Part shown: one piece after another, positions 1-39,010 of the stretch
Layout of the letters: the number at the start of each line of letters is the position of its first letter
Position numbering within the stretch: position 1 is the first letter of the stretch
From: Patescibacteria group bacterium
GTDB lineage: Bacteria > Patescibacteriota > Minisyncoccia > UBA10092
Assembly (NCBI GenBank): GCA_043812515.1
Contig: JBDRMC010000007.1
Location: forward strand, 1-39,010
Length of the DNA: 39,010 bases
Direction of reading: 5' to 3'
Program-made: the position numbers and the translations under genes
Notes under the pieces: generated by a model
What the model was told of the DNA's origin: nothing
Databases searched by the model: none
Seen by the model: only the letters and a program-made list of their open reading frames with translations

Positions 1-250
1 ACATCATTAGACGATGCTCAAAAAGGATTCAGTCTTTTTGGTTGGGTGTTTCGACTATTTAGTCGTTAACGCAGTAACAGTTTACATGCAAATATTTAAC
101 CAGCGTAATCCGGTTGCGTTTGGGTAGTTTTTGCCCTATAATATAGATTCAAACCGATAGTAATGATTGAGATTTGTTGCCCGCCGGTTGCCCAAAAGTG
201 GCAAAAATCGATTAAGATTAAATAGCTTTAAGCTAAGGGGGCGGAACAAA

Positions 251-297
251 CGAGGCTCATAACCTTGAGGTCGTTGGTTCAAATCCAACCCCCGCAA
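251..297 (+). tRNA. 3' portion only of an initiator-type tRNA-Met (anticodon CAT); no 5' acceptor strand or D arm upstream
   Basis: Anticodon arm CGAGG-CTCATAA-CCTTG, variable loop AGGTC, T arm GTTGG-TTCAAAT-CCAAC, acceptor CCCCGCA plus discriminator A. Almost base-for-base like the 3' part of E. coli tRNA-fMet. The required 5' strand (C/T)GCGGGG is absent from 1-250. Confidence 0.5.
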
Positions 298-312
298 CAT
301 TCATTGCTTTTA

Positions 313-338
313 ACATCTAAATTTGGTATAATTTAGAT

Positions 339-340
<2 letters not shown>
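313..340. promoter_or_regulatory. 11-bp inverted repeat (313-323/330-340) enclosing an extended -10 TGGTATAAT (324-332)
   Basis: ACATCTAAATT..AATTTAGATGT is perfectly complementary. TATAAT lies at 327-332, 6 nt before the GTG at 339. Confidence 0.4.
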
Positions 341-3604
<3,264 letters not shown>

Positions 3605-3630
3605 TTTAATGGTTGTTAGTATATAGGCGT

Positions 3631-3648
3631 AAGCCTGCGGGCTTTTTT
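3631..3648 (+). terminator. Short hairpin plus T-run after gyrB
   Basis: AAGCC-TGCG-GGCTT followed by TTTTT. Confidence 0.4.
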
Positions 3649-3662
3649 AATTAGTCAATTTT

Positions 3663-3857
3663 ATGGGTAATTTGGAAAAAATAAAAAACTATTTTAAGGA
3701 AGTGAAGGTTGAAATGGACAAGGTCAATTGGCCATCCAGAGACACTACTATCAATTACACTTTGATAGTTATCGGCGTTTCTGCCGCCACGGCGGTGTTC
3801 TTGGGCGCTTTGGACTATTTTTTTGGTCTGGGCATAGACATCTTTTTATTTAGATAA
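3663..3857 (+). CDS. secE: Preprotein translocase subunit SecE
   Basis: 64 aa with a single C-terminal TM helix, KVNWPSRDTT motif, directly upstream of nusG. Confidence 0.85.
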   Translation: MGNLEKIKNYFKEVKVEMDKVNWPSRDTTINYTLIVIGVSAATAVFLGALDYFFGLGIDIFLFR

Positions 3858-3860
3858 AAT

Positions 3861-4403
3861 ATGACGCGACAGCAATCACAAGGCAGAAACTGGTATGTGC
3901 TTCACACTTATTCCGGTTATGAAGACGCAGTGGCGCGCAATTTGAAGCAGAGAATTGAATCCCTGGACATGCAGGATAAAATTTTCAATGTTTTGGTTCC
4001 GAAAGAAAAGAAAATTAAAATCAAAAACGGCAAACGGCGGGCAATTGAAGAAAAAATTTATCCGGGCTATGTTTTGGTTGAAATGATTGTTACCGACGAC
4101 TCGTGGTATGTGGTCAGGAACACGCCGCGCGTTACCGGTTTTATCGGTTCGGGAACAATGCCCATTCCGGTTTCGGAAGGGGAAATAAGCGAACTCCGGA
4201 AACGAATGAGCGGCGGCGAATCAAAATATAAGATTGAGTTTTCGGTTGGCGATCCGGTTAAAATAGTTGATGGACCGTTCAAAGATTTTGACGGCAAGGT
4301 TAACGAGGTAGATGAATCTCACGGCAAGGTTAAAGTGTTGATTTCGATGTTCGGTCGCGAAACAGCGGTTGAGCTTGACTCGCTTCAGATAAAGAAGTTA
4401 TAA
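3861..4403 (+). CDS. nusG: Transcription termination/antitermination factor NusG
   Basis: WYVLHTYSGYE, YPGYVLVEM, VRNTPRVTGFIG, KOW motif VGDPVKIVDGPFKDFDGKV. Confidence 0.95.
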   Translation: MTRQQSQGRNWYVLHTYSGYEDAVARNLKQRIESLDMQDKIFNVLVPKEKKIKIKNGKRRAIEEKIYPGYVLVEMIVTDDSWYVVRNTPRVTGFIGSGTMPIPVSEGEISELRKRMSGGESKYKIEFSVGDPVKIVDGPFKDFDGKVNEVDESHGKVKVLISMFGRETAVELDSLQIKKL

Positions 4404-4483
4404 AGTTGTGGGCATCCGCCTTCGCTAAAGCTTCGGCGGGATAGCTCATAAATTTAGCTAAAAATATTAATTTTTAGAAATTT

Positions 4484-4909
4484 ATGGCAAAAAAGATAAA
4501 AACAATTATAAAAATTCAAATACCCGCCGGAGCGGCAACAGCCCAGCCGCCGGTTGGTACGGCTTTGGGTCCGCACGGCCTTAATATCGGCGAATTTGTC
4601 AGTAAATTTAATGTTGCCACCAAAGATATGGCCGGCGATATTATTCCGGTTGAGGTTACGGTTTATGAAGACCGGACTTTTGATATGAGATTCAAAACTT
4701 CTCCGGCAGCATCTCTGCTTAAAAAGGCGGCCGGTATTGAAAAGGCCAGCGCTAATCCGAAAAAAATCAAAGTTGGAAAAGTTACCATGGCGCAAATCCG
4801 CGAAATTGCCGAAAAGAAAATGGTTGATTTAAACGCCAATGACATTGGCGCCGCGGAAAAAATCATCATGGGCACAGCGCGAAGTATGGGCATCGAAATC
4901 GAGAAGTAA
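4484..4909 (+). CDS. rplK: 50S ribosomal protein L11
   Basis: [35 protein letters not shown] is typical uL11; gene follows nusG. Confidence 0.95.
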
Positions 4910-4927
4910 TTGTGGTATTCTGGAGTC

Positions 4928-6418
4928 ATGATTAAGTATGAGTCGGTTATTGGGTTGGAAATACACGCGGAACTGAAGACGAAAACAAAGATGTTTTGCG
5001 CCTGCCAAAACGATCCGGACGAACGCCACCCCAATGTTAATATTTGCCCCATTTGCACCGGCCAGCCGGGAACTTTGCCTGTTATAAACAGAGACGCGGT
5101 TGAGCATGTTATAAAAGTCGGTTTGGCTTTGAAAAGCAAAATTCCGGAAATCACCAAATGGGACAGAAAAAATTATTTCTATCCCGATTTACCAAAAGGC
5201 TACCAAATATCCCAATACGACAAACCGATTTGCCTGGGCGGAGAATTAAATATCCCGGTTTCTGCTCAAAAAATAAATATAACGCGGGTGCATCTTGAAG
5301 AAGACACCGGCCGACTTGTTCATTTCGGACATATCGGCCATTCTTTGGTTGATTTCAATCGCGCGGGCGTGCCGTTAATGGAGCTTGTCACGGAACCGGA
5401 TTTTACCTCCGGAGAGGAAGCCAGCGCTTTTGCGCAGGAGCTTCAGCTGATTTTAAGGTATTTGGGAGTTTCTGACGCGGATATGGAAAAGGGGCAAATG
5501 CGGGTTGAGGCCAATCTATCGTTAAAGCCGATTGGCGCTAAAGAACTTGGTACAAAAGTTGAAGTTAAAAATTTAAATTCTTTCAAAGCGGTTCGCGGCG
5601 CGATTGATTTTGAAATAAAAAGACAAACGGCGGTTCTTGAACGCGGAGAAAAAATTCATCAGCAAACTCGCGGCTGGAGCGAATCAAAAGGGGAGACGGT
5701 ACTGCAGAGAACCAAAGAAGAATCCCACGATTACAGATATTTCCCCGAACCCGATTTGCCGCCCATTCGTCTTACGAATGGGCGAGCCTCGCCAGTAGGC
5801 GGGCCGCCACTTGTTGATATTGAGAAGCTTAAAGCTAGCTTGCCCGAATTGCCAAGCGGAAAAAGAAAAAGATTTAAGAAAGAATATGGCTTAGTTGATA
5901 ATCAAGTTAATATTTTGATTAATAATAAAAAGCTGGCCGGATTTTTTGAAAATGTCGCAAGTGAGCTTCTTGATATTGAATCTTATAATAAGAAAGAACT
6001 TTTCAATTTATCCGCCAATTATATTTTGGGCGATTTTTTGGGGCTTTTAAACGAAGCCTCGGCTGAAGTAGATGACACCAGAATAACCGCCGAAGATTTC
6101 GCCGAATTAATAGGCCTTATTCATAAAGGGACGATAACTACATCAACCGCTAAAGAAGTTCTTAAAGAAATGTGGGCAACAGGAAAAGATCCTTCTAATA
6201 TTATTTATGAAAAAGATTTGGGGCAAGTCCAGAATGCCGGCGAGCTTGAAAAAGTGGCTTCAAAAATAATAAGTGAAAATCAAACTGCGGTTGCCGATTA
6301 CAAAAAAGGCAAAGAAGCGTCTTTGCAATTTTTGATTGGGCAAGTTATGCGCGAAACCCGCGGCAAAGCCAGTCCGAAAATCATCTTAGATATTTTGAGT
6401 AAATTACTGAAAAAATGA
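4928..6418 (+). CDS. gatB: Asp/Glu-tRNA(Asn/Gln) amidotransferase subunit B. The ATG at 4928 is preferred over the track start at 4910.
   Basis: MIKYESVIGLEIHAELKT, NYFYPDLPKGYQISQ, DYRYFPEPDLPP, C-terminal YqeY-like domain LIGQVMRETRGKA. Confidence 0.95.
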   Translation: MIKYESVIGLEIHAELKTKTKMFCACQNDPDERHPNVNICPICTGQPGTLPVINRDAVEHVIKVGLALKSKIPEITKWDRKNYFYPDLPKGYQISQYDKPICLGGELNIPVSAQKINITRVHLEEDTGRLVHFGHIGHSLVDFNRAGVPLMELVTEPDFTSGEEASAFAQELQLILRYLGVSDADMEKGQMRVEANLSLKPIGAKELGTKVEVKNLNSFKAVRGAIDFEIKRQTAVLERGEKIHQQTRGWSESKGETVLQRTKEESHDYRYFPEPDLPPIRLTNGRASPVGGPPLVDIEKLKASLPELPSGKRKRFKKEYGLVDNQVNILINNKKLAGFFENVASELLDIESYNKKELFNLSANYILGDFLGLLNEASAEVDDTRITAEDFAELIGLIHKGTITTSTAKEVLKEMWATGKDPSNIIYEKDLGQVQNAGELEKVASKIISENQTAVADYKKGKEASLQFLIGQVMRETRGKASPKIILDILSKLLKK

Positions 6419-6459
6419 ATTACATATATCATATGCTATAGCATATGATATATGTAATT
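6418..6459. repeat. Perfect 42-bp palindrome AATTACATATATCATATGCTA/TAGCATATGATATATGTAATT filling the convergent gatB/miaA gap. Likely bidirectional terminator; member of a repeat family.
   Basis: Arms of 21 nt are exact reverse complements. A near-identical copy lies at 11921-11962. Confidence 0.85.
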
Positions 6460-6465
6460 TGAATG

Positions 6466-7389
6466 TTATTGTATTGATAAAAAATCTTTAGCCAATTTTG
6501 CGGCCTGTTTTGAATTCGCGATCCAGCGGATTTTTTTGTTGCGGTTGAACCAAGTCATTTGGCGCTTGGCGTAATGCTCTATTTCTTTTTGCAATTTTTC
6601 AACCATTTCATCGTAAGATAATTTGTTTTGAAGATAATAGGCAACATAGCGGTATTCAAGGCCGAAATCTTCAAGCCGTTGCCAGCTCAAACCGGATTTT
6701 TTCAAATTTATAACTTCTTTAACCATGCCCATTTTTAGCCTTCTTAAAAGCCGTATTTTTATTGATTCTTTCAACTCTCTCATGTTGCGTTTAACGCCGA
6801 TAAACAGTGTTTCGTATTTCGGATTAGATTTAAGCAGGGGGACTTTCTTGCCCGATTTGATAATTATTTCCAGCGCTCTGATTAAACGGCGGCGGTTGTT
6901 TTTATCTATATTTTTTGACCGCCGCGGGTCCAATTTTTTTAATTGAGAAAATAATTCTTTGGTTGTTTTTTTCTCAAGAGCGGTTCTTAATTTCGCGTCA
7001 GGTTTTATTTCCGGAATGGAAATATTTTCCGTTATGGCTTGAATATAAAAACCCGTCCCTCCGCAAATGATGGGGATTTTTCCGCGTTTTATTATTTTTT
7101 TAATTGCTTTTTCTGCTAATCGCTTGTATTGGGCAACAGTGAATTGTTTTTTGGGATTGGCGACATCCAGAAGATGATGGGGGATTTTTGCCATTTCTTT
7201 TTTGGTGATTTTTCCGGTGCCGATGTCCATCCCTTCATAAACTTGCCGCGAGTCGGCGGAAATAATCTCGCCATGAAATTTTTGAGCGATTTTTACTGCC
7301 AGTGAACTTTTCCCCGATGCCGTTGGCCCAACGACTACAATTATTTTTGGGTTATATCTTACTTTCAATTTCTTTTTGGATTTTTTCAA
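6466..7389 (-). CDS. miaA: tRNA dimethylallyltransferase
   Basis: VVGPTASGKSSLAVKIA, ISADSRQVYEGMDIGTGK, IPHHLLD. Confidence 0.93.
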   Translation of the reverse strand: MKKSKKKLKVRYNPKIIVVVGPTASGKSSLAVKIAQKFHGEIISADSRQVYEGMDIGTGKITKKEMAKIPHHLLDVANPKKQFTVAQYKRLAEKAIKKIIKRGKIPIICGGTGFYIQAITENISIPEIKPDAKLRTALEKKTTKELFSQLKKLDPRRSKNIDKNNRRRLIRALEIIIKSGKKVPLLKSNPKYETLFIGVKRNMRELKESIKIRLLRRLKMGMVKEVINLKKSGLSWQRLEDFGLEYRYVAYYLQNKLSYDEMVEKLQKEIEHYAKRQMTWFNRNKKIRWIANSKQAAKLAKDFLSIQ

Positions 7390-8563
7390 TGAATTTTTCC
7401 AATTTCATCGCGCCAAGATCTCCCTTGCCTCTTTCGCGAATCGCGACAGAATCGTTTTTTTCTTCTTTGTCGCCAACGACCAAGATATAGGGGATCTTTT
7501 CAAGTTCGGCATTTCTTATTTTTTTACCAACGGTTTCATTTTCATTGTCCAGTTCCACCCGAACCCCTTCTTTTTTAAGTTTTTCTAGAATTTTTTCGGA
7601 GTATTTTAGATTTCGGTCGGTTATATTAAGTATTTTCACCTGAACGGGAGAAAGCCAAACAGGAAACGCGCCTTGATAATTTTCAACCAAAATCCCAATG
7701 AATCTTTCAAATGAGCCGAAGACGGCGCGATGAATCACCACCGGTTTTTCCTTTTCTCCCTTTTGGTTAGCGAAACTTAAATTAAACTTTTCGGCCATGT
7801 TGAAATCAACTTGAATAGTGCCGAGCTGCCATGAGCGATTTAGGGAGTCTTTGACGTGAATTTCTATTTTAGGGCCGTAAAAAGCTCCTTCTTTCGGTTG
7901 AAGTTCGTATTTTATTTTATTTTGTTTTAAGGCCTCAGCCAAAGCGTCTTCGGCTTTATCCCACAATTTTTTATCGCCCATGGCTTCATCCGGTCGAGTG
8001 GCAAGAAAGTAACTGGTTTTAAAATTGAAAATTCCATAAAAACCATTTATTAAAATAATCAGCCGGTTGATTTCTTCAACCAGTTCGTCAATTCTCACAT
8101 AAATATGGGCGTCATCCATAGTTATTTGTCTCACTCTGAAAAGGCCGTTCAACACGCCCGAAAGTTCTTTCCTGTGAAGCCGTCCGATTTCCGAAAATCT
8201 TAAGGGCAAATCCCGCCAGCTTCTGATTTTGGATGAATAAATAACGGTGCTTTCCGGGCAGTTCATCGGCTTTAAAACAAAGGTTTGTTTATCAACCATC
8301 AAGGAAAACATTAATTCTTTATAAAACTGGAAATGACCCGATTTTTCAAAAAGGTCTTTTCTAACCATAATCGGAGTTGATATTTCCTTATAATCCTCTT
8401 TATCAAGCGCCTCGCGGATTGCTTTTTCAAGTTCTCTGAAAATTATCATTCCTTTGGGATGCCAAAAAGGCGCGCCCGGGGCAATTTCATTAAATGAATA
8501 CAAATCAAGCTGGATGCCCAACTCCTGATGGCTTAATGTATTTTTATTTTCTGTTTTTTCCAT
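7352..8563 (-). CDS. thrS: Threonine--tRNA ligase, catalytic plus anticodon-binding domains only (no TGS or editing domains)
   Basis: FWHPKGMIIFRELE, LKPMNCPES, RFSEIGRLHRKELSG, VRQITMDDAHIY, HRAVFGSFERFIG. 403 aa, beginning where the catalytic core of bacterial ThrRS begins. Confidence 0.9.
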   Translation of the reverse strand: MEKTENKNTLSHQELGIQLDLYSFNEIAPGAPFWHPKGMIIFRELEKAIREALDKEDYKEISTPIMVRKDLFEKSGHFQFYKELMFSLMVDKQTFVLKPMNCPESTVIYSSKIRSWRDLPLRFSEIGRLHRKELSGVLNGLFRVRQITMDDAHIYVRIDELVEEINRLIILINGFYGIFNFKTSYFLATRPDEAMGDKKLWDKAEDALAEALKQNKIKYELQPKEGAFYGPKIEIHVKDSLNRSWQLGTIQVDFNMAEKFNLSFANQKGEKEKPVVIHRAVFGSFERFIGILVENYQGAFPVWLSPVQVKILNITDRNLKYSEKILEKLKKEGVRVELDNENETVGKKIRNAELEKIPYILVVGDKEEKNDSVAIRERGKGDLGAMKLEKFIEKIQKEIESKI

Positions 8564-8580
8564 TTTTAATATTTAATTTT

Positions 8581-11500
8581 TTAAGTTCTTTTTCCGTTTG
8601 TTGAAAATTCCCGCGCGCCATCGCAAATTATACCAAGCGTTCCGTTGCGCTGGGAAACCTTTCCTTGGACGATGATAATATTGTCTTCGCGCCAGATGTC
8701 GGGATTTTTTTCCAATATGTCCGGGAAAACAACTACTTCTATCTTATTAGCCCAATCTTCAAGTTTTGTAAAGAGCATCAAACGACCGTTTTTGGTGACA
8801 AACTTCTGTATGCCGGAAATCAGGCCGCCGATGGCAATTTTTTGTCCGACCAGCGCGGGTTTTATTTGATGGATGAGCAGCGATTTTTTCTCCATAATTT
8901 CACGATAATCCTGCATCGGATGTTCGGAGATATATAGTCCCAAAAATTCTTTTTCCCAAGCCAGTTTTTCTTTTTTTGCCGCCGGTTCGACATTTGCCAA
9001 TTTTAGCGGCGCAACCGTTGAATATGATTCAAAAAGTCCCGTTTGGGGCGCGCCGGCGTTTTTGTTGGAGTCCCTTAAATATCGCAGAATTTCTTCTATA
9101 TTGTTGTTGAGCATCCGCCTTTCATTGAAAGCGTCCAACGCTCCGCATTTTATGAGCGCTTCAAGGGATTTTTTGTTCAAATCCGATGGTGGGGTTCTTT
9201 CTAGAAAATTCTGCAAAGATAAAAATTTTTCGTTATTTTTCCTTTCTTCAATAATTCTTGAAATGGCATTGCCGCTCAAATTTTTTACCGCCGAAAAACC
9301 GAATCTGATTTTTTCGCCAGAGGCGAATCCGCCTTTGGCGGATATTCCATCCATTTCATTTTCATTTCTAACTAAGGTGAAATTTTCCAGACTTTCATTG
9401 ATGTCCGGAGGTAAAATATTTAGGCCCATTTTTTTTGTTTCGTTCATCAATATGGCGATGCGGTCCATATCAAAACTTTCCGCGTTTAGAAGAGAAGCCA
9501 TAAATTCCGCCGGGTATGTTGTTTTCAAATAGGCTGTTTGATAGGCGATAAGCGCGTAACAAGCGGCGTGCGATCTGTTAAAACCATAGCGCGCGAACGG
9601 CTCTATGAATTGCCATATTTTTTCCGCAGTTGCCGAGCCAATGCCATTGGCGATAAGACCGTTGACAAATTTTTCCGATTGCTCGTCAAGAAGCTTTTTT
9701 ATTTTTTTGCCGACGGCTTTTCTCAAAACATCGGCTTCCGAAAGAGTAAAACCGGCCATCTGGTTGGCGATTTTAATAACCTGTTCCTGATAAATGGCGA
9801 CGCCATAAGTGCTCTCCAAAATTGGCTTTAATTTAGGATGCAGATATTCAACTCTTTCCAGACCGTTTTTCCGCGCGATATAAGTCGGTATAAATTCCAT
9901 CGGGCCGGGGCGGAACGCCGCTACCATAACGATAATGTCTTCCAAGCCGGTCGGTTTCAATTCTTTCAGATAACGCCGCATTCCGGCGGATTCCAATTGA
10001 AATACTCCTGTGGTGTCGGCTCTTTTCAAAAGTTCGAAAGTTTTTTCATCGTCCAAGGGAATATTGTAAATATCTATTTTTTTTCCGTAATTTTTTTCTA
10101 TAAGTTCAAGCGTTTTTTCAATCGTTGTCAGGTTCCGCAGTCCCAAAATGTCCATTTTCAAAAGTCCCAAAGATTCAACTGAGCGCATATCATATTGGGT
10201 AACGAGCGCTTGCTCGCCATCCTTTTTGCCATTTGATTTTGTCGCCCATTGCAGGGGCATATATTCGGTAATCGGATTTTTGGTGATGACAACTCCGCAG
10301 GCGTGCGTTGAAGCGTGGCGGGCGACGCCTTCCAATTTTTTCGCGGTTTCAATCAACTGACGGGCTTGCGGGTCGGTGTCCACGGCCTGTTTCAATTCGG
10401 CGACGTTTTGAAGCGATTTTTCAAGCCAGCCGGTTTTCATTCCTTGGGTCGGGTTGAAGGGAATCATTTTGGCGATGGCGTCGCAAAAGCCGTAGCCGAA
10501 TCCCAGAACCCGGCCCGCGTCGCGTATAGCGGCGCGGGCCGCCATAGTCCCGAAAGTTATGATTTGAGCGACGTGTTCGCGGCCGTATTTTTTGGAAATA
10601 TATTCCAAAACTTCATTGCGCCTGTGGTCGGCGAAATCAAGGTCGATATCCGGTGGCGCTATGCGGTCGGGATTTAAAAATCTTTCAAAAAGAAGATTAT
10701 ATTTTATCGGGTCAAGATTGGTGATTCCCATTGAATATAAAATCAGCGAACCGGCGGCCGAACCACGGCCGGGACCGACGGCAATACCTTGATTTTTCGC
10801 CCAATTGACGATATCCCAAACTATTAAAATATATGAAGCAAAACCGGTTCTCTGGATAACGCCAAGTTCAAACTTAAAGCGTTCAAGAATTTCCTGTGGC
10901 GCGTTATCCAAGGATGAATAACCGAATTTTTTTTCAAAACCCAAAAGCGCCAATTTTTCCAAATAACTTTCCGCGGTTTCGCCCTCGGGCAATTCAAAAT
11001 GGGGGAATTGAAGATTGCCGAATTCAAATTCAAAATCAACGGCGTCGACAATTTTTTGAGGATTGCTGATTGCCTCCGGAATGTCGCTGAAAATTTTGGC
11101 CATTTCTTCTTCCGATTGGAAAGATAAATCCATTCCCTTGAGCGACAGGCGATTCGGGTCGGAAATTTTATTGCCGGTGCCGATTGCCAGCAAAGCGTCG
11201 TGATAATCTTCGTCTTCTTTTGAAATATAATGGACGTCGTTTGAGGCGACAAGAGGGATTTCAAGTTTTTTTGAAAGCTCTATTAAATCGGCGCGAAGAT
11301 TTTTATTTTCAAAATGGGGCTGGATTTCCATATAAAAATTATCTTTTCCGAAAATATCTCGGTACTCCCGCGCCGCTTCTTCGGCGGCTTCTAGTTTATT
11401 GGAAGATATAAGGTGGGGGATTTCGCCCTGCATGCATCCGGAAAGGCAAATCAATCCGTCGGCGTATTGCCGCAATAGATTTTTATCAACTCTCGGCTTG

Positions 11501-11847
11501 TAATAAAAACCTTCAAGATGAGCTTTTGTTACTAGCTGAACCAGATTTTTATATCCGGTTTTATTTTTTACCAAAAGCGTCAAATGAAATCGTTTATTGC
11601 CGGGCCCAGGATTTTTATCGGCCATGCCGCCGCTCGCCACATAAAACTCGCAGCCGATAATCGGTTTAAGCCCTGCCCGTTTGGCTTTTTGAAAAAATTC
11701 AACAGCGCCATAAATAGTCCCATGGTCGGTCAATGCCAGGGCTTCCATTCCAAGCTCCTTGGCGCGATTTACCAGGTCGTCAATTTTCGCCAGGCCGTCA
11801 AGCAAGCTGTAATGAGAGTGAACGTGAAGATGGGCGAACTTTGCCAT
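8581..11847 (-). CDS. dnaE: DNA polymerase III alpha subunit
   Basis: PHP domain FAHLHVHSHYSLLDG...LTDHG, GPGRGSAAGSLILYSMGIT, DIDLDF, FNRSHAACYA. 1088 aa. Confidence 0.97.
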   Translation of the reverse strand: MAKFAHLHVHSHYSLLDGLAKIDDLVNRAKELGMEALALTDHGTIYGAVEFFQKAKRAGLKPIIGCEFYVASGGMADKNPGPGNKRFHLTLLVKNKTGYKNLVQLVTKAHLEGFYYKPRVDKNLLRQYADGLICLSGCMQGEIPHLISSNKLEAAEEAAREYRDIFGKDNFYMEIQPHFENKNLRADLIELSKKLEIPLVASNDVHYISKEDEDYHDALLAIGTGNKISDPNRLSLKGMDLSFQSEEEMAKIFSDIPEAISNPQKIVDAVDFEFEFGNLQFPHFELPEGETAESYLEKLALLGFEKKFGYSSLDNAPQEILERFKFELGVIQRTGFASYILIVWDIVNWAKNQGIAVGPGRGSAAGSLILYSMGITNLDPIKYNLLFERFLNPDRIAPPDIDLDFADHRRNEVLEYISKKYGREHVAQIITFGTMAARAAIRDAGRVLGFGYGFCDAIAKMIPFNPTQGMKTGWLEKSLQNVAELKQAVDTDPQARQLIETAKKLEGVARHASTHACGVVITKNPITEYMPLQWATKSNGKKDGEQALVTQYDMRSVESLGLLKMDILGLRNLTTIEKTLELIEKNYGKKIDIYNIPLDDEKTFELLKRADTTGVFQLESAGMRRYLKELKPTGLEDIIVMVAAFRPGPMEFIPTYIARKNGLERVEYLHPKLKPILESTYGVAIYQEQVIKIANQMAGFTLSEADVLRKAVGKKIKKLLDEQSEKFVNGLIANGIGSATAEKIWQFIEPFARYGFNRSHAACYALIAYQTAYLKTTYPAEFMASLLNAESFDMDRIAILMNETKKMGLNILPPDINESLENFTLVRNENEMDGISAKGGFASGEKIRFGFSAVKNLSGNAISRIIEERKNNEKFLSLQNFLERTPPSDLNKKSLEALIKCGALDAFNERRMLNNNIEEILRYLRDSNKNAGAPQTGLFESYSTVAPLKLANVEPAAKKEKLAWEKEFLGLYISEHPMQDYREIMEKKSLLIHQIKPALVGQKIAIGGLISGIQKFVTKNGRLMLFTKLEDWANKIEVVVFPDILEKNPDIWREDNIIIVQGKVSQRNGTLGIICDGAREFSTNGKRT
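9313..9342 (-). repeat. 30-nt double-hairpin element (R element) in frame inside dnaE
   Basis: On the minus strand it reads TCCGCCAAAGGCGGATTCGCCTCTGGCGAA and encodes SAKGGFASGE. Homologous to 16412-16441, 20305-20334 and 20724-20753. Confidence 0.8.
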
Positions 11848-11920
11848 AAATATATTTTTATTCTATCACTAAAAAATTATCAATCAAAATTTTTTTATCA
11901 AAAATTCTCGACAAAAACAG

Positions 11921-11962
11921 AATTACATATATTCAATGCTATAGCATACAATATATGTAATT
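11921..11962. repeat. Second copy of the 42-bp palindromic repeat (imperfect arms)
   Basis: AATTACATATATTCAATGCTATAGCATACAATATATGTAATT shares the outer AATTACATATAT arms and the TGCTATAGCA core with 6418-6459. Both copies are followed by TGA. Confidence 0.8.
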
Positions 11963-11983
11963 TGATATTATGAGAGGCGGTGT

Positions 11984-12012
11984 TTGACAGACTATGTGAT
12001 TTTTGTTAGTAT
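11984..12012 (+). promoter_or_regulatory. Sigma-70-type promoter: TTGACA, 17-nt spacer, TGtTAGTAT
   Basis: Consensus -35 at 11984-11989 and an extended -10 at 12004-12012, upstream of the strong Shine-Dalgarno AAAGGAGGTG and the ATG at 12063. Confidence 0.6.
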
Positions 12013-12062
12013 ATAAATACAGTTCGTTGACCATTTAATAATGATGAAAAGGAGGTGTTTTT

Positions 12063-12383
12063 ATGGGGGGAAAAGGAATAACGATTAAAACATTGAAGGA
12101 AAATCCTGATGGAACGAAGTTGGCTAAAGTTGGTAAAGTGAAAGTAACAATTTGTCCTTACAAAAATCATCCGGATAAATTTTCTGATTTACGGATTCCC
12201 GGCTATTACGAACAGCCGTGGCCCGACGGATGTCTCAATTGTCATTTCTGTCACCAAACTAAGGATCTTAGCGAACTTAAGCTGGTTTGCGGATTGACAC
12301 TCAACGACAGGGGATATTTCAGCGGAGTAAGCCCTCTGGGAAAATGCAAGAAGTACGTTAAAGGAAAAAGCCTTTTCCCGTGA
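12063..12383 (+). CDS. Small Cys/His-rich hypothetical protein (106 aa)
   Basis: ORF with a near-consensus promoter, a strong Shine-Dalgarno and a downstream terminator. Eight Cys, including CLNCHFCH. No family recognised. Confidence 0.75.
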   Translation: MGGKGITIKTLKENPDGTKLAKVGKVKVTICPYKNHPDKFSDLRIPGYYEQPWPDGCLNCHFCHQTKDLSELKLVCGLTLNDRGYFSGVSPLGKCKKYVKGKSLFP

Positions 12384-12400
12384 TTTTCAATGTAAAGCCA

Positions 12401-12436
12401 AAACCGCTTGGTTCTAAAACAGAATCAGCGGTTTTT
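12401..12436 (+). terminator. Rho-independent terminator
   Basis: AAACCGCT...AGCGGTTT stem with an inner TTCT/AGAA helix, followed by TTTTT. Confidence 0.75.
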
Positions 12437-12495
12437 ATTTTGTGATAAATGTTGCCAAAGAAAATTTTTTATGTTAATATCGGAGAAATAAATTT

Positions 12496-12780
12496 ATGGG
12501 TGGAGTACAGGTAAAAAGACACACAAAAGGCAAGAGAAACCGGAGACGGTCGCATTTGGCTTTGAAAAAAACCTTTTTAGCGATATGTTCAAAATGCAAT
12601 AGAGAAGTTTTGCCGCATCGCGTTTGCGCTCATTGCGGTTTTTACGATGGTAAGGAAGTTATAGATGTTATGGCGAAACTGACTAAAAAGGAAAAAAAGC
12701 GCCGAGAAAAAGAGGAAGCCGCGGAACAGAAGGCGCGCGGTTCGGAACTGAATCCGGAAAAACTTTCTAAAAAAACATAA
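12496..12780 (+). CDS. rpmF: 50S ribosomal protein L32 with a Lys/Glu-rich C-terminal extension
   Basis: KRHTKGKRNRRRSH and the zinc-ribbon-like CSKCNREVLPHRVCAHCGFYDGKEV. Confidence 0.85.
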   Translation: MGGVQVKRHTKGKRNRRRSHLALKKTFLAICSKCNREVLPHRVCAHCGFYDGKEVIDVMAKLTKKEKKRREKEEAAEQKARGSELNPEKLSKKT

Positions 12781-12785
12781 ACATA

Positions 12786-14222
12786 ATGAGATTTTTTAAA
12801 AGACCAATTTTCATATCAGTTATAGTTATTTTGGTAATTGTTTTGGGCGGTTATTTTATTTTCGCCGGCGGTAAAAAACCGGAAACAGAATTTATTACTG
12901 TTAAAAGAGGCGCTATTCTTCAAGAGGTGAGTGTTGTCGGTAATGTTAAGCCGGTTAAAAACGTTAACTTGGCGTTTGAAAAAAGCGGAAAAATCTCATT
13001 TGTCTTGGTTGAAGTCGGCGATCATGTCTCAAGTGGCGCTACATTGGTTGGTCAAAATAATTCCGAGTTTTACAGCCAGCTTGAAAAAGCCAATGCCGAT
13101 TTAGAAATACAAAAAGCCGAATTTAACAAATCGGAAATTGTTCTAGATAATTATTATTCGGCCGTTTCCAATATTTTAAATGACGCTTATAACAAAGCCG
13201 ACGATGCGGTACGAAAACAAGTTGACAGTTTTTTTACCGACGGAGAATCCGATACTCCGAAATTAAATTTCACGACCACCAATTCCCAGGCCCAAACCGA
13301 CTCACAAAATGGCCGCTTAACCTCCAGAGCCGAGCTCGATAACTGGAAGAGTGAACTTAATAAATTGGACGCAAATTCGCGCAATGAACTAAATTTGGCG
13401 CTTTCAAAAACCGAATCTCACCTTAAAATTATTCGCGATTTTTTGCTTGACGCCATGGATTCTCTCGAAAAAGCCAACAATTTGTCCGCCGCAACTCTGG
13501 ATTCTTATAAAGCGAATTTAACTACTGCAAGAACAAGCATAAACACCGCATTAACCAACATCAGCGACCAAAAACAGTCAATTAATTTACAGGGCGCGAA
13601 CATTGTTTCCGAAGAAGTTTCTATCAGGTCATATGAAGCTTCGGTTGGTAATATAGAGGCCCAGATTGAAAAAACAGTTTTACGCTCCCCAATAAATGGC
13701 ATTATCACAAAACAAGACGCTAAAGTGGGAGAGATTGCAGTCGCAAATTCCGTTTTGGTTTCGATTCTTTCTTCCGTTTATGAAATTGAAGCGTTTATTC
13801 CCGAAGTTGATATTGCCAAAATAAAAGTCGGCGATTCCGCCAATGTGACTCTTGATGCCTACGGCAGAGATGTTGTTTTTGAAGCAAAAGTAATCTCTAT
13901 AAATCCCGCCGAAACAATGGTTGAGGGCGTCGCTACATATAAAACAACATTGCGGCTTGATTCTGGCGACAAGCCGATTAAATCGGGGATGACCGCCAAT
14001 TTGGATATTTTAACCGCTCAAAAAGATGACGCGCTTATTGTTCCGCAAAGAGCCGTAACATCGGCTAACAGTGATAAATTTGTGGATATTTATGACCCGG
14101 CATCGGCTCAAAACGGGGGTATAACAACGGTTAAGGTTGTAACCGGCCTTCGCGGCTCCGACGGAAACATAGAGATTTTGGAAGGCCTGAAAGAAGACGA
14201 CAAAGTAGTCATTTCTCAATGA
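12786..14222 (+). CDS. HlyD/MacA-family periplasmic adaptor (membrane fusion) protein
   Basis: N-terminal TM helix, long coiled-coil segment, C-terminal beta-barrel motifs (LRSPINGIIT, VTLDAY). Directly upstream of the ABC ATPase and permease. Confidence 0.85.
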   Translation: MRFFKRPIFISVIVILVIVLGGYFIFAGGKKPETEFITVKRGAILQEVSVVGNVKPVKNVNLAFEKSGKISFVLVEVGDHVSSGATLVGQNNSEFYSQLEKANADLEIQKAEFNKSEIVLDNYYSAVSNILNDAYNKADDAVRKQVDSFFTDGESDTPKLNFTTTNSQAQTDSQNGRLTSRAELDNWKSELNKLDANSRNELNLALSKTESHLKIIRDFLLDAMDSLEKANNLSAATLDSYKANLTTARTSINTALTNISDQKQSINLQGANIVSEEVSIRSYEASVGNIEAQIEKTVLRSPINGIITKQDAKVGEIAVANSVLVSILSSVYEIEAFIPEVDIAKIKVGDSANVTLDAYGRDVVFEAKVISINPAETMVEGVATYKTTLRLDSGDKPIKSGMTANLDILTAQKDDALIVPQRAVTSANSDKFVDIYDPASAQNGGITTVKVVTGLRGSDGNIEILEGLKEDDKVVISQ

Positions 14223-14935
14223 TGGCTATTATTAAGGCAGAAAAATTAGAAAAAATTTACCGCGATGAAATTGAAACAGTGGCTTTGCGCGGTCTTGATT
14301 TTTCTATTGAAAAAGGAGAGTTCATTTCAATTATGGGACCTTCCGGTTCCGGTAAATCAACCCTTCTTCATATTTTAGGGTTTTTAGACCGGCTTACGGG
14401 CGGGGATTATCTTTTTGAAGGAAAGAGCATGAATAGTTACTCCGATGAAGAATTGGCGAAGGTGCGCAATAAAAAAATGGGATTTATTTTTCAAGCATTT
14501 AATCTTCTGCCCAGAACTTCAGTTTTAGAAAATGTAAAACTGCCCTTGCTTTATTCCGATGTCAAAGAATCTCTTTGGAATGAGATGGCTTTGAAGGCGA
14601 TTGATTCGGTTGGCATGGCTCACAGGATAGATTACGAACCGGCCCATCTTTCCGGCGGTGAAAAGCAAAGAATCGCCATAGCGCGCGCGCTGGTTAATGA
14701 TCCCTCGGTAATTTTTGCCGATGAACCAACCGGCAATCTTGATTCAAAATCCGGCGGTCAGGTTATGGAAATTTTGGAAAAACTCCACACCGAGGGTCGC
14801 ACGATTATTTTAGTGACTCACGAAACATACACCGCCGAATATGCCCATCGGTTGATTAAAATCAAAGATGGCCTTATTGAAGTTGACGAAGTCGTTGAAC
14901 AGAAACACAAACATCAAAACGGATTTTTCAAATAA
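14219..14935 (+). CDS. ABC transporter ATP-binding protein (MacB/LolD-like)
   Basis: Walker [10 protein letters not shown], signature [15 protein letters not shown], Walker [12 protein letters not shown]. Confidence 0.93.
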
Positions 14936-14944
14936 TCCATAATT

Positions 14945-16183
14945 ATGCGTATCAAATACACGGCAAAAACTGCATTCAGAGGGCTTACGATAAATAAAAT
15001 GAGAAGTTTTTTAACTTTGCTCGGTATTGTCATTGGCATCGCGGCGATTATTTTAATAATGTCCCTGGGGCAGGGAGCTCAAAATCTTATTTTGAGCCAG
15101 ATTCAAAGTATGGGCCCAAAAGTCATCGCCATTGCTCCCGGCCGCCAGCCGCAGGGGATCACCGACATGCTTGCAACTTTTACCGACTCACTTAAAGAAA
15201 AGGATATTGAAGAACTTAAAAAGAAAAATAACGTACCTCATTTGGCGGATATTATGCCGATAGTTTTTGGAAGCCAAACCGCTATTTATGAAAATGAAGC
15301 TTATCGGCCCACAATTCTCGGCGTTACCGGTCTTTTTACCAAAATCTATAATATTTATCCTTCGGAAGGCAGAATTTTTACGGATGAAGAAGTAAAAGGA
15401 TATTCCGATGTGGTTATAATCGGTTCAAAAGTTAAAGACCAGCTTTTCGGCAATGACAGCGCGCTGGGGCAAAGGATTAAAATTAAAGGAAAAAATTTCA
15501 GGATTATCGGAATTTTCCCTAAAACGGGGCAGGTGAGTTTTTTAAATTTTGACGATATTGCCATTATCCCTTACACCACCGCTCAGCAATATATTTTCGG
15601 AATAAAATACTTCAATCGTGTAGTAATTGAAGTTGACAGTGAAGAAAATGTTAATCGCACGGTTGATGATATAAAAATAACTTTAAGAAACAATCATAAT
15701 ATTTCCGACCCGTCCAAAGATGATTTTTTTGTTGAAACTCAAGCTGAAGCCCTAAAGATGGTAAGCTCTATAACGGATATTTTCACCTTATTTTTGGCGG
15801 CCATCGCCGCAATTTCTCTTTTTGTCGGCGGTATCGGTATTATGAATATCATGTTAGTGTCGGTGACGGAACGAACGAGAGAAATCGGCCTTCGCAAGGC
15901 GCTTGGCGCCACCGGCAAGAATATTTTAATTCAATTTCTTCTTGAAGCGATCATTCTTACAACTATGGGCGGAATAATCGGCATTGCGTCAGGGGTTTTC
16001 CTTTCATTTATCATTTCTTTTATTTTAGGGAATTATTTAGCGTTGGCGTGGCAGTTTTCAATTCCGATTCCGGCAATAATCTTAGGGCTTGGTGTAGCTA
16101 CTCTTATCGGCCTTGTTTTCGGCATCTATCCGGCCCGCAAAGCTTCCCGCAAAAGCCCGATGGAGGCATTGCGATACGAATAA
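14945..16183 (+). CDS. ABC transporter permease, MacB/FtsX-like
   Basis: N-terminal TM helix, large extracytoplasmic domain, C-terminal FtsX-type TM bundle (VGGIGIMNIMLVSVTERTREIGLRKALGA). Confidence 0.9.
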   Translation: MRIKYTAKTAFRGLTINKMRSFLTLLGIVIGIAAIILIMSLGQGAQNLILSQIQSMGPKVIAIAPGRQPQGITDMLATFTDSLKEKDIEELKKKNNVPHLADIMPIVFGSQTAIYENEAYRPTILGVTGLFTKIYNIYPSEGRIFTDEEVKGYSDVVIIGSKVKDQLFGNDSALGQRIKIKGKNFRIIGIFPKTGQVSFLNFDDIAIIPYTTAQQYIFGIKYFNRVVIEVDSEENVNRTVDDIKITLRNNHNISDPSKDDFFVETQAEALKMVSSITDIFTLFLAAIAAISLFVGGIGIMNIMLVSVTERTREIGLRKALGATGKNILIQFLLEAIILTTMGGIIGIASGVFLSFIISFILGNYLALAWQFSIPIPAIILGLGVATLIGLVFGIYPARKASRKSPMEALRYE

Positions 16184-16186
16184 TTT

Positions 16187-16627
16187 ATGAATAAAAAACT
16201 ATTGTTATTTATAATTGGGCTTATTATTTTAGCGATTGCCGGCGTGGTTATTTTTTATAATTCTGATTCACCGCCGATAAATAATGATTTTATTCAATCA
16301 ACCGCGCAAGCGCCGGCAGTAGAGGGCGATATTATTAATTCCGGTATCGCCGGCAGAGTGGTCTTGTTGGGTGGCGGACCGTATGAATATGAAGCATCTC
16401 TTGAAATTTTCTCCGCCAAAGGCGGATCCGCCTCTGGCGGAGAAAATGATACGCCCTTTATTTCAATCCGGACTCACAGTGATGGGACTTTCCAGATTCC
16501 TTTGCGTCCCGGCTCTTATATTTTGAAACCCACGGATCCCGATGGTTCCATCGCGCCGGCTCGCGACAACTATCCTTTTACGGTGGGCAATGGACAATGG
16601 CTTCAGGTTAGAGTTGAATATAGATAA
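16187..16627 (+). CDS. Signal-anchored hypothetical protein with a carboxypeptidase-regulatory-like beta-sandwich segment
   Basis: N-terminal TM helix. DGTFQIPLRPGSYILKP motif. Contains an in-frame R element. Confidence 0.7.
   Translation: MNKKLLLFIIGLIILAIAGVVIFYNSDSPPINNDFIQSTAQAPAVEGDIINSGIAGRVVLLGGGPYEYEASLEIFSAKGGSASGGENDTPFISIRTHSDGTFQIPLRPGSYILKPTDPDGSIAPARDNYPFTVGNGQWLQVRVEYR
16412..16441 (+). repeat. 30-nt double-hairpin element (R element), in frame
   Basis: TCCGCCAAAGGCGGATCCGCCTCTGGCGGA encodes SAKGGSASGG. Confidence 0.8.
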
Positions 16628-16628
16628 C

Positions 16629-18416
16629 ATGACTGACCAGGTTCAGGAGATAAAAGAAAAACTTAATATAGTCGACGTAATCTCCGGCTATATCCGCCTG
16701 CAAAAAGCCGGCATCAACCACAAAGGATTGTGTCCGTTTCATAATGAGAAGACGCCGTCATTTATGGTTTCGCCGTCGCGCCAAAACTGGCACTGCTTCG
16801 GCTGCGCCGAAGGCGGCGATATTTTTACGTTCATTCAAAAAATCGAAGGCGTCGAATTTCTGGAAGCGCTGAAAATTTTAGCGGAAAAAGCGGGAGTGGC
16901 TTTGAAATACAGCGACCCGAAATTGCGGACCGAAAAAGACAGAATTTATGAAATCTGCGAAAAAGCAACTCAATTTTTTTCCGCTTCATTAAATAATACG
17001 GGTGATATTTCAGATTATCTTCGCAAAAGGGGGGTGCGGGAGGAAACCGTAAACGAATGGCGGCTCGGTTACGCGCCGGATTCCTGGAATTCACTTTTGT
17101 CATTTTTATCAAAGCAGGGCTATCGCGAAGCGGAAATGGAAAAAGCCGGTTTGGTTATCCAGGCAGTAAAATATCACGACAGGTTCAGAAACCGTCTGAT
17201 GTTTCCGATTTTTGATTCCAACGGGCGCGTAGTGGCTTTTTCCGGCCGTATCATGGGCGACATTATTCCTTCCAAAACTGAAAGAGCCGACAGCGGCAAA
17301 TATGTCAATTCTCCGGAAACGATTTTATATAGCAAAAGCAAAATTCTTTACGGTTTGGATAAGGCAAAAACGGAAATAAGAAAAGCCGATAATGTAGTTT
17401 TGGTTGAGGGACAAATGGATGCGATTCTGCCGTGGCAAGACGGAATAAAAAATATTGTGGCGACATCGGGCACGGCTTTAACCGAAAATCATCTTTCAAT
17501 TTTGAAACGGCTCACCAACAATTTAATTTTAGCCTTTGATATGGACGATGCCGGTTTTCGCGCCACCAAACGCGGTATTGATTTGGCGAATGAATTGGGA
17601 TTCGGCGTTTCGGTTTTGGACATTTCTTCGGGCAAAGACCCCGCCGATTTCGTCAAAGAACGGCCGGGAGAATTTGCCAAGCTTGTTTTGGAGAGCCAGC
17701 CGATTATGGCTTATTATTTCAACCGGGTGTTCGGTAAATTTTCAGCCGACAAAATTGAAGGAAAAAAATTCATTGCCATAACCTTGCTTCCCGAAATAAA
17801 GCGTTTGCCCAGCGCCGTGGAAAGAAGCGGCTGGCTCAGAGAACTGTCACTGCGACTGGGGGTTTCCGAAGGCGACCTGAAAGAAGAAATGGAACGCCCC
17901 GATGCCGAGATTGACGTGCCGTTGAGAAATGCTGTCCCTTCGGGCCAAAAGGCCGATTCAACTTCGGAACGGGGACGACGGGGACGGCGAGAAATTTTGA
18001 GCGAACGCCTTTTGGCGTTATTATTAAAAAAGCCGGAATTTATCGCCGAAGCGGTTAAAGCGGCCGCTATTTTACCTAAAAACGATTTTGAAATCTTAAG
18101 CGCTTTAGTGGCGAATCAAAACGAATTTTCCGCGACAAGGGCGGCGCTTTCCGCGGATTTGCGCCCGCGGCTCGACTTTTTATATCTTGCCGGCGATTAC
18201 GAGTTGGAAAAAGCGGATGCCAATTTTAATATCGGCGATGAAGTGAAACTTTTAATTAAAGAAATCGAACGCGAACGCCACAAAGAAAGTTTACAAAAAA
18301 TCGGCCAGCAAATAAGAAAATGCGAGGCGGAAGAAGGCCTCGATATGAATCAATTGACGGAGGAATTCCAAAACGTTACCAATAAACTCTATAAAATAGA
18401 TGAAAACAAAAAATAA
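16629..18416 (+). CDS. dnaG: DNA primase. The ATG at 16629 is preferred over the track start at 16542.
   Basis: Zinc finger [25 protein letters not shown], Toprim VVLVEGQMD and FDMDDAG. Confidence 0.93.
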
Positions 18417-19635
18417 AAAAAATACTGCTAGAAAAAAACAAGGCAAGAGCCCGAAAGCGATTAAGAGAGCCGCAAAAGATGCGAGACTCAAAAACAGGTT
18501 GAAATCCAAATTGAGAAAAAAAATAAAACCGGCGCCGAAAGTTAATAAGAAAGAGCGGATTTTCGAAGGACGCGTTCAGGCCATAATCAGTCGCGGTCGG
18601 GAGAGAGGATTTATCACCGAAACGGAAATTTTAAAATTTTTTCCGGATGTTGAAAAAGATATCACGGAACTTGAACGTCTTTATGACCGCTTGGAAGAAG
18701 CGAGCATTAAAGTTGAGGAGAGCCGGGAATTTATAGAAGAGGTAATTCCGGAGCCGAGCGAAGAGGAAATCAACAAGGCGTTGAATATTGAAGCGGATGA
18801 CACAATAGCCTTTGATTCGGTGCAATTATATCTCCGAGAAATCGGCAAAACCCCGCTTTTAACAAGCGACGAAGAAAAAGAATTGGCGAAAAAGAATGAA
18901 AAGGGCGACCTTGAAGCGCGAAACAAATTGATTCAGTCAAACTTGCGGCTGGTCGTTTCAATCGCCAAGCGCTATATCGGCCGCAGTCCGAACTTGACTC
19001 TTTTGGATTTGATTCAAGAAGGAAATATGGGACTGGCGCGGGCGGTTGACAAGTTTGATTACCGCCGGGGTTTCAAATTTTCAACATACGCCACTTGGTG
19101 GATAAGGCAGGCGATAACCAGAGCGTTGGCCGACCAGTCGCGCACCATCAGAATCCCGGTACACATGGTTGAAACTATTTCCAAATATACTCAAATGAAA
19201 CGGCGGTTGTTCCAGGATTTGGGCAGAGAACCGTTGCCGGAAGAAGTTGCCTCCGAAATGGGCATTGATATTGAAAAAGTCCGCCATATAATAAAAATTT
19301 CCCAAGACACGATTTCTTTTGAATCACCGGTCGGCGACGACGAAGATGATTCATCGCTTGGCGATTTTATTGAAGACGAAAAAGGAATAACGCCGGTGCA
19401 ATCGGCGGCGATGCGCCTTTTGGCCGACCAGATAAAAGAAATTATCAATGATCTCCAGCCGCGGGAACAGAAAATTTTGAAAATGAGATTCGGTCTGGAA
19501 GACGGGGTGGCGCACACGCTTGAAGAAGTCGGCAACGAATTCGGGGTTACCCGCGAGCGTATCCGCCAGATTGAGTTCAAAGCGCTGGAAAGAATTCGCC
19601 AGCATCATAATCTAAAAAAACTTGAAGGATATTAA
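18400..19635 (+). CDS. rpoD: RNA polymerase sigma-70 factor RpoD
   Basis: [62 protein letters not shown], region 4 [20 protein letters not shown]. Confidence 0.95.
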
Positions 19636-19725
19636 AATTGCAAATTTTCTAAGATTATTGTAGAATTCCCCGAGGTAAAAAGGGTTCATTGAAATATAAT
19701 AAAAGTTTCGGAAGGGAGGATATAA

Positions 19726-20112
19726 TTGAGAAATAAGAAGTTTTTGGCGATTCGCGAGGAGATTCGCAAAATGATGCAATCTTCTCAAGGACATTTGTCC
19801 TGTAAAATAGGGAAAAAAAGAGAAGAAAAAATAAAAGAATCTCTCCAAGAATTGAAAGAAGGGGGAATTATTCGTGATTTTTTACAGACAAATAAGCTTT
19901 CTTTCCCGGATATTGTAAGAGGGATTGATTTTTTTGTTATTCATGTAAGTGGCGCGAAATACAAGGTTTGCCCTCTTTCCGTTACAGGAGAGAGGTGGGT
20001 GAAAGGGGACCAGGATCGGCATCCAAATGTTCCAGTTGTTGCGATAGATCTTTCCGATACTTCCAATGCCATAAAAGGCAAAATTATGGAGGCGATAGGC
20101 CAAAATAAATAG
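19726..20112 (+). CDS. Hypothetical protein (128 aa), TTG start
   Basis: Strong Shine-Dalgarno GGAAGGGAGGA 5 nt upstream of the TTG. A terminator follows. No family recognised. Confidence 0.6.
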   Translation: MRNKKFLAIREEIRKMMQSSQGHLSCKIGKKREEKIKESLQELKEGGIIRDFLQTNKLSFPDIVRGIDFFVIHVSGAKYKVCPLSVTGERWVKGDQDRHPNVPVVAIDLSDTSNAIKGKIMEAIGQNK

Positions 20113-20113
20113 G

Positions 20114-20151
20114 GGCTCTTTGTAGTGAATATCTTTACAAAGAGCCTTTTT
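20114..20151 (+). terminator. Rho-independent terminator
   Basis: GGCTCTTTGTA...TACAAAGAGCC (11-bp stem) followed by TTTTT. Confidence 0.85.
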
Positions 20152-20299
20152 AAATTTAGTATGTATTCGTATATTCCGACATAGCGAAATGGGTGGAAGC
20201 GAGCAAGCGAGCTTTCACGGGCGTTCAATAATTTTATACTTTGCTGAACTCCGACATAGCTCAACGGTAGAGCGACTCCCTGTTAAGGAGTGGGTTCCT

Positions 20300-20340
20300 G
20301 GTTCTGCGCCAAAGGCGCATCCGCCTCTGGCGGAGAATCC
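20300..20340 (+). repeat. 41-bp direct repeat, left copy (GGTTC + R element + GAATCC)
   Basis: Identical to 20719-20759. Confidence 0.9.
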
Positions 20341-20377
20341 TAAAACATTAAATAATTTTAAATATAGATATCTGCGC

Positions 20378-20449
20378 TCCGACATAGCTCAACGGTAGAG
20401 CGACTCCCTGTTAAGGAGTGGGTTCCTGGTTCGAATCCAGGTGTCGGAG
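20378..20449 (+). tRNA. tRNA-Asn (anticodon GTT), intact; CCA not encoded
   Basis: TCCGACA acceptor, GCTC/GAGC D stem, ACTCC-CTGTTAA-GGAGT anticodon arm, CCTGG-TTCGAAT-CCAGG T arm, TGTCGGA plus discriminator G. Confidence 0.93.
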
Positions 20450-20473
20450 CGGAGATATCTATATCGCACGGGC

Positions 20474-20719
20474 ATGTATTATATTTATGTTATTAAAAGT
20501 TTGATTCACAATACTAGATATGTTGGCAGTACTGACAGAATAGAAAAACGAATTTCGGAACATAATTTAGGAAAGTGTCGTTACACGAGCGGTCGTCAGC
20601 CTTGGAAGTTAATATATCAAGAGGAATACAAAACACGAGGCGAGGCAATGAAAAGAGAAAAATTTTTAAAGTCTGGCATAGGTAGAAAATATTTGGATAA
20701 AGTATTAAAACAATTGTAG
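20474..20719 (+). CDS. Small GIY-YIG nuclease-family protein (81 aa). The ATG at 20474 is preferred over the track GTG at 20441, which lies inside the tRNA.
   Basis: YYIYVIKS...RYVGSTDRIEKRISEHN...WKLIYQEEY..R.EAMKREKFLK pattern of stand-alone GIY-YIG (URI-domain) proteins. Confidence 0.85.
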   Translation: MYYIYVIKSLIHNTRYVGSTDRIEKRISEHNLGKCRYTSGRQPWKLIYQEEYKTRGEAMKREKFLKSGIGRKYLDKVLKQL

Positions 20720-20759
20720 GTTCTGCGCCAAAGGCGCATCCGCCTCTGGCGGAGAATCC
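20719..20759 (+). repeat. 41-bp direct repeat, right copy
   Basis: Identical to 20300-20340. Its first base is the last base of the GIY-YIG stop codon. Confidence 0.9.
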
Positions 20760-20816
20760 AGGTGTCGGAGCAAATTTCTTTTAGTCAACCTTATATGGTT
20801 GTGATATGATTTTTAT

Positions 20817-20984
20817 ATGAATAAAAGTAGAATAATATACTCCATTCTCGCAATATTATTTGGGGTATTTATGTTTGTGTATGGTGAAATTGACGATAGT
20901 CCTGGAGGGCAGTTGCTCGGACTTATAGCAGTTATTATCGGCATTGTGGGCGTGATAAAGAGCAAGAAAAAACATTCTAATTAA
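20817..20984 (+). CDS. Small two-TM membrane protein (55 aa), below the ORF-track size cutoff
   Basis: ATG..TAA reading MNKSRIIYSILAILFGVFMFVYGEIDDSPGGQLLGLIAVIIGIVGVIKSKKKHSN: two hydrophobic helices and a basic tail. Confidence 0.45.
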   Translation: MNKSRIIYSILAILFGVFMFVYGEIDDSPGGQLLGLIAVIIGIVGVIKSKKKHSN

Positions 20985-21057
20985 AATAAGTTCTAGCGTC
21001 GTGCAGCGTTTGGAGCATCATTGACATTCCCATTATTTTATTGTACTGTTTGTTTTT

Positions 21058-22227
21058 ATGATACAAAAACAAGCAGACAAACCTTTATTGGAAGCGGAAA
21101 TGACCTTTAACGGCCTGGGAATAATCCCGGGTCTTCTTGATGTGATTTCAAGATTAGGATTTAAAACCCCAACTTCAATACAACATAAAACAATCCCCGC
21201 GGCTATTGAAGGTAAAGATATTATTGGCATAGCTCAAACGGGCACGGGCAAAACTTTGGCTTTTGGCATTCCTTTGATTCAGCAAATTTTAAAAACAGGA
21301 AAAGGAAAAGGGTTGATTATATTGCCAACCCGCGAATTGGCTTTGCAAATAAATGAGACCATACAAAAAATAGGGAAGGGATTCGGCATAAAAACAGCCG
21401 TGTTAATTGGCGGGGAATCTATTCACCATCAAATACAAACAATCCGCGGCAATCCTCATGTTATTATTGGCACTCCGGGAAGAATTGTTGACCACATCGG
21501 TCAAAGAACTCTAAATTTACATGATGTTAAAATTTTGATTTTTGATGAAGCCGACAGAATGTTTGATATGGGTTTTGCTCCGGAGATAAACAAAATATTG
21601 CAAGTAGTCCCCAAGGACAGGCAGACCATGTTGTTTTCGGCAACAATGCCGGATGGCATTGTGAAAATTGCCGGAAATCACATGAAGCTCCCCGTCAGGG
21701 TAGAAATAGCTCAATCCGGAACTACCGCTGAAAATATTGAACACGAGCTTTTTGTTGTTAAAAAAAACCAGAAAATTCAGCTATTAAGAAAAATACTTGA
21801 AGAGTACAAGGGAAGTGTTTTGGTTTTTTTAAGAATTAAATTTGGCGCAAGGAGAATTTGTAAAGATTTGCATAATATTGGAATTTCCGCGGCAGAAATC
21901 CATTCCAACAGGTCTCTCGGTCAAAGAAAAGAGGCGTTAGAAGGGTTCAAGCTCGGCAAATATAGGGTACTCGTGGCGACCGATATTGCTTCACGCGGTA
22001 TAGATGTAAAGGGTATTGAATTGGTCATTAATTTTGACCTTCCCGAAAACTCGGAAGATTATGTCCATCGTATTGGAAGAACCGGCAGAGCCGGCATGAA
22101 TGGCAAAGCCATTTCCTTTGTTTTGCCGGAGCAAGGGTCTAAAGTCAGGGAGATTGAAAAATTAACCAGACTTCGCTTGCCTGTTTCAAAATTACCCAAT
22201 CTTTCATCTTATGACAGAAGAAGATAA
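21058..22227 (+). CDS. DEAD-box ATP-dependent RNA helicase
   Basis: AQTGTGKT, PTRELA, DEAD, SAT, HRIGRTGRAG. Confidence 0.95.
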   Translation: MIQKQADKPLLEAEMTFNGLGIIPGLLDVISRLGFKTPTSIQHKTIPAAIEGKDIIGIAQTGTGKTLAFGIPLIQQILKTGKGKGLIILPTRELALQINETIQKIGKGFGIKTAVLIGGESIHHQIQTIRGNPHVIIGTPGRIVDHIGQRTLNLHDVKILIFDEADRMFDMGFAPEINKILQVVPKDRQTMLFSATMPDGIVKIAGNHMKLPVRVEIAQSGTTAENIEHELFVVKKNQKIQLLRKILEEYKGSVLVFLRIKFGARRICKDLHNIGISAAEIHSNRSLGQRKEALEGFKLGKYRVLVATDIASRGIDVKGIELVINFDLPENSEDYVHRIGRTGRAGMNGKAISFVLPEQGSKVREIEKLTRLRLPVSKLPNLSSYDRRR

Positions 22228-22259
22228 ATTTGACAAATCGCATAGAAATATGCGATTTT
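22228..22259 (+). terminator. Terminator module ATTTGACAAATCGCATAGAAATATGCGATTTT, copy 1
   Basis: AATCGCATA/TATGCGATT 9-bp stem plus T-run. The identical 32 bp recur at 27273-27304. Confidence 0.8.
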
Positions 22260-22317
22260 GATTTATCAATGTTTTGAGTTTTCAGGTCTTTTACAAATAC
22301 AAAGAGAGGAGAAAGCC

Positions 22318-22941
22318 GTGATAATAATCTTTGATTGCGATGGCGTTCTGCGGTCGGCGAGTTGGGAGGGGCTTTACATGGCCTATATAAAACTTATCGA
22401 AACCCACGGAAAAAAATATACGGATTATTTTACCGATTTAGAAAGCTTTATGGCTTGGTGGCACCCGGATTGGCACAGAAATAATAAAAAATTGGGTTTG
22501 CCACTGTATAAAACGGAAGAAATCGACACGATATTTCACGAAGTTTACGATTCGTACATTCATTTTTTTAAGTGGGCGCCGGAAATCTTGCGAGAACTCC
22601 ACCGTAAACATCTGCTTACTCTGCTGACATCGTCCGCGGAAAGTTCGGTCCGAAAATTTCTGGCTGGCGCGAACAAATATTTTGAATGTGTAATCGGCTG
22701 CGAGCGCGTGAAAAAATTAAAACCGAACCCGGAAGGCATTCATCTGATAATGCGAAAATTTCCCGATGTTTCCGAAGAGGAATTTATTTTAATCGGCGAC
22801 ATGGATGTTGACATTCAAGCCGGAAAAAACGCCGGAATAAAAACTGGGGCAGTAAGCTGGGGGTTCGGCGTAAAAGAAGAACTTTTATCGCTCAACCCGG
22901 ATATGTTTTTCGACACTCCGGAAGATTTGTTGAAAATATAA
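22318..22941 (+). CDS. HAD-superfamily hydrolase (phosphoglycolate-phosphatase-like). GTG start at 22318.
   Basis: Motif I IIFDCDGVL, motif II LLTSS, motifs III/IV K...GDMDVD. Shine-Dalgarno AGGAG 6 nt before the GTG. Confidence 0.85.
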   Translation: MIIIFDCDGVLRSASWEGLYMAYIKLIETHGKKYTDYFTDLESFMAWWHPDWHRNNKKLGLPLYKTEEIDTIFHEVYDSYIHFFKWAPEILRELHRKHLLTLLTSSAESSVRKFLAGANKYFECVIGCERVKKLKPNPEGIHLIMRKFPDVSEEEFILIGDMDVDIQAGKNAGIKTGAVSWGFGVKEELLSLNPDMFFDTPEDLLKI

Positions 22942-22947
22942 ATTATA

Positions 22948-22968
22948 CCGCCCTCCGGGCGGTTTTTT
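22948..22968 (+). terminator. Rho-independent terminator
   Basis: CCGCCC-TCC-GGGCGG followed by TTTTTT. Confidence 0.85.
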
Positions 22969-22975
22969 CTTTTCT

Positions 22976-23002
22976 AAATATAGGTGTCCGACACCTATAT
23001 TT
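22976..23002. repeat. 27-bp perfect palindrome AAATATAGGTGTC-C-GACACCTATATTT, copy 1
   Basis: Identical copy at 30134-30160. Confidence 0.85.
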
Positions 23003-23056
23003 GGTGGATATCTATACTTGCCTTCAAATTGAAAGGTGGTAAAATTAAATAAAAAC

Positions 23057-23350
23057 ATGGAAACACCTGTAGAAGCACCTAAAAAAGAAATTTTAATAAT
23101 AGCCGCGGTTGTTTTAGTAATCGGTTTAGCTGTCGGAGGTTATTTTTGGTGGGATAGCTGGAAAAACTCCATTTCCTCGGGAATTCAAACTTTGGAAAAC
23201 ATTGGAGGAACGGCGGACAAAATAACCGAAAGCGCGACAAAGGGCGTCTTGCCGTCGATAGGAATAAATCCTTTGGAAAGCAAGCCCGATGTCAATCCGG
23301 CCGACAAAGCCAACCCTTTTAAAAATATTATAACCAACCCATTTCAATAA
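23057..23350 (+). CDS. Signal-anchored hypothetical protein (start 23057 ATG or 23036 GTG)
   Basis: One TM helix (ILIIAAVVLVIGLAVGGYFWW); low-complexity ectodomain. Confidence 0.6.
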   Translation: METPVEAPKKEILIIAAVVLVIGLAVGGYFWWDSWKNSISSGIQTLENIGGTADKITESATKGVLPSIGINPLESKPDVNPADKANPFKNIITNPFQ

Positions 23351-23351
23351 T

Positions 23352-24644
23352 ATGAAAACAAAATATTTTATTGGTTTTATTGTTATAAGTTTGGCGCTGG
23401 CCGGTTCGGTGGCGTGGGCGCAAAATGTCCAATATCCGGTTAAAGAATTAGGGGATTGCAAAGATAAATCCGCTTGTAAAACCTATTGCGATAAATCAGA
23501 AAACGCGGAGGCCTGCGTAAATTTTGCCGAAGAGAATAACTTAATGTCTAAAGAGGAAATCAAGGTGGCCAAAAAATTTATGGCGGCGGGCAATAAAGGC
23601 CCGGGCGGTTGCAATGGTAAAGATAATTGTGAAAATTTTTGCAACGACATAGCCAATATTGATGAATGCGTCGCTTTTGCCGAAAAAAATAATTTAATGT
23701 CTGCAGGAGAATTGGATGAGGCCAAAAAAGTCCAAGCCGCAATCAGAAGAGGAGTGAAACCACCTTCTTGCGGCAATAAAAAACAATGCGATATCTACTG
23801 CGAAGAGTCGGAGCATATGGAAGAATGTATCGCTTTTGGCATAGAAGCGGGCTTTATCCAGGGGAAAGAACTTGAAGATGTTCAAAAAATGTTGGCTGCC
23901 GTCAAAAGAGGAATAAAACCGCCTCCTTGCAAGGGCAAAGAAGCATGCGATATTTATTGTTCAAGCCCGGACAATATGGAAGTGTGTATGAATTTCGCTA
24001 TAGAGGCCGGTTTTATGAATGAAAGTGAAAAAGCCGACTCTCAAAAAATGCTTGGGGCGCTTAAAAAAGGAGTCAAACCGCCTAATTGCCGCGGCAAAGA
24101 TGAATGCGACGCCTATTGTTCACAGGATCAACATTTTGATGAATGCACCAAATTTGCCGAAGCGGCCGGGTTTATGACTTCAGAAGAAGCAGTAATGGCT
24201 CGCAAGACCGGAGGCAAAGGCCCAGGCGGCTGTAAAGGAAAAGACGAGTGTGAAGCTTTTTGCAATAATCCCAATAATCAAGAAACATGTTTTAATTTCG
24301 GCAAAGAAAACGGAATGATTCCGGAAGCGGATTTAAAGAAAATAGAAAAGGACAGACTCAATCGGAAATTTCAGCCGGCTCCCGGCGCGGTAAATCCGGG
24401 CGGCCAAATAATGCCTCAACAAGCCGGCCCTAAACCCAATGAGCAAATGCCACCTCAAGAGAATCGAGAAAGAATGATGCCTAGAGAAAATGGACCGGGA
24501 GCGGGCGGGGGAACCGCGCCTGGGGAATTTGTCCCCATGCAACCGCGAATAGAACAAACAGCTCCCGCGCCAGCTCCAGAGCCTCAAACATTGCTTAAAT
24601 ATTCGCCTTTCGGTGTAATTTTGAAGTTTTTCTTAGGCCAATAA
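23352..24644 (+). CDS. Secreted protein with six tandem ~45-aa four-cysteine repeats and a Pro/Gln-rich tail
   Basis: Signal peptide. Repeat pattern C-x5-C-x3-C-x8-C then F(A/G)xxxG(F/L)M, six times. C-terminal P/Q/G-rich region. Confidence 0.8.
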   Translation: MKTKYFIGFIVISLALAGSVAWAQNVQYPVKELGDCKDKSACKTYCDKSENAEACVNFAEENNLMSKEEIKVAKKFMAAGNKGPGGCNGKDNCENFCNDIANIDECVAFAEKNNLMSAGELDEAKKVQAAIRRGVKPPSCGNKKQCDIYCEESEHMEECIAFGIEAGFIQGKELEDVQKMLAAVKRGIKPPPCKGKEACDIYCSSPDNMEVCMNFAIEAGFMNESEKADSQKMLGALKKGVKPPNCRGKDECDAYCSQDQHFDECTKFAEAAGFMTSEEAVMARKTGGKGPGGCKGKDECEAFCNNPNNQETCFNFGKENGMIPEADLKKIEKDRLNRKFQPAPGAVNPGGQIMPQQAGPKPNEQMPPQENRERMMPRENGPGAGGGTAPGEFVPMQPRIEQTAPAPAPEPQTLLKYSPFGVILKFFLGQ

Positions 24645-24680
24645 TTGCGGAAACAATCGGTAATGGAGTAGTATTCCGCC

Positions 24681-25811
24681 ATGGAACCGTTGGCGTCAAA
24701 AATCAGGCCTAAAACCTTGGAGGAATTCGTCGGACAGGAACATCTGGCCGGTGAAAACAGGCCTTTAAACATCGCCATAAAACGAAAACATTTGTTTTCG
24801 TTTATTTTCTGGGGCCCTCCGGGAACCGGAAAAACAACATTGGCGAAAATATACGCCAACAGCTTAAACGCGAAAATCTACGAACTGTCGGCGGTCTCGG
24901 CCGGAAAAAACGATGTCAAAAAAATATTGGATGAAGATTCGGGAGGAATTCCCAAAGTTTTATTTTTGGACGAAATTCACCGCTTCAATAAATCCCAGCA
25001 GGACTTTCTGCTTCCTTATGTCGAGAAGGGGGAAATAACTTTAATCGGCGCCACCACCGAAAACCCGAGTTTTGAAGTGATACCGCCTTTGCTTTCCCGG
25101 TGTCGGGTTTTTGTTCTGAATGAACTTTCGGAAGACAACATGAAGGCCATTATAAAACGAACCGGGCTGGAAATGGATGAGGAAGCGGAGAATTGGCTGG
25201 TGAATATGGCCAATGGCGATGCCCGGCAGGCGCTCACTATGCTGGAAAATACCAGCGAACTTTACAAAATAATCACAGTAGAAAATTTAAAAAATACCCT
25301 CCAGTCAAAGTTTTTAAGATACGATAAAAAAGGGGAGGAGCACTACAACACTATTTCCGCTTTTATCAAAAGCATGAGAGCCGGCCAGCCGGACGCGGCT
25401 TTGTATTATATGGCGCGGATGATTGATTCCGGCGAGGACCCCAAATTCATAGCCAGAAGAATGGTTATTTTCGCTTCAGAAGATATTGGGCTGGCGGTGC
25501 CGACAGCGCTGGTGGTGGCAAATGATGTTTTTCGGGCCGTGGAAACAATCGGATTGCCCGAATGCGGAATCAACCTGGCGCACGGCGTGGCCTATCTGTG
25601 CCAATGTAAAAAAGACCGGAGCGCCCATGATGGATATATGGAAGCGATGGAAGATGTGAAAAAATTCGGCAACTTGCCCATTCCTTTAAACTTGCGCAAT
25701 CCAGAAACAAAACTGATGGAGGATTTGGGTTATGGCGAAGGATATGAAAAATATTCCCAAGAATCTTATCTCCCCGACAAATTAAAAAATAAAAAATATT
25801 TGAAGAAATAG
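24681..25811 (+). CDS. rarA: Replication-associated recombination protein A (AAA+ ATPase)
   Basis: [43 protein letters not shown], MgsA C-terminal domain [13 protein letters not shown]. Confidence 0.92.
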
Positions 25812-25871
25812 GCCAAATGGGAGTATTATTAAATAGAGATCTTTGAAAATAATATAAGGAGGTGATTTCCA

Positions 25872-26636
25872 ATGAGGCAAAAAACAGCGCATCTTTTTAT
25901 TTTTCTTTTGGTTTTATTTTTTCTTTCAGTTGAGATTGCGATGGCCGAAGCGAGTATACCGGAAGTGAAGAAACTACAGGCTGAATTTGAAAAAATTGTC
26001 GGATTCAAATTAACACTGGAAGAAAATTATTTACAGTTAGTTCTAGAAGACGCTATCAGAAAAATTTTAAGCATTAAAGAAAATGGCCATTCTCAATTTT
26101 TTATTTATATTGATCGTAATCCTGAAGAGCAAGTTATTCTGGTTTGTTTTTTCGATTCAGCGCGCAAAAGTATAACCGTCATCGGCGCCGATAAAATTTC
26201 CACCGGCAATCAGAATCGGCGAGGTTATTTTATTACTCCAGTTGGTATTTTTGAGCACGCAACTAAAAATGGTGGTTATCGGGCCTTGGGTACCAAAAAC
26301 GAAAAAGGCTGGCGGGGGCTTGGCGCCAAAGACAGCCGCATTTGGGATTTTGGCTGGCAAAAAACCCACAAAAACAATCAAGAAATTGAAATCCGGCTTT
26401 TACTGCACGCCACCGATCCGATTTTTGGGGAATCAAGATTAGGCAAGGTTGATTCCAAAGGATGTATCCGCGTCTCGGGCAAACTAAATAAATTTTTAGA
26501 CCATTTTGGCTTGCTGGACCGAGAATATGAAATTAATAAAGACAAAAAATCAATTGCTTGGTTGCTAAAATCCGATCGCGAACCCTCAATATTCGCGGGC
26601 AAATATATGCTGGTAGGCGATTCGTCGAAGCGGTGA
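25872..26636 (+). CDS. L,D-transpeptidase (YkuD) family protein, secreted
   Basis: Signal peptide. Catalytic-type motif LLHATDP...LGKVDSKGCIRVS. Shine-Dalgarno AAGGAGGTGA. Confidence 0.7.
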   Translation: MRQKTAHLFIFLLVLFFLSVEIAMAEASIPEVKKLQAEFEKIVGFKLTLEENYLQLVLEDAIRKILSIKENGHSQFFIYIDRNPEEQVILVCFFDSARKSITVIGADKISTGNQNRRGYFITPVGIFEHATKNGGYRALGTKNEKGWRGLGAKDSRIWDFGWQKTHKNNQEIEIRLLLHATDPIFGESRLGKVDSKGCIRVSGKLNKFLDHFGLLDREYEINKDKKSIAWLLKSDREPSIFAGKYMLVGDSSKR

Positions 26637-26707
26637 GATCATATCAACCCGCTTTTTATTTTTATTTTACAATCCCGGCCAAATGGGGTATTGTTAAAAC
26701 GAAGTTT

Positions 26708-27271
26708 ATGAATAAAAAACTAATCACAATTATCATAGTAATTATTGCGATCGCCGCCGCTGGCGCGGTGGCATGGTGGCAACTGGCGAAAAAAGAAGCA
26801 CTGACTCCTGTTTTGAATCCTCCGGCGACAAAAGACGACCTTATCCGTCTTGATGCTCCGCGTCCGGGTCAGGTTATAAAAAGCCCGCTTGTTATTACCG
26901 GAGAAGCGCGGGGTAACTGGTTTTTTGAAGCGAGTTTTCCGGTTTTTCTGGTAAACTGGGACGGACTTATAATCGCGGAAGGCATCGCCACCGCAAAAGA
27001 TAATTGGATGACGACAGAATATGTTCCGTTTGAAGCCAAGCTTGATTTTACAATAGATAAAAACACATATAGCAACAGGGGAGCGCTGATATTAAAAAAA
27101 GACAACCCATCCGGCCTGCCTGAAAATGATAATGCGCTTGAAATCCCGATAATCTATGAGGGGATTGCGGAACCTCCCGCCACAGCTTGCACCCAAGAAG
27201 CCAAACAATGTCCCGACGGCTCCTACGTCGGCCGCACCGGCCCGAATTGCGAATTCACGCCCTGCCCGTAA
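26708..27271 (+). CDS. Signal-anchored Gmad2-like immunoglobulin-fold protein with a Cys-rich C-terminus. The ATG at 26708 is preferred over the track start at 26558.
   Basis: MNKKLITIIIVIIAIAAAG anchor. PLVITGEARGNWFFEASFPVFLVNWDG pattern. C-terminal CTQEAKQCPDGSYVGRTGPNCEFTPCP. Confidence 0.7.
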   Translation: MNKKLITIIIVIIAIAAAGAVAWWQLAKKEALTPVLNPPATKDDLIRLDAPRPGQVIKSPLVITGEARGNWFFEASFPVFLVNWDGLIIAEGIATAKDNWMTTEYVPFEAKLDFTIDKNTYSNRGALILKKDNPSGLPENDNALEIPIIYEGIAEPPATACTQEAKQCPDGSYVGRTGPNCEFTPCP

Positions 27272-27272
27272 C

Positions 27273-27304
27273 ATTTGACAAATCGCATAGAAATATGCGA
27301 TTTT
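27273..27304 (+). terminator. Terminator module, copy 2 (identical to 22228-22259)
   Basis: Same 32 bp; similarity continues for about 12 bp downstream (TTGATT.A.CAA). Confidence 0.8.
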
Positions 27305-27327
27305 TGATTAGCAAATATGGTTCTTAC

Positions 27328-27611
27328 GCAGGGAGCCAAAAAACGATGCCTCAAGGAATGCCTCAAGAGAGAAGACTTGCTTGCGCCTTGTTGATGGTGA
27401 AGTAATTCGCGTTCAGGTGGAGCGCGAAATTGGAGGATGAGTTCACCAATGGTATAGATGTCTTCCAGGAGATGTTACTTGTCGCAGTGACGGCATAACA
27501 TCGTTCCAAAGGAAAGCCAAGGTGCAAAAAAGGGCTTACCGATAAGGGGACGCCCATACCAACTTTCCTCTCCCTGCAATAAAATATTACCCCCGCTTAG
27601 CGGGGGTTTTT
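27328..27611 (+). ncRNA. Candidate structured non-coding RNA ending in an intrinsic terminator (class unknown)
   Basis: No credible ORF in any frame. Visibly more GC-rich than other intergenic DNA here. Hairpins at 27396-27447 and 27471-27502. Possible long-range pairs 27450-27455/27556-27561 and 27328-27335/27570-27577. Terminator at 27590-27611. Confidence 0.35.
27590..27611 (+). terminator. Rho-independent terminator CCCCCGC-TTA-GCGGGGG plus TTTTT
   Basis: 7-bp GC stem and T-run. The same stem-loop recurs at 31029-31043. Confidence 0.85.
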
Positions 27612-27654
27612 ATTTACAACTTTAGCCAAATTAGCTAAAGTACTTAAAACGGCT

Positions 27655-28179
27655 ATGAAAAGTAAAGAAAACAATTTTGCATACATTGATGGCGCTAACC
27701 TACATAAGGGTGTAGCAGAATTAGGTTGGAAATTGGATTATAGGCGATTTCGCGTGTGGTTACGGGATAAATACAATGTTCAAAACGCATATCTTTTCAT
27801 TGGCCTTGTTCCAGACAATAAAGATCTATATACGAGCTTGCAGGAAATGGGTTATTTGCTGGTATATAAAGAAGTAACTTATGACGGCACTGGAAAAGTA
27901 AAAGGCAATTGTGACGCCGAACTAGTGCTTAAAGTTGCTGTAGATTATTATGAAAAGCAATTTAATAAAGCGGTTATTGTGGCAAGCGATGGCGATTACG
28001 CTTGTTTGGTTAAGTTCTTGAAAGAAAAGAGCGCGTTTCTATCTTTGGTTTCTCCCAGCAACAAATGTTCTTATCTTTTAAGAAAGTTAAACATTCCTAT
28101 TGTTTATTTAGATGCGAAGAAAAGTAAGTTTGATCGACAGGTTTATAACGAAAAAGCCCCCATTAAGGACAAGCCTTAA
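27655..28179 (+). CDS. NYN-domain (LabA/PIN-like) putative ribonuclease, paralog 1
   Basis: FAYIDGANL, ELGWKLDYRRFRVWL, LFIG, KGNCDAELV, ASDGDY: NYN/LabA-type motif set. Confidence 0.8.
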   Translation: MKSKENNFAYIDGANLHKGVAELGWKLDYRRFRVWLRDKYNVQNAYLFIGLVPDNKDLYTSLQEMGYLLVYKEVTYDGTGKVKGNCDAELVLKVAVDYYEKQFNKAVIVASDGDYACLVKFLKEKSAFLSLVSPSNKCSYLLRKLNIPIVYLDAKKSKFDRQVYNEKAPIKDKP

Positions 28180-28191
28180 CAGGGTCTTTTT
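28151..28191. terminator. Bidirectional hairpin overlapping the NYN-1 stop codon
   Basis: CCCATTAAGG-ACAAG-CCTTAACAGGG stem with an A-run upstream and a T-run downstream. Confidence 0.6.
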
Positions 28192-28206
28192 CATAATGAT
28201 ATTTAC

Positions 28207-28234
28207 AGTATAGCAAGCGTTTGCTAAAAGTCAA
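28207..28234 (-). promoter_or_regulatory. Conserved minus-strand promoter-like box: TTGACT, 16-nt spacer, TATACT, pointing into the NYN-1 3' end
   Basis: Both hexamers and their flanks are conserved with 28986-29013 while 7 nt of spacer differ. Confidence 0.5.
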
Positions 28235-28274
28235 CACTTATCCACAATGATAAATTTATTAAAATTCCTAAACC

Positions 28275-28352
28275 ATGCTCTCAATTTTAATAATAATCGG
28301 GGTGGTGGTTGTGGGGATTATTGTCGCCATCATCATCAATTCCGGCGAATAA
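28275..28352 (+). CDS. 25-aa hydrophobic peptide MLSILIIIGVVVVGIIVAIIINSGE
   Basis: ATG..TAA. Paralog at 29466-29546, differing by 6 synonymous and 4 conservative substitutions. A strong terminator follows. Confidence 0.55.
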   Translation: MLSILIIIGVVVVGIIVAIIINSGE

Positions 28353-28395
28353 TAACACTCCAACATTCTGCAGAATGTGAGAATGTTATTTTTTA
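28351..28395 (+). terminator. Rho-independent terminator
   Basis: AATAACA/TGTTATT outer stem, inner 16-nt perfect palindrome ACATTCTGCAGAATGT, then TTTT. Confidence 0.8.
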
Positions 28396-28434
28396 TTCTG
28401 TAGAGAATTTGTTAAAATAAAATAAAACAAAAAC

Positions 28435-28941
28435 ATAGATACAAAAGAAAACAATTACGCATTTATAGATAGCCAAAATTTAAACCTAAGCATTCGAGAA
28501 CTTGGGTGGAAACTTGATTGGCGCCGATTTCGAGTGTATCTAAAAGAAAAGTATAACGTTACAAAAGCCTTTTTATTTATTGGTTTTGTCGAGGGCAATA
28601 ATGATCTCTATAAATCACTTCAAGATGCCGGTTTTATTTGTATTTTTAAACCAACTTTAAAATATAAAGATGGAACTACAAAGGGAAATTGTGACGCGGA
28701 GTTTGTATTGCAAGCGATGATTGAGTACCCAAATTATAGAAAAGCTGTTATGGTAACCGGAGATGGAGATTTTTATTGTCTGGCAAAATATTTAATTGAA
28801 AATAAAAAACTGGAAGTCATTGTCGTGCCCAACAGGGACAAATTTTCCGCCTTATTGAAATTCAAAATCTGCCGTCCATTTCTTCGATTTATGAATGATT
28901 TGAAGGATAAATTGGAGTATAAAAAAGAAAAGACCCTATAA
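28435..28941 (+). CDS. NYN-domain paralog 2 without a canonical start codon at the homologous position (possible pseudogene or non-canonical start). The track's GTG at 28534 would remove the N-terminal IDxxNL motif.
   Basis: The frame is open from 28426 and reads ..IDTKENNYAFIDSQNLNLSIRELGWKLDWRRFRV, aligned to the paralog 1 N-terminus. There is no in-frame ATG/GTG/TTG before 28534. ATA at 28435 sits where paralog 1 has its ATG. Confidence 0.7.
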   Translation: MDTKENNYAFIDSQNLNLSIRELGWKLDWRRFRVYLKEKYNVTKAFLFIGFVEGNNDLYKSLQDAGFICIFKPTLKYKDGTTKGNCDAEFVLQAMIEYPNYRKAVMVTGDGDFYCLAKYLIENKKLEVIVVPNRDKFSALLKFKICRPFLRFMNDLKDKLEYKKEKTL

Positions 28942-28968
28942 GGACAAAACCTTATAGGGGGATCTTTT
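28921..28968. terminator. Bidirectional hairpin overlapping the NYN-2 stop codon
   Basis: CCCTATAAGG-ACAAAA-CCTTATAGGG perfect 10-bp stem with an A-rich run upstream and TTTT downstream. Confidence 0.65.
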
Positions 28969-28985
28969 CCGTTGGTGATATTTGC

Positions 28986-29013
28986 AGTATAGCAGATATT
29001 CGCTAAAAGTCAA
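28986..29013 (-). promoter_or_regulatory. Second copy of the minus-strand TTGACT, 16-nt spacer, TATACT box
   Basis: Same geometry and same distance from the hairpin as 28207-28234. Confidence 0.5.
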
Positions 29014-29054
29014 CACTTATTCACAGGTCGGGGGTCATTATAAAAAATAAATTT

Positions 29055-29453
29055 ATGGAAAATTATAAGGGCGTAATAATTGAAGAAAGTTTAGAAAATA
29101 AAGACGTTTTAAAAGAGGTTAAGATTTTAGAAACTGAGGTTGAGCCGGTGACTAGCGAGCATGAAACTCCTTGGCTTAAACAGTGGACTTTGCATACTGT
29201 AGAAATTTCTGAAGATAATGCGGAGGCGATTGCCGAAAAAATAAGCCATGCGCTAGATAGGGGACATGGCGCTTCTTGGTATGCGGATTTTAAAAATAAT
29301 GAAACGCATTTTATAATTTTCCGCGATAAAGTTTTTAAGATAGATAGAAAAAGTAAAGAACAATACGACAAAGCGAAAGAATATGGAATTTCTTTAGGAA
29401 TTCCCGAGCATCAAGTTGATTTTCATCCGGATATTAAAGAATGGGAAAGATAA
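29055..29453 (+). CDS. Hypothetical acidic protein (132 aa)
   Basis: Clean ORF between the conserved box and the second peptide gene. No family recognised. Confidence 0.6.
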   Translation: MENYKGVIIEESLENKDVLKEVKILETEVEPVTSEHETPWLKQWTLHTVEISEDNAEAIAEKISHALDRGHGASWYADFKNNETHFIIFRDKVFKIDRKSKEQYDKAKEYGISLGIPEHQVDFHPDIKEWER

Positions 29454-29465
29454 AACCCCTAAACC

Positions 29466-29546
29466 ATGCTCTCAATTTTAATAATAATCGGGGTGGTGGT
29501 TGTTGGGGTTATTGTGGGTATAATTGTTAATTCTGGAGATAAATAA
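29466..29546 (+). CDS. 26-aa hydrophobic peptide MLSILIIIGVVVVGVIVGIIVNSGDK
   Basis: Paralog of 28275-28352. The identical upstream CCTAAACC and first 38 coding nt are shared. Confidence 0.55.
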   Translation: MLSILIIIGVVVVGVIVGIIVNSGDK

Positions 29547-29550
29547 AAGG

Positions 29551-29559
29551 TGGTATAAT
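29551..29559 (+). promoter_or_regulatory. Extended -10 TGGTATAAT
   Basis: Exact recurring motif, 36 nt upstream of the ATG at 29595. Confidence 0.45.
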
Positions 29560-29594
29560 AAACTCAAGAATGGGGATTATAATTAAAAAAATTT

Positions 29595-29798
29595 ATGAAA
29601 AAAAGCGACATGGTTAGGGGAGTGGCGGAGGCGGGGGTTTGGTATGTTTTTATATACTATTTCCTCTATGCCTTGAAAAACTCTGTAGAACTCTGGCAGG
29701 CGGCTTTGGTTCTTTTGGTCTTGGCGTATGTCGGCGTTTGGGTTTGCCCGTGGGTCCGCTACACCGACAGCTGGCGCAAAATGATGGGCGGGGAATAA
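29595..29798 (+). CDS. Small two-TM membrane protein (67 aa)
   Basis: Two hydrophobic helices rich in aromatic residues. The overlapping alternative frame 29639-29854 is less plausible. Confidence 0.5.
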   Translation: MKKSDMVRGVAEAGVWYVFIYYFLYALKNSVELWQAALVLLVLAYVGVWVCPWVRYTDSWRKMMGGE

Positions 29799-29831
29799 AG
29801 GTCGATTATAAATTATTAAATTATCATATAT

Positions 29832-30110
29832 ATGGACTCAGTAAATTCGCATAAAGTGGGTATAGTGTTTGGAGGGATGATGGCTATTGTTCATGCCGTT
29901 TGGTCGCTCATGGTTTTGTTGGGAATGGCCAAGCTGTTCATGGATTGGATTTTAGGTTTGCATTTCTTGAGTTTCCAATACAGTATTGACCCGTTTGCAT
30001 TTTTAAGCGCCTTAATGCTTGTTATTGTAGCCGGTGTATTTGGCTATATTGTAGGATATATTTTCGGCTGGCTCTGGAATTTGGCTCACCGCACATCGCA
30101 CGGCCAGTAG
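29832..30110 (+). CDS. Small three-TM membrane protein (92 aa)
   Basis: Three hydrophobic segments. Confidence 0.55.
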   Translation: MDSVNSHKVGIVFGGMMAIVHAVWSLMVLLGMAKLFMDWILGLHFLSFQYSIDPFAFLSALMLVIVAGVFGYIVGYIFGWLWNLAHRTSHGQ

Positions 30111-30133
30111 AATACTTTTCTGCAAACTCATAA

Positions 30134-30160
30134 AAATATAGGTGTCCGACACCTATATTT
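30134..30160. repeat. 27-bp palindrome, copy 2
   Basis: Identical to 22976-23002. Confidence 0.85.
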
Positions 30161-30252
30161 TATGTATTTGACTTTTTGAGTCAAAATCTCTATCCTATAA
30201 ACAGATTTGTGAGGCGGAAAAGACCTTTGACAAAGAGAGAGAGGTAGTTGAG

Positions 30253-30708
30253 ATGAGAGCAAGAACAAACAAGAGATGGGCATGGGTTTTCATTATCTTA
30301 ATTTCGGTTCTTTTCTTTTTTGGTCTAAGTCTGGTTCTAAGTCACGCCGTTGAGGGATCGGCCGATATAAATATTGTTCATGACAGCTATGCCGAAACTC
30401 AGACGTACGAAACCTTTTTTTTGGTATTTACCGAAGAACTTCTGCGGTTTATGGAAGAAAATCGCGACAAAATCTCCGGACGGCATCGGGTATTTGTAAT
30501 GGAGTTTTATAGAGTTTTTGACCCGACGGACATAATGATTTTTATATATTTGGATTTGAATATGGCGCTGAAAGAGCCTTTGTTAATTCATCGCGAAAGA
30601 GTAAGAAATTTAAATAGTTCCGAATCTGTTAAAACGTTTGCCAAGAAAACCGTTGAAAATCTTGTCCGGATTATCGGCGAAAATGGGCCGAAGAAACGCG
30701 AAATATAA
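30253..30708 (+). CDS. Signal-anchored hypothetical protein (151 aa)
   Basis: N-terminal TM helix. Shine-Dalgarno GAGAGAGGTAG. A terminator follows. Confidence 0.6.
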   Translation: MRARTNKRWAWVFIILISVLFFFGLSLVLSHAVEGSADINIVHDSYAETQTYETFFLVFTEELLRFMEENRDKISGRHRVFVMEFYRVFDPTDIMIFIYLDLNMALKEPLLIHRERVRNLNSSESVKTFAKKTVENLVRIIGENGPKKREI

Positions 30709-30713
30709 AATAT

Positions 30714-30740
30714 TCCCGGGAGAAATCTCGGGATTTTGTT
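30714..30740 (+). terminator. Rho-independent terminator with a GAAA tetraloop
   Basis: TCCCGGGA-GAAA-TCTCGGGA (8 bp, one G-T pair) followed by TTTT. Confidence 0.75.
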
Positions 30741-30745
30741 ATTTG

Positions 30746-30754
30746 TGGTACAAT
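30746..30754 (+). promoter_or_regulatory. Extended -10 TGGTACAAT
   Basis: Variant of the recurring motif, upstream of the 30804 ORF. Confidence 0.4.
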
Positions 30755-30803
30755 AAAATAAATGATGGATTGGGGATGAATGCCTGAACTGTGGAGGTGA
30801 GCC

Positions 30804-31028
30804 ATGTATAATGTTGTTTTCAGAACCAACCTAAGGTCTAGTACTTTTAATGCGGTTACTTGGGTGCCATTTATAGACAAAAAAAATTTTGATGAGCAAT
30901 ACAGCGAGAAAATGCAAAAATTACACAAGGTAATAGAGCAGAATAGTTCTAAAGAACGCGCGGTTGAACTGTGCTCAACTGCGGGTATAAATTTAGTTAT
31001 TGTGGCATACAAGTTGAGAGAACCTTAA
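30804..31028 (+). CDS. Hypothetical protein (74 aa)
   Basis: Shine-Dalgarno GGAGGTGA 4 nt upstream. A terminator follows immediately. Confidence 0.6.
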   Translation: MYNVVFRTNLRSSTFNAVTWVPFIDKKNFDEQYSEKMQKLHKVIEQNSSKERAVELCSTAGINLVIVAYKLREP

Positions 31029-31050
31029 CCCCGCTTAGCGGGGTTTGTTG
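31029..31050 (+). terminator. Rho-independent terminator CCCCGC-TTA-GCGGGG plus a T-rich tail
   Basis: Same stem-loop as 27590-27606. Confidence 0.75.
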
Positions 31051-31071
31051 TTTACGTTAAATTAGTTAAAG

Positions 31072-31080
31072 TGGTATAAT
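31072..31080 (+). promoter_or_regulatory. Extended -10 TGGTATAAT
   Basis: Exact motif 38 nt upstream of the ATG at 31118. Confidence 0.45.
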
Positions 31081-31117
31081 AAAAAAGTTGGAATTATTAT
31101 AAATTAATTAAAATTTT

Positions 31118-32254
31118 ATGAAAAAAATACTATTTTTGAGCATATTGTTAACAGTTTTGGTTGTTGTTCCGGTTGTGGCTTACGGCGCCACGTTTAAAAT
31201 CGGAGAAAATTATTATCTTAATTCCAGTGAAAAAATAAACGACAATCTTTATGCCACGGCCGCCGAGGTTAATATTGCCGGCGCGACTGCCGGCGATCTG
31301 TCCGTCGCCGGTGGCAATATTATTGTATCAGGCCCCGTGAGCGCCGATTTGTCCGCGGCCGGCGGTACGCTTAATATTATTGGCAATGTTGAAGGCGATC
31401 TGCGGCTTTTTGGCGGCAATATCTTCATTTCAAGCAATGCCGGAGGCGAGCTTTTGGCCGCCGGCGGACAGGTAACTTTGATGCCCGGCTCTATTATCGG
31501 CAAAGATATTAAAATCGCCGGAGGCAGTATAAATTATGAAGGCAATGCCGGCGGAGGCGTTGTCATAAAAGGCAATAAGGTTTTTATAGACGGGGCGATT
31601 GGAAAAGATTTATCGGTTACAGCGCGGGAAATAACGCTTGGCCCGGGCGCTTTGATAAAAGGGAACTTTGACTATTATTCGCCGAAAGAAGCGACAATAG
31701 AATCCGGCGCGACTGTCCGGGGCGCTGTTAATTTTCACAAAACCGAAATGCCGGCAAAAAGGCCAATGCTAGGATTTATTTTTGGAATTTTTACCTTGGC
31801 TCTGCTCATAAAAACATTAATGTTTATCACGGCGTCTTTGGTAGCGCTGTATTTTGCCGGGGGCCATATAAAATCTATTGTTAAAGAAGCATCTTCTAAT
31901 TTTTGGAGAGAGGCCGGCAGGGGATTTGTAATTCTATTTATCGCTCCGGTGGCGATTATCATCAGTTTTGCAACAGTGATAGGCATAAGCCTGGGATTGA
32001 TAGCGTTATTCGTTTATCTGGCATTTATTTTTGCCGCCGCAATTATTTCCGTATTGCTTTTTGCCCAGCTGGCGCTCAAGTATGTTTTCAAGAAAGAAAA
32101 TTACGAATTGAATTGGTGGGTTGTCATTCTCGCCGTTGTGGCGCTTGCCGTAATAACTTGTATTCCGTTTGTCGGTCCGATTTTCACCTTAGTTCTGGTC
32201 TTTGTGGCTCTCGGCAGTTCCGCCAGTTATGTTTATAAAAAACTGAAGGAATAA
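31118..32254 (+). CDS. Membrane protein with an N-terminal bactofilin-like beta-helix repeat domain and a C-terminal multi-TM region
   Basis: Signal peptide. Repeated G-D-L-x-x-A-G-G-x-(I/L) units. Four to five C-terminal hydrophobic helices. Confidence 0.7.
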   Translation: MKKILFLSILLTVLVVVPVVAYGATFKIGENYYLNSSEKINDNLYATAAEVNIAGATAGDLSVAGGNIIVSGPVSADLSAAGGTLNIIGNVEGDLRLFGGNIFISSNAGGELLAAGGQVTLMPGSIIGKDIKIAGGSINYEGNAGGGVVIKGNKVFIDGAIGKDLSVTAREITLGPGALIKGNFDYYSPKEATIESGATVRGAVNFHKTEMPAKRPMLGFIFGIFTLALLIKTLMFITASLVALYFAGGHIKSIVKEASSNFWREAGRGFVILFIAPVAIIISFATVIGISLGLIALFVYLAFIFAAAIISVLLFAQLALKYVFKKENYELNWWVVILAVVALAVITCIPFVGPIFTLVLVFVALGSSASYVYKKLKE

Positions 32255-32260
32255 AAATTT

Positions 32261-32659
32261 ATGAAAGGATTTAACGCGAATATCGAAAAAGAGACTTTGG
32301 AAAATAATAATTTTCGCAAAGTGTTGTATACGGGCAAGCACAGCCAGTTGGTGCTTATGAGTTTGAAGCCGAATGAAGAAATCGGAATGGAAGTTCACAC
32401 AGACAACGACCAGTTTTTTCGTTTTGAAAAAGGACAAGGCAAATGCGTTATTGACGGCAACGAATACAATGTTGAGAATGGTTCGGCGATTATTGTCCCG
32501 GCCGGCGCCCAGCATAATATTATCAACACATCCGGCGAAGAAGATTTGAAACTATATACCATTTATTCGCCGGCGCATCATAAAGACGGCATTGTCCGCG
32601 CCACCAAAGAAGAAGCGGAAGCCAACGGGCCGGAGTTTGACGGTGTCACTACGGAATAA
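32261..32659 (+). CDS. Cupin-domain protein
   Basis: 132 aa. GMEVHTDNDQFFRFEKGQG...AIIVPAGAQHNI matches the two cupin motifs. Confidence 0.75.
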   Translation: MKGFNANIEKETLENNNFRKVLYTGKHSQLVLMSLKPNEEIGMEVHTDNDQFFRFEKGQGKCVIDGNEYNVENGSAIIVPAGAQHNIINTSGEEDLKLYTIYSPAHHKDGIVRATKEEAEANGPEFDGVTTE

Positions 32660-32665
32660 CTGTTA

Positions 32666-33271
32666 ATGGAAGGATTGGCATTTTTGGACGAAAAGATAAT
32701 CAACGCCATTTTAGAAAAACTGGGCGAGGAAAGAAATTTGAAAATTATTTCTTTTACAGAGTTGTACAAATACTTGGGCGAACAGGAAAATCGCCTTGTC
32801 AGGAGCTTTGTAAAACTGAATCCCAGGGATTTTGGATTCAAGGGAAAGTTTTTGGGTGTTAGGGCGGTTCCTAAAGATCTGATTTTTGTTGACGGGCATT
32901 TTCTGTCTAAGCCGGTTTTTTCGGCGTTTTTGGAGATGAATAATACCCTGGAGGGCGATATCGGAAAAAGATTGAAAATTTTTTCCGGCTACAGGTCTCC
33001 AGCCTATCAAGCAATTGTTTTCTTGAGATGCCTGAAAGAAAATAAATTTGATTTTTTAAAAACAGCAAAGGGAGTGGCTTTCCCCGGCTATAGCGAACAT
33101 AGCGACTCCGTAAATCATGCGATTGATTTCTGTCCGGAAAATTTTGAAAAAACCGAAGAATATAAGTGGTTAAAGAAAAACGCTAATAAATTTGGTTTTT
33201 ATTTGTCTTATCCAAGAAATAACAAAGATGGGATAATGTTTGAGCCGTGGCATTGGCGATTTGGTAAATAA
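32666..33271 (+). CDS. D-alanyl-D-alanine carboxypeptidase, peptidase M15 (VanY-like)
   Basis: SGYRSPAYQ, PGYSEHSDSVNHAIDF, EPWHWRF. Confidence 0.85.
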   Translation: MEGLAFLDEKIINAILEKLGEERNLKIISFTELYKYLGEQENRLVRSFVKLNPRDFGFKGKFLGVRAVPKDLIFVDGHFLSKPVFSAFLEMNNTLEGDIGKRLKIFSGYRSPAYQAIVFLRCLKENKFDFLKTAKGVAFPGYSEHSDSVNHAIDFCPENFEKTEEYKWLKKNANKFGFYLSYPRNNKDGIMFEPWHWRFGK

Positions 33272-33288
33272 AATGTAATATAGAACAT

Positions 33289-33765
33289 ATGAATAGAACT
33301 CAAATTATAGCTTTTGCGACAGCGACAGTTTTAATAGTTTCCGGATTTTTTATTTTTTACAGTAAAGATAAAACCGATGTCGGCGCAACAAAGCAGGATG
33401 AAACGTTAGACTTAACATTAAACAATCAAAAAATGGATAAACAGGGCGTTCAAATAGAAATCTTAAAAGAAGGAACGGGAGCTGTCGCCAAAAATGGCGA
33501 CACCGTTTCCGTGCATTATGTGGGCGTTTTGGAAAATGGAACAAAATTTGATTCCAGTGTTGATAGAGGAGTCCCATTTGAGTTTCCTTTGGGAGCCGGA
33601 AAAGTTATTCCAGGCTGGGATATCGGAGTTGAAGGAATGAAAATCGGGGAAGTGAGAAAATTAACTATTCCCTCGGAATTAGCTTATGGCCCCAGCGGGG
33701 CAGGTAATGTAATCCCACCAAATGCGACACTCATTTTTGAAGTCCAACTTTTGGACATTAAATAG
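33289..33765 (+). CDS. FKBP-type peptidyl-prolyl cis-trans isomerase, membrane-anchored
   Basis: GDTVSVHYVGVLENGTKFDSS, FPLGAGKVIPGWDIGVEGMKIGE, LIFEVQLLDI. Confidence 0.92.
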   Translation: MNRTQIIAFATATVLIVSGFFIFYSKDKTDVGATKQDETLDLTLNNQKMDKQGVQIEILKEGTGAVAKNGDTVSVHYVGVLENGTKFDSSVDRGVPFEFPLGAGKVIPGWDIGVEGMKIGEVRKLTIPSELAYGPSGAGNVIPPNATLIFEVQLLDIK

Positions 33766-34633
33766 AATTTTGTTTTTTACTGCGGGTATTATCATCGCAG
33801 TATCTCTTTTCTTTTCGTGGAAATTTATCGAGGGGCCAAAATTGATATTTTCTAACACCAAAATTGCGCAGGGAGGCACATTAGTTGTCCGTCTTGACGG
33901 TGTTTGGCGCACTCCGGCAGAAGCCCGGCTTGGTTCAAAACCGGTTTCATTTTTCCGCCATTGGTTAAGTTATTTCGCGATTATTGGAATTGACACGAAA
34001 TCAAAACCGGAAAAGACATCTTTTTATGTCAAACTTGCGTCCGGAGAAGAATTGAACCATGAACTGGTAATTTTGCTTCACCCCGTTAAAAAGACGCAAC
34101 TTGTTATCCCGCAAAAAATGGTCAAACAAGGAATAAACGCGGCAACTCTTATCAATAATATTATTTTTAACGACAAGCCGGCTCTTGATTCGATATTCAA
34201 AATATTTACGCCAAAAATCGGATTTAATAATCCTTTTATAATGCCATTAAGCAAATGGGTAGATGTTGGAAGTTTCGGAACTTTAAGACAATCAGCAAGT
34301 GGAAGCGTGCGTCATTTCGGGGTTGACTTGGAGGCGGATTTGGGTGACCCTGTTTTCAGCATTAATGACGGAACAGTACAATTTGTTGAAGAACTTCCGG
34401 ATTATGGTAAAACAATTGTAATTGACCACGGTTTGGGAATATTTTCCGGATATTTGCATCTTTCCGAAATTAAAACTATTGTAAATGCCAAAGTAAAAAG
34501 GGGAGAAATTATCGGTCTCGTCGGTTCAACCGGCTATTCTCTCGCCCCGCATCTTCACTTTACCGTTAAAATCAATGGAGCCAGCGTCGACCCGAAAGAA
34601 TTTTTGGATACGGTAAATGAGTTTATAAAATGA
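33722..34633 (+). CDS. M23-family metallopeptidase (start uncertain; overlaps the FKBP gene by 44 nt as drawn)
   Basis: HFGVDLEA, IDHGLGIFSGYLHLS, GSTGYSLAPHLHF. Confidence 0.88.
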   Translation: MRHSFLKSNFWTLNRILFFTAGIIIAVSLFFSWKFIEGPKLIFSNTKIAQGGTLVVRLDGVWRTPAEARLGSKPVSFFRHWLSYFAIIGIDTKSKPEKTSFYVKLASGEELNHELVILLHPVKKTQLVIPQKMVKQGINAATLINNIIFNDKPALDSIFKIFTPKIGFNNPFIMPLSKWVDVGSFGTLRQSASGSVRHFGVDLEADLGDPVFSINDGTVQFVEELPDYGKTIVIDHGLGIFSGYLHLSEIKTIVNAKVKRGEIIGLVGSTGYSLAPHLHFTVKINGASVDPKEFLDTVNEFIK

Positions 34634-34645
34634 AAAATATTTTTA

Positions 34646-35620
34646 ATGCTTATAGACGACGTCACAATTGAAGTGAAAGCCGGCAATGGCGGCCGCGGGG
34701 CGGTGGCTTTTAATAATACCAAAATGAATCTTGGGCCGGCCGGCGCCGATGGCGGAAACGGGGGGAGCGTCTATTTTGAAGGCGTGTCGGATTTAAACGC
34801 GCTTAGCCAATTTCGTTATAAAAAAAAGTTAACGGCGGAAAACGGCGAAAACGGAAAAAAACAATTTAATGACGGAGCCGACGGCAAGGATTTAATTTTT
34901 AAAATACCGGTTGGCACGGTGGTGCATAATTTGTCTTCCGGAGAAAATTTAGAAATTATGGCGATTGGCCAGCAGTTGTTGATTGCTAAGGGCGGCGTTG
35001 GCGGAAAAGGTAATTTTAAATTCCGTTCGTCAACAAATACGTCGCCTACCGAATTTGAAGAAGGTACGCCGGGCGAGGAATGCGAATTGCGATTGGAATT
35101 GAAATTGATAGCCGATGTGGGATTTATCGGTTTACCCAATGTCGGCAAATCAAGCCTGCTTAATGAATTGACCAGCGCCAAAAGCAAAGTGGCCAATTAT
35201 CCTTTTACTACGCTTGACCCGAATCTCGGCGCTTATTACGAATTAATTTTGGCCGATATTCCGGGGCTTATTGAAGGAGCTTCAAGTGGTAAAGGACTTG
35301 GCATAAAATTCTTGCGCCATATTGAACGCGTAAAAACTCTTTTCCATTTTATTTCGGCGGAATCGGCTACTCCGGCCAAGGATTATCAAATTATCAGAAA
35401 CGAGCTTGGGGCGTATAATAAAGAACTTTTGGAAAAAACCGAGTACATTTTTTTGAGCAAATCGGATTTATTGGCGGAAAAAGAAATTGAAGAAAAAATA
35501 AAAGCGCTTGAAGAAACGGACAAAAAAGTTCTGGCTATTTCCATAAACGACAAAAACAGTATCAAATGTGTTGAAGAAATCCTGCGCGAAATTATCAAAC
35601 AAAAAATGGCAAATATATGA
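34646..35620 (+). CDS. obg: GTPase Obg/CgtA
   Basis: Gly-rich Obg fold (GNGGRGAVAF, GGNGGSVYF). G1 GLPNVGKSSLLN, G3 DIPG. Confidence 0.93.
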   Translation: MLIDDVTIEVKAGNGGRGAVAFNNTKMNLGPAGADGGNGGSVYFEGVSDLNALSQFRYKKKLTAENGENGKKQFNDGADGKDLIFKIPVGTVVHNLSSGENLEIMAIGQQLLIAKGGVGGKGNFKFRSSTNTSPTEFEEGTPGEECELRLELKLIADVGFIGLPNVGKSSLLNELTSAKSKVANYPFTTLDPNLGAYYELILADIPGLIEGASSGKGLGIKFLRHIERVKTLFHFISAESATPAKDYQIIRNELGAYNKELLEKTEYIFLSKSDLLAEKEIEEKIKALEETDKKVLAISINDKNSIKCVEEILREIIKQKMANI

Positions 35621-35835
35621 AAATTTTTGTTAAAGTAAAACCCAACTCCAAAGAAGAAAGCATTAAAAAACTTAGCGATACTAATTTCGAAATTTGCGTA
35701 AAAGAACCGCCGGTGAAAGGAAAGGCAAATACGGCAATTATCAAAGTGCTAGCCAAGCGCTTTGGCGTTCCAATTTCGTCCGTAAATATCATCATTGGCC
35801 ACACCTCCCGCCAAAAAATCGTAGAAATAAAGTAA
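35617..35835 (+). CDS. DUF167 (YggU-like) protein
   Basis: VKPNSK...PPVKGKANTAIIKVLAKRFGVPISSVNIIIGHTSRQK. Confidence 0.8.
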   Translation: MKIFVKVKPNSKEESIKKLSDTNFEICVKEPPVKGKANTAIIKVLAKRFGVPISSVNIIIGHTSRQKIVEIK

Positions 35836-35908
35836 AAAGCCTTAATTTTTGACTTTTTGAGATTTTTATTGTAGAGTATTAATACTGGATAGCCAGTTTT
35901 TTATTTTT

Positions 35909-37705
35909 ATGAAAATCAGGAACATCGCCATTATCGCCCATGTTGACCATGGGAAAACAAAATTAACCGACGCTTTGCTTCGCCAAACGGGCATGATTGA
36001 AGAAGGCATCAGCATGGATTCAAACGCTTTGGAACAGGAGCGGGGGATTACTATTTATTCAAAAAACGCTTCCATATTCTATAAAGATACCAAAATAAAT
36101 TTGGTGGATACGCCGGGACACGCGGATTTCGGTTCGGAAGTCGAACGCGTTCTGCGTTCCATTGATTCGGTGCTTTTGGTTGTTGACGCGCAGGAAGGGC
36201 CGATGCCCCAGACAAAATTCGTTTTAAAAAAATCATTGGAACTGGGATTGAAACCGATTGTGGTAATTAATAAAATAGACAAGCCGGCGGCCCGGCCGGA
36301 ATGGGCGCATGAAAAAGTACTGGAACTTTTTATGGCTCTCGGCGCGAATGACGAGCAATTGGACTTCCCCGTAATTTACGCGATTGCCAAAGAGGGTATT
36401 GCCAAACTGAACTTGGCGGACGATTCAAAAGATCTTACACCGCTTTTGGAAGTTATTTTGAAAGAAGTTCCCGAGGCGTCTTCGGAAGAATTGAATAAAA
36501 AACCTTTCAGAGTTCAGCCGTTCAATCTTGCCTATGACAATTTTATGGGCCGTTTGGCTATAGGTCGAATTTATGACGGCATCATTAAAGCCGGCGGAAA
36601 TGTTGTTATAAAAAATAGCACTGGAGAAACGCGCCCGGGAAAAATAAACAAAATATTCACTTTTGAGGGGCTCAAGCGGAAAGAAGTTCCGGAAGCAATG
36701 GCAGGGGATATCGTGATGATTGCCGGACTGCCAGACATTTTTATCGGCGAGACAATTTGCGCCGATGCTTCACAGGAAGCTTTACCGGCGATTAGTATAG
36801 ACGAACCGACAATTTCACTTAATTTTTTGGTTAACAATTCTCCTTTTGCCGGACGGGAAGGCAAGCTTGTTACCAGCCGTCAAATAAGAGAACGGCTGGA
36901 AAAAGAATTGGAAGTCAATGTCGGATTAAAAATTGACTTTTCATCTTCAGATTATTTCAAAGTATACGGCAGAGGCGAATTGCATATCGCTATTTTGCTG
37001 GAGAATATGCGGCGCGAAGGTTATGAATTACAGGTTTCCAAACCGCAGGTTATTTTTAAAGAAGAAGATGGCAAGAAACTGGAACCATTTGAAGAAGTTA
37101 CAATTATGGTGCCCGCCAATATGATGGGAACGGTTATAGAAAAAATGTCCAAAAGAAAAGGCAGCATGATTGATGTCAGCCAGGACCAGAACAACTCTCG
37201 GATTATTTTTGAAATTCCGACGCGGGGTTTATTGGGCTATCGGGGAGAATTTGTTATAGACACTAAAGGCGAAGGGATAATGTACAGCCGTGTTATCGGT
37301 TTCAGGCCGTTTGTCGGAGAAATTAGCAAGCAAACGCTGTGCTCGATGGTTTCAATGGCCGATGGCAAAGCGCTGGGCTTTTCATTATACAATCTGCAAG
37401 ACAGAGGCGTTCTATATATCGGCGCCGGCGTGGAGGTTTATACTGGCATGGTTATTGGCAATGCCTCCAAGGGCAACGATATGTCTGTTAACCCGACAAA
37501 AGGAAAACAACTAACCAATATGCGTTCCAAGGCATCCGACGAAGCGTTGACATTAACTCCGCCACTGGAACTTACTCTTGAGCGCGGTTTAGAGATTATA
37601 AACGATGATGAATATTTGGAAGTTACACCAAAAAGCATCCGCTTGAGGAAGCAATTCTTGACGGAATTGGCGCGTACTCGCGCCAAAAGGCAAAAAGAGA
37701 ACTAA
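35909..37705 (+). CDS. typA: Translational GTPase TypA/BipA
   Basis: IRNIAIIAHVDHGKT, DTPGHADFGSEVER, NKIDK, BipA-type C-terminal domains. Confidence 0.95.
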   Translation: MKIRNIAIIAHVDHGKTKLTDALLRQTGMIEEGISMDSNALEQERGITIYSKNASIFYKDTKINLVDTPGHADFGSEVERVLRSIDSVLLVVDAQEGPMPQTKFVLKKSLELGLKPIVVINKIDKPAARPEWAHEKVLELFMALGANDEQLDFPVIYAIAKEGIAKLNLADDSKDLTPLLEVILKEVPEASSEELNKKPFRVQPFNLAYDNFMGRLAIGRIYDGIIKAGGNVVIKNSTGETRPGKINKIFTFEGLKRKEVPEAMAGDIVMIAGLPDIFIGETICADASQEALPAISIDEPTISLNFLVNNSPFAGREGKLVTSRQIRERLEKELEVNVGLKIDFSSSDYFKVYGRGELHIAILLENMRREGYELQVSKPQVIFKEEDGKKLEPFEEVTIMVPANMMGTVIEKMSKRKGSMIDVSQDQNNSRIIFEIPTRGLLGYRGEFVIDTKGEGIMYSRVIGFRPFVGEISKQTLCSMVSMADGKALGFSLYNLQDRGVLYIGAGVEVYTGMVIGNASKGNDMSVNPTKGKQLTNMRSKASDEALTLTPPLELTLERGLEIINDDEYLEVTPKSIRLRKQFLTELARTRAKRQKEN

Positions 37706-37749
37706 AACCGCTTATTTAAGCCAAAAATACCCAAAACTTGCCAAATTTC

Positions 37750-37778
37750 TTGACAGGATATTTTAGATATGGTATAAT
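37750..37778 (+). promoter_or_regulatory. Consensus promoter: TTGACA, 17-nt spacer, TGGTATAAT
   Basis: Perfect -35 and -10 hexamers with an extended TG. The predicted start is about 160 nt upstream of the ATG at 37945. Confidence 0.7.
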
Positions 37779-37944
37779 GTGAATGTACAGGTTAGGAATG
37801 TTTCTTTGAAAATTACCAAGTCGGGTTCTGCCAAATAACCGACTCTAAAGTGAAGTAAGCCACACATAAAAAGGCTGATGATTTGGCACGCATACCACGG
37901 CCGTAAGGACTTGACCGAAAGGCAAGGCGGCAAAGGAGCGCAAG

Positions 37945-38355
37945 ATGAAAAAGATAAATGCTTTTTTAGTTACAGGAACCACAAGTCATGATTACCATAA
38001 TTGCGAAAACGGCGATCAATTGAGGTACATTTCGGCCGTTCTTTGTGATGGCGAAGACCGGAATGTGTTTGTAGTAGCCATCAGAAACGGCGATCGGGAA
38101 AATGATCCCGATGGGTATATCGAGGCGAGATTCAGATCCTATCTCGCGGGCAACATGTCAAAAATTGAGAAGGGGCTCTTGCTTGAAACGTCAGAAGAGC
38201 TAGAGGCAAGCAAAAACAAATGGAAAATTGACATAGAATACAAAGAAAAAGGAAATCGCTTATTGCGAAGGAGAATAGAAGATGCTCTTCGCAAGACAGC
38301 AACGGAAGAGCAACTTCTTACCATCGCCGGGTTGCTCGGCGTAAAAACCGAATAG
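37945..38355 (+). CDS. Hypothetical protein (136 aa)
   Basis: Shine-Dalgarno AAAGGAG 7 nt upstream. A terminator follows. Confidence 0.65.
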   Translation: MKKINAFLVTGTTSHDYHNCENGDQLRYISAVLCDGEDRNVFVVAIRNGDRENDPDGYIEARFRSYLAGNMSKIEKGLLLETSEELEASKNKWKIDIEYKEKGNRLLRRRIEDALRKTATEEQLLTIAGLLGVKTE

Positions 38356-38366
38356 ATCCACAACAA

Positions 38367-38411
38367 GGGCGCACCGATCTGATAAATCAGACACGGGCGT
38401 CCATTTTTTTA
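38367..38411 (+). terminator. Rho-independent terminator
   Basis: GGGCGC...GCGTCC outer stem with inner CCG/CGG and TCTGA/TCAGA helices, then TTTTTTT. Confidence 0.7.
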
Positions 38412-38462
38412 TTTCAATTACCTAAAATTGCCTAAAAAACCAAAGTTTTGTATAATTTCCTC

Positions 38463-38780
38463 ATGAGCGGGATAAAGATAACTTGGTTTACGAAATTAAT
38501 CTTCAAACTTTGGCCGGGTTTTGCGATGATGAGAATGGCCAGAAAAATGGGCATCAGCGACCCGTTGTTTGACGAAGCGCAAGAACTTTTTTCCAAAGTC
38601 AGGCGGATTGATATTTTGCCTTCGGCATCGGGACTCCGCGGCTTTATTGTGGTTCTGGACAGAAAAACAGCGCTTTATTTCTGCCAAGACGGCGACCATT
38701 TTGTTTACGACGGATTTGAAATGGGGAGATACGACAAGGGCGAAGTTACTATATTTGATAATTCAAAACGCAATGTTTGA
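38463..38780 (+). CDS. Hypothetical protein (105 aa from the ATG at 38463; the track starts at TTG 38448)
   Basis: TATAAT at 38451-38456 lies 6 nt before the ATG, so the transcript may be leaderless. No Shine-Dalgarno. Confidence 0.55.
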   Translation: MSGIKITWFTKLIFKLWPGFAMMRMARKMGISDPLFDEAQELFSKVRRIDILPSASGLRGFIVVLDRKTALYFCQDGDHFVYDGFEMGRYDKGEVTIFDNSKRNV

Positions 38781-39010
38781 CGCTGTTGAATCAATAAAAA
38801 AATACGTCAGGGCAACAAATTATCTTGCCGCCACGCAGGTTTTTCTTAAAGATAATTTTTTATTGAAACGGAGGCTGGTTTTCGGCGACATCAAGCCGCG
38901 GCTTCTGGGCCACTGGGGCACTTGCCCGGGGATAAATTTCATTTATGCCAATTTAAATTATCTGATTAAAAAACATCGCGCCGATATTCTTTTCGTAATG
39001 GGTCCCGGAC
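38773..39010 (+). CDS. xfp: Phosphoketolase (xylulose-5-P/fructose-6-P), N-terminal fragment running off the window
   Basis: Open frame MFDAVESIKKYVRATNYLAATQVFLKDNFLL...IKPRLLGHWGTCPGINFIYANLNYLIKKH..ILFVMGPG matches the conserved phosphoketolase N-terminus. Absent from the ORF track because no stop codon is reached. Confidence 0.85.
   Translation, partial: MFDAVESIKKYVRATNYLAATQVFLKDNFLLKRRLVFGDIKPRLLGHWGTCPGINFIYANLNYLIKKHRADILFVMGPG

Follow-up and report, generated by a model that had tools for sequence, protein, structure and literature searches.

A 30-nt double-hairpin element in protein genes and at a tRNA-Asn/GIY-YIG cassette of a Patescibacteria genome: a probable selfish mobile DNA

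The 39-kb locus and the fold of the element

The window, meaning the whole stretch of DNA that was analysed, is 39,010 nt in length and comes from a Patescibacteria group bacterium. It contains four copies of a 30-nt sequence of fixed geometry, in which two abutting 6-bp GC stems carry 3-nt loops and the whole unit is almost its own reverse complement (Table 1). One copy lies in dnaE, another in the gene of a 146-aa protein (ORF146), and two border a cassette with an intact tRNA-Asn gene and the gene of a stand-alone GIY-YIG nuclease. All four copies had been predicted originally and all are present; they are the only matches of a degenerate pattern in the window, and the pattern gave 0 matches in 100 dinucleotide-preserving shuffles. 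The G+C content of the element is 0.53-0.64, compared with ~0.42 for the window. A search of the window with Rfam at the gathering threshold yields tRNA only, and the element therefore falls in no known RNA family.

Table 1. Coordinates of the double-hairpin copies, their host genes and the parts of the tRNA-Asn cassette in the window
Feature	Position	Strand	Remarks
Sequence-diverged double hairpin	1115-1144	+	TCACCC-TGC-GGGTGA / CCACCC-GAA-GGGTGG; in PheRS gene 339-1652
dnaE with element	8581-11847	-	Element read as SAKGGFASGE, in variable loop of HhH domain
Double-hairpin element in dnaE	9313-9342	-	Hairpin 2 = TTCGCC/GGCGAA
ORF146, 146-aa conserved hypothetical, secreted or membrane-anchored	16187-16627		Element read as SAKGGSASGG
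Canonical double-hairpin element	16412-16441	+	Inside ORF 16187-16627; TCCGCC-AAA-GGCGGA / TCCGCC-TCT-GGCGGA; covariance model 62 bits
5' remnant of split tRNA-Asn, positions 1-55	20250-20304	+	
Double-hairpin element, left cassette border	20305-20334	+	Hairpin 1 = TGCGCC/GGCGCA
11-bp inverted repeat	20363-20373 and 20453-20463		Brackets intact tRNA-Asn
Intact tRNA-Asn(GTT)	20378-20450	+	ARAGORN; Rfam RF00005, 70.9 bits
GIY-YIG nuclease gene, stand-alone	20474-20719	+	81 aa; same orientation as tRNA-Asn
Double-hairpin element, right cassette border	20724-20753	+	Identical to 20305 copy; 3' tRNA-Asn remnant next
3' remnant of split tRNA-Asn, positions 56-73	20754-20771	+	

The predicted folding energies of the window copies are -18 to -22 kcal/mol (z -3.7 to -4.3). 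Each copy had been proposed to fold into two adjacent hairpins with stems maintained by covariation. The single-sequence minimum free energy (MFE) structure does not agree for two copies with identical inner stems, where it is a nested hairpin. Over 34 distinct copies, the two-hairpin model has 98% paired cells and 31 double-change cells, as opposed to 7.1 in shuffles (0/500), and the nested model has 89.7% paired cells, which is lower than in shuffles. On this covariation the two-hairpin fold was chosen and the nested single-hairpin fold rejected. The compensatory stem changes fall within each hairpin, and compensatory variants of the inner stems surface once the search pattern is dropped. 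Such changes could come from quasi-palindrome correction by template switching rather than from selection.

A pattern-free structural scan, with ~0.4 such matches expected over 800 kb, revealed a fifth double hairpin at 1115-1144. Its host gene encodes a PheRS of mitochondrial type; the hairpin is read as 10 residues and falls at the place where the protein has an insertion of 11 aa when compared with human mtPheRS (5mgu). It probably belongs to the family as a distant member. A hairpin is also present at 4414-4442, where a half-element had been suggested, but the covariance model of the family gives it only 8 bits (E 0.36), and its membership is therefore unproven. Genuine single-hairpin forms do occur in other genomes.

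Copies in protein genes and across genomes

As had been noted from the window, dnaE and ORF146 read the element in the same frame. The tryptic peptide across the element in ORF146 is GGSASGGENDTPFISIR. All 121 copies among the matches listed are exactly 30 nt long, and 68 of these 121 (~56%) are solos that reside in open reading frames of at least 150 aa, in an 8-kb locus free of GIY genes. Among the matches listed, frame 0 is used by 61 of 72 copies (85%) where 46% would be expected (p = 1e-11), and the sense orientation is found in 83% as against an expected 53% (p = 1.5e-7). The bias to frame 0 argues that copies are translated and pass through a filter of selection. The main frame-0 reading, SAKGGSASGG, is a decapeptide of Ser, Ala, Gly and Lys, and stop codons are absent from all six frames; accordingly, the element appears to be translated and tolerated, not spliced out. 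The positions where it is tolerated are variable loops or protein termini. Most likely, the copy at 16412-16441 has no cellular function and is a passenger that the host tolerates, coding for a flexible loop.

At the DNA level, insertion is seamless at approximately TTY|RAA, with neither target duplication nor deletion. The ends of the element are TCCGCC...GGCGGA, and no GTAG or CGTC tag is present. Among the matches listed, position -2 is T in 92 of 119 copies and position +2 is A in 103 of 121, so that the target is two-fold symmetric. Target-site duplications were sought in the flanks and at the dnaE empty site, and none were found; a search for complementary flanks that might close a third helix showed enrichment of the ±2 T:A pair only. 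In dnaE the orientation of the copy follows that of the gene, which by GC skew is on the lagging strand (a single case).

Orthologues without the insert, a check proposed with the original prediction, are found for both protein genes. A dnaE orthologue of 89% identity (L114) has the empty site GGAATA|AAAATC, a clean 30-bp difference. An orthologue of ORF146 with 92% identity is free of the element, and as this empty allele differs by an additional 9 nt, the site is less clean than that of dnaE. In relatives, the 16412 site is empty, double, loop-flipped or occupied by a 15-nt single hairpin. The element is thus an insertion, present or absent between close relatives, and not ancestral sequence.

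The exact 22-base core of the element was found by genome scan at >113 loci, with an estimated ~0.07 matches expected by chance. Repetition elsewhere had been set beforehand as a test of the prediction, and it extends over many phyla. Taxa that bear the core include Patescibacteria, Omnitrophota, Ignavibacteriota, Planctomycetota, one Nanoarchaeota metagenome-assembled genome (MAG) and others; some of the MAG taxonomic labels are possibly wrong. The scan pattern held the inner stems and loops fixed and was biased to one variant, and abundance and taxonomic range are therefore lower bounds (at least these values). The element is also present on contigs of 0.4-1.6 Mb assigned to Ignavibacteriales, Doudnabacteria and Patescibacteria. 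A scan of viral contigs with the core pattern gave 0 matches, blastn found no match among INPHARED phages or PLSDB plasmids, and phage records hold distant GIY homologues only; nothing thus points to a vector of phage or plasmid origin.

The decapeptide resembles a generic flexible linker and the data all come from metagenome assemblies. This raises the question of whether the repeat is an ancestral or convergent Gly/Ser/Ala linker coding sequence, or an artefact of assembly or contamination. The same DNA recurs, however, synonymous positions included, in non-coding DNA, in tRNA remnants, in all frames and on both strands, and stem substitutions are paired. Many projects and assemblers, independent of one another, recovered the element, on contigs of up to 1.6 Mb. 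Together with the empty sites of close orthologues, these findings refute the linker or artefact reading, the probability of which is negligible.

The tRNA-Asn cassette and its GIY-YIG gene

The region 20250-20771 is one tRNA-Asn cassette, in which a tRNA gene has been split and a replacement tRNA supplied. It is ordered as 5' remnant, element, intact tRNA-Asn, GIY-YIG gene, element and 3' remnant. The two remnants, when joined, equal the intact tRNA-Asn base for base. The element at 20305 is inserted after position 55 of the remnant, within the T-loop (GGTTC|GAATCC), and the two borders form an exact 41-bp repeat, GGTTC-element-GAATCC (5 + 30 + 6), with identity ending after 5 and 6 nt. The original prediction had placed these two copies inside a tRNA; in fact they flank tRNA-Asn and sit in the split remnants of a second copy. 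The linked nuclease gene and tRNA, which that prediction did not include, form the context that tells most about the element. A search of the 39-kb window for another transposase or integrase found none, and no RAYT (HUH Y1) gene was found there.

The 81-aa protein matches Pfam PF01541 (E 1.1e-15) and, in the structure database, PDB 1ywl and 1zg2 (E ~5e-6) as well as SLX1 6seh (E 0.014). In an alignment of GIY homologues, Y5, Y16, G18, H30 and E62 are invariant and R26 is at least 90% conserved. The protein has the GIY-YIG fold and the catalytic Tyr, Tyr, Arg, His and Glu by which the stand-alone Slx1/UPF0213 GIY-YIG family is defined (PMC1564403), and it is without the C-terminal Asn and without an accessory domain. 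The product of 20474-20719 is a candidate for the enzyme of the system.

The association was followed in 80 metagenome loci that were picked by GIY similarity alone. The scan profile was a 4-sequence GIY alignment, as an alignment of 12 sequences was too diverse. A same-strand tRNA lies within 120 nt of the GIY gene in 69 of the 80 loci, and double hairpins are present in 44 (67 found, as opposed to 0.85 in shuffles). In these 44 loci, the hairpins are 8-30 nt 5' of the GIY ATG or 6-15 nt 3' of the stop codon, a fixed position next to the GIY open reading frame and on its tRNA-distal side. Some GIY genes adjoin single or degenerate hairpins, and some without a double hairpin lie inside other palindromes (L045, L057, L021). 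Conversely, 13 of the 121 element copies among the matches listed have a GIY gene within 200 nt, and five more GIY genes lie >1 kb from any element in ~750 kb of element loci.

The split-tRNA layout is also found in L009, L027, L033, L040, L060, L079 and most of L115-L194. An element abuts a tRNA fragment at 68 junctions, most of them seamless; the T-loop accounts for 37, the anticodon loop for 15 and the D region for 14. Intact tRNAs contain none of the 68 tRNA-associated copies, which without exception occupy truncated remnants with a clean copy alongside. In cassettes of both tRNA-Asn and tRNA-Gln, the limits of the duplication are again 4-7 nt.

The location at tRNA-gene loops and a compact, very stable fold that prolongs the host helix would suit an RNA-level mini-intron that an endonuclease and a ligase would excise from tRNAs and mRNAs, with the genes left unaltered, and the host lineages are known for unusual RNA insertions. 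A spliced element, however, would need neither the bias in frame and orientation nor the stop-free design, and the splicing hypothesis was rejected on the frame statistics. The lack of copies in intact tRNAs (0/68) also speaks against it. Remnant plus element is predicted to fold into one uninterrupted, extended helix that bears two hairpins and no bulge-helix-bulge (BHB); the element differs from archaeal-type tRNA introns both in this respect and in never occurring in a functional tRNA gene. In addition, analogous mitochondrial elements stay in transcripts (PMC2800124). A mini-intron is therefore very improbable.

A second proposal is that the double hairpin is a module of the cassette only, whether it stabilises RNA ends, acts as a terminator, signals processing or is a folded recombination site like attC, and that solos are rare and immobile by-products. 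It would account for the fixed, tRNA-distal hairpin position by the GIY open reading frame and for a structure that is kept while the sequence varies, as in integron attC sites; likewise, the two flanking copies are identical within a genome and orthologous copies differ between genomes. But solos are in the majority, 68 of 121 copies among the matches listed being in long open reading frames, and essential genes such as dnaE are hit, where a cassette could never reside. No T-run follows the hairpins, since the flanks are RAA, and no integrase is nearby. A cassette-only role appears improbable.

Movement of the element and its relation to known systems

The reading preferred here, at a probability of about 0.68, is that the element is selfish 30-nt mobile DNA, carried as a translated passenger in protein genes and joined to a tRNA and a GIY-YIG gene in cassettes, and that the GIY-YIG protein drives both cassette homing and the spread of solos. 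For the transposition chemistry of the 30-nt element we infer the following steps. The GIY-YIG protein would be a structure-guided nuclease whose substrate is the hairpin fold, extruded or single-stranded, or the cloverleaf loops of tRNA genes. To judge by the exact 41-bp duplication, and by similar limits in unrelated tRNA cassettes, nicks would fall symmetrically, one on each strand, ~5 nt beyond the ends of the element. Cassette homing would then resemble that of the mitochondrial mORF endonuclease cassettes that carry a replacement gene part, and in trans the protein may provide breaks where solo elements are copied into new sites; in the window, the solo targets would be dnaE, ORF146 and PheRS. 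To our knowledge, GIY-YIG nucleases hydrolyse DNA and perform no strand transfer, and so a ligation or repair-copy step must be assumed. Some points stand against a GIY-driven process. The intact tRNA of the cassette should stay a target if the nuclease cuts tRNA loops, ~56% of the copies are solos with no GIY gene in the 8-kb locus, and there are GIY genes that lack a double hairpin.

Most element copies are distant from GIY genes, and some tRNA remnants have several elements at different loops (L133, L135), as if by independent insertions. Perhaps another enzyme encoded elsewhere, such as a hairpin-recognising HUH single-strand transposase of the IS200/IS605 or RAYT type, is the mover, and the GIY/tRNA link reflects no more than the fact that only in broken tRNA copies do hits to its favoured target, tRNA-gene loops, do no harm. 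Seamless, duplication-free insertion and hairpin ends are as in peel-and-paste transposition, and both are also features of miniature elements derived from IS200/IS605. Against this, the junction copy is constantly 4-11 nt from the cassette boundary rather than in random loops, and in 44 of 80 independent loci the hairpins keep their set distances from the GIY start or stop. The 39-kb window has no HUH transposase. IS200/IS605 elements insert 3' of asymmetric tetranucleotide or pentanucleotide targets, with a strand specificity linked to replication; the present target and element appear to differ in being two-fold symmetric. A HUH mover is accordingly regarded as unlikely, and GIY-driven movement is retained as the preferred reading.

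Palindromic elements that are mobile in other genomes offer several parallels. Double-hairpin elements (DHEs) are 26-79 bp in size. Those of Allomyces mitochondrial DNA (Paquin, Laforest and Lang 2000), as summarised in PMC2800124, stay in transcripts when inserted in genes and avoid structurally important regions. Compared by description, DHEs and the present element both consist of two adjacent stem-loops in the same size range, form G+C-rich islands in an A+T-rich genome, and are present or absent between close relatives with no flanking duplication. DHEs, however, are organellar and fungal, whereas the element is in bacterial and archaeal chromosomal contigs of many phyla. The element also differs in its fixed 30 nt and fixed 6+3+6 geometry, in its residence mostly in protein-coding genes, and in its statistical link to a nuclease gene and tRNA-gene loops.

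Rickettsia palindromic elements (RPEs) are palindromic selfish DNA of ~100-150 bp, confined to Rickettsia, which insert in-frame in protein genes and are translated; they are also found in RNA genes. The original prediction likened the present element to RPEs as a far shorter, in-frame insertion element, and the repeats and empty sites bear this out. Both are palindromic selfish DNA that leaves open reading frames open, is translated and also enters RNA genes, and we know of no transposase for RPEs, nor is one known for the element. The differences are in length (exactly 30 nt, with a 30-bp difference at the dnaE empty site), in host (Patescibacteria, with spread across phyla) and in the presence of a candidate enzyme partner and a defined target (TTY|RAA, tRNA loops).

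Yeast mitochondrial GC clusters and the GC-rich palindromes of Neurospora mitochondria (PMC4478555; references cited in PMC2800124) are likewise mobile GC-rich palindromes in AT-rich DNA. Some clusters are in open reading frames (var1) and are retained in the RNA, those palindromes of Neurospora border tRNA genes, and intron-encoded endonucleases have been proposed as helpers. GC clusters differ in their putative AG or TAG target-site duplications and variable lengths, neither of which the element has. In the mORF cassettes of Allomyces atp6 and of Glomus atp6, atp9, cox2 and nad3, a LAGLIDADG or GIY-YIG open reading frame is inserted together with a replacement gene part, and horizontal gene transfer was inferred (PMC3630166). 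The present cassette is similar in that an endonuclease gene, here GIY-YIG between the tRNA-Asn halves, is inserted in a gene and a replacement copy is brought while the native part is left as a remnant, here an intact tRNA-Asn with 5' and 3' remnants. It differs in its target, a tRNA gene and not a protein gene, in a nuclease that consists of an 80-aa catalytic domain and lacks a DNA-binding domain, in that both target halves can be displaced, and in the double hairpin at its junctions. SegB of phage T4, a GIY-YIG homing endonuclease that is free-standing and encoded in a tRNA gene cluster, cleaves tRNA gene DNA and promotes the inheritance of its own region (PMC2330249). GIY-YIG genes are among tRNA genes in both cases, but SegB is phage-borne, has a DNA-binding domain and belongs to the HEase/UvrC lineage, whereas the protein described here is chromosomal, of the minimal Slx1-like lineage (PMC1564403), and accompanied by hairpin repeats.

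Among bacterial elements, small dispersed repeats of Nostoc have reportedly been described by Elhai et al. 2008. These and the REP/REPIN-RAYT repeats resemble the element as hairpin repeats of ~20-40 nt that behave as non-autonomous mobile DNA. REPs are extragenic, have a GTAG or CGTC tag and are paired with a RAYT gene (PMC3733652); the element differs in having its copies mostly inside open reading frames and in lacking the tag, and no RAYT gene was found in the 39-kb window. Literature searches with literal DNA and peptide strings, including a second palindrome (GTCATTGCGAG...), returned unrelated primer matches only, and a keyword search for an earlier description in CPR or Omnitrophota found none. 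No earlier description of a bacterial double-hairpin/GIY system was thus found. Tentatively, and with the odds against it, the element and the Slx1-like protein may represent an unrecognised class of mobile DNA, with a minimal nuclease that recognises a DNA fold and not a sequence and would cut symmetrically ~5 nt outside it, as well as at the loops of cloverleaf-folded tRNA genes. The outcome would be homing of cassettes that replace a tRNA, and seamless spread of solos, then the smallest transposable unit known, into coding genes across bacterial phyla and DPANN archaea. As part of this same tentative reading, the double-hairpin/GIY system might correspond, in free-living organisms, to the DHE and GC-cluster elements of mitochondria.

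If the preferred reading is true, the element would be among the smallest mobile DNAs known, with 30 nt and half forms of 15 nt. How RPEs, mitochondrial DHEs, GC clusters and REP-like repeats move is an old question that the element system could address, as its candidate enzyme and defined target would make it a workable system for the movement of tiny palindromic elements. Slx1/UPF0213 stand-alone GIY-YIG proteins, a very widespread orphan family, would gain a concrete role. A selfish element could enter essential single-copy tRNA genes of streamlined genomes by supplying a replacement copy, and sequence-level exchange would be documented among Patescibacteria, Omnitrophota, Ignavibacteriota and DPANN that share habitats. 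At a practical level, the element would explain recurrent insertions of the SAKGGSASGG type in protein alignments, as well as spurious tRNA fragments, pseudo-tRNAs and contig breaks near tRNA genes in MAGs.

The element and its copies in the window

The element is a 30-nt double hairpin with two abutting 6-bp GC stems and 3-nt loops. Reading the window confirms the positions and sequences of the four copies of the original prediction, and a degenerate pattern matches only these four, compared with none in 100 dinucleotide-preserving shuffles. At 0.53–0.64 GC versus ∼0.42 for the window, the copies are indeed GC-rich islands. Folding energies are −18 to −22 kcal/mol (z ∼ −4). A covariance model built later scores the four at 59–62 bits and gives no other convincing hit in the window. 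For the hairpin between nusG and rplK that had been proposed as a half-element, the score is only 8 bits (E 0.36), so it is not supported as such. The nusG–rplK spacer, with its ATCCGCC...GGCGGGAT hairpin, is 80 nt long versus 3 nt in the closest relative (L114, its dnaE-orthologue locus), and thus is a lineage-specific insert. A pattern-free search for two abutting perfect hairpins with 6 bp stems and 3 nt loops reveals a fifth, sequence-diverged copy, TCACCC-TGC-GGGTGA/CCACCC-GAA-GGGTGG (also written TCACCCTGCGGGTGACCACCCGAAGGGTGG). It coincides with an 11-aa insertion in a PheRS gene relative to human mtPheRS. Elsewhere, two NYN-domain (RNase-like) ORFs are found in and beside the lowest-GC kilobase (GC 0.33, 28001–29000), and this region may be a small foreign island.

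Features of the window discussed in the text
Feature	Position	Strand	Remarks
PheRS gene	339–1652		mitochondrial-type, monomeric
Element, fifth copy	1115–1144		in PheRS gene
nusG–rplK spacer	4404–4483		
Proposed half-element	4406–4443		
Class II aaRS gene	7352–8563		downstream of dnaE
dnaE	8581–11847		
Element	9313–9342	minus	in dnaE
ORF146	16187–16627		146 aa; N-terminal hydrophobic segment
Element	16412–16441		in ORF146
ORF146/dnaG overlap	16542–16627		86 nt
tRNA-Asn 5′ remnant	20250–20304		tRNA positions 1–55
Element	20305–20334		
GAATCC	20335–20340		
Spacer	20341–20377		37 nt
Inverted repeat, arms	20363–20373, 20453–20463		11 bp
Intact tRNA-Asn	20378–20450		ARAGORN, Rfam
GIY-YIG ORF	20474–20719	plus	81 aa; PF01541, E 1e-15
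GGTTC	20719–20723		
Element	20724–20753		
tRNA-Asn 3′ remnant	20754–20771		tRNA positions 56–73
NYN-domain ORFs	27655–28941		two ORFs

That the element is repeated elsewhere is evident from a single scan of GTDB representative genomes with the pattern CGCCAAAGGCGNNNNCGCCTCTGGCG. The core pattern is present at no fewer than 113 loci in many phyla. Hosts among the matches listed include Patescibacteria (Saccharibacteria, Uhrbacteria, Nomurabacteria, Doudnabacteria and others), Omnitrophota, Ignavibacteriota/Bacteroidota, Planctomycetota/Brocadiia, Elusimicrobia, Margulisiibacteriota, Dehalococcoidia and Kiritimatiellia, as well as MAGs labelled Gammaproteobacteria and one Nanoarchaeota MAG. Some element-bearing contigs are 0.4–1.6 Mb long.

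The outer two pairs of each stem vary jointly (TCCGCC/GGCGGA, CCCGCC/GGCGGG, TGCGCC/GGCGCA, CTCGCC/GGCGAG, TTCGCC/GGCGAA). The proposal of paired substitutions holds: 98% of cells pair under the two-hairpin model, and there are 31 double changes versus 7.1 in shuffles (0/500). Without the pattern constraint, compensatory variants of the inner stem are found (TCCGGC/GCCGGA, TCAGCC/GGCTGA, TGAGCC/GGCTCA, CCAGCC/GGCTGG and TCGGCC/GCCGA-type pairs). Alternative pairing of arm 1 with arm 4 and arm 2 with arm 3 scores worse than shuffles. Purines dominate loop 1 (ARA) and pyrimidines loop 2 (TYY); thus the 30-mer is almost its own reverse complement. Judged by these sequence comparisons, the structure is maintained and the element occurs across phyla.

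Insertion into protein genes and fate of the insert

The dnaE gene product has Pfam domains PHP, DNA_pol3_alpha, finger, HHH_6 and OB. The element within it reads SAKGGFASGE and is part of a 17-residue stretch absent from Thermus Pol III alpha. The closest DnaE, 89% identical, is from Patescibacteria MAG GCA_043824815.1 and reads ...HENEGIKIRF where the window has ...NENEMDGI[SAKGGFASGE]KIRF. The DNA of the relative shows an empty site, GGAATA followed directly by AAAATCAGATT. In the window the two hexamers are separated by exactly 30 additional bases, and nothing is duplicated or deleted between the filled and empty alleles. As the segment is missing from so close a relative, it is an insertion and not ancestral sequence. 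The C-terminus of a Candidatus Azambacteria DnaE (P0002), ...QSGSASGGKI, resembles another copy or half copy at the 3′ end of dnaE. The neighboring class II aaRS gene encodes 403 aa (core and anticodon-binding domain); its syntenic counterpart in the relative (L114, 1621–3378) is longer, at 585 aa, and includes a tRNA_SAD domain.

ORF146 is a genuine gene; Azambacteria-like Patescibacteria encode ∼70 homologues. The element is absent from an orthologue with a 92% identical protein, and the site is less clean than that in dnaE because the empty allele differs by 9 nt more. The element site holds a double hairpin in several orthologues with AAA/TCT loops and in several others with AGC/TTT loops (the flipped form, which reads SASGGSAFGG); one orthologue has a single 15-nt hairpin there. 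As for the listed dnaG ORF that overlaps ORF146, its true start is probably an internal Met near 16629. The alleles compared indicate that the element is a seamless insertion.

Among the matches listed, 92 of 119 copies have T at −2 and 103 of 121 have A at +2; T, C or G predominate at −1, and A or G at +1. These preferences define a target of roughly TTY/RAA, itself symmetric. No target duplication was found at the insertion flanks of these copies.

The element is free of stop codons in each of its six frames. Among the matches listed, 68/121 copies lie in open frames ≥150 aa long, 28/121 are within 200 nt of a tRNA or GIY-YIG gene and 25/121 fall within short ORFs, between genes or at contig ends. 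The long-open-frame copies listed (n = 72) comprise 52 that are SAKGGSASGG-like, nine in reverse frame 0 (SARGGSAFGG) and 11 in the other four frames. Relative to a null model that incorporates the flank preferences, the copies listed favor frame 0 (85% observed, 46% predicted, p = 1e-11) and the sense orientation (83% versus 53%, p = 1.5e-7). This bias points to purifying selection on the translated insert, and is not what would be seen were the element excised from RNA. Accordingly, the reading frames indicate that the element is translated and filtered by selection. Many of the copies listed closely follow a start codon or lie close to a stop codon. Three Ignavibacteria loci (L013, L037, L044) share the placement of the element, which shortly precedes a C-terminal ...SSGIY motif of the kind typical for T9SS sorting domains; they represent either orthologues or several hits on a single protein family.

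Split tRNA genes and the GIY-YIG nuclease

Two copies had been placed within a tRNA, but those starting at 20305 and 20724 are outside the tRNA-Asn called by ARAGORN and Rfam. The two flanking remnants, when joined, are identical to this intact tRNA-Asn, and GGTTC-element-GAATCC forms an exact 41-bp direct repeat whose identity ends at 5 and 6 nt either side of the element. Thus, a tRNA-Asn gene is split in the T-loop and, from this arrangement, encloses a replacement tRNA-Asn and a nuclease gene, with one element per junction. The intact tRNA sits between the arms of an 11-bp inverted repeat (TATAGATATCT/AGATATCTATA), whose pairing would lengthen the acceptor stem; a comparable 13-bp bracket (AATAAATTTTTAT/ATAAAAATTTATT) occurs in L119, a locus picked by GIY similarity.

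The GIY protein is a stand-alone Slx1/UPF0213-type domain (PDB 1ywl and 1zg2, E ∼5e-6; SLX1, E 0.014). Residues Y5, Y16, G18, H30 and E62 are invariant and R26 nearly so. Databases annotate it just as 'GIY-YIG nuclease family protein'. No transposase or integrase was found in the window. In loci chosen by the element, tblastn with the GIY protein of the window reveals homologues directly beside it in L009, L027, L033, L040, L049, L060, L079, L097, L098 and L103, in every case in a tRNA context. A second set of 80 metagenome loci was picked by GIY protein similarity alone. In 69/80, a same-strand tRNA gene is within 120 nt of the GIY gene, and 44/80 hold 67 double hairpins (at most one mismatch) versus 0.85 expected. 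These sit 8–30 nt upstream of the ATG or 6–15 nt after the stop, and several more loci have a degenerate or single GC hairpin in this position.

The general layout is a tRNA 5′ remnant, hairpin(s), GIY gene and intact tRNA in either order, hairpin(s) and a tRNA 3′ remnant, at times in tandem arrays. The 68 junctions between element and tRNA fragment are in the T-loop (37, canonical 56/57), the anticodon loop (15), the D region (14) or elsewhere (two), and none is in an intact tRNA. They are usually seamless, e.g. 55/56, 36/37 and 17/18. In tRNA-Asn and tRNA-Gln cassettes with two hairpin copies, the duplicated unit reaches 4–7 nt past the element on each side. Orthologous tRNA-Asn cassettes (window, L115–L121) have differing, compensated stems, while paired copies within a genome are identical or 1 nt apart, which indicates concerted turnover. 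By its recurrent context, the element is genetically linked to a cassette of GIY-YIG gene and replacement tRNA that splits tRNA genes at loop positions.

In L115 (∼1085–1100), L119 (∼1793–1807), L148, L164/L170 and L184, single 15-nt GC hairpins (e.g. TCCGCC-TAA-GGCGGA and GTCGCC-TGA-GGCGAC) take the place of the anticodon arm in tRNA remnants or interrupt it. Small deletions at some of these sites show that not every event is a clean insertion. GIY genes that lack the element are found within other perfect inverted repeats. In L045 (5960–6240), L057 (3350–3620) and L021 (5640–5900) they are exactly between 14–30-bp repeats, as if inserted into a palindrome center. This points to hairpin or palindrome centers as the habitat of GIY genes. 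Another widespread palindromic repeat, GTCATTGCGAGGAGC...GACGAAGCAATC, holds the element at its center or flanks a GIY gene (L010 ∼2140–2230, L059 ∼980–1070, L021, L085), which suggests nesting of palindromic elements. Most contigs encoding close GIY homologues are under 2 kb, which fits assembly breaks at a multicopy tRNA/GIY/hairpin repeat.

Related systems and a proposed mechanism

Functionally among the closest systems are the Allomyces mitochondrial double-hairpin elements (DHEs), yeast GC clusters and Neurospora GC palindromes flanking tRNA genes (PMC2800124, PMC4478555), Rickettsia RPEs, mORF cassettes (PMC3630166) and T4 SegB (PMC2330249). The element resembles DHEs in form but not in host. 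It differs from RPEs in length and host, from REP/RAYT in their extragenic location and GTAG tag, and from BHB introns in their defining features. No published account of a bacterial or archaeal element of this kind, or of a GIY-tRNA-hairpin cassette, was found in the literature searched. GIY-YIG genes have been noted among those exchanged by groundwater Patescibacteria (PMC12455944).

Comparative genomics, on which the mechanistic steps rest, leads to the following proposal. By analogy with Slx1, a structure-specific endonuclease (PMC1564403), the nuclease may be structure-guided. From the 5 + 30 + 6 duplication, nicks would be symmetric and lie just outside the element. Solo hairpin units would move in trans, by copying or pasting, into symmetric breaks, and the cassette would home like mitochondrial mORF elements, which bring along a substitute for part of the interrupted gene (PMC3630166).

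Follow-up and report, generated by a model that had tools for sequence, protein, structure and literature searches.

A tRNA-Asn gene interrupted by a cassette with its own tRNA-Asn and a nuclease gene

Within the window (the entire stretch of 39,010 nt that was analyzed), a cassette of 449 bp divides the T-loop motif GGTTC|GAATCC of the resident tRNA-Asn gene at its center. The cassette contains an intact tRNA-Asn followed by the gene of a small GIY-YIG nuclease (Table 1). After removal of this cassette (20305-20753) in silico, the joined ends (20250-20304 and 20754-20771) are called as tRNA-Asn by ARAGORN and are identical in sequence to the inner tRNA. The outer 5' part, which yields a sub-threshold Rfam tRNA match of 24.2 bits, is, judged by its sequence, a displaced remnant of the resident gene, and the inner tRNA-Asn is the predicted functional replacement copy. 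The cassette is bounded by 41-bp direct repeats, whose tRNA-derived portion corresponds exactly to the 11-nt T-loop motif GGTTCGAATCC, with a double hairpin, referred to as R, in its middle. The inner tRNA is framed by an inverted repeat with 23-nt arms (20362-20384 and 20442-20464; 96% complementary), which combines a perfect 12-bp core with the acceptor stem.

A+T-rich spacers are found in the same position in 9/9 loci of the tRNA-Asn class, and a consensus promoter scan gave no match inside the spacer of the window. The nuclease gene is co-oriented with the inner tRNA, and the two are probably co-transcribed; no Shine-Dalgarno sequence is evident before the nuclease ORF. The earlier note on this DNA had described an outer 5' part identical to the inner tRNA, 41-bp bounding repeats, an intact inner tRNA-Asn within a 12-bp inverted repeat, an 81-aa GIY-YIG ORF abutting the second repeat, and the restoration of a perfect tRNA-Asn by a 449-bp deletion, all of which was confirmed. 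Its statement that the ends of the insert are copies of a hairpin element also held, with the refinement that R consists of two 6-bp hairpins in 30 nt.

Table 1. Positions of the features of the interrupted tRNA-Asn locus and of solo R copies in the window.
Feature	Position	Strand	Evidence or remark
Possible older remnant, tentative: TCCGACATAGC (tRNA positions 1-11), hairpin-like stretch, then CACGGGC	20175..20235	+	11/11 matched, E 0.027, weak
Outer tRNA-Asn, 5' part (acceptor 5' strand to T-loop GGTTC)	20250..20304	+	100% identical to inner 20378-20432
Direct repeat of 41 bp, left copy (GGTTC + R + GAATCC)	20300..20340	+	100% identical to 20719-20759
R, left copy (30-nt GC-rich double hairpin)	20305..20334	.	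Between GGTTC and GAATCC of the T loop
A+T-rich spacer, left repeat to leader arm	20341..20361	+	Possible internal promoter
Leader arm of inverted repeat	20362..20377	+	Inverted-repeat match; extends acceptor stem of inner tRNA
Inner intact tRNA-Asn(GTT)	20378..20450	+	ARAGORN; Rfam RF00005 at 20378-20449, 70.9 bits
Trailer arm of inverted repeat	20450..20464	+	Inverted-repeat match, pairing, covariation
Stand-alone GIY-YIG nuclease gene (81 aa)	20474..20719	+	Pfam PF01541, E 7.8e-16
Direct repeat of 41 bp, right copy (GGTTC + R + GAATCC)	20719..20759	+	First G is the last base of the nuclease TAG stop codon
R, right copy	20724..20753	.	0 mismatches
Outer tRNA-Asn, 3' part (GAATCC + T-stem 3' strand + acceptor 3' strand + GC)	20754..20771	+	GAATCCAGGTGTCGGAGC, equals 20433-20450
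Solo R copy	16412..16441	.	In frame in ORF 16187-16627, encodes SAKGGSASGG; flanks ATTTTC / GAAAAT
Solo R copy	9313..9342	.	In frame in dnaE (ORF 8581-11847, minus strand), encodes SAKGGFASGE

The nuclease consists of a GIY-YIG catalytic domain only

By sequence, catalytic residues, and predicted fold, the encoded protein belongs to the GIY-YIG superfamily. It scores 58.6 bits against the corresponding Pfam family (cut-off 22.6), with an additional weak, sub-threshold match to the related T5orf172 family. Residues Y5, G18, R26, H30, N31, and E62 are invariant in 32 homologs, at least 90% of which also share Y16. The AlphaFold model (pLDDT 95.9) has the secondary-structure order E-E-H-E-H-H, and its nearest structures according to Foldseek are the Slx1 nuclease domain (TM about 0.7, rmsd 1.5-2), BH0048, and I-TevI. 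Furthermore, a profile search against the PDB matched 1zg2 (E 4.7e-12) and 1ywl (E 4.3e-11), and the identity with yazA amounts to 39%. As a stand-alone small domain with similarity to BH0048 and EF2693, the protein can be counted on sequence grounds among the UPF0213 (YhbQ/YazA-like) proteins, for which we know of no established function; since the similarity is distant, we treat it as a separate subfamily. Slx1 itself needs Slx4 and has an extra domain.

The entire 81-aa protein is catalytic domain (UPF0213/Slx1-like), and a DNA-binding module that would recognize a long target is absent from it, with members of the family ranging from 79 to 130 aa. This makes sequence-specific homing hard to picture. 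Moreover, the GIY-YIG gene is the only credible ORF between the repeats, and no gene for an integrase or a tyrosine or serine recombinase was found in the cassette.

The double-hairpin element R is part of the nuclease loci and occurs in frame in protein genes

The two hairpins of R (TGCGCC-AAA-GGCGCA and TCCGCC-TCT-GGCGGA in the left copy of the window) are predicted to fold with -18.5 kcal/mol using RNA parameters and -13.1 kcal/mol using DNA parameters, and their stems covary among 62 distinct copies. Mismatches in these stems comprise 6 G-T and 6 A-C pairs and are uninformative. R and its reverse complement share one form; hence no orientation with respect to transcription can be assigned to R, and for the same reason an orientation derived from the purine-rich first loop was discarded.

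Besides its role as the element that splits the T-loop motif, R is found elsewhere in the window. Three matches were obtained at ≤3 mismatches, compared to 0.00 expected from 100 shuffles, and a copy in dnaE brings the number to four. The three solo copies that we identified all begin at codon position 1. In LepA of locus L001, the R-encoded FAEGGSASGG aligns with a 10-residue gap of Thermus EF4 and corresponds to a 10-aa insertion. R is, like the palindromic elements of Rickettsia (RPEs), a short, multi-copy, palindromic repeat that lies in frame in protein genes when these are compared with their homologs. A common insertion target, TTC|GAA, was also considered: the T loop and the 16412 copy agree with it, but the copy at 9313 and the D-arm and anticodon-stem junctions do not, and it was rejected.

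Going beyond the earlier note, R is, to judge from the loci compared, an integral module of this nuclease subfamily. It adjoins the nuclease genes of the subfamily in most loci, within whichever tRNA arm forms the junction, and an R-type double hairpin is present in 48 of the 80 loci of nuclease relatives taken from species genomes. In most loci with the nuclease gene immediately upstream of the tRNA, R is located 40-65 nt before the ATG.

A leader/trailer stem extends the inner tRNA

The inner tRNA-Asn of the cassette is carried on a leader/trailer stem of 14-16 bp. Contiguous leader/trailer pairing of 12-15 bp was found for 10/10 tRNA-Asn genes linked to a GIY-YIG gene and is absent from tRNA-Asn genes without a nuclease gene; covariation is indicated by 93% of cells being paired compared to 73% in shuffles. 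The sense strand of the stem is slightly more stable in 18 loci versus 8 (p 0.05), which hints at a role at the RNA level. The stem was also found in many tRNA-Gln and tRNA-Tyr loci. A stem universal to the family was ruled out by its absence from the Ser, Leu, Ile, and Arg classes, and leader/trailer pairing did not differ between family tRNAs and other tRNAs overall (p 0.22).

The nested arrangement recurs in a large family of tRNA-associated nuclease genes

The nested tRNA-Asn layout was identified in eight other independent assemblies, and all nine loci, including the window, share the order of outer 5' part, R, spacer, stem, tRNA, nuclease gene, R, and outer 3' end, except that the second repeat is missing in L001 and L011. 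Three different nuclease homologs are found 20-28 nt after tRNA-Asn in L001-L010. Among the 80 nuclease relatives from species genomes, 62 have a tRNA gene on the same strand within 60 nt, and 55 are flanked by partial copies of the adjoining tRNA, with break points within or beside its D, anticodon, or T arm. The nuclease family itself comprises 6514 clusters at E<=1e-10, and the nested design occurs beside many different tRNA genes in hundreds of Patescibacteria, which are ultra-small, and other bacteria. By these comparisons, the locus belongs to a very large family of small GIY-YIG genes associated with tRNAs, a scale beyond the earlier note. Its members appear to follow a common rule, in which an intact tRNA lies beside the nuclease gene and displaced tRNA pieces are broken by GC-rich hairpins at the D, anticodon, or T arm. 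No published description of the nested arrangement was found in the literature searched, which left out most subscription journals, and this family of elements linking GIY-YIG and tRNA genes has apparently not been described so far.

This recurrence bears on the possibility that collapsed or chimeric repeats from strain variants produced the arrangement during assembly. The contig of the window is of the metagenome type, short contigs carry many of the homologs, and the repeat array of L020 contains a run of N; however, the same order is present in independent JGI, ENA, and NCBI assemblies, including contigs of 585 kb and 488 kb, and we regard an artefact as highly implausible.

The earlier note had also considered a duplication mediated by R. 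Such a local rearrangement without mobility, in which tandem duplication, slippage, or unequal crossing-over at the R palindromes duplicated tRNA-Asn around a pre-existing nuclease gene, fits the window taken alone, where the outer and inner copies are 100% identical. Palindromes are fragile, and tandem partial copies exist in L020 and in L173, which has three tandem units ahead of tRNA-Arg. It fails, however, to explain the family-wide pattern, as the nested order recurs in the eight other assemblies with diverged sequences. Furthermore, compensatory changes in the acceptor, D, or anticodon stem distinguish the outer from the inner tRNA of L001, L005, and L011, indicating that two functional alleles were combined, and mosaics of outer and inner alleles were seen in L017 and L037 as well. 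The same rule also applies with other tRNAs in nuclease-upstream loci and in loci with D- or anticodon-arm junctions, which requires a general mechanism and not a local accident. An origin by local rearrangement is, in our judgment, improbable.

Outer tRNA copies are degenerate in several relatives. A hairpin takes the place of part of the outer anticodon arm in L004, L013, and L014 and of part or all of it in L019 and L083, the outer acceptor halves are mismatched in L017 and L037, the outer right-hand part is lost in L011, and the copies in L020 are truncated. These outer copies would be unable to give a tRNA, which argues against the outer gene being spliced, or its halves being joined, at the RNA level into a second tRNA-Asn. 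Although the removal of the insert yields a perfect tRNA, no group I intron, other intron, or ribozyme family was matched: Rfam returned only tRNA matches within 20100-20900 at E up to 5, and no ribozyme or intron in the whole window at gathering scores. In addition, the host is bacterial, as seen from its sigma-70 RpoD, DnaG, and DnaE. The intron-like insert suggested earlier is hence disfavored, and an intron or split tRNA can be considered very unlikely.

Other remnants differ in form. L038 and L020 contain contiguous, 5'-truncated tRNA copies with R in the T loop and no cassette inside, some remnants in other clades (L078 and L083) keep an intact T arm, and L027, L031, and L034 have kept an uninterrupted repeat of 54-68 nt. 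Identical hairpins are common to the outer parts of L005 and L017, and L020 and L030 likewise share theirs. Together with the mosaic tRNA alleles, these hairpins are compatible with, but no proof of, a co-conversion of flanking markers from donor to recipient. Several genomes harbor multiple copies at different tRNAs (L020 with L030; L040 with L065), and nucleases of one tRNA type and junction group together in the tree, which, along with the tandem units of L173, may be signs of spread or amplification. A near-identical cassette at two different genomic sites was not seen. Searches of phage, plasmid, and viral collections returned only distant UPF0213-like matches, with no close nuclease relatives and no R, and PHROG gave only weak matches to the nuclease; a phage or plasmid vehicle is unsupported given these results.

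The site downstream of rpoD is found empty, occupied, and as a relic

The position downstream of rpoD is a conserved location of tRNA-Asn, which allowed the comparison of empty and occupied alleles that the earlier note had proposed; the matched rpoD genes are 45-72% identical to that of the window and belong to distant relatives. A plain tRNA-Asn follows rpoD in L092, L097, L099, L106, L109, and L111, and a relic tRNA-Asn does so in L096 and L101, whereas the site is occupied in the window, L004, L115, and L091. In L004, the outer 5' piece begins 75 nt after rpoD, where the empty loci have their tRNA-Asn. The cassettes of L115 and L091 are of other types, and two different cassette architectures and nuclease subfamilies are found after rpoD. 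Presence/absence polymorphism at a conserved site, as known for homing genes, is observed here among distant relatives. An rpoD scan of metagenomes revealed no close relative with an empty site (best rpoD matches 58-72% identical), and there were no exact-protein records for the helicase and nuclease of the window, and consequently no strain-level alleles.

A proposed homing-type cassette that brings its own tRNA

The reading that we consider somewhat better than an even bet is that the locus represents a selfish cassette of the homing type, which resides in tRNA genes and brings a working tRNA. The nuclease would break the DNA of tRNA genes, either at the T-loop motif, as does T4 SegB, or at hairpin or cruciform structures, an option raised by its Slx1-like fold. 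The break would be repaired by copying of the cassette, for which the conserved tRNA sequence could serve as homology arms, and because the cassette supplies a working tRNA, its insertion would be tolerated and not lethal. The leader/trailer stem may allow the tRNA to be excised from a joint transcript. Hairpins are proposed to plug the junction loop of leftover copies, which would render these copies non-functional and probably uncleavable, and recombination between the repeats would result in an R-disrupted tRNA and no clean revertant. The uninterrupted repeats of L027, L031, and L034 indicate that such poisoning of repeats by hairpins is not universal. Of the homing or integrative mini-element proposed earlier, the homing part provides the best fit to the comparative evidence, namely the recurrence in eight other assemblies, the relatives with a plain tRNA-Asn, and the mosaics of two alleles; the lack of an integrase speaks against the integrative part.

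In an integrative scenario, a circle of 419 bp (one repeat, spacer, tRNA, and nuclease gene) would have entered by site-specific or homologous recombination at an attachment site GGTTC-R-GAATCC, within a target tRNA-Asn that already had R in its T loop. The perfect 41-bp direct repeats are located exactly at the ends, cassette-free, 5'-truncated tRNA copies with R in the T loop do exist (L038 and L020), and partial tRNA copies are classical at the ends of integrated elements (PMC9897764). However, the cassette has no recombinase gene, its sole protein being a GIY-YIG domain above the Pfam cut-off. GIY-YIG enzymes hydrolyze DNA, and we know of no strand transfer by them. Moreover, the second repeat is missing not only in L001 and L011 but in most family members, which have a single R, and a sole tRNA-Asn with R would have been non-functional before integration. 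We regard this scenario as a poor prospect.

With respect to the homing-type cassette, some observations point the other way. The intact inner tRNA retains the presumed target motif, a difficulty for immunity to the nuclease, and long vertical inheritance could also be the reason why the nucleases cluster by tRNA type. Furthermore, the ORFs are nearly always intact, unlike the usual decay of homing endonuclease genes, and a useful host function would fit this equally well. A domesticated operon, in which a host DNA-repair or structure-specific nuclease is expressed from tRNA units and the tRNA-like pieces and R form a structured leader or trailer (for mRNA stability, processing, or autoregulation) with no footprint of mobility, would agree with the invariance of the catalytic residues in nearly all loci, the size of the family, the nuclease clades following tRNA type, the fixed distance between R and the ATG in most nuclease-upstream loci, the stability bias of the tRNA stem, and the nearest solved relatives being chromosomal UPF0213 proteins. 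On the other hand, the rpoD-downstream site with its empty, occupied, and relic states and its two nuclease subfamilies and cassette architectures, the partial tRNA copies in the flanks as leftovers of insertion events, the combination of different functional alleles in outer and inner tRNAs, and the tandem arrays are at odds with it, and the R stems show no excess of G-T over A-C mismatches. We consider such an operon unlikely, while taking it seriously.

More speculatively, R and the small GIY-YIG proteins might form a new nuclease-driven mobile system. The Slx1-like nuclease would break hairpin-forming DNA, such as tRNA genes, spread would occur by repair with tRNA homology, and the element would be hard to lose, as it holds the sole intact tRNA and its hairpins poison leftover repeats; R would disperse non-autonomously, even in frame into dnaE and lepA. 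We put this forward as a tentative idea. If true, it would represent a GIY-YIG counterpart of REP/RAYT and RPE, with an addiction-like hold on an essential tRNA.

Comparison with known systems

Phage T4 SegB resembles the nuclease described here in being encoded by a free-standing GIY-YIG gene among tRNA genes. It is a phage protein of about 220 aa with an added DNA-binding part, whereas the present protein is an 81-aa catalytic domain closer to UPF0213 and Slx1, and SegB comes without tRNA-gene interruption, replacement tRNA, or hairpin modules. The preferred 27-bp site of SegB lies inside the tRNA-Asn gene and has the conserved core GGTTCRANTCC (PMC2330249), i.e., the T-loop motif that R splits here. 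SegB also promotes the inheritance and segmental amplification of tRNA regions (PMC13096335), which recalls the tandem units of L173 and L020.

Genomic islands and prophages in tRNA genes insert at the anticodon-loop or T-loop region and leave partial tRNA direct repeats (PMC9897764; Williams 2002 cited there). Like the cassette, integrase-borne islands preserve the function of the tRNA, through a copy of the displaced part that they carry along, and leave partial tRNA copies behind. However, the cassette has no integrase and is only about 0.3-0.45 kb in size, and members of its family bring a whole tRNA or the 5' part, whereas islands bring the 3' part. In addition, the repeats here are GGTTC-R-GAATCC; since they are interrupted by hairpins, neither junction itself restores the tRNA, which is instead provided by a separate internal copy.

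Group I introns (of the I-TevI type, and those of bacterial tRNA genes) likewise combine a nuclease ORF with an insert that interrupts a conserved RNA gene, and the catalytic domain of I-TevI has the same fold. In contrast to these introns, the cassette has no ribozyme core and is located in the T loop and not in the anticodon loop, and rescue would be achieved at the DNA level by a second gene copy without splicing. The rRNA genes of CPR bacteria contain introns or intervening sequences, whose removal takes place at the RNA level and whose endonucleases are mostly of other families. Such insertion sequences with homing endonucleases (PMC11270868) share with the cassette the host group and the nature of endonuclease-bearing selfish inserts in structural RNA genes, but the cassette targets a tRNA gene and would be rescued by a duplicated gene.

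RPEs are palindromic repeats found in frame inside essential protein genes, and R resembles them through its copies in LepA and DnaE. The likeness to REP/RAYT is one of layout only, with a nuclease-type gene flanked by repeat copies. R differs from RPE and REP elements in being only 30 nt long and in that most of its copies lie within tRNA remnants, and the gene flanked by R encodes a GIY-YIG protein, whereas RAYT is an HUH (Y1) transposase. R extends in-frame palindromic repeats in essential proteins beyond Rickettsia to the Candidate Phyla Radiation and is the first repeat of this kind to be linked to a candidate nuclease.

In sequence and structure, the nuclease is best matched by UPF0213/YhbQ/YazA and Slx1, and its size matches UPF0213. 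The family offers a testable role for the widespread small GIY-YIG (UPF0213-like) proteins that lack a function, and the cassettes can account for the tRNA pseudogenes, incomplete tRNA calls, and broken assemblies that are pervasive among genomes of Patescibacteria. Given that few sequences in biology are as conserved as tRNA genes, a cassette of 0.3-0.45 kb that inserts into them with a spare tRNA and moves between phyla would, if indeed mobile, be among the smallest self-sufficient selfish elements, and it would have found a new way to colonize an essential gene, through rescue by DNA-level replacement instead of splicing. Should the nuclease recognize DNA hairpins or the T-loop motif, which is universal, it may serve as a minimal structure- or tRNA-gene-specific tool.

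A possible older remnant upstream of the outer tRNA-Asn

Upstream of the outer tRNA-Asn, a further stretch may tentatively be regarded as an older tRNA remnant (Table 1). The heptamer CACGGGC of this stretch is also found before the ATG of the nuclease gene.

Anatomy of the nested tRNA-Asn locus

As the earlier note had described from the sequence, an interrupted outer tRNA-Asn gene encloses an intact inner one, the 5' parts and the 3' ends being identical between the two. The inner tRNA was called by both ARAGORN and Rfam, and the direct repeats, the inverted repeat around the inner tRNA and the GIY-YIG ORF were likewise confirmed (Table). Joining 20250-20304 to 20754-20771 in silico yields exactly the inner tRNA sequence, bearing out the claim that removal of the insert restores a tRNA-Asn. 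Both leftover tRNA copies in the window have their T-loop motif split by R, a 30-nt GC-rich pair of hairpins.

Table. Coordinates of the nested tRNA-Asn locus and of R copies within protein genes
Feature	Coordinates	Strand	Remarks
Outer tRNA-Asn 5' part	20250-20304	+	same sequence as inner copy 20378-20432
Direct repeat, GGTTC + R + GAATCC	20300-20340 and 20719-20759	+	41 bp, perfect
Inverted arms	20362-20384 and 20442-20464		23 nt, 96% complementary
Inner intact tRNA-Asn(GTT)	20378-20450 (ARAGORN); 20378-20449 (Rfam)	+	Rfam 70.9 bits
GIY-YIG ORF	20474-20719	+	81 aa; Pfam E 7.8e-16
Outer tRNA-Asn 3' end	20754-20771	+	18 nt; identical to 20433-20450
Solo R in dnaE	9313-9342	minus	in frame, from codon position 1; SAKGGFASGE
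Solo R in ORF 16187-16627	16412-16441		in frame, from codon position 1; SAKGGSASGG
R in lepA of L001 (comparison locus)	1095-1124	minus	FAEGGSASGG

The stretch 20175-20235 contains TCCGACATAGC (tRNA-Asn bases 1-11), followed by a hairpin-like stretch and CACGGGC, a heptamer also present immediately 5' of the nuclease ATG (20467-20473); on weak evidence (E 0.027), it may be a remnant left by an older cassette. The flanking ORFs of 128 aa (19726-20112) and 55 aa (20817-20984) show no relation to the cassette and have no above-threshold Pfam match, and the latter resembles a small membrane protein.

Empty, occupied and relic states of the locus in relatives

Metagenomes were scanned with the RpoD of the window, and the region downstream of rpoD was read in the recovered loci (handles with the prefix L denote loci or contigs from other genomes or metagenomes). 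The order of rpoD followed by tRNA-Asn(GTT) on the same strand, 45-400 nt apart, is conserved in many of these relatives (L091-L170; window 18400-20450). The comparison that the earlier note had called for revealed empty, occupied and relic states at this site. A plain tRNA-Asn lies 45-156 nt after rpoD in L092, L097, L099, L106, L109, and L111, and no nuclease gene, R or extended stem was found downstream of rpoD in these loci. L096 and L101 are relics with 5' and 3' remnants and no ORF; L091 is nested, with a nuclease of another subfamily and other hairpins; and in the variant L115, the nuclease gene lies immediately upstream of the tRNA-Asn, with hairpins studding its 5' copy. Since the outer 5' part of L004 begins 75 nt 3' of rpoD, where empty loci keep their tRNA, the outer gene appears to be the resident one.

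Nuclease relatives of 79-85 aa are numerous (65-80% identity), chiefly in Patescibacteria metagenomes, and in three distinct relatives, the gene starts 20-28 nt 3' of a tRNA-Asn. The same nested order is common to eight other loci (L001, L004, L005, L011, L013, L014, L017, and L037): outer tRNA-Asn 5' part, GGTTC, R, GAATCC, A+T-rich spacer, leader arm, intact tRNA-Asn, trailer arm, nuclease ORF, and again GGTTC, R, GAATCC, before the outer 3' end, with the right-hand R missing in L001 and L011. The layout is therefore neither an artefact nor a local accident.

The outer copies frequently bear extra hairpins: CCTGCCTGCCGGTAGGCAGG is identical within the D arm of L005 and L017, and the 5' half of the anticodon arm is swapped for a TCCGCCTTAGGCGGA-type hairpin in L004, L013, and L014. 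L017 also carries a 30-nt insertion at outer tRNA position 36/37, and in L017 and L037, pairing between the outer 5' and 3' halves is lost. An archaeal-type intron is rejected on account of this degeneration, and a group I intron because Rfam found no ribozyme; the suggestion of an intron-like insert is not supported. In L001, L005, and L011, compensatory changes in the acceptor, D or anticodon stems set the outer tRNA apart from the inner one; these loci thus unite two functional tRNA-Asn alleles.

A large family of tRNA-associated nucleases

The window locus belongs to a very large family associated with tRNA genes. A profile search at E<=1e-10 returned 6514 clusters (50% identity), nearly all of 79-130 aa, and when each species was represented by a single genome, the scan recovered 463 relatives, from which 80 loci were kept. 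A same-strand tRNA lies within 60 nt of the nuclease gene in 62 of these 80, partial copies of the adjoining tRNA are nearby in 55, and 48 contain an R-type double hairpin. The tRNAs involved include Gln, Tyr, Asn, Ser, Leu, Arg, Ile, Lys, Phe, Pro, Met, and Val, while the hosts are mostly Patescibacteria, along with Ignavibacteria, Bacteroidota, Margulisiibacteriota, Omnitrophota, Marinimicrobia, and Acidobacteriota. Besides the nested tRNA-Asn form, two layouts recur: a tRNA 5' part up to the junction, R, 5-8 further tRNA bases, linker, nuclease gene and intact tRNA; and an intact tRNA, nuclease gene and 3' partial copy with a hairpin. Where the nuclease gene is directly upstream of the tRNA, R mostly lies 40-65 nt 5' of the ATG.

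The placement of R follows whichever tRNA part makes the junction, be it the T loop (GGTTC|R|GAATCC), the anticodon loop (ccttt|R|gaagc), the D loop (agtggttt|R|aactggca) or, in one tRNA-Asn clade, the 5' strand of the anticodon stem. Other clades have a different hairpin, CCTGCC...GGCAGG, at the equivalent spot, e.g., in the T loop of a tRNA-Leu remnant. Common to all is a GC-rich hairpin that plugs the leftover tRNA copy at its junction.

A second conserved hairpin family (CCTGCCTGCCGGYAGGCAGG and variants) breaks tRNA remnants beside GIY-YIG genes (L005 2775-2794, L017 2249-2268, L115 about 805-825, L061, L063, and L173) in Patescibacteria, Flavobacteriaceae, Marinimicrobia, and one 7.3-Mb genome. 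A 15-nt hairpin (TCCGCCTTAGGCGGA or TCCGCCTAAGGCGGA) substitutes for the anticodon stem-loop nearly base for base in the partial copies of L019 (2408-2422) and L083 (about 2746-2760), resulting in tRNA-like sequence without an anticodon. In several loci (L027, L034, and L052), the nuclease stop codon lies within the first bases of the downstream tRNA, so that ORF and tRNA gene overlap.

The R element

R (TGCGCCAAAGGCGCATCCGCCTCTGGCGGA) folds into two 6-bp hairpins with 3-nt loops. Three matches with at most 3 mismatches were found in the window, compared to none expected in shuffles, and a fourth copy lies in dnaE. We obtained 62 distinct copies overall, and the consensus drawn from 59 distinct 30-nt copies reads T[GC][CA]GCC-ARA-GGC[GT][CG]A [TC][CT][CA]GCC-TYY-GGC[GT][GA][AG]. 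The stems covary inside each hairpin; because R and its reverse complement are alike in form, orientation is unreadable from the sequence, and the equal numbers of C-A and T-G mismatches (6 each) give no sign of an RNA-only constraint. The peptide encoded by R in LepA (EF4) of L001 aligns opposite a 10-residue gap in Thermus thermophilus EF4, which marks a genuine in-frame insertion into a protein that is highly conserved. In occurring solo and in frame in protein genes, R behaves like the Rickettsia palindromic elements; the rpoD loci of other genomes, 480 kb in all, yielded no copy of it.

A leader/trailer stem around the inner tRNA

In all 10 GIY-linked tRNA-Asn loci checked, leader and trailer lengthen the acceptor stem by 12-15 contiguous pairs that differ in sequence each time, whereas tRNA-Asn genes without a nuclease gene have no such stem, except for a partial one in relic L101. 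Across nine aligned loci, 93% of stem cells pair, compared to 73% after shuffling and about 40% with partners slid, and 25 stem pairs are altered on both sides. Of 26 informative loci, 18 have a stem that is more stable on the sense than on the antisense strand (p 0.05), which hints weakly at a role in RNA, e.g., as a processing stem freeing the tRNA from a joint transcript. The stem is also present in many Gln and Tyr loci and absent in the Ser, Leu, Ile, and Arg classes.

The nuclease and its possible mode of action

The catalytic residues are invariant across 32 homologs, and AlphaFold gives a high-confidence model (pLDDT 95.9). The solved structures closest in sequence belong to BH0048 and EF2693, both UPF0213 proteins, with Slx1 next; structural comparison places the nuclease nearest to BH0048, the nuclease domain of Slx1 (TM about 0.7, rmsd 1.5-2 A) and the catalytic domain of I-TevI. 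The protein is too small to hold a DNA-binding domain, and PHROG and NCBIfam searches gave only weak homing-endonuclease matches. Membership among Seg-type endonucleases is rejected, as the DNA-binding part is missing and similarity is weak. The closest experimentally studied case is T4 SegB, a GIY-YIG homing endonuclease within a tRNA cluster whose 27-bp site lies inside a tRNA-Asn gene, with the conserved core GGTTCRANTCC (PMC2330249), and which can amplify tRNA segments (PMC13096335); R of the window splits this core motif exactly.

Of the homing or integrative mini-element proposed in the earlier note, the integrase-borne island is excluded, since there is no recombinase and the junctions fail to restore the gene. 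The facts fit a homing-type selfish cassette residing in tRNA genes, a reading that we consider slightly more likely than not. The nuclease would break tRNA-gene DNA, recognizing the T-loop motif or, in view of its Slx1-like minimal fold, hairpin-forming DNA; repair of the break would copy the cassette, with the tRNA as homology, while the tRNA that the cassette carries would keep the cell viable. The hairpins would render the remnants non-functional and probably uncleavable, and recombination of the 41-bp repeats would delete the sole intact tRNA, leaving an R-disrupted gene. However, four points count against homing and suit a long-resident, possibly useful gene equally well: the inner tRNA retains the presumed target motif, some family members retain long uninterrupted repeats, nuclease ORFs are almost never decayed, and nuclease clades track tRNA types, matching the junction as well in the tree.

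As a homing-type cassette, the unit would work most like free-standing homing endonuclease genes, while sharing the target-restoring trick of integrative elements. Full-text literature searches, which cover subscription journals incompletely, turned up no account of the arrangement.

Copy number, breakpoints and tandem units

Phage, plasmid, and viral collections yielded no close nuclease relatives and no R copies. Several copies can occur per genome at different tRNAs (pairs L020/L030 and L040/L065), L020 and L030 being 69% identical with a D-loop hairpin in common. L005 and L006-L010, which have an identical nuclease, are 98% identical through the entire nested locus and diverge from 3-4 nt past the outer tRNA 3' end (L005 3309-3312); the remnant 3' end may therefore still act as a breakpoint or integration site for other DNA.

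In the 7.3-Mb genome (L173/L174, 740-1851), a single intact tRNA-Arg(CCT) follows a tandem array of three 343-bp units. Each unit pairs a GIY-YIG gene with a 5' fragment of tRNA-Arg that holds two CCTGCC...GGCAGG hairpins, and the three ORFs have diverged from one another. L020 (2860-3280) contains three tandem 5'-truncated tRNA-Gln copies downstream of an intact tRNA-Gln, one of them including an N run (assembly gap), and each has an anticodon-loop hairpin, R in the T loop and a terminator.

Follow-up and report, generated by a model that had tools for sequence, protein, structure and literature searches.

A predicted antisense small RNA converges on NYN nuclease genes across Patescibacteria

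Downstream of each of two tandem nuclease genes on a Patescibacteria contig (JBDRMC010000007.1; the window analyzed here is its first 39,010 nucleotides) lie a hairpin overlapping the stop codon, a conserved box of about 50 bp, and a gene for a tiny hydrophobic peptide. Do these parts belong together, and what might they do to the nuclease? A sequence-only reading took them for a four-part cassette, and all the features that it described were found where it had placed them. Here, we report a comparative analysis in which the hairpin and the box after each nuclease gene are predicted to be one small-RNA (sRNA) gene on the opposite strand, whose product most likely silences the nuclease, much as an RNA antitoxin silences its toxin.

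The first nuclease gene, NYN1 (positions 27655 to 28179, plus strand), encodes 174 aa and is the candidate toxin; the second, NYN2 (28435 to 28941, plus strand), encodes a 168-aa paralog of a second subtype, 49% identical to NYN1 across 144 aa. Both proteins matched the nuclease family PF01936 in a Pfam profile search (43.8 bits for NYN1 and 46.6 bits for NYN2; gathering cut-off, 24.2 bits), which bears out the NYN assignment first made by eye. Residues D12, N15, D87, D112, and D114 were invariant among 16 NYN sequences, both window copies among them, and the catalytic Asp residues that the earlier assignment presupposed are intact on alignment. These residues, of which D12, D87, D112, and D114 are the putative metal ligands, align with the same motifs in PDB entry 2QIP. 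The AF2 model of NYN1 (pLDDT, 85.8; tail, <50) has the predicted three-dimensional fold of PIN-like/NYN proteins, and Foldseek matched it best to 2QIP (TM, 0.75/0.80), followed by the MARF1 NYN domain (TM, ~0.6/0.69). With invariant Asp residues and a modeled fold like those of 2QIP and the MARF1 NYN RNase, the nuclease looks active. LabA-like NYN proteins (PF01936/COG1432; VPA0982, PDB 2QIP) and MARF1 share with it the domain, the fold, and the acidic active-site residues, although MARF1 is eukaryotic and has several domains. A search of the NCBIfam library gave no match, and PADLOC offered nothing beyond a weak hit to its generic "NYN" model. [quoted passage not shown] Identity among NYN proteins of distant classes of Patescibacteria (CPR) is 55 to 80%, unusually high conservation for a toxin.

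The N-terminus of NYN2 has no ATG, GTG, or TTG, a detail absent from the earlier reading; its frame opens at ATA (28435), which aligns with the start codon of its homologs, and subtype-2 homologs carry ATG at that codon. As 71 of the 72 NYN genes examined have a canonical start and this frame opens at ATA rather than ATG, NYN2 is probably attenuated or inactivated.

The two hairpins of the window (28158 to 28184 and 28934 to 28959) contain the NYN stop codons and lie between A-runs and T-runs. A GC-rich stem between an A-tract and a T-tract is the form of a bidirectional intrinsic terminator, in agreement with the earlier suggestion that the hairpin could terminate both strands. The predicted sRNA-1 (28148 to 28202, minus strand; about 52 nt) has AUAUCAUUAUG as its 5' tail, followed by an A-tract, a hairpin of 11 bp (28184 to 28158), and a U-tract, and covers in antisense the final ~30 nt of NYN1 together with the terminator of that gene; NYN1 residues 164 to 174 (…EKAPIKDKP) are the translated part of this overlap. 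The predicted sRNA-2 (28919 to 28979, minus strand; about 58 nt; hairpin, 28959 to 28934) is antisense to the 3' end and stop codon of NYN2. Across the family, the predicted RNA is ~50 to 55 nt long and converges on the NYN 3' end. Minimum free energies were -23.2 kcal/mol (z, -5.8) for sRNA-1 and -23.0 kcal/mol (z, -5.6) for sRNA-2. A calibrated covariance model, R1, made for sRNA annotation, scored sRNA-1 at 62.3 bits on the minus strand versus 33 bits on the plus strand, and sRNA-2 at 49.1 versus 25.7 bits. A terminator scan called the sRNA-1 terminator on the minus strand alone and also supported that of sRNA-2.

Among 79 sRNA homologs, 97.1% of the alignment cells were paired, 153 cells were compensatory, and 11 pairs had changed on both sides; these values were reached in 0 of 500 shuffles, and slid controls paired at 48 to 68%. 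Columns of the A-tract and U-tract paired in 98.9% of cells. Read as minus-strand RNA, the core hairpin was 96.0% paired with 150 G·U pairs, versus 79.5% and 7 G·U pairs on the plus strand, and the hairpin was more stable on the minus strand in 71 of 78 loci. The selected structure is accordingly assigned to the predicted minus-strand RNA, because that is where the G·U pairs accumulate. Relative to the hairpin, the stop codon of NYN comes earlier in 27 of 78 loci, within it in 37, and later in 14; inside or beyond the hairpin are thus 51 of them, as in both window copies. Since the position of the stop varies between loci and the stem covaries, the hairpin is selected as a nucleic-acid element, not as protein, which is what the sequence-only reading had argued from two copies. 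Convergence of the two genes on a common two-way terminator would give the sRNA perfect complementarity to the NYN mRNA at its 3' end, a complementarity that often extends to the last codons of NYN. The loop GU is invariant in 76 to 77 of the 79 elements; the CCC/GGGGG base, the 5' tail, and A20 are also conserved. This is more primary-sequence conservation than pure cis-antisense pairing requires, and the loop GU, CCC/GGGGG, and 5' tail, conserved beyond the needs of pairing, hint at recognition by a protein.

A coding role for the sRNA was rejected, with AUG in a subset of elements alone, ACG in the majority, and no stop ahead of the terminator. Rfam 15 contained no matching family at gathering and permissive thresholds (chance-level matches alone at E of ≤10), and we found no paper describing this architecture in the literature searched, in line with the earlier statement that it had not been described. 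Nor did Rfam or that literature yield a description of any conserved regulatory sRNA in CPR/Patescibacteria. The elements thus define a clean sRNA family, with predicted promoter, start site, structure, and terminator, tied to one nuclease family throughout the superphylum.

The core of the conserved box is predicted to be a near-consensus sigma-70 promoter on the minus strand that fires into the hairpin. The earlier view of hairpin and box as separate parts therefore stands as to their conservation and falls as to their separateness, the box being the putative opposite-strand promoter and the hairpin the body and terminator of its RNA. The sRNA-1 promoter (28207 to 28234, minus strand) has the -35 element TTGACT (28234 to 28229), a 16-nt spacer, and the extended -10 element TGcTATACT (28215 to 28207), with a start site inferred near 28200 to 28202; that of sRNA-2 (28986 to 29013, minus strand) reads TTGACT-16-TGcTATACT. 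The two box copies (28197 to 28246 and 28976 to 29025) are 86% identical over 50 nt. Of the 79 elements, 71 have TTGAC[AT] as the -35, 69 have a spacer of 16 to 17 nt, 55 have a TG-extended -10, and 66 have A[CT]GAAAAAGACCC 12 to 13 nt past the end of the -10. NYN promoters were weak, heterogeneous, or undetectable across the loci examined; the candidate NYN1 promoter from a consensus scan (27613 to 27641, plus strand; TTTACA-17-TAAAGT) is weak, with 9 of 12 consensus positions and no TG. The sRNA promoter is thus nearer to consensus than the NYN promoters, consensus match being a mere proxy for strength. An operator in the promoter spacer was rejected as a general feature, palindromes there being weakly enriched (arms of ≥6 nt in 6% versus 2% of shuffles).

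The same promoter and RNA were present at essentially every NYN homolog examined in ~200 Patescibacteria loci, and were kept even beside NYN paralogs of 24 to 31% identity. By nhmmer, the convergent sRNA was found at 172 of 172 NYN1-type genes and 19 of 25 NYN2-type genes; the six misses (NYN identity, 24 to 61%) showed the same hairpin and a TTGACA promoter on inspection. All-against-all clustering of open reading frames (ORFs) from 80 loci revealed no conserved protein neighbor; this NYN-anchored set comprises the best 80 matches to the query and leans toward the query's closest subfamily. By sequence comparison, then, conservation throughout Patescibacteria (CPR) extends to the predicted promoter, to the structure of the RNA, and to its linkage with NYN.

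When metagenomes were scanned with nothing but the sRNA pattern, 111 usable matches resulted, 95 of them with a convergent NYN gene. Of the 16 without one, 15 retain promoter and sRNA, and at several of these 15 recognizable NYN fragments still lie beside the sRNA; at three loci (L001, L050, and L074), NYN carries nonsense codons and the sRNA is intact. NYN genes therefore appear to decay repeatedly (by deletions, nonsense codons, and the ATG-to-ATA start in NYN2) as the predicted RNA stays intact, an asymmetry as expected of a toxin and its antitoxin. Among 2.9 million viral contigs, the pattern had one match, and a phage-borne module was rejected because this match was a chance GC-rich terminator without a promoter.

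Three nucleotides past the -35 of sRNA-1 lies the 9-mer TTATCCACA (28238 to 28246), the sole exact DnaA box in the 39-kb window; beside the sRNA-2 promoter is the DnaA-box-like 9-mer TTATTCACA (29017 to 29025), one mismatch from consensus. Sixteen of 80 loci have an exact DnaA box beside the promoter, a number that rises to 33 of 80 (41%) when one mismatch is allowed. Exact boxes are ~100-fold commoner beside the promoter than in the remaining fetched sequence, which holds 17 other copies in 468 kb. A replication origin (oriC) was rejected because the 39 kb contain a single exact box and no cluster of boxes. The box is not universal at sRNA promoters. The 9-mer thus sits at the promoter as in DnaA-regulated genes, DnaA control itself being putative, and because ~40% of the promoters carry a box (one mismatch allowed), the comparison suggests that sRNA output, and hence nuclease release, tracks DnaA and replication status. 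Such a link would couple replication status to RNA decay in organisms with host-dependent growth.

How might the RNA act? We hold with moderate confidence that each copy is a two-gene module resembling a type I toxin-antitoxin system, in which an NYN RNase is paired with a cis-antisense sRNA repressor. The strong promoter would make sRNA in excess, the sRNA would pair with the hairpin that ends the NYN mRNA, and the duplex would be cleaved, presumably by RNase III, leaving the mRNA without its protective 3' end. A potentially harmful RNase would thereby be held low. A translation block in the style of Fst/RNA II was rejected: by RNAduplex, the 5' tail of the sRNA pairs no better around the start of NYN translation than at internal windows (-5.9 versus -7.0 kcal/mol). 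Because the 5' tail shows no such preference, decay mediated by the 3' end would be the sole mechanism left. A soluble nuclease of 170 aa is unlike the toxins of classical type I systems, which are hydrophobic peptides of small size. The module shares with type I systems a small RNA gene with its own predicted promoter and terminator and, through the cis-encoded overlap, predicted complementarity to the toxin mRNA; it departs from them in its protein, a soluble nuclease of 168 to 174 aa in place of a hydrophobic toxin of <60 aa. The module would give this nuclease a testable role, that of an antisense-controlled, toxin-like RNase.

Among the closest described arrangements is the type I system par of pAD1, whose toxin mRNA and regulatory RNA start at promoters facing each other and both run through one bidirectional terminator, which makes the two complementary (PMC7472228). 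Both par (fst RNA I/RNA II) and the NYN-sRNA pair are convergent with a shared two-way terminator (PMC7472228), but the par toxin is a 33-aa membrane peptide and RNA II also pairs with 5' direct repeats and blocks the ribosome, whereas the NYN-sRNA pair gave no sign of 5' pairing and has a 174-aa NYN nuclease as its candidate toxin. A review (PMC8167048) covers antitoxin RNAs that converge on the toxin gene and base-pair at the 3' end of its mRNA, with cleavage by RNase III and with the antitoxin driven by the stronger promoter; in Bacillus subtilis, RNase III cleaves the txpA/RatA duplex, and the antitoxin promoter of bsrG/SR4 is 6- to 10-fold stronger (PMC8167048). The mode of action proposed here is likened to that of RatA on txpA and SR4 on bsrG, which differ in having peptide toxins, longer overlaps, and locations on prophage or skin elements; the NYN-sRNA overlap is ~45 nt, i.e., the terminator itself, and there is no RNA or protein homology. 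SymE/SymR and RalR/RalA of Escherichia coli are nuclease toxins under cis-encoded antisense sRNAs, exceptions to the rule of type I peptide toxins and in this like NYN (PMC8167048). Their folds are unrelated to that of NYN, SymR overlaps the 5' untranslated region rather than the 3' end, and symE is under LexA/SOS control, whereas the motif near the sRNA promoter is a DnaA box. In phage λ, the short antisense OOP RNA covers the 3' end of the convergent cII gene and brings about RNase III-dependent mRNA decay. That pair belongs to a phage regulatory circuit, its target is a transcription factor rather than a nuclease, and it has no homology to the module described here.

The conserved unpaired positions bring up a second reading, which we regard as possible but unlikely, namely, that the sRNA acts by binding the NYN protein directly, instead of or besides being an antisense repressor. 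NYN would recognize the hairpin through its loop (…GU), the GUCC junction, and the CCC/GGGGG base, and the RNA would inhibit it like a type III antitoxin or serve as its cofactor or substrate. Type III systems (ToxIN type; listed in PMC8167048) consist of an endoribonuclease toxin neutralized by an RNA encoded beside it. Consistent with a partner role, conservation across phyla includes positions that do not pair (the loop GU, the 5' tail, and A20), the GGAC/GUCC junction persists in 30%-identical paralogs although the stem sequences differ, and the linkage of RNA and protein is universal. Part of this conservation is nevertheless explained by the needs of a two-way terminator (GC-rich base, A- and U-tracts), and orphan sRNAs outlive NYN with promoter and structure, whereas a pure cofactor would be expected to decay alongside it. 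The layout also speaks against it: in known type III systems the antitoxin is an array of tandem repeats that shares the toxin's strand, precedes the toxin, and is processed by it, and by sequence the NYN-sRNA is a single downstream hairpin RNA, convergent and with its own predicted promoter. In a bolder form that we likewise regard as possible but unlikely, sRNA and NYN would be an obligate, Patescibacteria-specific RNA-protein system with an RNA that does more than repress in antisense: the nuclease would recognize the invariant loop GU/GUCC junction, a DnaA-controlled promoter would set the RNA level, and the replication status of the cell would gate RNA decay by NYN; if true, ultrasmall, host-dependent bacteria would have a toxin-antitoxin type, or a class of RNase switch controlled by RNA, that is new.

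A functionless short RNA is less probable still. The strong convergent promoter would then act by interference, roadblock, or read-through antisense, with the hairpin as a shared terminator, and a promoter facing NYN from 12 to 13 nt beyond a hairpin with the A- and U-tracts typical of bidirectional terminators is what such a device would look like. Yet the G·U skew to the minus strand (150 versus 7), the invariant loop GU, and the fixed spacing of promoter and hairpin together argue for selection on the minus-strand RNA itself, and interference alone leaves the survival of orphan sRNAs after NYN loss unexplained.

The original four-part cassette, with nuclease, hairpin, box, and a working peptide (a membrane toxin or immunity factor), is now very improbable, and the comparative data largely refute it. 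In its favor, peptide genes of 25 aa (28275 to 28352, plus strand) and 26 aa (29466 to 29546, plus strand), paralogs of each other, follow both window copies in the same order. They look real and hydrophobic: the surrounding regions (28260 to 28355 and 29451 to 29546) share 84% identity across 96 nt, both ORFs begin with the same 38 nt (no shuffle gave a match), and the pair differs by 6 synonymous changes and 4 conservative replacements, a coding-type pattern that suggests purifying selection. Noncoding pieces are better conserved than the 67% mean column identity of the full two-copy alignment, a mean dominated by NYN coding DNA and including unalignable flanks. A palindromic terminator-like hairpin (28348 to 28393) follows peptide gene 1, and a consensus scan found no antisense promoter conserved between the peptide copies, its matches being weak and dissimilar. 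Against the cassette, no other locus among the 80 elements examined has a comparable peptide within 900 nt of the element, and ~205 fetched loci contain no peptide homolog. In copy 2, moreover, box and peptide are separated by an unrelated 132-aa ORF (29055 to 29453, plus strand), which lies between the sRNA-2 promoter and peptide gene 2 as a local insertion. This ORF had no Pfam, NCBIfam, or PADLOC match; with homologs in 539 cluster representatives at E of ≤1e-3, it is predicted to be a real, uncharacterized protein family, and the clustering of 80 loci did not recover it as a conserved NYN neighbor. The two nearest relatives (L202 and L205; NYN 93% and 87% identical) lack the peptide, the ORF, and the tandem layout alike, and neither peptide nor ORF occurs beside NYN homologs in the 80 loci. 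Of the parts whose conservation next to NYN the sequence-only reading proposed to check, box and hairpin are thus found beside NYN homologs and the peptide is not; the peptide was rejected as a component, and the peptide genes and the 132-aa ORF appear to be unrelated local passengers, in this genome alone. The 31-nt repeats bracketing 27.6 to 31.05 kb occur in no other locus.

Scarcely credible is a DNA-level element in which DnaA box and hairpin form a replication, recombination, or DnaA-titration site with no RNA, for although the 9-mer is ~100-fold enriched beside the element and single-stranded DNA hairpins also tolerate G·T pairs, there is a single box and no cluster, at most 41% of loci have one even with a mismatch allowed, and the near-consensus promoter at a fixed distance is left unexplained.

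The preferred reading, antisense repression of the nuclease, is directly testable, as the module is also carried by "Ca. Microsyncoccus archaeolyticus" PMX.50, which has it on BTXY01000003.1 near 68.05 to 68.10 kb (locus L060, 3494 to 3547), grows in enrichment culture, and for which metatranscriptomes exist (PMC10936435).

Two NYN genes lie on the plus strand, NYN1 at 27655-28179 (174 aa) and NYN2 at 28435-28941 (168 aa; 49% identity to NYN1), each followed, as the sequence-only reading had described, by a hairpin, a conserved box and a peptide ORF. The nuclease assignment held on profile search: both proteins cleared the Pfam cut-off for NYN (PF01936) by a wide margin, and the catalytic residues are invariant on alignment. 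An AF2 model (pLDDT 85.8) matched VPA0982 (2QIP; TM 0.75/0.80) and the NYN RNase domain of MARF1. Bacterial PF01936 proteins have no known function in a comprehensive classification of the PIN superfamily (PMC5499597). About 3,000 relatives were found at E≤1e-5, the named ones all Patescibacteria/CPR; the window is chromosomal, bearing pheS, gyrB, gatB, dnaE, dnaG, mgsA and bipA.

The hairpin at the end of each NYN gene encloses the stop codon and is flanked by an A-run and a T-run, and the 50-nt stretch past it is 86% identical between copy 1 and copy 2 (NYN1 and NYN2 with their downstream elements). The non-coding pieces exceed in conservation the mean column identity of the full two-copy alignment (67%, mostly NYN coding DNA and with unalignable flanks included). 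In a consensus scan, both boxes matched the minus-strand promoter TTGACT-16 nt-TGcTATACT (10/12 matches plus the TG extension), and both hairpins scored as minus-strand terminators with a U-tract, that of copy 1 being called on the minus strand only. Because the box reads as a minus-strand promoter and the hairpin as a minus-strand terminator, the two are predicted to form a single transcription unit of ~50-55 nt, directed into the NYN 3' end. Box and hairpin had been listed as separate parts; both are present and conserved, but the box is better described as a reverse-strand promoter firing into the hairpin.

Eighty genomic loci from many CPR classes (the best matches to the NYN query, leaning to its closest subfamily) were fetched and their DNA read. 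The same element follows NYN nearly everywhere: AAAGAAAAAGCCCCC-stem-GGAC…-stem'-AAGGGTCTTTTTCGTAGTGAT, then a reverse-strand promoter. The -35 is TTGAC[AT] in 71 of 79 elements, the spacer 16-17 nt in 69/79 and the -10 TG-extended in 55/79; A[CT]GAAAAAGACCC begins 12-13 nt past the -10 end in 66/79, a fixed distance that places the predicted sRNA start site at the conserved AUCAC. In a minus-strand-sense alignment of the elements (A3), an 18-bp structure was paired in 97.1% of cells; both members vary in 11 of its pairs, and 153 cells are compensatory. No shuffle out of 500 equalled these pairing values, and slid controls paired at 48-68%. The module is carried by Ca. Microsyncoccus archaeolyticus PMX.50 at locus L060. 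No Rfam family matched the sRNA, and a literature search found no published description of the module.

Taken as minus-strand RNA, the core hairpin shows 96.0% pairing and includes 150 G·U pairs, versus 79.5% and 7 as plus-strand RNA; in the A/U-tract helix the G·U pairs number 49 versus 3, and the minus-strand version is the more stable hairpin in 71 of 78 loci. In the window, a covariance model from A3 hit two sites and no more; their minus-strand scores are 62.3 and 49.1 bits, their plus-strand scores 33 and 25.7. The G·U pairs decide for the minus strand as the one predicted to be under selection. The NYN stop codon precedes the hairpin in 27 loci, lies within it in 37 and follows it in 14, and the stem covaries, which bears out the earlier proposal that the hairpin is selected as nucleic acid rather than as protein. 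Given this variable stop position, NYN C-terminal tails such as EKAPxxDxTP, disordered in the structure model, are best read as incidental translation of the RNA gene.

Across all fetched loci, nhmmer placed a convergent sRNA beside 172/172 NYN1-type (subtype 1) and 19/25 NYN2-type (subtype 2) genes; on inspection, the six misses (NYN identity, 24-61%) have the same layout in diverged sequence, a hairpin and then a reverse-strand TTGACA promoter. Clustering of all ORFs in the 80 loci gave no conserved protein neighbour besides NYN. A metagenome scan with the sRNA pattern alone yielded 111 usable matches, 95 with a convergent NYN gene; promoter and sRNA are intact in 15 of the 16 others, and several of these 15 keep recognisable NYN fragments adjoining the sRNA. 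Three NYN-anchored loci (L001, L050 and L074) have nonsense codons in NYN and an intact sRNA. Alone among 72 NYN genes, NYN2 lacks a canonical start codon: its reading frame begins at ATA (28435), with an in-frame stop 12 nt before, and subtype-2 homologs (L171, L198, L188, L083, L167 and others) have ATG at this codon (28435-28437). Translation from GTG at 28534, the nearest canonical start further along the frame, would omit the catalytic IDxxN motif. The ATA suggests that the start codon of a toxin-like gene has been knocked down; an assembly error is the alternative. From the orphan sRNAs, the nonsense codons and this ATA, we infer that it is the protein gene that degenerates and the RNA gene that is kept; the reverse pattern (RNA gene lost, NYN kept) was not seen in these loci.

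The NYN remnants adjoining orphan sRNA genes with intact promoters are short (L099, L132, L144, L150, L196, L113 and others), for example …NNYAFIDGAN… joined to …KKAPDADETA. Tandem or clustered NYN paralogs recur elsewhere (e.g., L013, L045, L062, L071 and L171), and subtype-1 and subtype-2 modules are adjacent in L071 (3497-3660), L171 (6218-6750) and L013; in L171, the subtype-1 NYN is replaced and its sRNA remains directly upstream of the subtype-2 gene. By eye, some modules (L002, L009, L010 and L015 flanks) adjoin accessory- or defence-looking genes (restriction specificity subunit, Bro-N/antirepressor-like, DUF4065-like, XRE regulator).

The convergent sRNA gene is conserved, and its predicted transcript is necessarily complementary to the NYN mRNA 3' end. 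The sRNA would pair with the 3' hairpin of this mRNA, and cleavage of the duplex would destabilise the mRNA; RatA/txpA and SR4/bsrG are the precedents (PMC8167048), and the par locus has two convergent RNAs with a common bidirectional terminator (PMC7472228). Judged by consensus match, the sRNA promoter is predicted to be strong and the NYN promoters weak. By analogy, we propose that the module acts in the manner of type I toxin-antitoxin systems, although it is not homologous to any known member and NYN is unlike the typical toxin, a small hydrophobic peptide. The main rival to pairing with the mRNA is direct recognition of the sRNA by the nuclease; the GU of the loop is invariant and further unpaired bases are conserved, which leaves room for it. 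Translation block via the sRNA 5' tail was unsupported.

Three nucleotides beyond the -35 of sRNA-1, the predicted minus-strand RNA of copy 1, lies TTATCCACA, a 9-mer which we take, from the established consensus, to be a putative DnaA box; it is the sole exact copy in the 39-kb window, and its copy 2 counterpart is TTATTCACA. Exact boxes occur ≤45 nt upstream of the -35 in 16/80 elements (33/80 with one mismatch allowed), in either orientation, against 17 other exact copies in 468 kb (~100-fold enrichment), and a box is also present in two of the six loci missed by nhmmer. The putative DnaA-box motif is frequent, not universal, beside the element.

In L004, L028, L030, L042, L060, L073, L076 and L079, the NYN start codon follows the end of a -10 box, TG-extended in most cases, by 6-8 nt, which suggests leaderless NYN mRNAs in this subset; other loci had no recognisable NYN promoter. 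In a minority of loci (window 28213-28228, L030, L043, L050, L059 and L074), the sRNA promoter spacer contains a palindrome with 6-7-bp arms (e.g., TAGCAAgcgtTTGCTA and ACCAGCCctgGCTGGT), its sequence varying by locus with palindromy kept; enrichment is modest (6% versus 2% in shuffles), and the palindrome may be an operator. The typical strong promoter of this genome is seen in the extended -10 motif GGTGGTATAATAAA, repeated at 29547-29562 and 31068-31083, each copy preceding a small-protein gene by ~35 nt.

The hydrophobic peptide ORFs (peptide 1, 28275-28352, 25 aa; peptide 2, 29466-29546, 26 aa) lie in a 96-nt stretch with 84% identity between copies; the first 38 nt of the genes are identical and later differences are mostly at third codon positions. 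This pattern (6 synonymous changes, 4 conservative replacements) argues that the peptide ORF probably is a genuine gene for a small membrane protein, though a local one. The peptide had been counted as part of the cassette, a claim we abandon: no small hydrophobic ORF adjoins the element in any other locus among those examined, no homolog was found in ~205 loci, and the two closest relatives (L202 and L205; NYN identity, 93% and 87%) carry the sRNA and lack both the peptide and a second NYN, L202 also having a putative DnaA box. The peptide 1 ATG has a TAAAAT box 9 nt before it, so the message may lack a leader; peptide 2 starts 12 nt after the 132-aa ORF.

That ORF (29055-29453, between box 2 and peptide 2) had no match in Pfam, NCBIfam or PADLOC and no linkage to NYN in the ORF clustering of 80 loci. 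It belongs to a real, unannotated domain family: 539 cluster representatives matched at E≤1e-3, of which 38 reached E≤1e-30, and the domain often forms one part of larger proteins of 160-300 aa. Direct repeats of 31 nt (87% identical; 27587-27617 and 31025-31055), each holding the terminator hairpin CCCCGCTTAGCGGGG and without further copies in the window or the other 205 loci, exactly bracket a 3.4-kb accessory block that includes the two NYN modules, the peptide genes and four small genes for hypothetical proteins, and may mark insertion boundaries.

Follow-up and report, generated by a model that had tools for sequence, protein, structure and literature searches.

A probable small-RNA family encoded opposite the 3' ends of NYN-domain nuclease genes in Patescibacteria

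Introduction

What is the role of a promoter-like element that lies just beyond a nuclease gene and points back into it? The question is raised by a 39,010-nt stretch of DNA (hereafter, the window) from a Patescibacteria group bacterium (assembly GCA_043812515.1, contig JBDRMC010000007.1, positions 1-39,010 of the forward strand; GTDB lineage Bacteria; Patescibacteriota; Minisyncoccia; UBA10092). Two NYN-domain genes stand in tandem on the + strand of the window, and each of them is followed by such an element. The Patescibacteria (CPR) account for a large share of bacterial diversity, and almost nothing is known about their regulatory RNAs. A first-pass annotation of the window had proposed that the two elements are convergent promoters, each driving a short non-coding RNA opposite the 3' end of the adjacent NYN gene.

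A literature search on NYN proteins and Patescibacteria found nothing. In Rfam 15, no family reached its gathering threshold at this locus, the sole passing match in the window being a tRNA located elsewhere. The sub-threshold Rfam matches (trpB, the rnk leader, and rli RNAs) are terminator-like only; for instance, the best local one, trpB (RF04312), scored 23 bits (threshold, 59), the paired part of the match being confined to a terminator-like stem. From the comparison of homologous loci presented here, the elements probably represent a real and undescribed small-RNA family that occurs at approximately 200 Patescibacteria loci in genomes and metagenomes and controls the NYN nuclease.

Results

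Two NYN-domain genes in tandem

The first gene (copy 1; 27655..28179, + strand) encodes a NYN (LabA-like) nuclease of 174 aa that matches PF01936 with E=4.9e-11, and its stop codon (28177-28179) lies within hairpin 1, described below. The second (copy 2; 28426..28941, + strand) is an open frame of a type-2 paralogue, also matching PF01936 (E=7.1e-12), with the stop codon (28939-28941) in the 5' arm of hairpin 2. The respective scores of 43.8 and 46.5 bits exceed the Pfam gathering score of 24.2, and the two proteins are 49% identical. The frame of copy 2 opens after a stop codon at 28423-28425 and contains no ATG, GTG, or TTG before the catalytic N-terminus; an ATA at 28435 is aligned with the ATG of copy 1. 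The acidic residues D12, D87, D112, and D114 are invariant in all 26 NYN sequences compared.

Homologues of copy 1 are numerous (2994 at E<=1e-10); those with names come almost exclusively from Patescibacteria, and many are 65-80% identical. A search for a known role of this subfamily gave no match in NCBIfam and only a weak generic NYN match in PADLOC, and the single PDB match, 2qip, is a structure of unknown function. NYN homologues are also present on plasmids, where they are about 30% identical, alphaproteobacterial, and GC-rich.

Two convergent promoter boxes

Downstream of each gene lies a 50-nt box (28197-28246 and 28976-29025). The two boxes are identical at 43 of 50 positions (86%), and each box half occurs exactly twice in the 39-kb window, where 0.00-0.01 occurrences are expected. 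Read on the minus strand, both boxes have the form TGTGRATAAGTG-TTGACT-16 nt-TGCTATACT-GYAAATATCA. The promoter-like site within them, TTGACT-16-TGnTATACT, agrees with the sigma-70-type hexamers at 10 of 12 positions and additionally carries a TG one base upstream of the -10. As located by motif scan on the minus strand, small-RNA promoter 1 consists of the extended -10 TGCTATACT at 28207..28215 (hexamer 28207-28212) and the -35 hexamer TTGACT at 28229..28234, both of which are conserved in homologous loci, the latter as TTGAC[AT]. The corresponding elements of promoter 2, with the same sequences, are at 28986..28994 and 29008..29013.

The observation from which the first-pass annotation started, two conserved convergent promoter boxes that are nearly identical and both read TTGACT-16-TATACT on the minus strand, is confirmed, and two of its details are corrected. 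The 7-nt spacer block, described there as completely different between the boxes, differs at five of seven positions (AGCGTTT versus GATATTC on the + strand). The transcription start was placed about 15 nt before the hairpin; the predicted starts at 28200 and 28979, each a conserved A located 7 nt after the -10, are 8-9 nt from the hairpin base.

The box promoters are the two top promoter-like sites between 27200 and 29700. The number of promoter-like sites in this AT-rich region shows no excess over shuffled sequences (11 versus 9.2 +/- 2.9), so the window alone cannot prove a promoter, and the proof has to come from homologous loci. The lack of an excess is what one would expect if the hexamers had arisen by chance in AT-rich DNA and the similarity of the boxes were a leftover of a recent tandem duplication. 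This explanation is refuted and retains practically no probability: identity of the boxes is 86% next to genes whose proteins share 49%, which means that the box is far better conserved than the surrounding coding DNA, and the same hexamers recur, with the same spacing and position, at approximately 200 loci in other genomes.

Conservation of the promoter in homologous loci

Two sets of loci were compared. The NYN-anchored set comprises 80 loci from species-level Patescibacteria genomes, which were fetched using the copy 1 protein alone; promoter counts in this set refer to the 78 loci with enough flanking sequence. The second set comprises 120 metagenome loci found by a pattern that covers only the lower stem of the hairpin, and the promoter counts refer to 118 of them. 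The downstream layout, that is, the hairpin followed by the convergent promoter, is the same in all 80 NYN-anchored loci and in all 120 metagenome loci. One of the carriers, Ca. Microsyncoccus archaeolyticus PMX.50 (locus L057), is in cultivation.

The minus-strand -35 hexamer is TTGACA in 35 and TTGACT in 35 NYN-anchored loci (70/78), and TTGAC[AT] is present in 100/118 metagenome loci. Thus the hexamers, whose absence from homologous loci of related genomes the first-pass annotation had named beforehand as grounds for giving up its reading, are retained. The -10 hexamer in the 78 NYN-anchored loci is TAnnnT-like (TATAAT, TATACT, TATTAT, or relatives), and approximately 65% of loci have the upstream TG (51/78 and 72/118 in the two sets, respectively). 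The spacer is 16 nt in 46 and 17 nt in 18 of the NYN-anchored loci (64/78) and 16-17 nt in 99/118 metagenome loci, and its sequence is unconserved, with an information content of about zero. The distance from the end of the -10 to the hairpin is 25-26 nt in 63/78 and 84/118 loci. In the information profile of 202 distinct elements, the values are high at TTGAC, TG, and T-A---T, fall to about zero in the spacer and the discriminator, and rise once more at an A located exactly 7 nt downstream of the -10.

The first-pass annotation had preferred a functional promoter to a mere remnant of duplication, and the recurrence of hexamers, spacing, and position at about 200 loci, with the spacer free to vary, agrees with that preference. 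Comparative analysis shows that a conserved promoter, of predicted sigma-70 type, faces back toward the NYN gene.

The hairpin and the predicted small RNA

Between each promoter and the body of the NYN gene there is a putative bidirectional terminator. Hairpin 1 (28150..28192, both strands), identified by folding, terminator scan, and covariation, would be common to the NYN mRNA and the small RNA; hairpin 2 (28926..28970, both strands) was identified by terminator scan and folding. The predicted small RNA 1 (28143..28200, minus strand; covariance model) is about 55 nt long and consists of 5'-AUCAUUAUG, the hairpin, and a U-tract; its 5' end is predicted at 28200, and its 3' end is uncertain, at about 28143-28149. 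The predicted small RNA 2 (28919..28979, minus strand; covariance model and folding), about 57 nt long, has its 5' end predicted at 28979. The general layout is a leader of 8-9 nt, a 44-nt hairpin, and a U-tract, and the consensus transcript from the +1 A, 5'-AUCACUACG-GAAAAAGACCCUUAUGnGG-UUYCGU-CCnCAUCGGGGGCUUUUUC-UUUU, is about 55 nt long.

A covariance model built without any sequence from the window recognizes both copies, with higher scores on the minus strand. The minus- and plus-strand scores are 68.3 (E=7e-15) and 32.8 bits for copy 1 and 42.3 (E=2.9e-8) and 26.9 bits for copy 2, and the model has no further matches in the window. The folding energies are -23.5 kcal/mol (z=-4.9) on the minus and -18.1 on the plus strand for copy 1, and -23.0 kcal/mol (z=-5.7) and -21.3, respectively, for copy 2. 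The terminator scan found terminator-like sites on the minus strand of copy 1 and on both strands of copy 2, and the flanking A-tract and T-tract are at least 90% conserved in homologues.

The first-pass annotation had suggested covariation across homologous loci as a check of the hairpin, and the hairpin passes it. RNAalifold yields a 17-pair hairpin with two conserved internal mismatches, in which 98.2% of cells are paired and 11 of 17 pairs have compensatory changes. There are 162 double-change cells versus 45.6 +/- 7.4 in shuffled alignments, none of 500 shuffles reaching this value, and sliding the partner columns abolishes the signal.

As the hairpin is palindrome-like, it was necessary to establish on which strand the structure is selected. 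Read on the minus strand, the alignment contains 131 G-U cells versus 9 on the plus strand, or 65 versus 9 if one near-invariant column is left out. For the upper stem alone the numbers are 24 versus 8, and in the metagenome replicate they are 30 versus 5. This bias argues that the structure has been selected in the predicted minus-strand transcript. The minus-strand U-tract is at least 90% conserved even where it lies outside the open reading frame. The stop codon of NYN precedes the hairpin in 21 loci, falls within it in 41, and follows it in 13, and hence conservation of the hairpin is not due to protein coding. By comparative analysis, the hairpin of the predicted RNA is shown to be selected on the minus strand.

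Complementarity of the predicted RNA to the NYN mRNA is perfect over the 3' hairpin and, in most loci, includes the stop codon. At its 5' end, the +1 A and the leader AYG are conserved, and the +1/+2 AU is nearly invariant. The lower stem GAAAAAGACCCU / GGGGGCUUUUUC and the GU at the end of the loop are likewise near-invariant across loci whose NYN proteins are only 55-80% identical.

A coding function of the RNA was considered and rejected. As the first-pass annotation had noticed, a 28-aa open reading frame exists in copy 1 only; it runs past the terminator, and its ATG is replaced by ACG in most homologues, from which we conclude that the RNA is non-coding, as had been proposed. A YUNR U-turn motif in the loop was seen by eye in only some loop variants and is not claimed. 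The comparison thus supports the earlier reading of these elements as a convergent promoter with a predicted non-coding RNA opposite the 3' end of NYN.

Linkage to NYN, paralogues, and loss of the nuclease gene

The covariance model places a hairpin RNA on the strand opposite NYN in all 80 NYN loci, and comparative analysis in this sense shows obligate linkage of the putative RNA gene to NYN. The cassette is autonomous: no conserved neighboring genes were found, the commonest neighbor family being present in 6 of 79 loci. Conserved upstream regions are absent as well, and no conserved 5' UTR of NYN able to pair with the leader of the RNA was found. The cassette region has the lowest GC content in the window. 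The window also contains repeated genes for a 25-aa hydrophobic peptide; this peptide is absent from the 200 other loci, and its link to the NYN modules was rejected.

The type-2 NYN paralogues include copy 2 of the window and the copies in loci L013, L044, L082, L132, L153, L169, L195, and L130. Their loci have other lower-stem sequences arranged in the same order, that is, A-tract, stem, GGAC-containing loop, T-tract, and convergent -10 and -35. Even NYN paralogues at 27-30% identity are followed by a hairpin and then by a convergent TTGACA-16-TATAAT, which indicates that the architecture is older than the sequence family. For instance, in the distant paralogue L112 the hairpin pairs on the minus strand only, via three G-U pairs.

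The nuclease has often been lost. Among the hairpin-found loci, nine whose upstream sequence extends over at least 900 nt have no NYN match at all, and in about seven further ones internal deletions have reduced NYN to N- or C-terminal fragments; for instance, L133 corresponds to an L069-like NYN gene lacking approximately codons 18-165. All 16 of these loci keep the hairpin and a promoter-like site, in most cases with TTGAC[AT]; since they were found via an intact hairpin, retention of the hairpin is biased, and the promoter lies outside the search pattern. Copy 2 of the window shows a similar state, with the start codon lost and the RNA promoter perfect. The reverse, an intact NYN gene without the RNA gene, was seen in none of the 80 NYN-anchored loci. 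Loss of NYN with the RNA gene kept, and never the other way round, is what a toxin/antitoxin-like dependence predicts.

These data also bear on a simpler explanation, in which the hairpin is a bidirectional terminator only and the convergent promoter acts by being transcribed, as a roadblock or insulator against read-through from NYN, the RNA itself having no function. The predicted RNA indeed contains little but the terminator, the succession of A-tract, stem, and T-tract is the classic form of a two-way terminator, and nearly all genes downstream of NYN share its strand, so that insulation could matter. Nevertheless, we consider this explanation improbable. Base-for-base conservation across bacterial classes is not normal for terminators or insulators, the G-U bias points to selection on the fold of the minus-strand RNA, and the +1 A and the leader AYG are conserved. 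Moreover, the promoter is kept at loci where NYN has been deleted and nothing is left to insulate.

A candidate DnaA box beside the -35

The consensus of the DnaA box is TTATNCACA, and the variant of the highest affinity is TTATCCACA. The minus-strand block upstream of the -35, TGTGRATAA, is a DnaA-box 9-mer of this type (TTATCCACA). In the window, TTATCCACA is found 3 nt beyond the -35 of promoter 1 (28238..28246) and is the sole perfect copy; the block beside promoter 2 is a DnaA-box-like 9-mer TTATTCACA (29017..29025) that fits the relaxed consensus TTATNCACA.

A box with at most one mismatch is present within 45 nt beyond the -35 in 28 of 77 genome loci (15 of them perfect) and at the same place in 34 of 113 metagenome loci (17 perfect). 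The background rate is about 0.016 per 47 nt, and the motif is enriched approximately 15-20-fold at the promoter position. In the positional histogram, the 100 nt that follow the hairpin contain 32 boxes, versus about 2 per 100 nt elsewhere, and the boxes have two preferred positions and orientations. Overall, a candidate DnaA box abuts the -35 in approximately one third of loci, both window copies included, and the type-2 paralogue loci often have one. An oriC-like cluster of DnaA boxes was considered and rejected, because the box occurs singly and solely beside the promoter.

The combination of a hairpin with a DnaA box could alternatively mark a site acting at the DNA level, namely a mobility, recombination, or replication element of a mobile NYN cassette. 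The variable genomic context, the tandem copies, the internal-deletion derivatives that retain the 3' end, the DnaA box itself, and the low GC content would all suit such an element. We nonetheless regard it as very improbable. Conservation is of promoter type, with two hexamers at a fixed spacing and a free spacer between them, and a DNA cruciform would not yield strand-asymmetric G-U pairs. Where a DnaA box is present, in about one third of the loci, it is single, and neither terminal repeats nor target duplications were seen. The hairpin pattern had no matches in viral contigs, which leaves a phage origin unsupported.

Discussion

A predicted mechanism of NYN control

Antitoxin-like antisense control of NYN is, in our analysis, the most likely function of the element. 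We lean, with modest confidence, towards a self-contained two-gene cassette composed of NYN and the downstream RNA, in which the RNA would restrain NYN in the manner of a 3'-overlapping type I antitoxin and DnaA would modulate the output. The NYN mRNA would end in the long A-tract/GC-stem/T-tract hairpin, with the sigma-70-type promoter situated about 25 nt beyond it and facing back. Transcription would start at the conserved A (28200 or 28979), copy the hairpin sequence from the strand opposite to that of the NYN mRNA, and end in the U-tract. Since both RNAs are predicted to be stably folded (about -18 to -23 kcal/mol) and overlap in the terminator hairpin only, pairing would have to start from the loop of 5-6 nt. 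The complementary loops (UUCCGU on the minus and ACGGAA on the plus strand) could form a kissing contact, and the two conserved internal mismatches could ease opening of the stems, giving a duplex of approximately 44 bp. In this duplex the NYN mRNA would become accessible to RNase III and 3' exonucleases, and either RNase III or the loss of the protective 3' hairpin would destroy it, the cut falling at or near the NYN stop codon in most loci. Binding of DnaA may tune the amount of the RNA.

The putative toxin of such a cassette is a soluble enzyme of 174 aa, unlike the classical type I toxins.

A different partner for the RNA should be weighed, namely the NYN protein. The RNA could bind the nuclease as an inhibitor (a type III-like antitoxin), a decoy substrate, or a cofactor, and its complementarity to the NYN mRNA would then be a by-product of the shared terminator. 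In type-1 loci, the lower stem, the mismatches, the GU at the 3' side of the loop, and the 5' AU are near-invariant, and the upper stem drifts with compensation. The lower-stem sequence shifts with the NYN subfamily, as would be expected from RNA-protein co-evolution, and orphan RNA genes persist without NYN in cis. The stem-loop recognition by Regnase-1, considered below, provides a further lead. A pure cis-antisense role gives no reason for the near-invariance of the lower stem, the loop-end GU, and the +1/+2 AU, which suggests that a protein reads the RNA, and as invariance of this kind is not needed for antisense pairing, we give the protein-binding explanation substantial weight. On the other hand, some of the invariance may be what a two-way terminator requires (A-tract, GC clamp, T-tract), and the arrangement is unlike that of type III systems, in which tandem RNA repeats precede the toxin gene on its own strand; tandem repeats were not seen here. 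On balance, protein binding as the main function is possible and rather doubtful.

Antisense control, which we prefer, and protein binding could also be combined. The orphan RNA genes without NYN could mean that the RNA has a job of its own. More speculatively, NYN and the 55-nt RNA may constitute an unrecognized RNA-antitoxin or self-control module, in which the RNA would be at once an antisense regulator and a ligand or decoy of the nuclease, its synthesis being wired to DnaA. We put this forward as a tentative idea. If it is true, nuclease activity would be tied to the replication state of tiny, host-dependent cells.

Whichever partner the RNA has, it would be among the first small-RNA families defined for Patescibacteria, and the very widespread NYN/LabA-like nuclease family, whose function is unknown, would gain a testable regulatory partner. 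Antisense control of NYN would extend the logic of antisense-RNA "antitoxins" from small membrane peptides to an enzyme. The candidate boxes suggest a connection with DnaA that was not expected. At only about 650 bp, the cassette is short enough for direct synthesis.

Comparison with known systems

The closest layout is that of the par locus of pAD1, where convergent promoters drive the toxin mRNA (fst, RNA I) and the antitoxin RNA II across a shared bidirectional terminator, giving the two RNAs complementary 3' hairpins (PMC7472228). The NYN cassette resembles par, and thereby the Fst/Ldr type I family, in its convergent promoters and shared bidirectional terminator. However, Fst, a membrane peptide, has about 33 aa, and NYN is a nuclease of 174 aa. 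Further, the decisive pairing in par involves direct repeats at the 5' end, by which the ribosome site is masked, whereas the predicted overlap in the NYN cassette is restricted to the terminator hairpin or the stop-codon region. We know of no DnaA box in par.

In the txpA/RatA system, the toxin mRNA and the RNA have overlapping 3' ends, and through the resulting duplex the mRNA is degraded in an RNase III-dependent manner (PMC3531473). As in txpA/RatA and bsrG/SR4 of Bacillus subtilis, the NYN mRNA and the predicted RNA overlap at their 3' ends. In the Bacillus systems, antitoxin RNAs of about 180-220 nt overlap the toxin mRNA by about 120 nt, whereas the predicted RNA of the NYN cassette is about 55 nt long, with an overlap of about 44 nt. 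In addition, txpA and bsrG encode small hydrophobic peptides and are prophage-borne and narrowly distributed, whereas the NYN cassette is found superphylum-wide.

The OOP RNA of phage lambda is 77 nt long. It is reported to be antisense to the 3' end of the cII mRNA and to cause its RNase III-dependent cleavage (Krinke & Wulff 1987, 1990, in the reference list of PMC5869508). Like OOP, the predicted NYN RNA is very short, terminator-ended, and complementary to the 3' end of a protein-coding mRNA. OOP, however, belongs to a phage circuit, has a transcription factor as its target, and does not form a portable cassette, whereas NYN and its RNA are joined in a gene-plus-RNA cassette.

Two further systems involve proteins acting on nucleic acids. 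In SymE/SymR of E. coli, an antisense-RNA antitoxin is paired with a larger nucleic-acid-targeting protein and not with a membrane peptide. SymR, however, overlaps the 5' end and the ribosome site of symE, which is under SOS (LexA) control and has an unrelated protein fold, whereas the NYN RNA is located at the 3' end of the gene. Regnase-1 (ZC3H12A), a eukaryotic NYN/PIN-like RNase, recognizes 3'-UTR stem-loops, among them one in its own mRNA. It differs from the NYN cassette in being eukaryotic, in lacking an antisense RNA, and in that its stem-loop bears no sequence relation to the NYN hairpin.

Computationally, the NYN cassette shares the layout of type I systems, the convergent promoter and the hairpin overlap of about 44 nt being found in 80/80 loci. 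Its partner is a nuclease with the NYN domain (PF01936) and not a small (less than about 60 aa) hydrophobic membrane peptide, and for this reason we do not file the element as a member of type I. Tandem repeats of the kind found in type III (ToxIN-like) systems are absent from 26500-30500, and the RNA gene is downstream of NYN and on the opposite strand. The element is best described, from its comparative genomics, as a putative new form of cis-antisense control and a new predicted non-coding RNA family that is paired with a nuclease, often associated with a candidate DnaA box, and widespread in Patescibacteria.

Start sites and upstream regions of the NYN genes

The two NYN nuclease genes of the window differ in their apparent translation starts. 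For NYN copy 2, the type-2 paralogue with an open frame at 28426-28941 (+), no ATG, GTG, or TTG was found 5' of the catalytic N-terminal motif (region 28423-28540). Its first listed start is the GTG at 28534, the use of which would drop the first conserved Asp, and the ATG of NYN copy 1 (27655-28179, +) aligns with an ATA at 28435. Given the lack of these start codons before the motif and the ATA at 28435, copy 2 either has a mutated start codon or is a pseudogene, or else it uses a non-canonical start.

Many NYN homologues carry a TATAAT-like hexamer 5-8 nt 5' of the ATG and have no Shine-Dalgarno sequence; the hexamer lies just before the NYN start in loci L004, L043, L057, L059, L063, L075, and L077. 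The closeness of hexamer and ATG, together with the missing Shine-Dalgarno sequence, suggests that the NYN mRNAs are leaderless in many homologues. In the window, the Gmad2-domain gene upstream of NYN copy 1 is ended by a strong GC-rich terminator hairpin at 27589-27607 (ACCCCCGCTTAGCGGGGGT followed by a T-run). After this hairpin comes a promoter-like site, TTTACA-17-TAAAGT, a candidate that could drive NYN copy 1.

Inverted pairs of DnaA-box 9-mers (TTATCCACA ... TGTGGATAA) were found approximately 20-100 nt 5' of the NYN start in L073 and L028, the former pair flanking a hairpin. Thus the NYN gene itself may also be under DnaA boxes in some genomes.

Additional genes and repeats around the NYN modules

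The GC minimum of the window falls at 28001-31000 (0.33 for 28001-29000 versus approximately 0.42 elsewhere). Besides NYN copy 2, this region contains several small ORFs without a Pfam match, and it has the appearance of an islet whose genes are foreign or fast-evolving. A 132-aa ORF (29055-29453) directly follows the minus-strand small-RNA promoter located 3' of NYN copy 2 (28976-29025), and has no match in Pfam, NCBIfam, or PADLOC. Homologues of this ORF occur downstream of the NYN module (NYN gene, 3' hairpin, and convergent promoter) in L158 (34% identical, adjacent) and in L187 (65% identical, approximately 1.6 kb away).

Additional copies of the hairpin RNA gene were identified in L072 (3599-3660) and L006 (8-68). 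The former locus lacks an NYN gene between its two hairpin RNA gene copies, and its type-2-like hairpin comes immediately after the promoter of the first module. The extra copy in L006 is at the contig start, so the upstream sequence is out of view.

Finally, the window contains two copies of a 96-nt direct repeat (28260-28355 and 29451-29546, 84% identical), the first followed by a palindrome at 28348-28393. Each copy encodes a very hydrophobic peptide of 25-26 aa, MLSILIIIGVVVVG...NSGE or ...NSGDK (ORFs 28275-28352 and 29466-29546, respectively). No such peptides were found near the NYN modules of the 200 other loci searched. The two window peptides are similar to small membrane peptides.

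Follow-up and report, generated by a model that had tools for sequence, protein, structure and literature searches.

Known small membrane proteins that bind larger ones include KdpF (29 aa), AcrZ (49 aa), MgtS (31 aa), and CydX (37 aa), and short ORFs dominated by Ile, Val, and Leu codons are known to encode branched-chain attenuator leader peptides, such as IlvL and IvbL of E. coli. The type I toxins of enterobacteria are a further group of short membrane peptides, among them Ibs/Sib (Ibs being 18-19 aa long), ZorO, Ldr, TisB, and ShoB (PMC2887945). Fozo et al. 2010 defined candidates for such toxins as proteins of less than 70 aa with a transmembrane region, a polar C-terminus, and a tendency to duplication, encoded at loci with at least 400 nt upstream and at least 250 nt downstream free and with similarity between duplicates that reaches beyond the ORF (PMC2887945).

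Two ORFs in the window analyzed here, a 39,010-nt stretch of DNA that homologue names also assign to Patescibacteria (the Candidate Phyla Radiation), encode peptides with the size and the predicted membrane-spanning character of these toxins, being 25-26 aa long with an uninterrupted 18-residue core of I, L, V, G, and A. The tails found among the copies (NSGE, NSGDK, NFGDN, and NSEDK) are likewise polar, as well as acidic and very short, with little bulky or basic character. The arrangement of the loci is different: the gaps to neighboring genes are 12-95 nt, the similarity between copies covers the ORF and at most 14 nt upstream of it, and no RNA antitoxin gene is present at the peptide loci, while one encoded elsewhere in the genome is conceivable. 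Here we present evidence that the two ORFs are constrained genes and weigh what their products may do.

The two ORFs and the encoded peptide

The positions of both ORFs and of the elements around them are collected in Table 1. The ORFs lie in a repeat pair (28260-28355 and 29451-29546) that is 84% identical over 96 nt. Their translations as given in the original prediction are exact, and alignment and codon comparison confirmed the pattern of differences that it had described. The eight bases 5' of the ATG (CCTAAACC) and the first 38 coding nt are identical without a mismatch, and the 75 aligned coding nt contain 12 nucleotide differences, nine of which fall at third codon positions. Six codons differ in a purely synonymous manner (V13, V17, I19, I20, S23, and G24), and the four replacements (I15V, A18G, I21V, and E25D) are all conservative. 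By the Nei-Gojobori method this amounts to eight synonymous and four non-synonymous differences, with a pN/pS of 0.18 and a distance-corrected dN/dS of 0.13 (Fisher p = 0.0018). A degenerate pattern for the peptide N-terminus matches these two ORFs alone in the window and found nothing in 100 shuffles, and no other intergenic ATG ORF of 18-45 aa in the window reaches a mean hydropathy of 2.

Table 1. Positions in the window of the two peptide genes, their flanking elements, and the neighboring features discussed in the text
Feature	Coordinates	Strand	Description
First NYN 3' module	28146-28240	-	
Antisense promoter of the first module	28234-28206	-	TTGACT-N16-TGCTATACT
DnaA-box-like site	28238-28246		TTATCCACA, perfect
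Conserved block 5' of copy 1	28260..28274	+	TAAAATTCCTAAACC; homology of four copies starts here
Copy 1 (W1)	28275..28352	+	25-codon gene, peptide MLSILIIIGVVVVGIIVAIIINSGE
Hairpin within the copy 1 ORF	28297..28345	+	
Imperfect palindromic hairpin and T-run 3' of copy 1	28352..28395	+	Likely intrinsic terminator
Second NYN paralogue	28429-28941		
Second NYN 3' module	28921-29019	-	
Antisense promoter, second copy	29013-28985	-	
132-aa cytosolic ORF	29055..29453	+	Ends 12 nt before copy 2
Conserved block 5' of copy 2	29451..29465	+	TAAAACCCCTAAACC; first TAA terminates the 132-aa ORF
Copy 2 (W2)	29466..29546	+	26-codon gene, peptide MLSILIIIGVVVVGVIVGIIVNSGDK
Extended -10-like element	29551..29559	+	TGGTATAAT; between copy 2 and the next gene; common to L002; putative promoter
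67-aa ORF	29595..29798	+	Predicted two-helix membrane protein, 3' of copy 2
Motif 5' of the 92-aa gene	29797-29822		AAAGGTCGAnnATAAAtTATTA
92-aa membrane protein gene	29832..30110	+	41 homologues in Patescibacteria

The peptide opens with Met-Leu-Ser, continues into an 18-residue Ile/Val/Leu core that carries G9, G14, and A or G at position 18, and ends in a slightly acidic polar tail of 4-5 residues. Ile, Leu, and Val make up 16 of the 25-26 residues, and the core is uninterrupted over its 18 residues. No copy departs from G9 or G14, and position 18 has a small residue (A or G) throughout, the A18G replacement keeping one four positions after G14. A small-xxx-small spacing flanked by Ile and Val is a classic transmembrane helix-packing pattern. 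Hydropathy and composition are in line with the single transmembrane helix and short polar tail that had been predicted for both copies.

Further copies and constraint on the reading frame

A metagenome scan yielded two contigs with the peptide gene, L001 and L002. The L002 locus is the orthologue of the copy 1 locus, with an NYN gene, a hairpin, and a 50-nt element followed by the peptide MLSILIIIGVVVVGIIVAIIINSEDK, and in L001 the gene for the peptide MLSILIIIGVVVVGIIVAIIVNFGDN is followed directly by a gene homologous to the 92-aa membrane gene of the window. Contigs carrying the closest homologue of the 92-aa protein provided three more full copies (L025, L027, and L028) and a 3' fragment (L026), with further synonymous changes. 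Neither a strict nor a loose degenerate DNA pattern found a match in 185,579 species-representative genomes, and the looser pattern found none in viral contigs. Curated families and called proteins also contain no match to the peptide; in the called proteins of a 5.8-billion-sequence collection there was none at E <= 10 to a query of four concatenated variants, a search that is uninformative because gene callers rarely call ORFs below 90 nt. L028 does include one called gene of 26 residues, at a contig edge.

Selection was assessed on six full-length copies, which represent five distinct DNA sequences from closely related organisms. Across these six copies 18 sites vary, 13 of them at third positions (binomial P = 8.5e-4), and every full-length copy keeps both the frame and the position of the stop. 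Of the variable codons among the first 22, eight differ only synonymously and three exchange I for V or A for G, with non-conservative change confined to residues 23-26 in the tail. For diverged pairs, pN/pS is 0.11-0.20 in the peptide frame and ~1-2 in the other two forward frames, and the alternative forward and antisense frames contain stops or non-conservative changes. The constraint is, by these measures, specific to the peptide frame, and the alignments identify a bona fide coding small ORF under frame-specific purifying selection with no frameshift or stop. The relatives, in which the original prediction had proposed to look for frameshifts, stops, or a lack of synonymous bias, thus favor coding, and its view that the peptides are translated and constrained agrees with the dN/dS of ~0.13-0.18 (p = 0.002), the additional metagenome copies, and the conserved frame.

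The extent of the homology points in the same direction. An alignment of four loci shows similarity from ~14 nt 5' of the ATG to the stop codon, and in L025 the shared 5' sequence is only ~5 nt. Every copy has an in-frame stop 2-3 codons 5' of the ATG, so the ORF cannot be longer. With the homology confined to the ORF and the 5-14 nt that precede its ATG, the comparison gives good support to a translated micro-gene encoding a single-pass membrane peptide, and we regard it as very likely that the product is a real, translated membrane peptide. The two ORFs in the window would then be paralogous copies of a genuine protein-coding micro-gene, and the selected unit would be the ORF with at most ~14 nt upstream, behaving as a portable cassette.

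By synonymous distance the copies fall into two loose lineages, (copy 1, L002) and (copy 2, L001-type), with copy 2 closest at synonymous sites to the L001-type copies that lie directly 5' of the 92-aa gene. These distances indicate that both paralogues are older than the split of these organisms and that both have been retained. The hairpin within the copy 1 ORF (-23.1 kcal/mol, z -4.9), in which GGN/GUN (Gly/Val) codons pair with C-ending Ile/Ala codons, follows the same division. It is present in L002 and absent in L001, the matching region of copy 2 (29488-29536) folds at -4.4 kcal/mol (z +0.4), and it is a lineage-specific and not a family feature. The codons involved are C-ending in copy 1 and L002 (GTC GCC ATC ATC ATC TCC GGC), whereas those in copy 2 and L001-type copies, which have no hairpin, are A/T-ending; the synonymous differences between the paralogues are therefore non-random in direction.

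No copy varies in the first 23 coding nt (window 28275-28297), which contain six synonymous sites, and the third positions that follow vary at 13 of 18 (P = 0.0034). This stretch would represent an extra constraint at the nucleotide level and could be an RNA-pairing site. Alternatively, selection may simply favor an AU-rich initiation region free of structure in a genome that is largely Shine-Dalgarno-free. Most genes of this genome have no Shine-Dalgarno sequence, and the lack of one here is therefore no evidence against translation. The block 5' of copy 1 contains a -10-like TAAAAT that ends 9 nt before the ATG, together with an in-frame TAA; the hexamer may serve as the -10 element of a near-leaderless mRNA, and its T6 is not kept in copy 2 or L001.

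Copy 1 had been predicted to possess its own strong terminator. A hairpin (28352-28389) followed by T6 does exist, and the 55 nt that contain it (28346-28400) have a folding energy of -13.8 kcal/mol (z -4.25), but the structure is moderate rather than strong, and it is not conserved in the family. A simple terminator scan of the window did not list it. L002 has a perfect 18-bp version of this hairpin without the T-run, and copy 2, L001, L025, and L027 have no hairpin after the ORF.

Related palindromes (AACAyTCyMACATTC ... GAATGTKRGARTGTT) adjoin the peptide gene in three contexts (window 28352-28389, L002 554-594, and L025 198-231). In copy 1 and L002 the palindrome is downstream of the gene, whereas L025 has it upstream, with the left arm formed by the end of an HTH gene, and the copy 1 palindrome resembles a hybrid of the L002 and L025 versions. 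No further copies of the palindrome were found in the window or the fetched loci. A reading of these palindromes as attC-like was rejected, as the core GTTRRRY is unmatched. A repeat resembling a target-site duplication around copy 2 (29437-29453 and 29566-29582, 14/17 identical) is absent in other contexts and was treated as chance.

Genomic contexts and the NYN 3' module

The peptide gene occurs in about five contexts in a narrow Patescibacteria clade, within a variable island. Upstream of it lies an NYN gene in copy 1 and L002, the 132-aa cytosolic ORF in copy 2, and an HTH gene with the palindrome in L025; in L001 and L027 it follows a promoter and a hairpin leader and is divergent from a restriction-modification operon. 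The downstream neighbor is an NYN paralogue for copy 1, the 67-aa membrane ORF and then the 92-aa gene for copy 2, and another small membrane ORF in L002, and the 92-aa gene is directly 3' of the peptide gene in L001, L025, L027, and L028. Copy 1 is separated from its neighbors by 95 nt upstream and ~82 nt downstream, measured to the ATA codon where the alignment of the second NYN gene begins, copy 2 by 12 nt upstream and 48 nt downstream, and the L001 gene by ~38 nt downstream.

Relatives of the 92-aa gene at 55-76% identity (L003-L014) have no peptide gene upstream, and the closest lineage alone has it. The same is seen around the NYN genes, where relatives at 78-93% identity (L015-L024) keep the NYN 3' module described below and have no peptide. 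A 130-aa homologue of the 92-aa protein, P0005, was considered as a possible fusion to the peptide and dismissed, its N-terminal extension being unrelated. The motif AAAGGTCGAnnATAAAtTATTA is found ~30 nt 5' of the start of the 92-aa gene in all relatives (in the window, in L001 at ~3335-3360, and in L003, L007, L010, and L012), and in L015 it stands 5' of a different membrane gene. In L010 the motif is downstream of a TGGTATAAT box and thus probably lies in the 5' UTR.

Searches with the 67-aa ORF gave no Pfam, NCBIfam, or PADLOC match, and the 132-aa ORF has no match in Pfam or among PDB sequences. The latter belongs to a family of 539 cluster representatives (E <= 1e-3), some of which are fused to NUDIX, ASCH, DUF5680, or cupin domains, pointing to an uncharacterised cytosolic domain with a role connected to nucleotides or small molecules. 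Elsewhere, members of this family were not found linked with the peptide.

What lies between the Gmad2-domain gene and the 92-aa gene is not the same in L001 (341-3132) as in the window (27272-29831). L001 carries a restriction enzyme-like ORF at this place, together with a 614-aa fusion of a LexA N-terminal domain to an N6-adenine methyltransferase, and the window has both peptide genes along with two NYN genes and the 132-aa and 67-aa ORFs. AbiEii, an MmeI-like restriction-modification gene, Bro-N, and MazE are among the cargo found 3' of NYN in other relatives. This chromosomal slot is a variable, defence-island-like region and, with restriction-modification genes in L001 where the window has NYN genes, the peptide is placed within a variable island.

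The two NYN (LabA-like nuclease) genes of the window share 43% amino-acid identity and have a saturated dS, compared with a dS of ~0.6 for the peptide copies. This difference rules out a recent tandem duplication of an NYN-peptide block, so the peptide must have been copied or homogenised long after the NYN genes were duplicated. In the second NYN paralogue an ATA stands at 28435 where the first has an ATG, with no canonical start before a GTG at 28534, although ~170 codons are open and match the NYN domain; this second gene has either a non-canonical start or a recent loss of its start.

All NYN genes examined (43-93% amino-acid identity; from the window, L002, L015, L018, L019, L020, and L022) share the same three-part module at their 3' ends. 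It consists of a bidirectional terminator hairpin over or after the stop codon (95.5% paired, with compensatory changes in 3/11 pairs), a conserved ATCAYTATGA, and a minus-strand promoter, TTGACw-N16-TAyACT, with invariant hexamers and a free spacer. In the window this promoter points away from the peptide gene and into the NYN terminator hairpin. The hairpin, the conserved element, and the promoter together predict a cis-antisense RNA of 50-55 nt directed against the 3' end of the NYN mRNA. The module could be an RNA-controlled nuclease module, which would be more unusual than the peptide itself. This antisense RNA was also tried as a trans antitoxin for the peptide and discarded, as its duplex energies with the peptide mRNA are no better than those of shuffles.

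A DnaA-box-like site, present in perfect form once in the window and as TTATTCACA in copy 2, is located 2-5 nt beyond the -35 hexamer of the NYN antisense promoter. It also occurs in L015, L019, and L020, and in L001 (~3124-3132) a plus-strand TTGACT-N17-TAAAAT promoter follows it immediately. Its role may be that of a shared operator or of a -35-like element in a back-to-back promoter.

Candidate functions and comparison with known systems

We consider an accessory small membrane protein, rather than a type I toxin, to be the probable identity of the peptide. Judged from its composition, it would insert into the cytoplasmic membrane as a single span, where the small-xxx-small face formed by G14-x-x-x-A/G18, flanked by beta-branched residues, may pack against the peptide itself or against a partner helix. 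The cassette usually lies directly 5' of other small membrane-protein genes and is probably co-transcribed with them; a co-oriented neighboring small membrane protein is a plausible partner. The peptide would then act as a small membrane accessory or modulator, presumably without toxicity. A small membrane regulator, the other option named in the original prediction, is possible too. Some observations stand against this assignment. There is no consistent partner gene, and a dedicated subunit would not usually be missing beside distant homologues of the 92-aa gene, as this peptide is. An accessory, duplicated hydrophobic peptide of narrow distribution in a variable region is also what a toxin would look like, and the sample is a small one, with five distinct DNA sequences from closely related organisms.

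The resemblance to type I toxin-antitoxin systems, which had been raised for both ORFs, would involve a peptide that depolarises or permeabilises the membrane and an antisense or trans sRNA that blocks translation by acting on the invariant 5' end of the mRNA. The length below 70 aa, the one transmembrane segment, the polar C-terminal tail, and the nearby duplicate all match the published description (PMC2887945), and the accessory, narrow distribution in a variable island near nuclease and restriction-modification genes is also what such a toxin might show. The architecture of the loci is nevertheless unsupportive, with no shared RNA gene, promoter, structure, or family match. The similarity between copies stops at the ORF, leaving no shared flanking RNA gene, and the short gaps have no room for long UTRs or an sRNA gene. 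A terminator and promoter scan, combined with a reading of the flanks, identified no antisense promoter or terminator common to the copies, and the sole solid antisense promoter faces away and accompanies NYN genes that have no peptide. Although the invariance of the first 23 nt, synonymous sites included, would suit an RNA target, no site complementary to the peptide mRNA exists elsewhere in the 39-kb window. The mRNAs of copy 1 and L002 are strongly structured (z -4.6 and -4.2) because of the hairpin within the ORF, but those of copy 2 and L001 give z -2.1 and +0.1, so that there is no conserved mRNA structure, and Rfam produced no match at gathering or permissive thresholds. No match at cut-off was obtained to Ibs, Ldr/Fst, Hok, TisB, or other Pfam, NCBIfam, or PADLOC families, the best being chance hits to unrelated transmembrane segments (E 0.16-5). 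A shared RNA partner is absent and there is no conserved function at the RNA level, and we consider a type I-like toxin unlikely. A more specific form of this idea, in which the ~95-nt unit is a near-leaderless micro-cassette for a membrane-active toxin that moves among promoter-proximal island sites and is silenced through its 23-nt 5' end by a remote RNA, appears to us distinctly unlikely. If true, this may be a first for type I-like toxins in the Candidate Phyla Radiation; a literature search for type I toxins in Patescibacteria found no paper.

Two further explanations were considered. The peptide could be a regulatory leader or upstream ORF with many Ile, Val, and Leu codons, at which ribosome stalling controls a downstream terminator or genes in the manner of ilv or leu. 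Ile, Val, or Leu codons account for 16/25 of the ORF, which is upstream of other genes in every context, and in copy 1 and L002 its stop codon runs into a hairpin, with a T-run in copy 1. Yet the hairpin after the ORF is confined to these two copies and the L002 version has no T-run, there is no conserved alternative antiterminator pairing, and the downstream genes encode unrelated small membrane proteins or an NYN nuclease rather than functions in amino-acid biosynthesis, transport, or tRNA charging. The defining features of an attenuator, a conserved terminator after the ORF and a downstream operon related to branched-chain amino acids, are thus missing. Attenuation would moreover need none of G9, G14, the small residue at 18, or N22, all of which are conserved, and we regard a leader as very unlikely. 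A peptide of 25-26 residues would still lie within the ribosome exit tunnel at termination, which makes a membrane-insertion sensor of the MifM type unlikely as well. The other explanation is that there is no gene at all, and that the ORF is open by chance in a repeat without coding function (RNA hairpin or recombination sequence) or in the decayed remnant of a larger gene's N-terminal membrane anchor. This would accommodate the strong hairpin within the ORF in copy 1 and L002, the palindromic hairpins next to three copies, and the lack of a called protein homologue for the concatenated query in the 5.8-billion-sequence collection. It is difficult to reconcile with third-position bias, conservative replacements, and an intact frame, all specific to one frame, with the coincidence of the homology block and the ORF boundaries, and with the absence of the internal hairpin from copy 2 and L001-type copies. 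ORFs below 90 nt are normally skipped by gene callers in any case, and L028 does have a 26-residue call, so we judge this explanation highly improbable.

Genes this short escape annotation pipelines, and in the uncultivated Patescibacteria small membrane proteins are essentially unexplored. The present case indicates that comparative sequence data alone can establish a 25-codon ORF as a constrained gene, and a defined peptide is now available for synthesis or expression. If the peptide were a toxin, RNA-controlled membrane toxins would extend to a phylum for which the literature search brought up no example. As a helix-packing accessory it would add another lineage-specific micro-protein to those known, useful and unsurprising.

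A comparison with the described systems shows likenesses to each of them alongside some clear disparities. Like IlvL and IvbL, the peptide gene is a short Ile/Val/Leu-rich ORF, in two copies with a hairpin directly after it. Unlike those leaders, its hairpin is unconserved, no biosynthetic operon lies downstream, and small residues and a polar tail are conserved beyond need. With toxins of the Ibs/Sib type it shares a very short, extremely hydrophobic single helix with a polar end, the lack of annotation, a narrow range, and the presence of more than one copy within ~1.2 kb. In contrast to them, it lacks an antisense or divergent sRNA gene and any family match, its copies have no similarity beyond the ORF, and its intergenic gaps are very short. 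KdpF, AcrZ, MgtS, and CydX are each tied to one partner operon, whereas the small membrane neighbors of this peptide vary, there is no sequence similarity to it, and, in contrast to KdpF-type proteins, it is missing from most relatives that have the neighboring membrane genes. The peptide nonetheless resembles these four in size, in its one helix, in its co-oriented position beside membrane genes, in its purifying selection, and in its small-residue packing motif. The peptide joins the lineage-specific single-helix micro-proteins, a class that is very large and well known.
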